Positions 1 through 30,828 of a DNA stretch of 30,828 nt are shown one piece after another; position 1 is the first letter of the stretch; each line of letters opens with the position of its first letter. The translations under genes and the position numbers were made by a program. The stretch covers positions 1-30,828 of the forward strand of contig DALYJE010000026.1 in assembly GCA_031970015.1 (NCBI GenBank). The letters run 5' to 3'. A model generated the notes under the pieces. The model did not search any database. It saw nothing but the letters and a program-made list of their open reading frames with translations, and was not told the DNA's origin. This stretch comes from Coleofasciculaceae cyanobacterium CTOTU46609 (GTDB lineage Bacteria > Cyanobacteriota > Cyanobacteriia > Cyanobacteriales > Coleofasciculaceae).

Positions 1-28
1 TGTCGCTAAACCCGCCCCTACAGATATT
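1..28. repeat. 28-bp repeat TGTCGCTAAACCCGCCCCTACAGATATT, identical copy at 13915..13942
   Basis: Exact 28/28 match seen directly. Flanking bases then diverge (ATGGGTG vs TATTGAT). The window starts on the repeat, so it may extend leftwards. Confidence 0.85.
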
Positions 29-302
29 ATGGGTGTTTAACCGGACATGATATCAGCCTCTAACGGACGCGAATGCATCCGCAATAGATGGAAGAAACAC
101 TACTCGCTGAAAAGCTTTAACCATAAGGGTTTCAGAATGTGTTTATTAAGAGTTGAAATGGACTAAAAATCGATAGGGAGTGGTATTGATACGAATACTT
201 GTGCGATCGCCAAAATAATACGAAGTTGCGTTCAAAGAGCTAACTGTCTCTCCCCCAGCTTTATTAACAATACTGTGACTTTGTTTGGGTGAGTAGTTAA
301 TT

Positions 303-329
303 CCCACTTTTCCCACTTTTCCCACTTTT
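303..329. repeat. tandem 9-mer CCCACTTTT x3
   Basis: Three perfect head-to-tail units read in the sequence, upstream of the first RTX gene. Confidence 0.9.
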
Positions 330-358
330 TCCTATAAAAAGTTTCCATTTTTGGAAAA

Positions 359-390
359 TTATAAGAAAATTATGAGAACTTTCTTATAAT
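359..390. promoter_or_regulatory. perfect 10-bp inverted repeat TTATAAGAAA-N12-TTTCTTATAA (candidate operator)
   Basis: The two arms are exact reverse complements. The element abuts the -35 hexamer at 393. Confidence 0.4.
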
Positions 391-392
391 TT

Positions 393-421
393 TTGACAAA
401 TACAATAAATAAAATTTTAAT
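393..421 (+). promoter_or_regulatory. candidate sigma70-type promoter TTGACA-N17-TTTAAT
   Basis: Consensus -35 hexamer, 17-nt A/T spacer and a -10-like hexamer. This would give a 5' UTR of about 160 nt before the ATG at 590. Confidence 0.3.
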
Positions 422-589
422 TAACCTCAACTAACATCATTAAGAACTTCATGAAAAATTCATGAAAAAGTTTTCATAAAAAGCTTGACAAAGCTAATTT
501 AGGAAATCTTTCATAAATGATTTAGGCTGGCTATATTAGTTATCCAGTTAGGAAAGATACACTTATATATTTATCATAAAGATTGCATC

Positions 590-3500
590 ATGCCACAAGA
601 CTTTAGCTTGCAAAATTTAGTAGGACTAGATTTTAGCGGTCAAAATCTGACCGCAGCCAATTTTTTCAAATCCAGGATGGATGACTGCCTACTAATAAAC
701 ACAACCCTGGTAAGAACAAACTTTGAAGAAGCTACTTTACTGAATGTCAATGCAGTAGGTGCTAATTTTAATCAAGCCAATCTGTTTAAAGCTAGCATCA
801 AATCAACCAACCTGGAAAATGCAACTTTTGTTGATGCCATTTTGCGGGAAGCAGATCTGAGTGGCGAACAAGCTGAGTTTGAATCGGACACGATCGAGAT
901 TGTCAACACTGTCCTGCGGAACGCCGATCTGACCCGTGCCGATCTCTCCCTTGCTAAGCTGAAAGCGGCTAACCTTACTAATGCCAAGCTGATAGATGCC
1001 AATCTGCAAGGTGCTGACCTAGAATCGGTTCTTTTCTTCAATACGAACGCGACAGGTGCCGACTTCCGGCTGGCTAACTTCACCGATGTCGATCTTGGCG
1101 GCACGGTTATTTTTGACCTGGCGAATTTCAACGGTATAGCAATTACAGATACAGATCCTGTAATAGATCCCGACACTGGACTGCCAATCTTAACAACAAT
1201 CAGTTTTCGGGGTGCGAATTTAGCGGGAACTAGTCTAGAAGACGTTGTTTTCAGTAATGCTGATTTTCGCCCATTTGATGGTTGGCACAACGGCGTGCAT
1301 GTCATCCAAGCTACGGATTTGACAGGTATGAGTTTACCTGACTCTAACGTCAGTGGCAGTCAATTGAATGGGGCAATTTTGAATAACGTCTTCGGAGAAG
1401 ATCTGAATCTGAATGGCGTTGACTTCAGTCCCTATACTGCTTCTAATGGTCAGGTATTTCGGACTCAGCTAAACAGCGTAAATCTCAATTCTGCTAACTT
1501 CGTTGGAGCCAATCTTACTCAGGTCATAGCAGAAGACGCATATCTCAACGGAGCCGATCTCAGCAATGCCAGCTCAATCAATGCCGATCTCGATAGCGCG
1601 TTTATTCAGAAAAGCAATTTGACAGGAACCAACTTCACAGGAGCTAGCTTAGTTGGCGCTGACTTGAAAGAGGCTGTGGGAAATAACCTGACTAATTTTA
1701 CCAATGCCAACCTGAGTAGCGCGAGCTTGGAAGTTGGGAGCTTCATAGGTGCCAATTTCACCAATGCCAACTTGACTAATGCAATTTTAACCAAAGGTAA
1801 CTTCACCAATGCGACCTTTGTCGGGGCTAACTTGACAGGTGCGATCGCAGTTGATGTCATTGGTCTAACCCTTGGAGATGGCAATAATAACACCATCAAT
1901 GGTACAGCAGGGAAGGATAACATCTTCGGCTTTGGTGGCAGCGACAACCTGAACGGCAATGGGGGGGATGACTATCTTGATGGGGCGGCAGGTAATGATA
2001 CTCTCAACGGCGGGGCAGGCAATGACACCATCCAAGGTGGCACGGGTAACGACACCTATATTGTCAATAGCAGTGGCGACGTAATTATTGAACTTGCCAG
2101 CCAAGGCACTGATACTGTTCAGTCTAGCGCCACTACCTATACCTTAAGCAGCCATGTAGAAAGACTGACTCTTACAGGTACAGCTATAGAGGGTGTTGGC
2201 AACGATCTCGCCAATACGATAACAGGTAACGGCAGCAACAACAACCTCAAGGGAGAAGCAGGCAACGATACTCTCAGTGGTGGTGCTGGTAATGACACCC
2301 TGGATGGTGGCACAGGTAATGACTTGATGAGTGGTGGGACAGGTAACGACACCTATATCATCGATAGCGCTGGGGACGCGATCGCAGAAAGCCTGAACGA
2401 AGGCACTGATACAGTCCGCTCTAGTCTTGCCAGTTATACCCTGGGTGCCAATGTAGAAAACCTAACCTTGATTGGCAGCGCCCAAAATGGCACTGGTAAT
2501 GGAGTTGCTAACGTCATCACGGGCAACGAGAGCAGCAATATTCTTAACGGATTTGGTGGCAACGATACCCTCAGTGGTGGTGCCGGAGATGATACCCTTG
2601 ATGGCGGCGCAGGCAATGATGGGATGAGGGGTGGTTTGGGCAACGACACCTATATTATTGATAGCGCTGGAGATAGCATTACTGAAAATGCTAATGAAGG
2701 CACGGATATAGTGCAATCTAGCCTTGCTAGCTATACCTTAGGCAGCAATTTGGAAAACCTGAGTTTGATTGGCACTGCCCAAAATGGCACAGGTAACGAG
2801 CTTGACAACACCATCACAGGTAATGAGCTGGACAATATCCTCGACGGAGGTAGTGGTAATGATACCCTGATTGGTGGTTTAGGCAACGACACCTATATTA
2901 TTGATAGCGCTGGAGATAGCATTACTGAAAATGCTAATGAAGGCACGGATATAGTGCAATCTAGCCTTGCTAGCTATACCTTAGGCAGCAATTTGGAAAA
3001 CCTGAGTTTGATTGGCACTGCCCAAAATGGCACAGGTAACGAGCTTGACAACACCATCACAGGTAATGAGCTGGACAATATCCTCGACGGAGGTAGTGGT
3101 AATGATACCCTGATTGGTGGTTTAGGCAACGACACCTATATTATTGATAGCGCTGGAGATAGCATTACTGAAAATGCTAATGAAGGCACGGATATAGTGC
3201 AATCTAGCCTTGCTAGCTATACCTTAGGCAGCAATTTGGAAAACCTGAGTTTGATTGGCACTGCCCAAAATGGCACAGGTAACGAGCTTGACAACACCAT
3301 CACAGGTAACGAGCTGGACAATATCCTTGAGGGAGGTAGTGGTAATGATACCCTAATCGGTGGTTTAGGCAATGACACTTACATTATTGATAGCACTGGG
3401 GACGCGATCGCTGAAAACCTTAACGAAGGCACCGATACTATTCTTTCTAGCCTAGAGAGCTACACCTTAGGCAATAACCTGGAAAATCTGGTACTGGTAG

Positions 3501-4099
3501 GCTTGGCTCAAAACGGTACTGGTAACGAACTCGCCAATACCGTGACAGGCAATGAAGGTAATAACAGCCTCAATGGAGGAGGTGGCAATGATATCCTGTT
3601 TGGCAATGCTGGTGCCGATACCCTTACAGGAGCAGCCGGTGCAGATACCCTTGATGGTAGTGAAGGGGATGATAACCTCAACGGTGGTGTAGGAACGGAT
3701 TTGCTCCTAGGTGGTGCAGGCAATGATGTTCTCACTGGTGGTGATAGCAATGACATTTTAGTAGGTGGTATCGGCAATGACACCATTACAGGCGGTGCAG
3801 GCAGCGATACGATTCGCTATGCCAATAGTGATGGCCAAGACAGAATTAACGCATTCACCGCAGGCGTAGGTGGAGACATCCTCTCATTCAGCGGCATGAC
3901 TACTGCGCTTGATGTCCGCCTAGTCACCACAGCCACGGCGGGTACTAATACACAAATCCGAGTCAGCGATGGCATTAGTGGAAACTCAGGTTTTGGACAA
4001 GGGGAATTGTTAATGACTCTGATTGGTGTCGCCTTGACCCAAGCGGATATCACCACCAACGTTGACGCAACTAACAGACCTACTTTCCTGTTCTCCTAA
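590..4099 (+). CDS. Secreted pentapeptide-repeat plus RTX (haemolysin-type Ca-binding) repeat protein. Probable T1SS substrate.
   Basis: The N-terminal ~420 aa show A(D/N)LxxA(N/D)L pentapeptide periodicity. Many GGxGNDxL nonapeptide repeats are interleaved with HCBP-related modules of the form TDTVxSSxxYTLxxNxENLxL. The C-terminal GG(D)xIxxFxxG..D segment is T1SS-target-like. ATG start. Confidence 0.85.
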   Translation: MPQDFSLQNLVGLDFSGQNLTAANFFKSRMDDCLLINTTLVRTNFEEATLLNVNAVGANFNQANLFKASIKSTNLENATFVDAILREADLSGEQAEFESDTIEIVNTVLRNADLTRADLSLAKLKAANLTNAKLIDANLQGADLESVLFFNTNATGADFRLANFTDVDLGGTVIFDLANFNGIAITDTDPVIDPDTGLPILTTISFRGANLAGTSLEDVVFSNADFRPFDGWHNGVHVIQATDLTGMSLPDSNVSGSQLNGAILNNVFGEDLNLNGVDFSPYTASNGQVFRTQLNSVNLNSANFVGANLTQVIAEDAYLNGADLSNASSINADLDSAFIQKSNLTGTNFTGASLVGADLKEAVGNNLTNFTNANLSSASLEVGSFIGANFTNANLTNAILTKGNFTNATFVGANLTGAIAVDVIGLTLGDGNNNTINGTAGKDNIFGFGGSDNLNGNGGDDYLDGAAGNDTLNGGAGNDTIQGGTGNDTYIVNSSGDVIIELASQGTDTVQSSATTYTLSSHVERLTLTGTAIEGVGNDLANTITGNGSNNNLKGEAGNDTLSGGAGNDTLDGGTGNDLMSGGTGNDTYIIDSAGDAIAESLNEGTDTVRSSLASYTLGANVENLTLIGSAQNGTGNGVANVITGNESSNILNGFGGNDTLSGGAGDDTLDGGAGNDGMRGGLGNDTYIIDSAGDSITENANEGTDIVQSSLASYTLGSNLENLSLIGTAQNGTGNELDNTITGNELDNILDGGSGNDTLIGGLGNDTYIIDSAGDSITENANEGTDIVQSSLASYTLGSNLENLSLIGTAQNGTGNELDNTITGNELDNILDGGSGNDTLIGGLGNDTYIIDSAGDSITENANEGTDIVQSSLASYTLGSNLENLSLIGTAQNGTGNELDNTITGNELDNILEGGSGNDTLIGGLGNDTYIIDSTGDAIAENLNEGTDTILSSLESYTLGNNLENLVLVGLAQNGTGNELANTVTGNEGNNSLNGGGGNDILFGNAGADTLTGAAGADTLDGSEGDDNLNGGVGTDLLLGGAGNDVLTGGDSNDILVGGIGNDTITGGAGSDTIRYANSDGQDRINAFTAGVGGDILSFSGMTTALDVRLVTTATAGTNTQIRVSDGISGNSGFGQGELLMTLIGVALTQADITTNVDATNRPTFLFS
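2641..3369 (+). repeat. three near-identical 243-bp (81-aa) tandem modules inside the RTX gene, with more diverged copies from about 2040 to 3600
   Basis: Direct nucleotide comparison: copies at 2641, 2884 and 3127 are identical except for a few bases. The period is 243 bp and in frame. Confidence 0.9.
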
Positions 4100-4102
4100 T
4101 TG

Positions 4103-4119
4103 AAAGCGCGATCGCTTTT
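4103..4119 (+). terminator. weak stem-loop AAAGCG-CGAT-CGCTTTT just after the RTX stop codon
   Basis: 6-bp stem, 4-nt loop and a short T tract. It overlaps a HIP1 site. Weak. Confidence 0.2.
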
Positions 4120-4153
4120 GATGCACTCAATGCGATCGCATCTTGTCAAAGTT

Positions 4154-4171
4154 TGGCAAAACAGTTTGCCA
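4154..4171. promoter_or_regulatory. perfect inverted repeat TGGCAAA-ACAG-TTTGCCA upstream of the second RTX gene
   Basis: 7-bp arms are exact reverse complements. It lies about 145 bp upstream of the ATG at 4315. Confidence 0.3.
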
Positions 4172-4314
4172 TTGATCTGCGTGAGCTACCGCGTAACACA
4201 CCCTACTAATAGAGGCTGTGCGTAAGTCTCAAACAAGTTACAAGCGATCGGATTTGCAGTGCATTACGTACTCTCAGATATCAATCAACTTATCTCAAAA
4301 CAGAGGACTAAATC

Positions 4315-5565
4315 ATGGCTATCAAAAATGGAACAGAACTGCCCGATACTCTTACAGGTACTACGAACGCCGACACGCTGCGTGGTTTTGGCGGCGACGA
4401 CCTACTAAATGGTTTAGGCGGTAATGACCTGCTCCGAGGCGGGAACGATAAAGATACCCTGCTTGGTGGAGGTGGCGCTGACAGGCTCTTTGGGGATGCA
4501 GGCGAGGATTCTTTGTATGGTGAAGCTGGCAATGACACCCTCTATGGCGGGACGAGCCTTAGCGATGTTCTTGATGGCAAAGACCTCCTTGATGGTGGTA
4601 GTGGCAATGACTGGGTATATAGCGGTTTCGAGGATACCGCGATGGGTGGTGCGGGAAATGACACTCTGGTTGGTAGTTTATATAATGATCTGCTATACGG
4701 CGATGATGCAGAGGGTTTCGTTCTGGGTGGTGCTGACTCGCTCGTAGGTGGAGATGGCAATGATACCCTTTACGGCGAAGCTAACGACACCATTAGCGGT
4801 GGCAACGATACCATCTTAGGCGGAGGTGGCGATGACGTTCTCTATGGCTATGCCGGTAATGACTCCCTCGTGGGCGGTGATGGTGTTGATACCCTCGTCG
4901 GTGGCGACGGCAACGACGTTTTAGATGGCGGCGCTGGCTCCAGTACACTGTTGGGCGGCGCTGGCTTAGAAACCATCACGGGTGGTGTTGAAAGTGACTA
5001 CATTGATGGTGGCGAAGGCGTTGACAGCCTTTTAGGTGGCGGTGGTGATGACACCATTTATGGGGATTTCGGAGTAGCAGATTCGTTGTCTGGCAATGAT
5101 GTCCTCAATGGTCAAGCCGGAAATGACATCCTTGATGGCGGCTTTGGTGCCGATCGCATCATCGGAGGCGCTGGCTTTGACATTCTCTATGGTGGTGAAG
5201 ATGGAGAAACCCAAACCGCCCGCGATACGCTGACTGGCGGCGCTGATGCTGACCTATTCCAGTTGGCAAGCACAGACTTTTTGCTAGAGCCTGTTGAGCC
5301 TAGTTTCCCACCAGAACCCGTACCACCAGAACCTGTTGGCGACCTGATTACTGATTTCCAGGATGGGATCGACTTGATCGAGTATGAGTTTGTCAATGAC
5401 TTTAGTGAATTGATTATCATTGGCAACGGTACTTCTAGCGTTACTATCAGCGTTGTGAATCAAGGTATCCCTGGAGAAATACCTGACTACACAGAATTGG
5501 TCGCTCAGTTGAATGGGGCAGGTGGCTCCATCATCACGCTCACAGAAGCAGACTTCCTGATTTAA
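4315..5565 (+). CDS. RTX/haemolysin-type calcium-binding repeat protein
   Basis: GGxG(N/D)DxL repeats run through most of its length. A proline-rich linker PEPVPPEPV precedes a C-terminal domain. GAGGA lies 9 nt before the ATG. Confidence 0.85.
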   Translation: MAIKNGTELPDTLTGTTNADTLRGFGGDDLLNGLGGNDLLRGGNDKDTLLGGGGADRLFGDAGEDSLYGEAGNDTLYGGTSLSDVLDGKDLLDGGSGNDWVYSGFEDTAMGGAGNDTLVGSLYNDLLYGDDAEGFVLGGADSLVGGDGNDTLYGEANDTISGGNDTILGGGGDDVLYGYAGNDSLVGGDGVDTLVGGDGNDVLDGGAGSSTLLGGAGLETITGGVESDYIDGGEGVDSLLGGGGDDTIYGDFGVADSLSGNDVLNGQAGNDILDGGFGADRIIGGAGFDILYGGEDGETQTARDTLTGGADADLFQLASTDFLLEPVEPSFPPEPVPPEPVGDLITDFQDGIDLIEYEFVNDFSELIIIGNGTSSVTISVVNQGIPGEIPDYTELVAQLNGAGGSIITLTEADFLI

Positions 5566-5573
5566 GAAATGGC

Positions 5574-5599
5574 TGTGTACCTGGGTCAACCAGATACAC
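5574..5599 (+). other. stem-loop TGTGTACCTGG-GTCAA-CCAGATACAC (one mismatch)
   Basis: Seen in sequence just after the stop at 5565. No U tract follows. Confidence 0.3.
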
Positions 5600-5646
5600 G
5601 CATCTGATGCTAAATTTGGTTGTGAAATCTTGCATTCTGTTCATCT

Positions 5647-5676
5647 CCTGCTGTCTCTGGGCAAAGAGACGGCAGG
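5647..5676 (+). other. stem-loop CCTGCTGTCTCT-GGGCAA-AGAGACGGCAGG (12-bp stem, one mismatch)
   Basis: Seen in sequence 25 nt upstream of the ATG at 5701. A regulatory or processing hairpin is possible. Confidence 0.3.
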
Positions 5677-5700
5677 AAATTAGTACTAAAATAACGAAGG

Positions 5701-7956
5701 ATGCGTATTCTATTTTTACATCCTAATTTTCCTGCCCAATTCCGTCATCTGGCTGCGGCGCTCGCCAACGATAAACGTCACCAAGTAGTATTCGGCACTA
5801 CCCGTCGCGAAGGTCATCTACCCGGTGTCACCAAGATGATTTATAGCCCAAAACGAGAAGCTCGACCGGAAACTCACCACTATGTCCGTCCCCTAGAAAA
5901 CGCCGTAATTCAAGGTCAGGCTGTCTATCGCATGGCAGAGCAACTGAAGGCACGCGGATTTGTTCCCGATGTCGTCTATGGACATTCGGGTTGGGGGCCA
6001 ACTTTATTAATGAAAGATATATTTCCAAAAGCTAAATTACTGTGCTATTTTGAATGGTTTTATCATGCTCATGGCTCTGATGCTGACTTTGACCCAACTG
6101 AACAGCTAAGTGCTGACGATGAAGCCCGGATTCGGCTGAAAAATGCGCCGATTTTGATGGATTTATATAGTTGCGATCGCGGCCTTTCTCCCACCCACTG
6201 GCAGCGCCAGCAATTTCCAGTAGAAAATCAAAGTAAAATTACGGTACTTCATGATGGCATTGATACCAACTTCTTTAGCCCCAAGCCAGGAGCTAAGTTG
6301 GTTCTGCGCCAAATCAATCTAGACCTATCTCATGTGGCAGAACTCGTTACCTATGTAGGTCGAGGCATGGAACCTTACCGGGGTTTTCCGCAATTTATTG
6401 AAGCAATCTACTTACTTCAACAGCGCCGACCCCAATGTCATGTTGTCATTGTTGGGGAAGATCGAGTTGCTTATGGGAAGTCTCTGCCAGATGGCAAAAC
6501 CTATAAGCAGTTGATGTTAGAAAAATTCCCCTTAGACTTGTCTAGAGTTCACTTTACAGGACATCTCCCTTACGAAGAATATCTACAAGTTCTGCAAGCT
6601 TCTTCTGTCCATATTTATTTGACTCGCCCCTTTGTTTTATCCTGGTCAATGTTGGAAGCTTTATCTACAGGTTGTTTGATTGTGGGTTCCAACACAGCCC
6701 CAGTAACTGAGGTCATCCAAGATGGGGTAAACGGTCTCATCGCAGAGTTCTTTTCACCAGCAGAAATTGCCGATCGAATTGAGGAAGCGTTGAATCATCC
6801 CGATCGCATGAATCAAATCCGCACGCAAGCAAGGCAAATTATTCAGGAACGTTACGATCTGTCGCTGTTACTGCCCCAGCACTTACAGTGGATTCAGCAG
6901 GATATCGGCGATAGTCAGATTCTGCTATGGCAGGGAACTCAGTCAAAGTCAGCCACTATCATCCCAGCCAACGAACCGCATGGGAAAGATCAAGAGTCGG
7001 AACGCTCATCCACGCCAGAGCTAGTTCCGATCGCTCAGGGGAACGAGTCAAATGGCATTCCTAAAGCCAACAAGGCTTCAGTTAAACCAAAGCAAGTTGC
7101 GATCGCTCAGGGTTTTGGCTCAAAAGGAAAACCTAAAAGCACGAAGCATTCACCTACACCAAACCTAGCCGCTACTACCAATAGTTTCAGCTCGAAGGGA
7201 AAATCCAAAGATCAGGAACAGCCATCTGCAACAGATTCAGGTATCTTACAAATTTGCGATCGCACCGTGACGGGGACTGAACTGGTTGTTCTGCTGAATC
7301 AATACCAACTGCTGCCAAAGCTTCAGCAAGAGATCGTAATTGAGGATGCGATCGCGCCCTTTAGCTGCACCCTGGAAGAGAAAGTCCAGTGCTGCCAGGA
7401 CTTCTACGATCGGCATCAGTTGACATCCGACACGGTACGTCAAACCTGGTTGCAGCAGCAGAGCATGACAGAAGCCCAATTAATCAACCTGGCAACCCGG
7501 CAACTGAGAATTGAAAAGTTTAAAGAAGCCACCTGGGGTAGCGAATTGGAAACCTACTTTCTCAAGCGCAAGTGCCAACTCGACCAATTCGTCTACTCCC
7601 TAATTCGTCTTCGGGATGCTGAAACTGCCCAGGAAATTTACTGCCGCTTGCAAGAAGGGGAACAGCCTTTTGCTGAATTGGCACAGCAATATTCCCAGGG
7701 TGTAGAAGCTAAGACGGGTGGCTTAATTGGTCCAGTGGGATTGAGTAACGCTCATCCTCAACTCGCCCAACTCATCAGAACCAGCCAACCAGGGCAGCTA
7801 TTGCCTCCTATTGCCATCGCAGATTTGTGGGTGATTGTGCGGTTAGAAAAGTTTTTGCCTGCTCAACTAGATGAACTAATGCGGCAGCAGTTACTCAACG
7901 AACTATTCGCTAACTGGCTCAAGGAACAACTTCAAAAACCTGCAATATCATTATAA
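5701..7956 (+). CDS. GT4-family (group 1) glycosyltransferase fused through a disordered S/K/P linker to a SurA-N-like plus parvulin-like (PpiC) domain
   Basis: The N-terminal half has the GT-B retaining-GT pattern, including an EX7E-like segment SWSMLEALSTGCLIVGS...TEV. The C-terminus, FAELAQQYSQ...TGGLIGPV...LWVIVRLEK, matches parvulin topology but lacks the catalytic His pair. Confidence 0.75.
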   Translation: MRILFLHPNFPAQFRHLAAALANDKRHQVVFGTTRREGHLPGVTKMIYSPKREARPETHHYVRPLENAVIQGQAVYRMAEQLKARGFVPDVVYGHSGWGPTLLMKDIFPKAKLLCYFEWFYHAHGSDADFDPTEQLSADDEARIRLKNAPILMDLYSCDRGLSPTHWQRQQFPVENQSKITVLHDGIDTNFFSPKPGAKLVLRQINLDLSHVAELVTYVGRGMEPYRGFPQFIEAIYLLQQRRPQCHVVIVGEDRVAYGKSLPDGKTYKQLMLEKFPLDLSRVHFTGHLPYEEYLQVLQASSVHIYLTRPFVLSWSMLEALSTGCLIVGSNTAPVTEVIQDGVNGLIAEFFSPAEIADRIEEALNHPDRMNQIRTQARQIIQERYDLSLLLPQHLQWIQQDIGDSQILLWQGTQSKSATIIPANEPHGKDQESERSSTPELVPIAQGNESNGIPKANKASVKPKQVAIAQGFGSKGKPKSTKHSPTPNLAATTNSFSSKGKSKDQEQPSATDSGILQICDRTVTGTELVVLLNQYQLLPKLQQEIVIEDAIAPFSCTLEEKVQCCQDFYDRHQLTSDTVRQTWLQQQSMTEAQLINLATRQLRIEKFKEATWGSELETYFLKRKCQLDQFVYSLIRLRDAETAQEIYCRLQEGEQPFAELAQQYSQGVEAKTGGLIGPVGLSNAHPQLAQLIRTSQPGQLLPPIAIADLWVIVRLEKFLPAQLDELMRQQLLNELFANWLKEQLQKPAISL

Positions 7957-7959
7957 TCA

Positions 7960-8826
7960 ATGCGAATTCTAATTACAATCCCCCACTTTTTTAAACCGAA
8001 AGACAATAGTAGGCACGGTTCCCAACGCAAAGACCCTCAGTCCCGCCTAGAAGCATTAAGTAAAAGCCTTGCTGCCTTACACCAGCTATTTGGTAAATCT
8101 CAGAGTATTATCAATATCAATCAGCGATTAGCTTTTCCGGTTAACCAGCCCCAGGCTCACGAGCTAGATATCGTCATCTGTACAACTAGAGACTGTCATC
8201 TGCTAAATCAACTTTCCTTACCCGCTCATTTCTATCAGCATTATCCCACTCAGGTAGAACCTTTGTTCCTGGGGTTTGAATGCCAAGCAATCTTGCGGGA
8301 TTGTCTCGAACAGTATGATTATTATTGCTTCCTCGAAGATGATCTGATCCTCCACGATCCCTGGTTTTTTAATAAATTAAGCTGGTTTACCAAGGAGGCA
8401 GGAGATCTGTGCTTGCTCCAACCTAATCGTTATGAAATCTCCACCTATGCTCTCACCTGTAAAGCCTACGTTGACGGCGATTTAGCTTCACGAGTCACCG
8501 AGCGCTTTCAAAATGTAAAAGAGCGATCGCAACTACAAAGCAACATTATGGGGGTTCCTATCACCTTCCAACGCGCTCTCAATCCTCATTCTGGTTGCTA
8601 CTTTTTGAATGCCAATCAGATAGCTCATTGGGCGCAGCAATCTCACTTTCTTGATCGCGATACCAGTTTTGTTAGCCCGCTGGAAAGTGCTGCCACTTTG
8701 GGAATTATGAAGACATTCCTAGTCTACAAATCAGTACCGCAACAGGCAAGCTTTTTGGAAATCCAGCACTATGGAACGAGATTTTTAGATCTTATTGGGG
8801 AACAGGTAGATTTAGCAATATGCTAA
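7960..8826 (+). CDS. hypothetical protein (possible DxD-type glycosyltransferase-like), 3 nt after the GT-parvulin gene
   Basis: Clean 288-aa ORF with an ATG start. It shares the N-terminal MRIL...P(N/H)F motif with the upstream gene. It contains a LEDDLILHD acidic motif. No confident family assignment. Confidence 0.55.
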   Translation: MRILITIPHFFKPKDNSRHGSQRKDPQSRLEALSKSLAALHQLFGKSQSIININQRLAFPVNQPQAHELDIVICTTRDCHLLNQLSLPAHFYQHYPTQVEPLFLGFECQAILRDCLEQYDYYCFLEDDLILHDPWFFNKLSWFTKEAGDLCLLQPNRYEISTYALTCKAYVDGDLASRVTERFQNVKERSQLQSNIMGVPITFQRALNPHSGCYFLNANQIAHWAQQSHFLDRDTSFVSPLESAATLGIMKTFLVYKSVPQQASFLEIQHYGTRFLDLIGEQVDLAIC

Positions 8827-8877
8827 GCCTGGTCTTAGGTAGTAAATTATCAATGGGTAATGGGAATTAAAGAACAA

Positions 8878-19001: not shown

Positions 19002-19874
19002 CTACAAATACTTCCTTAACAACAGCCGTAACTTTTCTTTCGTCGCCTCTGAGACCTGAGCCAGTGGTGTCAAAATGGCGTATTTTAAGGCCGAGTGCGC
19101 CTCCGAAACAGGGGGATTTTCACTCAAGCGCCGCACGGTTTCTTGAATTACTTTCTGAGCATTGGTAGCATTACGTTGCAGATTAGCAATTACCATTTCT
19201 ACCGTCACGCTGTCGTGGTCGGGATGCCAGCAGTCGTAATCTGTTACCAGTGCTAAGGTTGCATAGGCTATCTCCGCTTCCCGCGCCAGCTTTGCCTCTG
19301 GCAAATTGGTCATCCCAATCACTGTTGCGCCCCAGCTGCGGTAGAGATTAGACTCAGCTTTTGTGGAAAATGCTGGCCCTTCCATACAGACATAAGTGCC
19401 GCTGCGATGCAGGGTTACATCTGGTAATTCCAGACTGGCAACTGCATCTGCTAAAACCCCTGCCAGTTGATGGCACACCGGATCGGCAAAGGCAATATGA
19501 GCGACAATTCCTTCACCAAAGAAGGTAGAAACCCGATTTTTGGTACGGTCAATAAACTGATCCGGTACTACCATATCTAGAGGTTTAGCCTCTTCCTTCA
19601 AGGAACCCACGGCTGAGGCCGAAATCAGATACTCCACACCTAACTGCTTCATGGCATGGATATTGGCTCGAAATGGTAACTCTGAGGGTAACAGAGTGTG
19701 GTTGCGACCGTGACGGGCGAGAAACGCCACGGGCGTTCCTGCCAGCGTTCCCACAATCAAGGCATCTGACGGCGTACCAAAGGGGGTATCAACCCGCACC
19801 TCTTCCAAATCCTTGAGGTCTGCCATTTTGTACAGTCCGCTACCGCCAATAATGCCAATTTTTGCCTGAGCCAT
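19002..19874 (-). CDS. mtnP: S-methyl-5'-thioadenosine phosphorylase
   Basis: [16 protein letters not shown]-terminus and the PNP/MTAP family pattern throughout. Confidence 0.85.
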
Positions 19875-19963
19875 CGTTGTTGCCTTCTGCTTTGCTGCAA
19901 TGCCAAGTTATTTTGGCATACTCCGCGTCTGAAAAGTTATTGTTTTTAGGACTTAGGCAAACG

Positions 19964-20010
19964 CCCCCCTAACCCCCCAAATCTGGGGGGAACAAGAAAT
20001 TTCTCCCCCC
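19964..20010. repeat. cluster of C6/G6 homopolymer tracts containing the hairpin CCCCCC-AAATCT-GGGGGG
   Basis: Tracts of C6, C6, G6 and C6 within 47 bp, about 90 bp upstream of the mtnP start on the other strand. Confidence 0.7.
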
Positions 20011-20308
20011 AGCTCCTCATGCGATCGCCGGATTGCCCACTCTTGAGGAGTTAGAAGTCATGGACGATAAGTCGATCGATTATCAAGACTCTGACGCGAG
20101 CCAAAGGTATCGGACGGTGGACTGTACAGATGCTGCTGATTTTCCGTCTCAAGCGGTGGGATATCCTGCCTGTGGATGGGAAGATGCGATCTCGCTATTG
20201 CCTCATGTCTGTCTCACGCTAGGAGGCATACAATAAGGTCAAGCATGCTACTAATAGGATAATAATATCTTTATTTTTCTGTTTAGAAACACCACAAAAG
20301 GAGTAAAA

Positions 20309-21871
20309 ATGCCAAAGGAAAGTCCAAACGTTAGCTTAGATGCCCTGATACCTAGAGAAGCTTTTGAAGTTCTAGGACAACAAAATCAAAACATAGGAAG
20401 AAATGTTCCTATGATATCAATTCGAGATTTAGAACAAAATTCTTTCTTCTATCCATCTTTAAGGAAGCCAGATTTCCAGCGTGAAACTAATGAGTGGGAT
20501 GCTGAGAAAATATGTGAGTTTATAGAAAGCTTTTTGGATGGAGATTTAATCCCAGCAGTTATTCTTTGGAGAAGTTCTGGTAGTGACTACTTTGTCATTG
20601 ATGGCTCACATAGACTAAGTTCTTTAATTGCTTGGATAAATGATGATTATGGTGATGGTAAAATTTCCAAAGAATTTTATGATGGAGACATCGCAGAAGA
20701 GCAGAAGAGTGCTGCTCAGATGGTAAGAAAATTGATTAATGAAAGGATAGGTTCTTACAAGCATTATCAATCTTTAACACAGCATCGAGGAGAAGTAGAC
20801 CCAAAAATTCTTGATAGAGCAAGAAACTTAGGCGCTTTAGGTATACAGCTTCAGTGGGTTGAAGGTGATGTACGCAAAGCAGAAGATTCTTTCTTCAAAA
20901 TCAACCAAAAAGCAGCGCCAATAGGTGAAACTGAGATACGTTTGTTACAAGCTCGAAATACACCTAATGGTGTTGCTACTCGTGCCATCATGAGAAGTGG
21001 TAACGGACATAAGTATTGGTCAGACTTTTCTCATGAGAAGCAAGAAAATATTGAGAAATTAGCTCAAGAAATACATCAACTCATTTTTGAACCTAAGCTG
21101 AAAAATCCTATTAAGACTTTAGACGTACCAATAGTAGGAAATTTGTCATCTTCAGAAAAACTTGAATTAATATTAGAGTTTGTCAATATAGTTAATAATA
21201 TAGAAGAAGATAATCAATTGGGAAACGATTCAACGGGAGATAAGACAGTACAACTGTTAAGAAATTGCAAAAAAGTAGCTCAAAGGATAAATAGCAAAGA
21301 CCCTTCATCTCTTGGTCTTCATCCAATAATATATTTCTATACGAGTGCTGGAAAGCCTAAAATTGGCTCATTTTATGGTGTTGTTGCCTTGATGTTAGAT
21401 TTAGAAAAAACTAAATCTTTTTCTAAGTTTATACAAATTAGAAAAGATTTTGAGTGGGTGATTTGGCAAGATGATATGGTTCCACAGATTGTCAGTAAGA
21501 GCAGTGCAGTAAAGGCGAGAGGAAAGGTTAAAGATTTTTATCGACAAATCATTGACAAATTATCTGAAGGAGTAGACAAGAAAAATGTCATGAAGGAGAT
21601 AGTTGCTGAAAAAACATTTGGTTCTTTAAAAAGAAAAACAAAAGGGAATACCAGTGAAACCGCAAGTAAAGAATTTTCACGAGAGACAAAATCAGCAGCA
21701 TTTATCAGAGATACTTTACCTGGTTCTCCACGATGTAGAATTTGTGAGGGATATCTCCCCAGTAGCTTTTGCTCTATAGACCATAAAATAAGAAAAGCAG
21801 ATGGTGGCTTAGGTACTTTAGAGAATGCCCAGTTGACTCACCCATACTGTAATACAACATTCAAAAATTGA
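20309..21871 (+). CDS. DUF262 (ParB/GmrS-like) N-terminal domain plus C-terminal HNH nuclease protein. GmrSD/SspE-like candidate defence nuclease.
   Basis: N-terminal FQRETNEW...IPAVILW...FVIDGSHRLSSL follows the DUF262 FQR/DGQQR pattern. C-terminal CRICEGY...IDHKIRKADGG...ENAQLTHPYCN follows the HNH pattern. AAAGGAG lies 7 nt before the ATG. The gene is AT-rich and I find no HIP1 site inside it. Confidence 0.75.
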   Translation: MPKESPNVSLDALIPREAFEVLGQQNQNIGRNVPMISIRDLEQNSFFYPSLRKPDFQRETNEWDAEKICEFIESFLDGDLIPAVILWRSSGSDYFVIDGSHRLSSLIAWINDDYGDGKISKEFYDGDIAEEQKSAAQMVRKLINERIGSYKHYQSLTQHRGEVDPKILDRARNLGALGIQLQWVEGDVRKAEDSFFKINQKAAPIGETEIRLLQARNTPNGVATRAIMRSGNGHKYWSDFSHEKQENIEKLAQEIHQLIFEPKLKNPIKTLDVPIVGNLSSSEKLELILEFVNIVNNIEEDNQLGNDSTGDKTVQLLRNCKKVAQRINSKDPSSLGLHPIIYFYTSAGKPKIGSFYGVVALMLDLEKTKSFSKFIQIRKDFEWVIWQDDMVPQIVSKSSAVKARGKVKDFYRQIIDKLSEGVDKKNVMKEIVAEKTFGSLKRKTKGNTSETASKEFSRETKSAAFIRDTLPGSPRCRICEGYLPSSFCSIDHKIRKADGGLGTLENAQLTHPYCNTTFKN

Positions 21872-21964
21872 ATATTCCTAGACTAGCCATAAAATTAACC
21901 CTACAATTAACTATGGCAATCGCTCGTGCGATCGCACCTCTATAGCAATTTTAAAATCAGCTTT

Positions 21965-21985
21965 CTGGTTGAAAAGCTCAACCAG
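21965..21985. other. stem-loop CTGGTTGA-AAAGC-TCAACCAG
   Basis: Perfect 8-bp inverted repeat, in tandem with the terminator hairpin that follows. Confidence 0.4.
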
Positions 21986-21994
21986 ATTCTAAAC

Positions 21995-22023
21995 AAAAAG
22001 CCTCCCATTCAGGAGGCTTTATT
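21995..22023. terminator. bidirectional intrinsic terminator AAAGCCTCC-CATTCA-GGAGGCTTT between convergent genes
   Basis: 9-bp GC-containing stem. ATTCTC follows on the plus strand and TTTTTGTTT follows on the minus strand. It sits between the plus-strand stop at 21871 and the minus-strand stop at 22050. Confidence 0.7.
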
Positions 22024-22049
22024 CTCACATTATGTATGAAGTTGTGGCA

Positions 22050-25000
22050 TCAATAACCAAACATCGCTAAACCCCCTACGCCTAACACCCCAGCGAAAGC
22101 TGCAACTGCGACGGAAGTAATCGCCGTACCAAACAACCACCAAGCTGCGGTTGCAGCGGCTTTTCGGGTTTCTTTCAGTTGCTTCTTAGCCTTATGTTTG
22201 AGTTCTTTAACTCGTTTTTGAGCTTCCTCTTGCAGGCGTTCGGCGCGGCTGAGTATGCTATCGCGCATCCCTTCAATTTGGTTGACGATCCGATTAGCAT
22301 CTGCCTGGGAGATGTCCTCGCGGGAACTCAAGATCGCTACCAAGGTATCCCGATCGAATTGACTCAGCCGATCGCGCAGCGCTTCCAATCCCGCTTCTGG
22401 ATCGTCAAACAGCTTGCGCAAGTCTCCCTTAATCCCTTCATAGTTTAGTTCGGGGCGATCGAGGGAGTTGAGGTAATTCCGGATTCTGCCAAAAATGCTG
22501 TCCATCGCAGATTGGACTTGGTGTTGGACAGCTTGCACTTGTTCGACCAACTGATGGCGAACGGAGTCGATATTATCCGCAATTCGGTTCGCGTCCTCCT
22601 CGGAAATATCCTCCCGTTGCGATAGCAGTGCCACAAGGGTATCCCGATCGAACTGCGCAAGGCGATCGCTCACACTCTTCCACCCTGCTTGGGGGTCTTT
22701 AAATAACAGTTGCAAGTCTCGCTCGATCCCTTCGGGATTGAGTTCTTCTTTGTTGGTATTCCGCAAGTACTCTTCAAATTCGGCTCGGTAATCCCGTACC
22801 GTATCTTTAGCACGACTGGCCAAGCGTCGCGGTGCTTTGATAATGCTGCGAATCGCATCCTGTACGCGATCGATAATCCGATTCACTTGCTCCTCGCTCA
22901 AGTTTTCCCGCTGACTAAGAAGTTTGACCAAGGTGTCCCGATCCACTTCCGAGAGCCGTTCGCGTAGTGCTAATGCTCCTGCTTTCGGGTCATCTAGGAG
23001 TTTTGCCAAATCCTGCTTGATGCCTTCGGGGTCGAGTTCATCCAGATTGGTGTTCCGCAAATACTCGGCAATTTGATGCGTCAGGCGATCGTACTGCTCC
23101 TTAGCCTTACCTGTTAATTCTTGGGGTGCATTCAGGATGCGATCTCGCACTTCTAAGAAGCGATCAATAACCTGATTAATCTGTTCCTCACTCAAATCGC
23201 CGCGCTGACTTAACAATTGCACCAGCGTATCGCGGTCAAATTCCGAAAGCCTTTGCTGTAAAGCTTTTAGTCCTGCTTGGGAGTCATCTAGGATAGTTTG
23301 CAAACCTCGCTTGATGCCTTCAGGATTTAGTTCTTCTTTGTCGATCTCGCCCAGGTAGGATTCTATCGTTTGCCTGAACTCTTCTGCTTTAGATTTTGCT
23401 TGGTCTTGCAGATTTTGAGCCTGTGACAAAATGCGATCGCGAGTGCTTTCCAGTCGCTCGACAATTTGATTCGCTTCCTCTTCACTCAGGTCTTGACGTG
23501 CTGCTTTAAGCATCTGCACTAAGGTGTCGCGATCGAACTGCGAGAAGCGATCGCGCAGTGCATCAATACCAGCCTCTGGGTCTTCCAGAAGTGCTTGGAA
23601 ATCGCGCTCAATACCTTCTGGATTCAGTTCTTCTTTACCCGTCCCGGCTAGATAGTTTTCAACCCTACTACGGAGGTCTTGCGATCGCTGTTGACCTTCA
23701 GACTCTTGCACCAAGTTATATACTTCCGTCCGCAGTTCTTCTAGCTGATCTGCAATCTCAGAAACGCGCTCGGAGTCGAAGTCACCCCGCTGATTCAGCA
23801 GTTGTACGAAGTAGTCTCGATTCAGTTGCTCTAGCTGCTGGCGAACGATGCCTGAAGCTGCTTCCACGTCATAGATAACGTCTCTAAATTCCTGTTTAAT
23901 CGTCTCTCGATTCAGGTGCCAAGGTTTGGAATTGAGCAGGTAGTTTTCAACATCTGCCTTAATTGTGTTGAAGGGTTGATGCAGTATCTGATCAGCAACC
24001 TGAGTGGAAAGGGTTTTAGCTTGCTCGGTTGCTTTATCTTTGAACTGTTGCAACTGGCTAGAAATTTTTTCCACATCTAGATCGGAGAGATCTGTCCGCG
24101 TCAGTACTCTACCCACTAGAGCGCTAATACCCAGTTGCAAGGCTTGTTCCCCGAAGCCACCATTGCCATTACCGCCATCGGATTTGCTCGAGCCAACTCC
24201 AACTAGTTGTCCGAGCCTATCGCTAAGCCGATCGGAGGTTAGCTCTTCTGGACTGGCAGACTCAAGGAAATTGAGCAGTTTTGCCTGCGGATTAATCTGT
24301 TGTTGATGACCCAATACTTGCTGCCAAGCAGCTTCTAGTTGGTCTGCAATCCGATTAACGTCTTGTTTGGATAGATCTGTACGACTGCTAATTAAATCAA
24401 CGAACGTCTGACGGTTCACGTTTTGCAGAATGTCACTATCAGCAATAGACCTCAACTCCGAACCAATGAGCAAATTTTCAAAATCCTTGCGAATTTGTTT
24501 GAGGTCTAACTTGGGTATTTGCAGATCGGCGACGTAGTCTTGTAACGTCTCCCGGACGCGAGTCGGGTTAACCGCACCCCTCAATTCGCGGCGAACAGCA
24601 GCTACAGATGCATCGACCGTATTGACAATCTGAGCGTTTGCCGCTCTGCCACCTAGAGCTGTAGCTACTACAGCCATGACTCCTTGCCAGCTTGAACCAG
24701 CTGTACTAGCAACGGAACCTACAATAGAACCAATCCCCCTCGAACTAACCCACAGTAGCAGCAAGAAGTATGCTGACCAGATCACAACGCCTGTAATGCC
24801 TCCCAGAATCAGGCTGTTAATTAAGGTCAGTTTCACGGCCAGAAAACACGCCATGAATAAGGCAATGTTGACGGTAACTAAAGCCCATGCCCCTACCTTG
24901 GATTCAACTACGCTAATCTTACCACCCCAGGTTTCGGCCTCCTCAGCCTCTAAGGGATTCTCCCCGGCTGAAATGCCTGCGGCGAGCGTGAAATTGGTTA

Positions 25001-25190
25001 ACAAAAATTGGAAAGCAAACGCCATGAGTACCCCAGCAATCAAGGCGATAAAAAATTGCGATCCCGAAAAGACCAGTGCCCCCTGTTCTGGAGTATTAAT
25101 GACTCCAGACGCGGTCGGATCTGATGGCATTTGGGCAAGCCAGAGTGGTGCGTTGCACAACCCTAGCAACATTCCCACACTTTGAAACAT
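22050..25190 (-). CDS. large membrane-anchored repeat protein. An N-terminal polytopic TM region is followed by about seven helical repeats of roughly 100 aa and a C-terminal TM helix.
   Basis: Hydrophobic stretches at the N-terminus (about four) and the C-terminus. The recurring unit is EELNPEGI..D...LL.DP.AG..ALR.RLS.FDRDTLV.LLSQR.DLSEE..N.I.DR. No family recognised. Confidence 0.7.
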   Translation of the reverse strand: MFQSVGMLLGLCNAPLWLAQMPSDPTASGVINTPEQGALVFSGSQFFIALIAGVLMAFAFQFLLTNFTLAAGISAGENPLEAEEAETWGGKISVVESKVGAWALVTVNIALFMACFLAVKLTLINSLILGGITGVVIWSAYFLLLLWVSSRGIGSIVGSVASTAGSSWQGVMAVVATALGGRAANAQIVNTVDASVAAVRRELRGAVNPTRVRETLQDYVADLQIPKLDLKQIRKDFENLLIGSELRSIADSDILQNVNRQTFVDLISSRTDLSKQDVNRIADQLEAAWQQVLGHQQQINPQAKLLNFLESASPEELTSDRLSDRLGQLVGVGSSKSDGGNGNGGFGEQALQLGISALVGRVLTRTDLSDLDVEKISSQLQQFKDKATEQAKTLSTQVADQILHQPFNTIKADVENYLLNSKPWHLNRETIKQEFRDVIYDVEAASGIVRQQLEQLNRDYFVQLLNQRGDFDSERVSEIADQLEELRTEVYNLVQESEGQQRSQDLRSRVENYLAGTGKEELNPEGIERDFQALLEDPEAGIDALRDRFSQFDRDTLVQMLKAARQDLSEEEANQIVERLESTRDRILSQAQNLQDQAKSKAEEFRQTIESYLGEIDKEELNPEGIKRGLQTILDDSQAGLKALQQRLSEFDRDTLVQLLSQRGDLSEEQINQVIDRFLEVRDRILNAPQELTGKAKEQYDRLTHQIAEYLRNTNLDELDPEGIKQDLAKLLDDPKAGALALRERLSEVDRDTLVKLLSQRENLSEEQVNRIIDRVQDAIRSIIKAPRRLASRAKDTVRDYRAEFEEYLRNTNKEELNPEGIERDLQLLFKDPQAGWKSVSDRLAQFDRDTLVALLSQREDISEEDANRIADNIDSVRHQLVEQVQAVQHQVQSAMDSIFGRIRNYLNSLDRPELNYEGIKGDLRKLFDDPEAGLEALRDRLSQFDRDTLVAILSSREDISQADANRIVNQIEGMRDSILSRAERLQEEAQKRVKELKHKAKKQLKETRKAAATAAWWLFGTAITSVAVAAFAGVLGVGGLAMFGY

Positions 25191-25513
25191 AGTTTTTTCC
25201 TCTTTAAAGCTTGAGCAGGCGCAAAGTTAGCGTTATCCTCACCTTTCCCTCTTCTTGTAACGCCACAACACGCCTAACTTAATGTTTATCGCTAAAAACT
25301 GAACCTAACTCCCTCTAAGGTTTGAAAAGTGCCAGGACTTTTTGATATTTTATCTAACGTTGTTAAAAAAGTCTCCTTTATACCTTTAGGTGTACCCATA
25401 TCTACTACTTTTGACGTAAAGCTTGCTATCCCAGCTTTCTTCTCTGGGAGGCTTCTAACTTGAAAGTCGGGAATCGGGAGTGGGAAATATTACTTTCATA
25501 TCCTGAGATGCGT

Positions 25514-28500
25514 TTACTCAGGGCTAGCCGTCAAGTCAATAATTTCTTCAAACTGGAAGTTATTAACTAAATCCTTAAGCGCTTCGATGAGGGAAGCGTA
25601 CTCTTGAGGAATTTGCGCAACCAAGCCTAAAACTAGCTCGTCGTTACATGCCATGGCGGCATTGTGTAGTTGTACGACCCACTGGGTTGGTAGTTGAGCA
25701 AAGTAACGTTTAATTTCAGCCGATGTCATCATCTCTGGAGTATTTTGGCTAGCGCTTTGGGTGTTGATGGTTTGCTCTTCCCAAACGTAGATGGCCCCTA
25801 GGTGTTGGCTCACTTTTTCTAGTAATACTTCCTCTCGAAATGGCTTGCCCACAAAATCATCACAGCCTGCTGACAAAATCATCTGTCGCTGATCCTCAAA
25901 CGTGCTGGCTGTCAGGGCAATAATTTTAGTTTTGGGGCGCGGTAATTGGTGATAGGTAATTGTTGCTAGGGAAGCTTGTCCTGTAACGTGAGAATTTTGA
26001 GTTGGGAATTCCTCATCCCTCACTCTTTCCTGCTCCCTCGCTTTAATATAACGGGTGGCTTCATACCCATCCATGACTGGCATTCGCATATCCATGAAGA
26101 TGAGGTGGGGTTGCCAAGTTGCCCACAACGCGATCGCTTCTCGTCCATTTTCTGCCTCTCGCACCAGAAAACCGATGGATGTGAATAGCGCGACTACTAC
26201 TAGACGGCTCTCAAAGCGATCGTCAACTACTAAGATGCGATAGTCAGGTTGGTTTGGTGCTAAACCAGTTACTTGACATTTGGTTGGCGTTGTCTCAACA
26301 TTAATGGCCTCAGTTAGCGCTACCTGGATATTAAAGGTAAAAATACTGCCCTTACCTAGGATACTGCTAATGCTGATATCTCCTCCCATGAGCTGAACGA
26401 ATTTGCGGCTAATTGGTAAGCCTAATCCAGTCCCTTGCTGAGATTTTCGGCCTGTTTCTGTTTGCCCGAAAGGTTCAAATAATAGGTCAATTTCAGTAGG
26501 AGCAATGCCGGAGCCTGTGTCTTCTATTTCAAATATAATGGTTGTTTGTTGTTGGTTGTTGGTTGTTGGTTGTTGGTTGTTTTTGGGAAGTTTTGCTCTT
26601 AAAAAGACATGTCCTTTGTTGGTAAATTTAATGGCATTTGAGAGGAGGTTAATTAAACAAGATCTTAGTTTGCCTTCATCGGTTTTTATGTAGTCGGGCA
26701 GGTTGGGAGCAATTTCAAAAATTAGCTTTAAACCCTTGGATTCCGCTCTTAAGCGAAACATTTGTTTCACAGAGTCTAACAAGTGAATTAAGCTAAAGCA
26801 ATTTTCCGACAAGGCAATTCTGCCTGCCTCGATTTTGGACATTTCTAGGACATCGTTGATTAAATCTAACAGATGCTCGCCAGCGCGATTAATAATTCCC
26901 AAGTATTGCTGATGCTTAGCAGACAGGGATGAATCGCGATTCATGATTTGAGTAAAGCCGAGGATGGCGTTGAGTGGAGTACGTAATTCGTGGCTCATAT
27001 TTGCTAAAAATTCGCTTTTAGCGCGGTTGGCGGCATCGGCGGCATAGACAGCTTGTTGCAGTGCTGTTGACTGTCTTTGGGTTTCTTCTAGCAGTTCTGC
27101 CTGTTGTAAGGCAACTCCTAGCTGATTGCCAATTTGCACAACGATATTAATTTCTGCTGTTTTCCATTGGCGGGCACCAGAATTTTGATAGGTTGCTAGT
27201 AATCCCCAAAGTTGACTGCGGCAGAAAATCGGTACGGTAACGTAGGCTCTCGCTTGAAATTGCTCTAACAGCTGAACGTAACAGCTGGGAAACTCCGCCT
27301 GATAAATGTCTGGAACGCACAGGTAATTTACACCTTGGCGGTAAGCACCGCCTTTGGTGTCTTGCAGGTAAGTGTCTCGTACTAGGTCATCAATGCTAGT
27401 TAAATTTTTTACATGACAAAGAGAGTCTTCTAGAGTATTTTCTGTAAAGGTAGCGTCATAGTGTTGCTGCCTCATGAGAGAAATCCACTTACCCCCTACC
27501 GACTCGGCAACGAACTCTCCACTCCAGTCGGGATTGAACCGATAGACGACAACGCGATCGCAATTAATCACTTGGCGCAATTCTTGGGTGGTAGCGGTGA
27601 ATATCGCTTCGATATCCAAGGTTTGGCGCATTCTTTGGATGACTTTAGCGATCGCTCTTTCCCGCTGAGCCATCTGTCGCAGGGTTTCTTCTGCCTGTTT
27701 GCGTTCGGTGATGTCCCGTCCTTCCGCAACTAGGAACATCACGTTATGACTGGAGTCCAAGACGGGTTTGACGGAAAAGTCAATGGTGGTAAAGGTGTAT
27801 CCTGCACCTCGAATATCAACTTCATAACGAACAATGCTACCTGCCGCAGCACGAGTGATCGCTTCTTGCAATTGTTGCTGTTTTGGCGACAGACGAGGCG
27901 CGTTCTTTCTGGGATACTTGCTTGTCTTTTTACGTTTTCCAGGTTCAGTCCACCATCGGGTTTCCCAAAATGGACTCCCAACTGCCTCGGATAGTTCACT
28001 CCCAGCAAAGTCAAGAGCCGTTTGATTGGCATCTAGCAGGGTGCCATCGGGTTGTAATACTGCTGTAAATTGGAAACTGGAATTAAAAATAGCGCGAAAT
28101 CGCTGTTCGCTCTCGCTGAGCGCAGCTTCGGCTTGTTTCTTGTCGCTAATATCAAAAATTACGCCATCAAGCCATAGTAGTACCCCGGTGGCATCAAAAA
28201 TGCCTCTGCCTTTTTCGTAAACCCAAGCAATGCTGCCATCGGCTCGCATCATTCGATAATCGATCAGGAAAGGTTGTCTATTGGCTACACTTTCCCAGAC
28301 TATTCTCTGAACCTGATGTCGATCGTCGGGATGGATGATACTGGCAAAGGTGCGCACTTGATTGTTAATAAAATCGTTGGGTGGATAACCGGAAATTTCT
28401 AAAATGGCCGAGCTGATGAACGCCATCGTCCAGTCAGCATCGCAAAGGCAGCGGTAAACAGCGCCAGGGATATTGGAGACTAATGTTCTAAACCGTTCTT

Positions 28501-29914
28501 CTCGTTCTCGCAGCGTTGCCTCGGCTTGCTTGCGATCGCTGATATCGGTGTTAGAGCCTACCATGCGCACGGGGACTCCTCGTTCATCCCATACAGCCTG
28601 TCCTCTGCCCAAAATCCACTTATAACTGCCATCTTTGCACCGCAAGCGATGCTCAACGGCGTAATGGGGAATTTGGCGATCGAGGTAAGCTTGTTTGGTG
28701 GTCATCACTCGGTCGATATCCTCGGGATGGATGCGATCGAGCCATTCATTATTGTTATTTTCTATTTCGTGGTCTTCATAACCCAACATTTCTTTCCAAC
28801 GGGTGGATCGAAAGATTTCTCCAGTAATTAGGTTCAAGTCCCATATTCCGTCATTATTGCCCTTGAGGACTAACTGCCAGCGTTCTTCAAGTTGTCGAAT
28901 GGCAGCCTCTGCCTGTTTGCGTTCTCGTGCTTCAATGGCTAACGAAACTAAATCTGCCAGGGAGCGGGCGAAGTTCTGGTCTTCTGGCGTCCAGTGACGA
29001 GCAGCACCGACCTGTTCTAAGCATATAACTCCTGCCGTTTGCCCCTTGATCTGGATGGGCGTATCCAGCATGGAGGCAATGCCTAAGGGGGTCAAATAAG
29101 ACTCGGAAAATTCTCGGGTTCTCGGATCGGTGTGAGCGTCATCTGCTGCGATCAGCTGGTCTTGCTGTAAGGCTTGAAAATAGGTTGGATAGTTTGTTGC
29201 TAGCAGTTCAATGCCTGCACTATGCTGGTTACCACTCTTCTCAAATAAGTCAAGGCACTTAATTTTACTACCTGTGTCATCATAGATCCATATGCTAGAG
29301 CGTTCGACATCGATATTATAAGCACTAGCTTCTGTAATCTCTTGTAAAGCAGCTGGAAAATTTCCCTGATTTAAAGCTGGACTTTTGGCTAGTTGTGCCA
29401 AACTTAGGTTGTGATTGCGTAGCTTATGGGCACTCTCTGCCAAGGCTTCTTGGGCGCGTTGGCGTTCTGAGATTTCCCGTTGCAGTTGTAGGGTTTGTTC
29501 CCGCAGCGATAACCGCTGGCGCACGATGGTTAACTGATTTTCTACACGGGCTATGACCTCTTCAATTTGAATTGGTTTGCTAATGTAATCGACACCACCG
29601 ACGCTAAAGGCTTTTACCTTATCCAACCCCTCATCGAGCGCACTTAAGAAGATCACCGGAATCTCGCAGGTAGTTTCGCTGGCTTTGAGTTGTTGGCAAA
29701 CTTCATAGCCATTCAGATCGGGCATCATGATATCGAGCAAAATTAGATCTGGCGGATCGCAACGGGCTACAGTCAAAGCTAGTTTGCCGTTAATGACTCG
29801 ACGAACTTCATAGCCGTACTGTGTAAGCAGTGAGGATAGCAGGTGCAAGTTTTCCGGGACATCATCAACGATTAAGATGTCTCCTTTCGGTTGGGAAGTG
29901 CGATCGCTAACCAT
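25514..29914 (-). CDS. multidomain hybrid sensor histidine kinase (REC, coiled coil, GAF, PAS x3-4, GAF, HisKA, HATPase_c, REC, conserved C-terminal module)
   Basis: N-terminal receiver ILIVDDVPENL...LLDIMMPDLNGY. The H-box is MSHELRTPLNAILGF. G-boxes GTGLGL are present. The C-terminal receiver is ILVVDD...FMDMRMPVMDGY. ATG start. It overlaps the upstream gene's stop by 8 nt. Confidence 0.9.
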   Translation of the reverse strand: MVSDRTSQPKGDILIVDDVPENLHLLSSLLTQYGYEVRRVINGKLALTVARCDPPDLILLDIMMPDLNGYEVCQQLKASETTCEIPVIFLSALDEGLDKVKAFSVGGVDYISKPIQIEEVIARVENQLTIVRQRLSLREQTLQLQREISERQRAQEALAESAHKLRNHNLSLAQLAKSPALNQGNFPAALQEITEASAYNIDVERSSIWIYDDTGSKIKCLDLFEKSGNQHSAGIELLATNYPTYFQALQQDQLIAADDAHTDPRTREFSESYLTPLGIASMLDTPIQIKGQTAGVICLEQVGAARHWTPEDQNFARSLADLVSLAIEARERKQAEAAIRQLEERWQLVLKGNNDGIWDLNLITGEIFRSTRWKEMLGYEDHEIENNNNEWLDRIHPEDIDRVMTTKQAYLDRQIPHYAVEHRLRCKDGSYKWILGRGQAVWDERGVPVRMVGSNTDISDRKQAEATLREREERFRTLVSNIPGAVYRCLCDADWTMAFISSAILEISGYPPNDFINNQVRTFASIIHPDDRHQVQRIVWESVANRQPFLIDYRMMRADGSIAWVYEKGRGIFDATGVLLWLDGVIFDISDKKQAEAALSESEQRFRAIFNSSFQFTAVLQPDGTLLDANQTALDFAGSELSEAVGSPFWETRWWTEPGKRKKTSKYPRKNAPRLSPKQQQLQEAITRAAAGSIVRYEVDIRGAGYTFTTIDFSVKPVLDSSHNVMFLVAEGRDITERKQAEETLRQMAQRERAIAKVIQRMRQTLDIEAIFTATTQELRQVINCDRVVVYRFNPDWSGEFVAESVGGKWISLMRQQHYDATFTENTLEDSLCHVKNLTSIDDLVRDTYLQDTKGGAYRQGVNYLCVPDIYQAEFPSCYVQLLEQFQARAYVTVPIFCRSQLWGLLATYQNSGARQWKTAEINIVVQIGNQLGVALQQAELLEETQRQSTALQQAVYAADAANRAKSEFLANMSHELRTPLNAILGFTQIMNRDSSLSAKHQQYLGIINRAGEHLLDLINDVLEMSKIEAGRIALSENCFSLIHLLDSVKQMFRLRAESKGLKLIFEIAPNLPDYIKTDEGKLRSCLINLLSNAIKFTNKGHVFLRAKLPKNNQQPTTNNQQQTTIIFEIEDTGSGIAPTEIDLLFEPFGQTETGRKSQQGTGLGLPISRKFVQLMGGDISISSILGKGSIFTFNIQVALTEAINVETTPTKCQVTGLAPNQPDYRILVVDDRFESRLVVVALFTSIGFLVREAENGREAIALWATWQPHLIFMDMRMPVMDGYEATRYIKAREQERVRDEEFPTQNSHVTGQASLATITYHQLPRPKTKIIALTASTFEDQRQMILSAGCDDFVGKPFREEVLLEKVSQHLGAIYVWEEQTINTQSASQNTPEMMTSAEIKRYFAQLPTQWVVQLHNAAMACNDELVLGLVAQIPQEYASLIEALKDLVNNFQFEEIIDLTASPE
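26551..26578. repeat. heptanucleotide microsatellite (GTTGGTT)x4 with degenerate extension, inside the kinase HATPase_c coding region
   Basis: Read directly. On the coding strand it is AACCAAC repeats, giving the NNQQPTTNNQQQTT insertion. Confidence 0.85.
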
Positions 29915-30828
29915 TACTTATTAAATCAATTATTTCATCAAGACGGAAATCGTTAACTTTCTGGCCTATCCCTTCAGCTAGAGCCGCATATTCTGAAGGA
30001 ATTTGCTCAATCAGCTTCCAAATGTCTTTTTCTCTAGCCGAAACTGCGGCAGCATAAAGCTTAGCAACCCATTCAGCAGGCATCTGGGCTAAAGCTTCCT
30101 TTAAACAGGGTACGCTAGGTGATGCTAAATTTGCTTTGAATTCGCCATTGGCCGTTTGGGGTTCATCATGTAAGGGAGCTGGTTCTTCGTAAATATAGTG
30201 CACCCCTAAATATTGAGACATTTTCTCCAAAATTTCTTCCTCTCGGAACGGCTTGCGTACAAAATCGTTACATCCAGCAGACAAGGCCAGGTGGTAGTCT
30301 TGTTCAAAAGCGTTAGCTGTCAAGGCGATAATGGTGGTTTGAGGCTGGGGAGTCGTGGGGGACAACTCATGATGTCTAATCTGCTTAGTCGCCTGGTAGC
30401 CATCCATCACGGGCATTCGTATATCCATCCAAATTAGGTGTGGTTGCCAACTTGACCATAAGGCTATAGCATCTTGACCATTTTCCGCTTCTCGCACTGT
30501 AAAACCTGCCGTTGTGAGGAGATGAACTAATAACAGGCGGCTTTCCCAACAATCCTCAACCACCAAGATGCGATAGTTGGGTTGGCGAGGTGCTAGGGCA
30601 ATTGCTTGACGCTGGGGTTGTGTGGCCTGAATCTCAGCCGCTTTTCCCAGGCTAACCTGAATATCGAATTGAAAAATCGCTCCTTGGCCTAATTTACACC
30701 TTACCGATATATCCCCTCCCATCAGTTGCACGAATTTGCGGCTAATGGCTAAGCCTAATCCCGTGCCTTGCTGAGATTTGCGCCCCGTTTCTGTTTGTCC
30801 AAAGGGTTCAAACAGGAGATCGATTTCT
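29907..30828 (-). CDS. hybrid histidine kinase paralogue, 3' portion (end of HATPase_c, REC, conserved C-terminal module). The 5' end lies beyond the window.
   Basis: The listed start at 30731 is an internal GTG. The frame stays open to the window edge. Nucleotides 30732..30828 are homologous to 26400..26480 of the neighbouring kinase (G2 box GTGLGL region). Confidence 0.8.
   Translation of the reverse strand, partial: EIDLLFEPFGQTETGRKSQQGTGLGLAISRKFVQLMGGDISVRCKLGQGAIFQFDIQVSLGKAAEIQATQPQRQAIALAPRQPNYRILVVEDCWESRLLLVHLLTTAGFTVREAENGQDAIALWSSWQPHLIWMDIRMPVMDGYQATKQIRHHELSPTTPQPQTTIIALTANAFEQDYHLALSAGCNDFVRKPFREEEILEKMSQYLGVHYIYEEPAPLHDEPQTANGEFKANLASPSVPCLKEALAQMPAEWVAKLYAAAVSAREKDIWKLIEQIPSEYAALAEGIGQKVNDFRLDEIIDLISNG

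Follow-up and report, generated by a model that had tools for sequence, protein, structure and literature searches.

Enzymes of the GmrSD family cleave modified DNA, such as DNA carrying glc-hmC, in an NTP-stimulated manner, and their DGQQR motif has been mutated in characterised relatives. In GmrSD, BrxU, SspE and GrwAB a His-Me nuclease is under the control of the DUF262 domain, which works as an NTPase and as a sensor (PMC10952713, PMC12137116, PMC12065111), and the GmrSD clusters CLS_001-020 were tested in E. coli (PMC12373910). The stretch of cyanobacterial DNA analysed here (the window; 30,828 nt) carries a 520-aa ORF at 20309..21871 (+ strand) that encodes a predicted stand-alone DUF262-HNH nuclease. 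Like Eco94GmrSD, EcoCT GmrSD and BrxU, which join GmrSD_N to GmrSD_C, the protein is a single polypeptide with no methyltransferase partner. It shares with them an N-terminal DUF262 ParB-like domain with QR, DG..R and FxxxN motifs, followed by a helical linker or middle and a C-terminal nuclease of the His-Me-finger superfamily, as well as an occurrence in defence islands and on mobile elements. In contrast, the nuclease of the window protein is a PF01844 HNH (CxxC..DH..N..HxxC) rather than DUF1524/PF07510 with its DHIYP-type motif, and DGQQR reads DGSHR. The interpretation favoured here, with moderate confidence, is that of a horizontally moved, self-contained single-gene cassette encoding a GmrSD-like nuclease, most likely an innate defence that works like type IV restriction.

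SspE and DndI, the phosphorothioate-sensing DUF262 nucleases, differ from the window protein in their nuclease domain, and neither the window nor the surroundings of the relatives examined showed any sspABCD/dndBCDE modification genes. BrxU is BREX-associated whereas the window gene is not beside a BREX locus, and BREX genes were found neither in the window nor in the examined loci. Menshen NsnA, PD-T4-2, Dazbog and GrwAB/TgvAB have the DUF262 core in common with the window protein but consist of several genes, with an ATPase or another protein as partner, in contrast to the window family, which has no conserved partner. Another protein, uncharacterised and annotated with the same two domains in a defence context, is only ~25% identical to the window protein and thus belongs to a different subfamily.

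Architecture of the 520-aa protein

The protein consists of an N-terminal DUF262/GmrSD_N ParB-like domain, a helical middle of ~240 aa and a C-terminal zinc-ribbon HNH. The DUF262/GmrSD_N domain, ParB/Srx-like and predicted to be an NTPase sensor, spans aa 51-210 (20459..20938, + strand) and matched Pfam PF03235 with E = 1.3e-13 and 51.9 bits against a cut-off of 33.2. Its motifs are FQR (F56-Q57-R58), DGSHR (D98..R102) and FxxxN (F195..N199). In the segment VIDGSHRL, D98-G99-x-H101-R102 is invariant; the Asp-Gly and the Arg of (I/V)DGQQR are retained and QQ is replaced by SH. The all-helical middle region (aa 211-475; 20939..21733, + strand) is covered by no Pfam family and contains a conserved SLGLHPxxYxY segment (aa 334-344), R378/E382 and a low-confidence linker at ~aa 435-457. 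The zinc-ribbon HNH (beta-beta-alpha-Me) nuclease, at 21734..21859 (+ strand), matched Pfam PF01844 over aa 476-517 with 23.0 bits against a cut-off of 21.4, and its residues are C476-x2-C479, D491-H492, N506 and H511-x2-C514. C476, C479, H492, H511, C514 and N515 are invariant in the alignment of 89 homologues, where D491 and N506 are conserved in at least 90%. Overall, FQR, DG(S)HR, FxxxN and CxxC..DH..N..HxxC are invariant or near-invariant in these 89 sequences, down to ~33% identity. The DUF262 N-terminus, the C-terminal HNH and the middle region of no recognised family, all three described in the initial annotation, were thus recovered.

A confident AlphaFold model built from 89 sequences superseded an earlier one from 36 close homologues, which was poor (pLDDT 68). 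The ParB/Srx fold is present in the model, the top three solved-structure matches being BrxU, SspE and DndI, and a beta-beta-alpha element is found at aa 489-518. Foldseek gave a local match to Gme HNH 4h9d (probability 0.92-0.94), and the HNH profile matches were the group II intron maturase HNH and the Cas9 HNH. Foldseek with the whole chain returned nothing significant, a PDB sequence search matched no chain outside the HNH motif, and PF07510 (DUF1524/GmrSD_C) had no match at E <= 1 in the 520-aa protein. The likeness to GmrSD, SspE and BrxU proposed at the outset therefore holds for the fold and not for the cutting domain: in GmrSD, SspE and BrxU the place of the PF01844 HNH is taken by a DUF1524 nuclease, which makes the architecture analogous and not identical. 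Since the nuclease is not DUF1524 and DGQQR is changed to DGSHR, mechanistic transfer from GmrSD is by analogy.

By that analogy, the N-terminal ParB/Srx-type DUF262 would most likely be an NTP-binding and NTP-hydrolysing switch and sensor, the helical middle domain would most likely bind DNA, and the C-terminal zinc-ribbon HNH would be the effector nuclease. Together, the DUF262 and helical parts would sense some trait of foreign DNA, perhaps a modified base or backbone, and the nucleotide-dependent switch would then license the HNH to nick or cut. A cognate methyltransferase or partner gene would not be required, and the targets would comprise phages plus other invading DNA.

The AT-rich cassette and its movement between lineages

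The gene lies within a mobile 1734-bp single-gene cassette, whose limits at 20180..21913 (+ strand) were set by comparison (blastn, MAFFT) with the copies found at two other sites. The islet first delimited at 20240-21900 is close to this homology-based unit although its exact ends differ. The cassette contains a 5' module, an AT-rich leader, a ribosome-binding site, the ORF and a 42-nt tail, and is inserted between mtnP and the gene for a large (1046-aa) repeat protein in the host, an uncultured filamentous cyanobacterium. The compositional shift noted initially is real: GC is 0.31-0.38 in 500-nt segments over 20250-22000 against ~0.47 in the remaining window, and 0.352 for the whole cassette (z = -5.9 relative to non-overlapping segments of the same size, with mean 0.469, sd 0.020 and minimum 0.405). 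The gene itself, with GC 0.353, shows the A/T-ending codons reported earlier (GC3 0.246, against 0.38-0.51 in the 14 other genes compared) and ranks top in codon-usage distance among the 15 window genes. It is also the only one of these with a canonical ribosome-binding site (0/14 in the others), in agreement with the description of a strong site unlike those of the neighbours; this Shine-Dalgarno AAGGAG, read from the sequence at 20298-20303 (+ strand), lies 5 nt ahead of the ATG. Gene GC is below that of the flanks in 21/21 loci examined, in very diverse hosts.

The window neighbours comprise RTX and pentapeptide proteins, a glycosyltransferase, a vault-protein homologue, PcrA, a kinase, a GDSL lipase, MtnP and sensor kinases; with these annotations, the window around the cassette is no defence island. 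Neither in the window nor at the two other cyanobacterial sites is the cassette bordered by an integrase gene or by genes of phages or plasmids. The bidirectional terminator first described could not be upheld, as the intrinsic-terminator hairpin at 21997..22020, found by a terminator scan, was called on the minus strand only, 3' of the convergent 1046-aa gene, has a poor plus-strand T-tract and lies outside the homology block, 84 nt from the cassette; it may nevertheless stop cassette transcription too. A hairpin-rich spacer is not borne out statistically, with a DNA fold z of -1.36 and 9/100 shuffles equally good; two discrete hairpins are present, both in the host flanks and outside the islet. 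A 58-aa ORF at 20060-20236, a gene in metagenome annotations, spans the cassette junction and is probably spurious.

The cassette is ~91% identical in DNA (20180-21913; blastn, MAFFT) at two other, unrelated chromosomal sites, whose flanks have no detectable similarity to the window flanks and at which homology ends sharply. The first is a common site in Kamptonema animale (loci L004 and L005) and Phormidium nigroviride (L006), which belong to a different order from the host; the second is found in metagenome contigs L113-L118. The AAGGAG site is kept in the L004 and L006 copies. At the protein level, identity to the Kamptonema and Phormidium copies is 84-87%. In contrast, the host PcrA, which does not differ from the PcrA of 'Cyanobacteria bacterium UBA9273' and has Coleofasciculales as its nearest named relatives, is at most ~85% identical to that of any other lineage among the matches listed, and the only Microcoleaceae in its top 120 matches is the 'Kamptonema sp. 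SIO1D9' MAG, at 75%. Protein identity of this order across lineages with distant PcrA supports transfer of the cassette. Horizontal acquisition, as initially proposed, is strongly supported by the ~91% DNA identity at unrelated sites, one of them in another order, by the foreign composition and by the lineage-discordant similarity; on these comparisons, the cassette has moved recently between distantly related filamentous cyanobacteria.

Nor was the gene found in a conserved syntenic position across the genus; no synteny at all was found, including around pcrA in the two nearest sister lineages. Since these sister neighbourhoods are not syntenic, no empty site was found there or in an MtnP scan of GTDB species genomes. 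All same-species contigs that reach the site carry the cassette, and the same allele occurs in contigs from at least 4 metagenome samples. The ParB/Srx fold and the nearby pcrA could also suggest a housekeeping ParB-like protein with chromosome or DNA-repair functions, a reading that is highly improbable given the patchy distribution with no syntenic conservation found, the foreign composition, the family members in phages and plasmids, and a pcrA neighbourhood that is not conserved in sister species.

Sharp boundaries in a unit that lacks a recombinase or transposase, intergenic positions and near-identical copies in unrelated lineages would also be expected of a selfish, homing-type free-standing HNH endonuclease gene. 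Such an enzyme would cut cassette-less alleles, repair would copy the cassette in, and the host would gain no defence. The HNH is a classic homing-endonuclease fold, and phages carry relatives of the protein. We regard this explanation as unlikely: the ~91% identical copies occupy three insertion sites with undetectable flank similarity rather than one cognate allele, and ~470 aa of DUF262 and helical domain, needless for a homing enzyme, are conserved across phyla under purifying selection. In addition, the best fold matches are defence nucleases rather than homing enzymes, and relatives sit in variable defence slots beside restriction-modification systems.

The 5' module and HIP1 sites at the junctions

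HIP1 is an abundant repeat whose role has long been unexplained. HIP1 (GCGATCGC) has 0 sites between 20028 and 21928, so the islet is HIP1-free as first described. The resulting gap measures 1907 nt, three of the 36 gaps being larger, and, at a density of ~1.2 sites per kb, the probability of finding no site in the islet is ~0.10-0.125; the absence alone is thus not beyond chance, contrary to the weight initially given to it. The gene also has 0 HIP1 sites in the cassette copies at three other cyanobacterial loci, which are not independent evidence because the copies are homologous. On the host side, the nearest intact upstream HIP1 is at 20021..20028, and downstream a HIP1 lies within the 12-nt palindrome GTGCGATCGCAC at 21926..21937, 13 nt beyond the right end of the cassette.

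The 5' module of the cassette spans 49 nt (20186..20234, + strand), from a one-mismatch HIP1 (GCGATCTC) at its start to the -10-like TACAAT (20229-20234) at its end. It is conserved among cassette copies and could serve as a movable promoter or mark a junction. The module stands ahead of three unrelated cargoes: the DUF262-HNH gene in the window, L004, L006 and L113, a Uma2 gene in L113, L115 and L116, and a DUF433+DUF5615 pair in L127. The latter was the one genuine cyanobacterial copy in a motif scan of metagenome contigs; L126, L128 and L129 from the same scan were rejected as chance matches, apparently of a non-bacterial repeat, and the viral scan with the module motif returned nothing. 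Rfam gave no match for the 5' module, whose fold is not significant either, and for the leader only sub-threshold terminator-like ones. The leader was accordingly not retained as a structured RNA or riboswitch, its fold z being -1.0.

The junctions of the cassette fall on HIP1 sites and on the common 49-nt 5' module. The right-hand homology among three copies stops precisely at GCGATCGC or GCGATAGC, a 28-nt insertion separating two HIP1 halves distinguishes one locus from another, and the 12-mer GTGCGATCGCAC is also found downstream of the toxin-antitoxin cargo in L127. The cassette might conceivably belong to a group of small defence-gene cassettes that bring their own promoters and are exchanged among filamentous cyanobacteria via recombination at HIP1 octamers, an idea to which we give a low probability. 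The 49-nt module (GCGATCGC...TACAAT) would then be the common 5' adaptor, and HIP1 or one-mismatch HIP1 sites would form both junctions. With HIP1 as frequent as ~1.2 per kb and only five contexts, coincidence could account for the pattern.

Family context and candidate defence role

Homologues number >3400, and at least 343 clusters at 50% identity score E <= 1e-30. Members of the family are found in cyanobacteria, Acidobacteriota, Bacillota, Pseudomonadota and Planctomycetes as well as in temperate phages and on plasmids. With 53-54% identity, relatives from Acidobacteriota, Priestia and Planctomycetes align over 98-99% of the query. The gene is under purifying selection, with dN/dS of 0.29-0.43 against close cassette copies. 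These values of 0.3-0.4 exceed those usual for housekeeping genes, the window copy lacks the last ~57 nt of the cassette tail that three other copies share, and a Pantoea homologue is split into two annotated CDSs, as might befit a remnant of an earlier transfer that is decaying or has no function. A relic is nonetheless very unlikely: dN/dS is well under 1, the 520-aa ORF is intact with all catalytic and nucleotide-binding motifs present, the ribosome-binding site and 5' module are conserved, and the same allele recurs across the metagenome samples.

The family extends full-length into phages. Burkholderia P2-like phage KL3 gp44 (40% identity), Pseudomonas Pf8 filamentous prophage gp01 (46% identity) and PHROG 29172 (E = 5e-135; labelled 'unknown function') are full-length members, the KL3 and Pf8 copies being phage-borne whereas the window copy is chromosomal. 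Phage-borne members are annotated as 'HNH endonuclease', as 'putative repressor C protein', which is probably a misannotation, or as of unknown function. Members in 22 IMG/VR viral contigs, frequently close to contig ends, in the P2-like phage accessory region, in the Pf8 prophage and on conjugative or mobilizable plasmids, together with a gene GC below that of every host examined, also suit an accessory gene that mainly serves mobile elements. Such a gene would act in superinfection exclusion, inter-element conflict, addiction or as an abortive-infection toxin and would travel on temperate phages and plasmids, with the chromosomal copy a stranded remnant. This possibility is judged improbable, since no phage, plasmid or integrase genes lie beside the cassette at the three cyanobacterial sites and no antitoxin-like partner is conserved; in practice it overlaps with defence, the main difference being who benefits.

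The preferred reading as a host defence gene draws on the neighbourhoods of relatives, which amount to a few dozen loci. No conserved neighbour or partner gene was found across 23 loci, and in the window as in Kamptonema, Enterobacter and Pantoea the gene stands alone. The Priestia relative adjoins a KAP NTPase, an AAA_15/21 ATPase and HsdM. In Acidobacteriota the relative occupies a variable slot beside split GmrS/GmrD or, on a different contig, beside an MTase+MvaI/BcnI pair; integrase fragments and a further restriction-modification system are close by. KL3 gp44 has an EcoRII restriction-modification/Vsr module on one side and the portal gene on the other. That relatives lie in defence islands and in accessory regions of phages or plasmids is the basis on which we infer a defence role; NTPase activity, DNA cleavage, the kind of signal recognised and an anti-phage phenotype are predictions. 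A phage-defence role of the candidate DUF262-HNH gene is plausible, as a known kind of system with a different cutting domain. A full-text literature search returned nothing specific on experimental tests of the family, and the term 'DUF262-HNH' was absent from the literature searched. PADLOC 2023 has no full-length model and gave only weak partial matches to the DUF262 core, within aa 53-121 (NsnA, 1e-8, aa 53-114; PD-T4-2_A, 2e-5), and an NCBIfam search with the 520-aa protein gave zero matches.

The cassette offers a clean, dated case of transfer of a 1.7-kb single gene between cyanobacterial orders. The HIP1 junctions provide a concrete, testable lead on HIP1 function; if the exchange outlined above were true, HIP1 would gain a role as a junction for accessory-gene shuffling. 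If the protein defends against phages, a widespread family would join the GmrSD-like restriction enzymes, and a DUF262 sensor and switch could drive a zinc-ribbon HNH in place of DUF1524. This would bear on how such enzymes are constructed and on the annotation of a family for which PADLOC 2023 holds no full-length model and NCBIfam none at all.

Extent and origin of the DUF262-HNH cassette

The DUF262-HNH gene is carried by a 1734-bp cassette (window 20180–21913) located between mtnP and the gene for a 1046-aa repeat protein. Blastn and MAFFT comparisons revealed ~91% DNA identity between this stretch and copies at two other chromosomal sites, with no detectable similarity between the flanks of the window and those of the two other sites. 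The first site, common to Kamptonema animale CS-326 and Phormidium nigroviride, is flanked by a TPR gene on one side and glutamate synthase on the other; the second, found in a set of metagenome contigs, has a Uma2 gene on one side and, on the other, a small HNH gene with XisI after it. The window arrangement also occurs in contigs of several metagenome samples, with proteins 100% identical. The cassette comprises, in order, a 49-nt 5' module, an AT-rich leader, a ribosome-binding site, the ORF (20309–21871, 520 aa) and a 42-nt tail, with no recombinase gene inside the unit. Three copies outside the window reach ~57 nt further to the right. A 58-aa ORF at 20060–20236 (+), called in metagenome annotations (L087), spans the host/cassette junction at 20180 and is probably spurious. 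The hairpin CCCCCCAAATCTGGGGGG at 19973–19990, on the upstream side of mtnP, is where three independent metagenome contigs (L001–L003) end to within a few bases; it is possibly a repeat, or a structure that breaks assemblies.

The compositional shift described in the initial annotation is strong. In a 500-nt profile, GC falls from ~0.50 at 19750–20250 to 0.31–0.38 over 20250–22000 and returns to ~0.51 thereafter. Cassette GC is 0.352 over 1734 bp (z = −5.9) against non-overlapping window segments of equal size (mean 0.469 ± 0.020, minimum 0.405). GC3 of the ORF is 0.246, compared with 0.38–0.51 in the other compared window genes, and no other of the 15 genes deviates as much in codon usage. 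Similarly, the ribosome-binding site does differ from those of the neighbours, the ORF being the only one among 15 genes with a canonical Shine-Dalgarno AAGGAG (20298–20303, spacer 5 nt). The GC of the family gene is below that of its own flanks in 21 of 21 loci from very different hosts (difference −0.003 to −0.21). HIP1 (GCGATCGC) occurs at 37 sites in the window, with 0.4 expected, and is indeed absent from 20028–21928, but this is the fourth longest of 36 gaps and the probability of finding no site is ~0.10–0.125, so that the gap taken alone adds little to the islet argument. Two further elements placed at the borders are weak, and both are located in host DNA outside the islet: the 'hairpin-rich spacer' is without statistical support (z = −1.36), and the 'bidirectional terminator' is a hairpin at 21997–22020 called on the minus strand only, as the terminator of the convergent 1046-aa gene. 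A GDSL-lipase gene two genes away (18193–18942, +) is a second, milder outlier (GC 0.376, GC3 0.380), its adjacency to mtnP being found in the same species only, and approximately window 1–750, upstream of an RTX/pentapeptide-repeat gene, is AT-rich too (GC 0.30–0.34).

The window PcrA matches that of 'Cyanobacteria bacterium UBA9273' at 100% identity and those of Coleofasciculus, Allocoleopsis and other Coleofasciculaceae at 80–85%. Among its best 120 matches, which reach down to 74% identity, the sole Microcoleaceae-named entry is the 'Kamptonema sp. SIO1D9' MAG (75%). K. animale belongs to Oscillatoriales/Microcoleaceae and Coleofasciculus to Coleofasciculales. The cassette protein is 87% identical to the K. 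animale copy and 84% to that of P. nigroviride, and dS between copies is only 0.14–0.22. The mtnP and pcrA neighbourhoods have no synteny in the closest available species, hence no empty-site comparison. Because of the foreign composition, the three insertion sites and a similarity far above housekeeping divergence, horizontal transfer, as originally suggested, is the only reasonable reading of these sequences.

The 49-nt module and HIP1 octamers at the cassette borders

The 49-nt module (20186–20234; GCGATC[G/T]CGCTATTGCCTCATGTCTGTCTCACGCTAGGAGGCATACAAT) begins with a HIP1-like octamer, ends in TACAAT, and immediately precedes three cargoes unrelated to one another: DUF262-HNH, Uma2 and a DUF433+DUF5615 toxin-antitoxin-like pair. 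Further copies are located in the metagenome contigs L113 (7068–7116 and 7880–7930), L115 (~891–943), L116 (~138–190) and the cyanobacterial L127 (219–268). Rfam gave no match to the module and its predicted fold is not significant; it could serve as a portable promoter or as an adaptor for recombination. Breakpoints of cassette homology fall on HIP1 or one-mismatch HIP1 octamers, at window 20186–20193 and 21928–21935, L113 ~9668–9675 and K. animale locus L004 ~7655–7662, and the mutual homology of the three non-window copies stops exactly at GCGATCGC or GCGATAGC. An insertion of 28 nt between two HIP1 halves separates one locus from another (L113 7825–7885 versus L127 205–232), and the 12-nt palindrome GTGCGATCGCAC closely follows the cargo at window 21926 and at L127 1121. 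These features hint at HIP1 sites as the junctions where cassettes are exchanged, although with only five contexts, and 1.2 HIP1 sites per kb, this is no more than a lead.

Two other HIP1 sites (17603–17610 and 17705–17712), 102 nt apart, share near-identical 24-nt contexts (caaaatcgGCGATCGCta[t/c]ggcta), which indicates an internal repeat of a Ser/Thr kinase gene. Elsewhere in the window, an 878-aa ORF (10261–12897, −) strongly matches domains of the eukaryotic Major Vault Protein (Vault repeats, Vault_2/3/4 and MVP_shoulder; E down to 2e-67) and is, by sequence, a cyanobacterial vault-protein homologue.

Architecture and affiliation of the 520-aa protein

Pfam places GmrSD_N/DUF262 at aa 51–210 (E = 1.3e-13) and HNH PF01844 at aa 476–517 (23.0 bits, cut-off 21.4), in agreement with the two domains read initially. 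No Pfam family covers any of the stretch between them, again as read; a conserved motif of its own, SLGLHPxxYxY, is located there at aa 334–344. Across 89 members with identity down to ~33%, the invariant residues are K53, F56, Q57, R58, W63, D98, G99, H101, R102, N199, R225, R378 and E382 in DUF262 and the middle region, and C476, C479, H492, G500, H511, C514 and N515 in the C-terminal part. The DUF262 motifs QR, DG..R and FxxxN are kept, with DGSHR in place of DGQQR, and the C-terminus displays a zinc-ribbon HNH motif, CxxC..DH..N..HxxC. No NCBIfam model matched the protein, and PADLOC 2023 gave partial matches alone (NsnA and PD-T4-2_A, DUF262 core aa 53–121), while PHROG 29172 ('unknown function') matches over the full length (E = 5e-135). 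The homologue search returned >3400 matches, with 343 clusters at E ≤ 1e-30 in a 50%-clustered library and relatives in Acidobacteriota, Priestia and Planctomycetes at 53–54% identity over 98–99% of the query; by these sequence criteria this is a clearly delimited family of wide distribution. A dN/dS of 0.29–0.43 indicates purifying selection, somewhat relaxed or diversifying.

In GmrSD, BrxU, SspE and GrwAB, DUF262 binds and hydrolyses NTP and senses modified DNA before activating a C-terminal His-Me nuclease (PMC10952713, PMC12137116); DNA binding has been proposed for the helical domain after DUF262 (PMC12065111). By analogy, the 520-aa protein would work in a GmrSD-type manner, most likely as a single-chain, nucleotide-switched nuclease attacking foreign DNA, with HNH replacing DUF1524. 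The GmrSD/SspE/BrxU-like architecture first assigned stands as regards DUF262 and a C-terminal nuclease. In contrast, two defining GmrSD features fail, DUF1524 being absent and DGQQR altered, and the gene also lacks the linked partners by which SspE, DndI, BrxU or Menshen are recognised; the protein is therefore filed as a distinct DUF262-HNH variant of GmrSD-like kind, outside GmrSD proper. Enterobacterial GmrSD-like proteins, some of them tested, have 'either HNH or DUF1524' nucleases (PMC12373910). In Acinetobacter, 'DUF262 HNH' genes lie inside BREX loci (PMC10117892), with only ~25% identity to the window protein.

Neighbourhoods of relatives and probable role

No neighbour gene is conserved among 23 loci and the gene is thus a stand-alone system; the window, by its gene content, does not form a defence island. 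In Priestia aryabhattai a KAP NTPase, an AAA_15/21 ATPase and HsdM lie nearby. In Acidobacteriota, the slot just before the family gene is occupied by split GmrS+GmrD in one genome (L120 7284–9322) and by an N6_N4 methyltransferase with a MvaI/BcnI endonuclease in other contigs (L121 7795–9362, L122 7194–8761), the flanks being otherwise alike, and it looks like a variable defence hotspot. Downstream there are integrase fragments and a further restriction-modification system. In the Burkholderia P2-like phage KL3, the member gp44 is bordered by an EcoRII restriction-modification/Vsr module and by the portal gene. In the Pseudomonas Pf8 filamentous prophage, gp01 lies beside the excisionase (L131 4992–6530; NC_073756.1, 1–1539) and, since it is a full-length DUF262-HNH family member (46% identity), its annotation as 'putative repressor C protein' is probably wrong. 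Members also occur in 22 IMG/VR contigs and, as full-length copies, on plasmids of Enterobacter, Pantoea, Burkholderia and Microvirga. The Pantoea agglomerans megaplasmid copy (L133 8001–9584), a solitary insertion amid housekeeping genes, has been split in annotation into CDSs of 83 aa and 440 aa, suggesting that it is frameshifted or decaying.

The islet of the initial annotation is confirmed and its reading upheld with corrections: the cassette is a horizontally transferred, stand-alone DUF262-HNH nuclease unit, whose gene probably serves defence.

Follow-up and report, generated by a model that had tools for sequence, protein, structure and literature searches.

EzrA of the Firmicutes, which forms an arch, and the spectrin-type scaffolds are membrane-anchored, all-helical proteins made of repeats of about 100 amino acids on the cytoplasmic face. 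Charged, helical and repetitive proteins are also found among the apolipoproteins (PF01442), and the ElaB/YqjD/YgaM proteins of E. coli (DUF883) combine a helical cytoplasmic part with a basic stretch and a C-terminal transmembrane (TM) tail anchor. In Synechocystis, AncM (locus slr2070; PMC12661324) is an anchor of thylakoid convergence membranes and is described as a single-pass membrane protein (PMC13592050).

The protein analyzed here, 1046 aa long, is encoded in a window of 30,828 nucleotides (the whole stretch of DNA under study) from the cyanobacterium Coleofasciculaceae CTOTU46609. With EzrA and the spectrin-type scaffolds it would share the membrane anchoring, the all-helical make-up and the cytoplasmic array of ~100-aa repeats, and in structural models its long helices likewise appear to continue from repeat to repeat. 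With the apolipoproteins it shares charge, helicity and repetition, PF01442 being its best sub-threshold Pfam match; unlike them, it has integral membrane anchors and a strongly negative charge, and in its repeat conserved turns with the motifs NPEGI and DPxAG mark out a bundle. The helical part, basic stretch and tail anchor of DUF883 proteins are also present, but our protein is ten times longer and has an extra, conserved 3-TM N-terminal module and a repeat family of its own. AncM resembles it in being a cyanobacterial membrane protein, proposed to keep membranes in place, with a stand-alone gene. Identity with AncM was rejected because the two are set apart by description: single-pass in one case, 3+1 TM helices and an 810-aa array in the other.

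The gene and its neighborhood

The features of the locus are collected in Table 1. The 1046-aa product is identical to the GenBank entry 'hypothetical protein DC064_00375 [Cyanobacteria bacterium UBA9273]'. Its gene is a stand-alone unit equipped with a ribosome-binding site and a terminator of its own. Two co-directional hybrid histidine kinase genes lie upstream, as the initial annotation had pointed out. One is complete, and Pfam gives its domain order as RR-GAF-PAS x3-GAF-HisKA-HATPase-RR; the other, a paralogue, is truncated by the end of the window, with a reading frame that stays open as far as base 30827 and begins within the HATPase G2 box. A scan of the intervening gap for consensus promoters on the strand of the gene was empty, although such a scan is uninformative for cyanobacterial promoters.

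Table 1. Features of the locus, with coordinates in the window and positions in the 1046-aa protein
Feature	Protein (aa)	Coordinates	Strand	Basis
ORF, complete, ATG start, 1046 codons + stop	1-1046	22050..25190	-	ORF reading
Shine-Dalgarno-like AAAGAGG, 8 nt 5' of ATG		25199..25205	-	sequence reading
Intrinsic terminator, 10-bp stem with 5 GC pairs, then T-run, 30 nt past stop		21997..22020	-	
Gap of 323 bp between the repeat-protein gene and the upstream kinase		25191..25513	-	
Upstream hybrid histidine kinase, complete, 1466 aa (context gene)		25514..29914	-	Pfam
Second hybrid kinase, paralogous, 3' part, cut by window edge (context)		29907..30828	-	
Predicted signal-peptide-like N-terminus ending WLAQ	1-20	25131..25190	-	
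TM1; invariant F60, Q61, L64, T65, N66	44-66	24993..25061	-	
TM2; invariant G100, F112, A114, F116, L117, A118, K120	100-122	24825..24893	-	
TM3; invariant I132, I137, W138, F142	126-148	24747..24815	-	
Gly/Ser/Ala-rich, weakly hydrophobic helix	150-190	24621..24743	-	
Degenerate copies and low-complexity Gly/Asn linker	191-413	23952..24620	-	
Diverged repeat, 34% identical to core unit	414-499	23694..23951	-	
Four core 98-aa repeats, R3-R6	500-891	22518..23693	-	
Last repeat, R7 (YLNSLDRPELNYEGI)	892-1000	22191..22517	-	
Basic stretch KKQLKETRK before last TM helix; positive-inside signal	1001-1014	22149..22190	-	
C-terminal TM helix, invariant AAWW start	1015-1046	22053..22148	-	

The initial annotation had further proposed a functional tie between the protein and the kinases. 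An accessory or scaffold role for the two kinases would fit the arrangement in the window, where the gene follows a kinase in the same direction after 323 bp, a gap in which no terminator could be recognized on that strand. We nevertheless regard such a role as highly improbable. Among 80 related loci in cyanobacteria (the best 80 of at least 432), no copy of the gene has an orthologous kinase beside it; the best kinase matches there are domain-level, cover at most 24% of the kinase, and lie several kb off, mostly on the opposite strand. Linkage was equally missing from three of three non-cyanobacterial loci, which have no neighbors in common, and the Shine-Dalgarno sequence and terminator of the repeat-protein gene also argue against the tie. 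Filamentous cyanobacteria possess histidine kinases in very large numbers, so that chance adjacency is expected. The gene is next to the two sensor kinases by local coincidence, and the proposed tie is refuted at the level of conserved linkage.

Across the best 80 of at least 432 loci, neighborhoods are lineage-specific, and no neighbor is conserved between lineages. In Nostocales and Chroococcidiopsis loci, the gene adjoins genes for YflT (general stress) and BON-domain proteins, a lineage-specific block. A gene of the CAAD/CurT family, also lineage-specific, lies about 4 kb away in the same two groups.

Membrane module, repeat array and predicted topology

Four hydrophobic segments are found in the protein (approximately aa 44-66, 100-122, 126-148 and 1015-1040), which bears out the earlier description of a polytopic N-terminus and a single C-terminal TM helix flanking the repeats. 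Of all parts of the protein, it is the membrane module that the different phyla share best (27-39% identity over ~150 aa); the 'LLTN' motif of TM1 is also retained by non-cyanobacterial members, and the C-terminal TM helix is 45-50% identical across phyla. The helix at aa 150-190 carries K/R/H in short forms of the family, and therefore more likely lies at the membrane interface than crosses the membrane as a fourth TM helix.

The mean number of K+R per segment is 0.1 in the N-terminal segment, 3.7 in loop 1, 0 in loop 2, 1.1 after TM3, 8.2 before the last TM helix and 0.3 in the C-tail. Read by the positive-inside rule, on which the topology rests, and together with the N-terminus of the short-form homologues, which is a textbook signal peptide, this charge distribution leads us to infer that both ends of the chain, the N-terminus and the extreme C-terminus, point outward and that the entire repeat array is cytoplasmic. 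Mean-field DCA of 468 unique sequences (effective number, 182), directed at possible packing of the C-terminal helix on TM1-3, recovered intradomain contacts, and the coupling of TM1 with TM2 (T68-W102, z = 9.5) is that of an antiparallel hairpin. Coupling of the last TM helix with TM1/TM2 was no stronger than one negative control.

Between the TM3 side and the C-terminal TM helix lies a helical repeat array of about 810 aa. Comparison of one unit with the whole protein yielded five 98-aa copies (47-50% identical, E 1e-25 to 2e-30), a sixth at aa 414-500 (34% identity, E 2e-16) and a seventh at aa 191-303 (22% identity, E 4e-7), plus a partial copy at ~347-406. This similarity is far beyond chance, and the total comes to about seven to eight copies; the 'about seven repeats' counted at the outset were thus a fair estimate. 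Three motifs return every 98-99 aa: E[LD][ND][PY]EGI at positions 521, 620, 718, 816 and 914, D[PS]xAG at 537, 636, 734, 832 and 930, and DRDTLV at 553, 652, 750, 848 and 946. The pattern of the core repeats R3-R6 can be written as YLRNTNKEELNPEGI ... DPxAG ... FDRDTLV ... DLSEE. The repeat region has a pI of 4.8, a net charge of -42, no Cys and a mean hydrophobicity below 0. A scan of the gene for DNA-level tandem repeats detected none, hence the duplication is ancient.

Structure prediction with AlphaFold produced a full-length model (29 homologues) with a mean pLDDT of 50, in which the TM domain fell below 45 and was unresolved. A two-repeat fragment, for which 36 in-register orthologous and paralogous slices were used as input, reached a pLDDT of 62, with no gain over the same region of the full model. 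Both models, of low to moderate confidence, are all-helical with zero strands, and the repeat unit in them would consist of one helix of ~45 residues followed by three short helices packed in a small bundle. In a Foldseek comparison, the top match was a non-significant one to spectrin repeats 8-9.

A large family under various names

Searches of Pfam, NCBIfam and PDB sequences with the whole protein, the isolated membrane domain and the repeat profile gave nothing above threshold. Foldseek likewise gave no significant match, and the initial statement that no domain family could be recognized therefore holds. The profile libraries contain no model of the membrane module or of the repeat.

The names given to family members in databases were examined one at a time. 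Most RefSeq copies are called 'MFS transporter' by NCBI; no MFS profile matches (for instance, PF07690 MFS_1 or PF00083 Sugar_tr), and the ~12 TM helices expected of an MFS fold, arranged as two halves of six, are incompatible with only four hydrophobic helices separated by 810 aa of soluble repeats. With the isolated membrane domain and E up to 10, neither MFS nor MscS nor any other transport or channel family was matched, and an MscS-type channel was also discarded on account of the MS_channel domain, which neither Pfam nor NCBIfam detected. The JGI label 'nucleoid DNA-binding protein' refers to HU (Bac_DNA_binding, PF00216), whose score of 30.2 bits is a sum of partial matches to profile positions 2-42 of 90, none of which passes singly. 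The first two helices of HU resemble the repeat segment DRDTLVxLLSQRxDLSEEQxNxIID, but the beta-ribbon DNA-binding arms are missing and the models are strand-free; the label is an artefact of repeated weak matches. Apolipoprotein A1/A4/E (PF01442) scored 35.8 bits (E 9e-9) against a Pfam cutoff of 90, and DUF883, which JGI assigns to some members as ElaB/YqjD/DUF883, was not among the Pfam matches at E <= 0.01. A copy from N. flagelliforme CCNUN1 is named 'Chromosome segregation ATPase', a name that would imply an SMC protein with ABC ATPase head parts at both ends and a hinge; SMC, AAA and ABC domains gave no match, and the ends are TM helices. DUF4126, under which RefSeq formerly listed one N. 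flagelliforme copy, was rejected because PF13548 was not matched, also when the membrane domain alone was searched at E up to 10. In the literature, Sta7437_3614, K9XZM6, B2J458, ACC82170, WP_012410141, ANSO36C_25400 and related identifiers are mentioned nowhere, and a keyword search was also empty.

More than 2100 homologues about 1040 aa long were found at 55-82% identity. The family comprises 725 clusters at 50% identity and occurs in at least 432 species genomes. The gene product is a real, highly conserved member of a large unnamed family present in cyanobacteria and several other phyla. Cyanobacterial orthologues measure 1022-1073 aa in all 80 loci considered, one per species (the best 80 of at least 432). 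Orthologues are present in the tractable strains Nostoc punctiforme PCC 73102 (B2J458) and Cyanothece PCC 7425 (B8HXF2). A short form of ~570 aa, which has identical membrane parts in its layout and a smaller number of repeats, is found in metagenome-assembled genomes of Planctomycetota, Latescibacterota, Zixibacteria, Nitrospirota and Armatimonadota. The ~570-aa and ~1040-aa forms are cleanly divided between phyla, and the length of the long form is fixed within ~5%.

Each of R3-R6 finds its best match in the penultimate repeat of the short forms, while R7 is orthologous to their last repeat (40-48% identity). Repeat comparison thus indicates that the cyanobacterial form arose through tandem amplification of the penultimate repeat. 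Over a two-repeat stretch, orthologous copies are 62-74% identical between orders and paralogous repeats 40-52%, and many invariant residues are specific to a position in the array. Judging from these values, each copy has been conserved separately, as an ortholog of its own, since the amplification.

Possible functions of a double-anchored array

The architecture (membrane module, acidic helical array, basic stretch and C-terminal TM helix) is well supported. Identity of 55-82% across orders, a length range of ~5%, separately conserved repeats and the ~570/~1040-aa split together point to an important and specific structural role on the cytoplasmic side of a membrane. The best reading, which we favor tentatively, is a membrane-tethered cytoplasmic scaffold or arch. 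Fixed by an anchor at either end, the repeat array would be kept at the cytoplasmic face in the form of an arch or rod and would act as a scaffold in which every repeat presents its own docking surface, conserved by position, while the net negative charge may keep it away from the anionic membrane surface. Cyanobacteria would have enlarged an ancestral version by amplifying the penultimate repeat in tandem, and then frozen both length and sequence; the neighboring kinases would play no part. A scaffold or ruler-like protein, as initially suggested, is still the most reasonable class of function; the locked length and the separate conservation of repeats add support to the class, and the function itself we infer.

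The predicted topology, with both termini out and the array in the cytoplasm, is also the one required for bridging two membranes. The protein might thus be an inter-membrane tether or molecular ruler, with the N-terminal module in one membrane, the C-terminal anchor in an opposing membrane of the same cytoplasm (plasma membrane-thylakoid or thylakoid-thylakoid), and the number of repeats setting the gap; we consider this unlikely. The tightly confined length of the cyanobacterial proteins (1022-1073 aa in 80 species, the best 80 of at least 432), about halved in non-photosynthetic lineages, would agree with a tether, as would the CAAD/CurT-family gene of Nostocales and Chroococcidiopsis. A pure ruler should, however, tolerate sequence drift, yet all repeats are strongly conserved, and the family is also present in phyla without thylakoids. 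In addition, the weak co-evolution hints, if meaningful, favor packing of the last helix on TM1/TM2 in one membrane, with orientations that fit the topology. A version of this reading in which a rigid, position-specific array spans the cytoplasm and fixes the distance between the membrane of the 3-TM module and the facing membrane of the tail anchor seems improbable to us. If it were true, amplification of one repeat four- to five-fold and freezing of the length would have served to set a cyanobacteria-specific spacing, for example that between two thylakoids or between thylakoid and plasma membrane, where phycobilisomes are accommodated, and the half-length form would serve narrower intracytoplasmic membrane gaps in Planctomycetota and other phyla.

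Protection of membranes under stress or desiccation, with amphipathic helices of the apolipoprotein/LEA/ElaB type coating the membrane in drying or stationary phase, is unlikely. It finds some backing in the sub-threshold apolipoprotein match, in a weak ApoE match by the repeat profile, in the ElaB/YqjD/DUF883 labels, in the YflT and BON-domain neighbors, and in the soil-crust or terrestrial habit of many carriers (Microcoleus, Nostoc commune/flagelliforme, Chroococcidiopsis). The Pfam score is, however, far under the cutoff, those neighbors are lineage-specific and missing from the window, and the net charge, the negative mean hydrophobicity and the moderate hydrophobic moments make a poor fit to anionic membranes; moreover, the unit is a compact, motif-rich bundle unlike a uniform 11/22-mer amphipathic helix. 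We also find it improbable that the protein is a small oligomeric channel, transporter or mechanosensor, in which the 3+1 TM helices form a pore and the array a cytoplasmic gate or tension sensor. A mechanosensory role had also been raised in the initial annotation, and the missing channel-family match is all that bears on it. The cross-phylum conservation of the membrane module speaks for a pore, and the invariant polar residues inside TM1 (Q61, T65 and N66), together with K120 where TM2 ends, could reflect a transport or channel role instead of simple anchoring. Against a pore stand the absence of transport or channel family matches to the isolated membrane domain, the mere four TM helices per chain, and the fact that most of the conservation, and most of the protein, resides in the repeats. 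The tethered scaffold or arch remains our preferred reading.

Thousands of sequenced copies are nameless or misnamed ("MFS transporter", "nucleoid DNA-binding protein"), and the analysis warrants correction of the annotation and the definition of two new domain families. To our knowledge, most of the factors that organize cyanobacterial membrane architecture are still missing, and a double-anchored protein of fixed length is for this reason a reasonable candidate.

Repeat architecture and predicted membrane topology

A database search found a GenBank entry with the same sequence as the target protein, annotated as a hypothetical protein from 'Cyanobacteria bacterium UBA9273'. Hydrophobic helices lie at about aa 44-66, 100-122, 126-148 and 1015-1040 (Kyte-Doolittle). 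An ELNPEGI-type motif recurs at aa 521, 620, 718, 816 and 914 with a strict period of 98-99 aa, followed by a DPxAG-type motif 16 residues later and by DRDTLV 32 residues later. When one unit was searched against the entire protein, five copies were detected at 47-50% identity (E 1e-25 to 2e-30), along with a sixth at aa 414-500 (34%), a seventh at aa 191-303 (22%) and a partial copy near aa 347-406. A DNA-level scan of the gene detected no tandem repeat, and the duplications must therefore be old.

Two AlphaFold runs, one on the full-length protein and one on a two-repeat fragment, produced helices only. In both models the repeat unit begins with a helix of ~45 residues, after which come three short ones (12, 8-13 and 9-11 residues), and the short-helix bundle is predicted to centre on the conserved YL...ELNPEGI...DPxAG...FDRDTLV...DLSEE motifs. 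Model confidence is moderate (pLDDT 65-89 at aa 410-690 in the full model, mean 62 in the fragment). The initial annotation had described a large membrane protein of about seven helical repeats with recurring motifs, anchored at both ends, and the reading frame, hydrophobic helices, repeat count, motif spacing and all-helical models bear out this description.

Coordinates of features in the window and mean K+R counts of protein segments (averaged over 29 cyanobacterial homologues)
Feature	Position	Strand	Remark
Pentapeptide-repeat protein with 13 RTX calcium-binding repeats, 1169 aa	590-4099	+	
RTX-repeat protein, 416 aa	4315-5565	+	after the 1169-aa protein
GT4-family glycosyltransferase (Glyco_trans_4_3 + Glycos_transf_1) fused to C-terminal PpiC-type peptidyl-prolyl isomerase domain, 751 aa	5701-7956	+	
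Major Vault Protein homologue, full length, 878 aa	10261-12897	-	
SIMPL/DUF541 gene	13036-13836		follows the vault homologue
Ser/Thr protein kinase with six WG_beta repeats	16393-18081	+	
Purine/uridine phosphorylase-family gene	19002-19874	-	
DUF262/GmrSD_N + HNH gene, nuclease-like	20309-21871	+	next gene downstream of target, convergent with it; possibly a defence gene
Intrinsic terminator, strong (10-bp stem, then T-run)	22020-21997	-	30 nt past target stop codon
Target gene, 1046 aa	22050-25190	-	ATG start
Shine-Dalgarno-like AAAGAGG	8 nt 5' of target ATG		read from sequence
Hybrid histidine kinase, 1466 aa, RR-GAF-PAS-PAS-PAS-GAF-HisKA-HATPase-RR	25514-29914	-	domain scan; directly upstream of target
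Second hybrid kinase, C-terminal part: HATPase G2 box, receiver, C-terminal helical domain	29907-30828	-	translation to window edge
Segment after signal-like N-terminus			mean K+R 0.1
Loop 1			mean K+R 3.7
TM2-TM3 turn			mean K+R 0
After TM3			mean K+R 1.1
25 residues preceding last helix			mean K+R 8.2
C-terminal tail			mean K+R 0.3

The K+R distribution and the signal peptides of short family members fit a topology, which we infer, with the N-terminus outside, three transmembrane helices, the repeats inside and the C-terminus outside. The stretch aa 150-190 probably forms an interfacial helix rather than a fourth transmembrane one, as it is Gly/Ser/Ala-rich and weakly hydrophobic, and its counterpart in short forms carries K/R/H. 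Mean-field DCA of 468 unique sequences (effective number 182) recovered TM1-TM3 contacts and an antiparallel TM1-TM2 hairpin (T68-W102, z = 9.5; also A52-L121, L64-T106 and S44-A118), a result consistent with that topology.

The last helix was also examined by co-evolution. Pairs with z >= 3 amount to 1.4% against TM1 and 1.2% against TM2, similar to the 1.0-1.7% of true TM1-TM2 and TM1-TM3 contacts. The best registers (antiparallel to TM1, parallel to TM2 with an offset of ~919, antiparallel to TM3) are oriented as the topology predicts. Read beside one negative control that was equally enriched (TM1 against the soluble segment 986-1013, 1.2% of pairs with z >= 3), these values give no more than a hint that the last helix may pack with TM1 and TM2 in one membrane. 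The repeat region is acidic (pI 4.8, net charge -42) and lacks cysteine; its mean hydrophobicity is negative and its hydrophobic moments are moderate. These are the properties expected of a soluble, acidic domain of helices in the cytoplasm, which anionic membrane surfaces would repel, so that it would not lie on them.

Family identity and repeat history

No curated family of Pfam or NCBIfam matched the target at its cutoff. The best Pfam match is Apolipoprotein (35.8 bits, cutoff 90), and the 30.2 bits of Bac_DNA_binding are a total over recurring partial hits to the first two HU helices, none of which passes singly. The NCBIfam scan and a phmmer search against PDB sequences returned nothing, while a profile of 36 two-repeat slices gave weak apolipoprotein-like or designed helical matches in the PDB (best E = 0.006). 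Membrane domains isolated from the target and three distant homologues had no match at E up to 10. Foldseek detected no match with E <= 0.001, its top match being spectrin repeats 8-9 (probability 0.15). The initial annotation had recognised no domain family, and this holds across the Pfam, NCBIfam, PDB sequence and Foldseek searches; no paper in the literature searched mentions any of the family identifiers. Judged from these comparisons, the family is real and ordinary in appearance, yet truly orphan, homologous to nothing described.

The names given in databases all fail their defining tests because no curated family reaches its cutoff in profile or structure searches: 'MFS transporter', which has propagated across most RefSeq copies and has no supporting domain; 'nucleoid DNA-binding protein', whose HU score comes from repeated partial matches; and 'ElaB/YqjD/DUF883', 'YfkK', 'chromosome segregation ATPase' and 'DUF4126'. 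JGI labels differ from copy to copy (HU, ElaB, YfkK, GntR, MlaB, VapI), a pattern that spurious matches to low-complexity helices typically give.

An indexed search gave over 2100 homologues; the top 120 are 62-82% identical over their full length, nearly all of them 1020-1075 aa long. Exhaustive search yielded 725 clusters among 50%-identity representatives, 327 with E <= 1e-30. Relatives are encoded in at least 432 GTDB species genomes; at all of the best 80 loci (Coleofasciculaceae, Microcoleus/Tychonema, Kamptonema, Nostocales, Chroococcidiopsis/Gloeocapsopsis/Aliterella and others) the ortholog has 1022-1073 aa. The family also extends to Stanieria PCC 7437, Myxosarcina, Cyanothece PCC 7425, Leptolyngbya, Nostoc punctiforme PCC 73102, N. 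commune and N. flagelliforme, and every member is 'hypothetical' or misnamed.

Among the 524 family sequences analysed, 251 fall in the 1020-1060 aa bin and 128 form a second size class of ~540-600 aa. Carriers of this class are a few early-branching cyanobacteria and MAGs assigned by label to Planctomycetota/Phycisphaerae, Latescibacterota, Zixibacteria, Manganitrophaceae, Armatimonadota and others. Such short forms start with textbook signal peptides, share the 'LLTN' TM1, TM2, TM3 and the 'AAWW' C-terminal helix with the long form, and have two clear repeats besides degenerate ones. Domain-by-domain BLAST showed 27-39% identity across phyla in the membrane module and 45-50% in the last helix. 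It paired R7, the last repeat, with the last repeat of short forms, and each of the four core repeats R3-R6 best with the penultimate short-form one. The cyanobacterial protein thus derives from a short ancestor by tandem amplification of one repeat, the copies then being conserved individually. Between cyanobacterial orders a given two-repeat stretch keeps 62-74% identity, vs 40-52% to its paralogous neighbours, and many residues are invariant at one repeat position only (e.g., the APRRLASRA linker of R5-R6). Repeat number can still change, as a 1237-aa cyanobacterial homologue (P0080 in alignment A1) has two extra core repeats, but such variants are rare.

Gene neighbourhood

The two hybrid histidine kinases noted upstream in the initial annotation are indeed present. 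The second is a paralogue cut by the window edge: its frame begins inside the HATPase G2 box, differs little from the corresponding region of the 1466-aa kinase and overlaps the start of that gene by 8 bp. An ORF-list reading of the same interval as a 274-aa GTG-start response regulator was rejected, as the frame stays open to the edge. No consensus promoter or terminator was detected on the gene's strand in the 323-bp gap 5' of the target.

Linkage was assessed by searching every window protein against the 10-kb flanks of the best 80 loci. An orthologous kinase lay near the target ortholog in none of the 80. Kinase matches of any kind, found at 25 loci, were domain-level (<=24% of the query), several kb off and mostly on the opposite strand. 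Three non-cyanobacterial members had no neighbours in common with each other or with cyanobacteria. The functional tie to the kinases proposed earlier, which by its author's own account stood or fell with conserved linkage, is refuted by these results.

Clustering of all flanking ORFs revealed lineage-specific blocks only: proS, a MASE1-PAS-GAF cyclase, the HCP carotenoid protein and an ADC-like gene in Microcoleus, and genes with YflT, BON and CAAD domains in Nostocales/Chroococcidiopsis. In Microcoleus/Tychonema (loci L011-L046) the helical carotenoid protein, a homologue of the OCP N-terminal domain, is co-directional ~1 kb downstream of the ortholog, and the acetoacetate-decarboxylase-like gene comes next. 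In Nostocales and Chroococcidiopsis (L044-L078) a conserved opposite-strand block 0.6-4.5 kb upstream, absent from the window, encodes YflT-domain (~423 aa), BON-domain, CAAD/CurT-family and small acidic proteins. Among window neighbours, only the phosphorylase-family gene turns up close to the ortholog at other loci (87-91% identity at L001, L045 and L060), at varying distance and orientation, which looks like loose regional synteny and not an operon. The target behaves as a stand-alone unit at every locus examined.

Elsewhere in the window, the homologue of the eukaryotic Major Vault Protein carries Vault repeats (2.4e-67), MVP_shoulder (2e-54) and Vault_2/3/4; bacterial and cyanobacterial homologues have already been described (bioRxiv 10.1101/872010; PMC3762200). 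The glycosyltransferase-isomerase fusion is an unusual combination.

Possible roles of the anchored array

Architecture, family, repeat history and the lack of an operon partner are established. By kind the protein would be a membrane-tethered helical-repeat scaffold, anchored at both ends, whose repeat unit and 3-TM module are both new. At the cytoplasmic face, its two anchors would tether a rigid, acidic array of position-specific helical repeats, and this arch or rod may act as a docking scaffold. A fixed length, together with repeats that are each conserved in their own right, favours a defined geometry as well as defined binding surfaces.

Foremost among four alternatives is a protein that protects membranes under stress or desiccation, as apolipoprotein-like composition, stress genes as neighbours in Nostocales and terrestrial carriers might suggest; the charge of the repeat region and its bundle motifs speak against it, and those neighbours are lineage-specific. 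Next in weight comes an inter-membrane tether or ruler, which fits the topology and the length lock. Sequence conservation is, however, strong, and the family occurs in phyla without thylakoids. A small channel or sensor of 3+1 helices ranks lower: invariant Q61, T65, N66 and K120 would suit it, but the helices are few and match no family. An accessory of the kinases, refuted for want of conserved linkage, comes last.

The closest analogues of a docking scaffold are, in principle, EzrA and spectrin-type arrays, also membrane-anchored helical-repeat scaffolds, though neither sequence nor fold supports membership. AncM, the only named cyanobacterial 'membrane anchor' found in the literature searched, is described as single-pass (PMC13592050; locus slr2070, PMC12661324), a description that sets it apart from 3+1 transmembrane helices and a repeat array. 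The target protein is not surprising in itself, yet it is under strong constraint, occurs widely, carries wrong annotations and lends itself to experiment.

Follow-up and report, generated by a model that had tools for sequence, protein, structure and literature searches.

A heptanucleotide microsatellite built of AACAACC units is translated within the catalytic (CA) domain of an intact hybrid histidine kinase encoded in the window, that is, the whole 30,828-nt stretch of cyanobacterial DNA that was analysed. It is most probably an STRR-like repeat that was born and is maintained by slippage and is tolerated in a permissive hairpin between the N box and the G1 box of that domain (the N-G1 hairpin or loop). 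The array is best read as a mutational hot spot that makes the gene fragile, rather than as a proven genetic switch.

The array is a real, non-random repeat. The earlier note had described a heptamer microsatellite at this place, and in its register (GTTGGTT)x4 is indeed exact at 26551..26578, with direct reading of the + strand over the full array giving GGTTGTT, TGTTGTT and then four further GGTTGTT units. Tandem Repeats Finder returned a period of 7 with 6.1 copies and 94% matches at 26539..26581, the longest perfect stretch is 4.9 units, and the purity falls within the top tenth among comparable arrays. This is the only AACAACC array in the 30.8-kb window, where a three-unit probe matched nothing else, and the probe likewise had no match in any of 100 dinucleotide-preserving shuffles. 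The open-reading frame around it reads ...LPK NNQQPTT NNQQQTT IIFEIEDTGSGI..., of which the array itself encodes the 14 residues NNQQPTTNNQQQTT (aa 1112-1125). Because 7 is not a multiple of 3, three units span all three phases and, once slippage had created the array, would be read as a 7-residue N/Q/P/T repeat that fills the loop; the AACAACC unit has no stop in any coding-strand phase and is therefore tolerable in coding DNA.

Table 1 Features of the window that bear on the array (positions of the whole stretch)
Feature	Position	Strand	Details
Dispersed CAATTAC copy, x2.9	8875..8894		Overlaps the stop codon of an aminotransferase gene, 8878..10071 (-)
Intact hybrid histidine kinase, 1466 aa	25514..29914	-	Open-reading frame, Pfam and homologues
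Degenerate heptamer-derived insert, CAATTAC CTATCAC CAATTAC C...	25941..25970	-	Peptide TITYHQLP; loop of the C-terminal receiver domain
F box to G2 box, FEPFGQTETGRKSQQGTGLGL	26420..26479	-	~aa 1146-1165; true ATP-lid segment, repeat-free
G1 box, DTGSGI	26504..26521	-	aa 1132-1137; downstream edge of the variable hairpin
Heptamer microsatellite	26540..26581	- (coding)	AACAACC x4, AACAACA, AACAACC; 6 units
N box, NLLSNAIKFT	26621..26650	-	aa 1089-1098; upstream edge of the variable hairpin; model helix 131-147
3′ part of the upstream tandem paralogue	29907..30828	-	Ends at the window edge just after its own G1 box

The kinase has the domain order REC, GAF, PAS domains, GAF, HisKA, HATPase_c, REC and a C-terminal domain, with Pfam placing HisKA at aa 965-1031 (3e-22) and HATPase_c at aa 1079-1198 (7e-24). 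The N, G1, F and G2 boxes follow in that order 3′ of HisKA, as in a HATPase_c (GHKL) catalytic domain, and since the host frame is on the minus strand, the GTTGGTT units do lie on the non-coding strand of the HATPase_c region, as had been claimed. Their placement in the ATP lid was wrong and was rejected, as the homologue alignment, the solved structures and an AlphaFold model all put the insert upstream of G1, whereas the lid, which runs from the F box to the G2 box, lies downstream of it. The insert occupies the beta-hairpin that joins the two strands after the N-box helix; in the model, which contains the expected helices and strands, it falls between strands 153-159 and 174-183 with a pLDDT of ~64 against a mean of 86. 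Setting the insert on a HATPase_c structure thus places it in a low-confidence hairpin loop of the catalytic domain, outside the ATP lid. The same hairpin is the insertion point in the hybrid kinases 7z8n and 7p8e, which have 7 residues fewer and ~60 more, respectively, than the window protein at this site, though their loops have unique sequence where the cyanobacterial loops are filled by microsatellites with periods of 7, 8 and 15 nt. The host is cyanobacterial: HIP1 (GCGATCGC) occurs 37 times in 30.8 kb against an expected ~0.5, a 'Cyanobacteria bacterium UBA9273' protein (P0001) matches the N-terminal 1031 aa of the kinase at 100% identity, and all homologues of the kinase are cyanobacterial.

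The N-G1 loop is hypervariable across the kinase family. The spacer between the two boxes ranges from 21 to 114 aa among 232 homologues, with low-complexity fillings unrelated to one another, which include STRR1-like ACTGGGG arrays in homologues from Nostoc (L005, L061), CCCCAAT arrays, GGGGAGCA octamers and 15-nt TNLQP arrays. Across 80 cyanobacterial loci from GTDB (1.47 Mb), period 7 was the commonest tandem period, with 318 arrays. The density of arrays per kb at these loci was 1.60 in N-G1 loops, 0.86 in non-coding DNA and 0.066 in other coding DNA, so that heptamer arrays are ~24 times denser in the loops than in other coding DNA, the coding DNA here being defined by a mask of open-reading frames of at least 150 aa and not by curated gene calls. 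The best periodicity was 7 in 8 of 97 loops and 8 in one, and no other period from 3 to 12 was seen. Seven-residue motifs of the NN[KQ]Q[QP]TT type were present in 19 of 311 distinct loops, compared to 18 of 330,322 windows in the remainder of these proteins, and homologues repeatedly carry seven-residue repeats of N/K/Q/T at this site. Arrays of AACAACC or AACAAAC were found in kinase loops of other genomes, and AAC-rich arrays similar to that of the window occupy the same position in homologues that are only 47-55% identical, a recurrence that may reflect selection on the peptide or on the array itself, beyond tolerance. In copy number and purity the loop arrays equal non-coding arrays, and passive tolerance therefore fits better than an evolved switch.

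Simulated changes in unit number confirmed that gain or loss of one or two units brings in a stop 3-8 codons past the array, giving products of 1123-1134 aa without G1, F, G2, the second receiver and the C-terminal domain, while three-unit changes keep the window gene in frame. A change of the latter kind separates natural sequences, as had been foreseen: at the array site the closest orthologue (L092 and L093; 74-80% amino acid identity) carries (AACAACC AACAACA)x4 followed by AACAATT, which amounts to 9 units (21 aa) as opposed to 6 units (14 aa) in the window gene. Likewise, of two proteins in one 90% cluster, P0272 carries two additional 7-aa units in frame compared to P0012. The comparison of orthologues that the earlier note had called for therefore gave a count that differs by exactly three, and it yielded no strain-level variant of the window array in protein, GTDB genome or JGI metagenome searches. 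In these searches, the C-terminal 469 aa had no protein match above 69% identity, the GTDB genome scan reached 54% at best, and a degenerate scan of JGI metagenomes with both flanks and a variable gap gave 0 matches.

One-unit changes were observed in sister arrays. L092 and L093 share 99.66% identity across 6451 bp, and the only gap between them, of 7 bp, corresponds to one ACCCATT unit fewer in the receiver-domain array of L092, and the L092 product stops at 1066 aa compared to 1206 aa in L093. In a more distant homologue, the 4261 bp compared between L081 and L083 and L084 contain one mismatch and one 8-bp gap; L081 has lost one GGGGAGAT unit in the N-G1 loop, which leaves its gene in two pieces of 327 and 364 aa. 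Both frames were thus seen in nature for the receiver-loop array (L092/L093) and for the N-G1 octamer array (L081/L083), a pairing not seen for the window array; two short-read assemblies, independent of each other, have a frameshift allele as their consensus. L087 has an N box and a G1 box that are out of frame with each other, arrays lying in between. Split genes at array-bearing loops in L082 and L091 were excluded as evidence because these are ~5x long-read contigs that likely carry indel errors, and for the 'partial' UBA8543 proteins P0243/P0244, whose split coincides exactly with the array, the cause is probably a gap in the assembly instead of a frameshift. From the orthologue and the sister arrays we infer that the exact window array is itself unstable. 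Replication slippage would be the mechanism that creates and maintains it, and selection would keep the frame-preserving, three-unit alleles of a near-neutral peptide; single-unit slips would arise as well and destroy the kinase, making the array a hot spot both for changes in loop length and for loss of function.

Several other explanations were weighed against slippage with passive tolerance. That the array evolved as a contingency locus, the stochastic switch that the earlier note had considered possible, with slippage reversibly switching the kinase between a full-length form and one truncated before the ATP-binding boxes and the receiver so that signalling would differ between cells or filaments, is unlikely. 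The array has the required features, namely a non-triplet unit in a pure stretch of 4.9 copies where a change in unit number alters the frame and promptly truncates the product, and one-unit off alleles exist naturally in the orthologue's second array and in the N-G1 loop of the homologue, along with the out-of-frame boxes of L087. Two assembled frameshift consensuses are more than would be expected for rare deleterious slips, and the arrays may therefore have some switching role. Set against this are the failure of the database searches to find a variant of the window array, the N box and G1 box lying in one frame in 97 of 97 pairs from GTDB representative genomes, and loop arrays that are neither longer nor purer than intergenic ones, such arrays being as common in non-coding DNA. 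The array is also far from the 5′ end, with 76% of the gene ahead of it, and in a kinase family this large and redundant pseudogenes are expected regardless. Many cyanobacteria are oligoploid or polyploid, which would buffer recessive frameshifts and therefore slow phenotypic switching, a further point against such a locus. Absence of an evolved switching role is the reading we infer. Less likely again is a family-wide version, in which the N-G1 hairpin, and to a lesser degree the receiver loop, would be a built-in microsatellite slot where 7-8-nt slippage reversibly toggles members of a very large sensor family, the window array being a relatively pure member that is currently ON. If true, this would constitute a contingency system in a free-living phototroph whose filaments or populations form a stochastic, heritable mosaic of signalling repertoires.

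It is improbable that the N/Q/T-rich peptide is itself selected, for instance as a flexible or interaction-prone linker, with the DNA periodicity secondary. A homologue with only 47% identity has the near-identical NNKQPTTNNQQQTTIIFE at this position, which, like the strong enrichment of the motif in the N-G1 loop, would suit such a role, but the units are identical in nucleotides, synonymous positions included, unrelated repeats fill the loop elsewhere, homologues at 62-69% identity do without an N/Q/T-rich peptide, and the insert segment is modelled with low confidence. The footprint of a small mobile element, as opposed to slippage in place, is very improbable as the source of the insert: relatives' arrays do hold short palindromic inserts, CTTCGGCAAGCTCAGGGCAAGCC (TLRQAQGKP) and CACCCCGCGAAAGCGGCGGCGCAGCC (HPAKAAAQP), but the window array consists purely of heptamers set head to tail, with neither a palindromic insert nor terminal inverted repeats, and a difference of 6 from 9 units is what slippage would give. 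Finally, related short-read assemblies often break at or near arrays, with UBA8543 P0243/P0244 and P0390 ending in the array and the UBA9273 protein ending ~80 aa before it, but the window frame is intact, equivalent arrays are present in independent assemblies of the orthologue, and a 42-bp array is far below read length, leaving an assembly or sequencing artefact with a negligible chance.

The classical STRR units of cyanobacteria are CCCCAGT (STRR1), TTGGTCA (STRR2) and CAACAGT (STRR3), and the window unit AACAACC differs from all three. It nevertheless shares with the STRR heptanucleotides of filamentous cyanobacteria the head-to-tail arrangement of 7-nt units, which together with the HIP1 excess and the cyanobacterial homologues upholds the description of a non-triplet heptamer repeat of cyanobacterial kind. 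Period 7 dominates in genomes related to the window, much as an excess of heptamer SSRs is reported in Nostoc and Xanthomonas, alongside which Calothrix heptamers are cited (PMC4692102). In many prokaryotic genomes 7 is the most abundant tandem period, and the function of such heptamers is not agreed (PMC6344855, PMC4692102). Unlike the published heptamers, which are mainly intergenic and under-represented in open-reading frames (PMC4692102), the window array is translated, lying inside an intact open-reading frame and in its catalytic domain. In Haemophilus and Neisseria, phase variation rests on SSR contingency loci, among them the heptanucleotide repeats located upstream of hmw1A (PMC8262952, PMC3315296). 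The window SSR resembles these in that gain or loss of its non-triplet unit shifts the frame and in the one-unit alleles among near-identical sequences of relatives, and it differs from those of host-adapted bacteria in having 6 units deep in a gene of a free-living phototroph and in the density of such arrays, which equals that of non-coding DNA; rapid, reversible and beneficial switching is only a candidate role here. Among the phase-variable tandem repeats of Mycobacterium tuberculosis (PMC12817950), coding repeats likewise vary in copy number within a lineage, whereas organism, repeat types and genes are all different. The literature searched, the coverage of which was incomplete, contained no account of heptamer arrays located in kinase loops, nor of phase variation by SSRs in cyanobacteria.

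Heptamers described as mainly intergenic are here concentrated, about as densely as in non-coding DNA, in one permissive loop of cyanobacterial hybrid kinases, where they are translated as 7-residue repeats, change by three units between orthologues and occasionally undergo gene-breaking one-unit slips in natural populations. This offers a concrete case in which to test whether switching driven by SSRs exists outside host-adapted pathogens; if the arrays are only tolerated, they still illustrate cleanly how a mutational bias specific to the genome can drive the evolution of a protein loop. The arrays would also account for many kinase genes called as split or 'partial', and for many contig breaks, in assemblies of cyanobacteria, and they are likely strain-typing loci.

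The part of the upstream tandem paralogue inside the window begins with EIDLLFEPFGQ..., past its own G1 box, so its N-G1 loop, which the earlier note had taken to lack the repeat, lies outside the window. A protein search with this part gave a best match of 61% identity and did not recover the loop; at the orthologous locus in another genome (L093), the upstream tandem paralogue has a short loop without an array, in agreement with the note. Recent gene conversion between the tandem paralogues was rejected as the source of the array because the DNA that they share has no more than 72% identity and differs at synonymous positions too.

A second heptamer, CAATTAC, is dispersed over two sites within the window. 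One of them is the degenerate insert in the receiver domain of the same kinase, and at the corresponding receiver-loop site the orthologue carries (ACCCATT)x3 in its intact allele and x2 in its frameshifted allele.

The earlier note had described a heptanucleotide microsatellite within a hybrid histidine kinase gene, and the repeat was present at that place, with (GTTGGTT)x4 exact at 26551..26578. Tandem Repeats Finder reported a period of 7 at 26539..26581 (6.1 copies, 94% matches), and direct reading of the forward strand at 26540..26581 gave GGTTGTT, TGTTGTT and four further copies of GGTTGTT, with a longest perfect run of 4.9 units. A three-unit probe allowing up to 3 mismatches matched this array only and found nothing in 100 dinucleotide-preserving shuffles. 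The coding strand reads AACAACC x4, AACAACA, AACAACC, starting in phase 0 at codon 1112 and encoding NNQQPTT NNQQQTT, in a product whose Pfam domains are REC, GAF, several PAS, GAF, HisKA (aa 965-1031), HATPase_c (aa 1079-1198) and a second REC. The window is cyanobacterial DNA, as judged by 37 copies of HIP1 (GCGATCGC; ~0.5 expected) and by kinase residues 1-1031, which match a partial 'Cyanobacteria bacterium UBA9273' protein at 100% identity.

The array had been placed in the ATP-lid area, but its product sits between the N box and the G1 box, in a beta-hairpin loop of the HATPase_c (CA) domain referred to here as the N-G1 loop, and the lid lies downstream. In phmmer alignments to solved kinases, 7z8n was 7 residues shorter than the window kinase at the exact insert position, while 7p8e carried about 60 extra residues there. 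An AlphaFold2 model of aa 950-1218 (51 aligned sequences; mean pLDDT 86, pTM 0.78) flanked the insert with strands 153-159 and 174-183 in segment numbering, and the ten-residue block 161-170 had a mean pLDDT of 64, with most other blocks higher and many above 90.

Features of the window and of the kinase product (aa, residues of the kinase)
Feature	Position	Strand	Detail
243-nt tandem repeat	2630..3473	+	3.5 copies, 95% identity
Second RTX protein	4315..5565		follows 590..4099 gene
CAATTAC x2.9	8875..8894		same heptamer as receiver-domain loop insert
Major Vault Protein homologue	10261..12897	-	878-aa ORF
Repeat protein	22050..25190	-	1046 aa; hydrophobic N- and C-terminal segments
Kinase ORF	25514..29914	-	intact, 1466 aa; array on its non-coding strand
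Second, degenerate heptamer-derived insert (receiver-domain loop)	25941..25970	-	CAATTAC CTATCAC CAATTAC
N box	aa 1089-1098		NLLSNAIKFT, upstream of insert
G1 box	aa 1132-1137		DTGSGI, downstream of insert
ATP lid (F box to G2 box)	about aa 1146-1165

Simulated alleles of the window kinase that lost or gained one or two units reached a stop 3-8 codons past the array, giving products of 1123-1134 aa that retain the sensor domains, DHp and N box but have lost the G1, F and G2 boxes together with the second receiver and C-terminal domain. An in-frame Met follows only at aa 1176, past the G2 box, and a restart there would give no functional CA domain. Three-unit changes left the reading frame intact, and such a change is found in nature. 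The closest orthologue (proteins P0023 and P0392, at the fetched loci L092 and L093; 74-80% identity) carries (AACAACC AACAACA)x4 plus AACAATT at the same site, or 9 units (21 residues) where the window has 6 (14 residues), a difference of exactly three units that keeps the frame. Both the truncation upon a one-unit change and the in-frame three-unit change proposed in the earlier note are thus borne out, the former by simulation and the latter by the orthologue. In homologues at 62-69% identity, the loop sequences were unrelated, some with relic-like DNGQLT or TNNQGQ ends.

Frame-breaking alleles were found in two natural pairs. Over 6451 bp, L092 and L093 share 99.66% identity and show only one 7-bp gap, which falls in the receiver-domain loop: L093 has (ACCCATT)x3 and an intact gene of 1206 aa, whereas L092 has (ACCCATT)x2 and a product ending at residue 1066, with the remainder in another frame. 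The degenerate insert in the window's receiver-domain loop corresponds to about 3740..3790 of L092. In the other pair, a single mismatch and a single 8-bp gap separate L081 from L083 over 4261 bp; in the N-G1 loop, L083 and L084 have (GGGGAGAT)x4, with intact genes of 688 aa, and L081 has three copies, its gene being broken into two ORFs (327 and 364 aa). L081 and L092 are short-read contigs (k=119) whose arrays are much smaller than the k-mer used, which makes assembly collapse unlikely; L082 and L091, low-coverage long-read contigs, were left out of this evidence. A frame-blind metagenome scan for two AACAAMC units followed by FE[VI]EDTG returned six loci, four of them in frame; in L087 the N box and G1 box lie in different frames, and L089 is a 3' fragment beginning at the array. 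No out-of-frame N-box/G1 pair was present among 97 from GTDB representative genomes. Read from these assemblies, frame-breaking slips evidently do occur naturally in the arrays of orthologues and homologues.

The N-G1 loop is a hot spot for such arrays across the family. The spacer from N box to G1 ranged from 21 to 114 aa in the 232 homologues with recognisable boxes, and its sequences were low-complexity and mutually unrelated. We surveyed 80 cyanobacterial loci from GTDB genomes (1.465 Mb), retrieved with peptide patterns that exclude the array itself. The commonest tandem period by far was 7 (318 arrays). With coding DNA masked as ORFs of at least 150 aa rather than by curated annotation, period-7 arrays numbered 1.60 per kb in N-G1 loops, 0.066 in other coding DNA and 0.86 in non-coding DNA, placing the loop ~24x over the coding background and at or above intergenic density. 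The best DNA periodicity was 7 in 8 of 97 loops and 8 in one, and no other best period within 3 to 12 was seen among them. Peptides of seven residues agreeing with NNQQPTT or NKQQTTN in at least 6 positions occurred in 19/311 distinct loops vs 18/330,322 windows elsewhere in the same proteins. The C-terminal receiver-domain loop was a second, weaker hot spot (0.61 arrays per kb); one locus, L029, has CAAACAA x11.4 there.

By itself, the window array is an ordinary cyanobacterial heptamer SSR, and it is best explained as an STRR-like microsatellite that is driven by slippage and tolerated because the surface hairpin holding it is permissive. All three phases of the array would be translated into filler peptide, selection would limit it to frame-preserving alleles, and the site would be a hot spot for loop-length change and loss of function. 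Passive tolerance is favored by an array density equal to that of non-coding DNA, by copy number, percent matches and perfect-run length the same as in non-coding arrays, and by the wide differences in unit between homologues, which include ACTGGGG, CCCCAAT, GGGGAGCA and GGGGAGAT octamers and, in Moorena, 15-nt TNLQP arrays. That the array is instead an evolved on/off switch, as the consensus one-unit off alleles in two independent natural assemblies might suggest, we consider improbable. Arrays of AACAAAC or AACAACC (A/C-rich) do recur directly upstream of the second strand (TIxFEVxDTG), and the likeness of AAC-type arrays at a shared position in homologues of just 47-55% identity also leaves some room for a switch; however, the window array is short and lies 76% into the gene, out-of-frame pairs are absent from representative genomes, and oligoploidy in cyanobacteria would buffer recessive frameshifts.

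In Nostoc and Xanthomonas, heptamer SSRs are over-represented, chiefly between genes, whereas ORFs have fewer than expected (PMC4692102), and heptamers are reported to be the most abundant tandem period in the intergenic DNA of many prokaryotes, with unclear function (PMC6344855). In pathogens, coding-region SSR indels and phase variation are well described (PMC3315296, PMC8262952). Our literature search, of incomplete coverage, turned up no earlier description of a concentration of heptamer arrays in the kinase N-G1 loop or of cyanobacterial kinase alleles frameshifted by an SSR, which hints at novelty in where the array lies, in the hot spot shared across the family and in the frameshift alleles seen in nature.

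The upstream tandem paralogue (29907..30828) was said in the earlier note to lack the insert, but the window sequence does not bear on this, as the paralogue opens in the window at EIDLLFEPFGQ, already past its own G1 box; its counterpart in L093 has a short, array-free N-G1 loop. The paralogue and kinase genes overlap at 29907..29914, the stop codon of the former falling 8 nt into the latter, and the overlapping tandem arrangement is kept in L092 and L093; this conserved overlap suggests co-transcription and translational coupling of the two hybrid kinases. The N box was absent from 64 of 108 newly fetched matches to the paralogue's C-terminal part, and many of the 64, including some on long contigs, start within or just past the N-G1 loop. 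Loop arrays may underlie much of the 'partial' or split kinase annotation in cyanobacteria. Short-read MAG assemblies often stop or gap at or near them (P0243/P0244, P0390, P0001).

Short palindromic inserts, CTTCGGCAAGCTCAGGGCAAGCC (TLRQAQGKP) and CACCCCGCGAAAGCGGCGGCGCAGCC (HPAKAAAQP), lie within heptamer arrays of several unrelated kinases (the L092/L093 N-G1 loop, the L086 and L088 loops, and P0216) and may be tiny mobile elements. At the N-terminus of an orthologous kinase (P0281/P0273, cluster of P0005), SDNPTGIP (24 nt) is repeated 8 times in tandem in one read-derived sequence and present once in another. The window's CAATTAC repeat overlaps the stop codon of a class-V aminotransferase gene, 8878..10071 (-), between convergent genes. 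The neighboring 878-aa ORF encodes a clear Major Vault Protein homologue by its Pfam matches (Vault repeat 2.4e-67, MVP_shoulder 2e-54, plus Vault_2, Vault_3 and Vault_4). The 1046-aa protein, with no Pfam family above cut-off, contains about eight repeats internally, each ~95 aa long (LNPEGI...DP.AG..ALR.RLS.FDRDTLV.LLSQR.D.SEE), and the 243-nt repeat falls within the gene (590..4099) for a 1169-aa protein with pentapeptide and RTX calcium-binding repeats.
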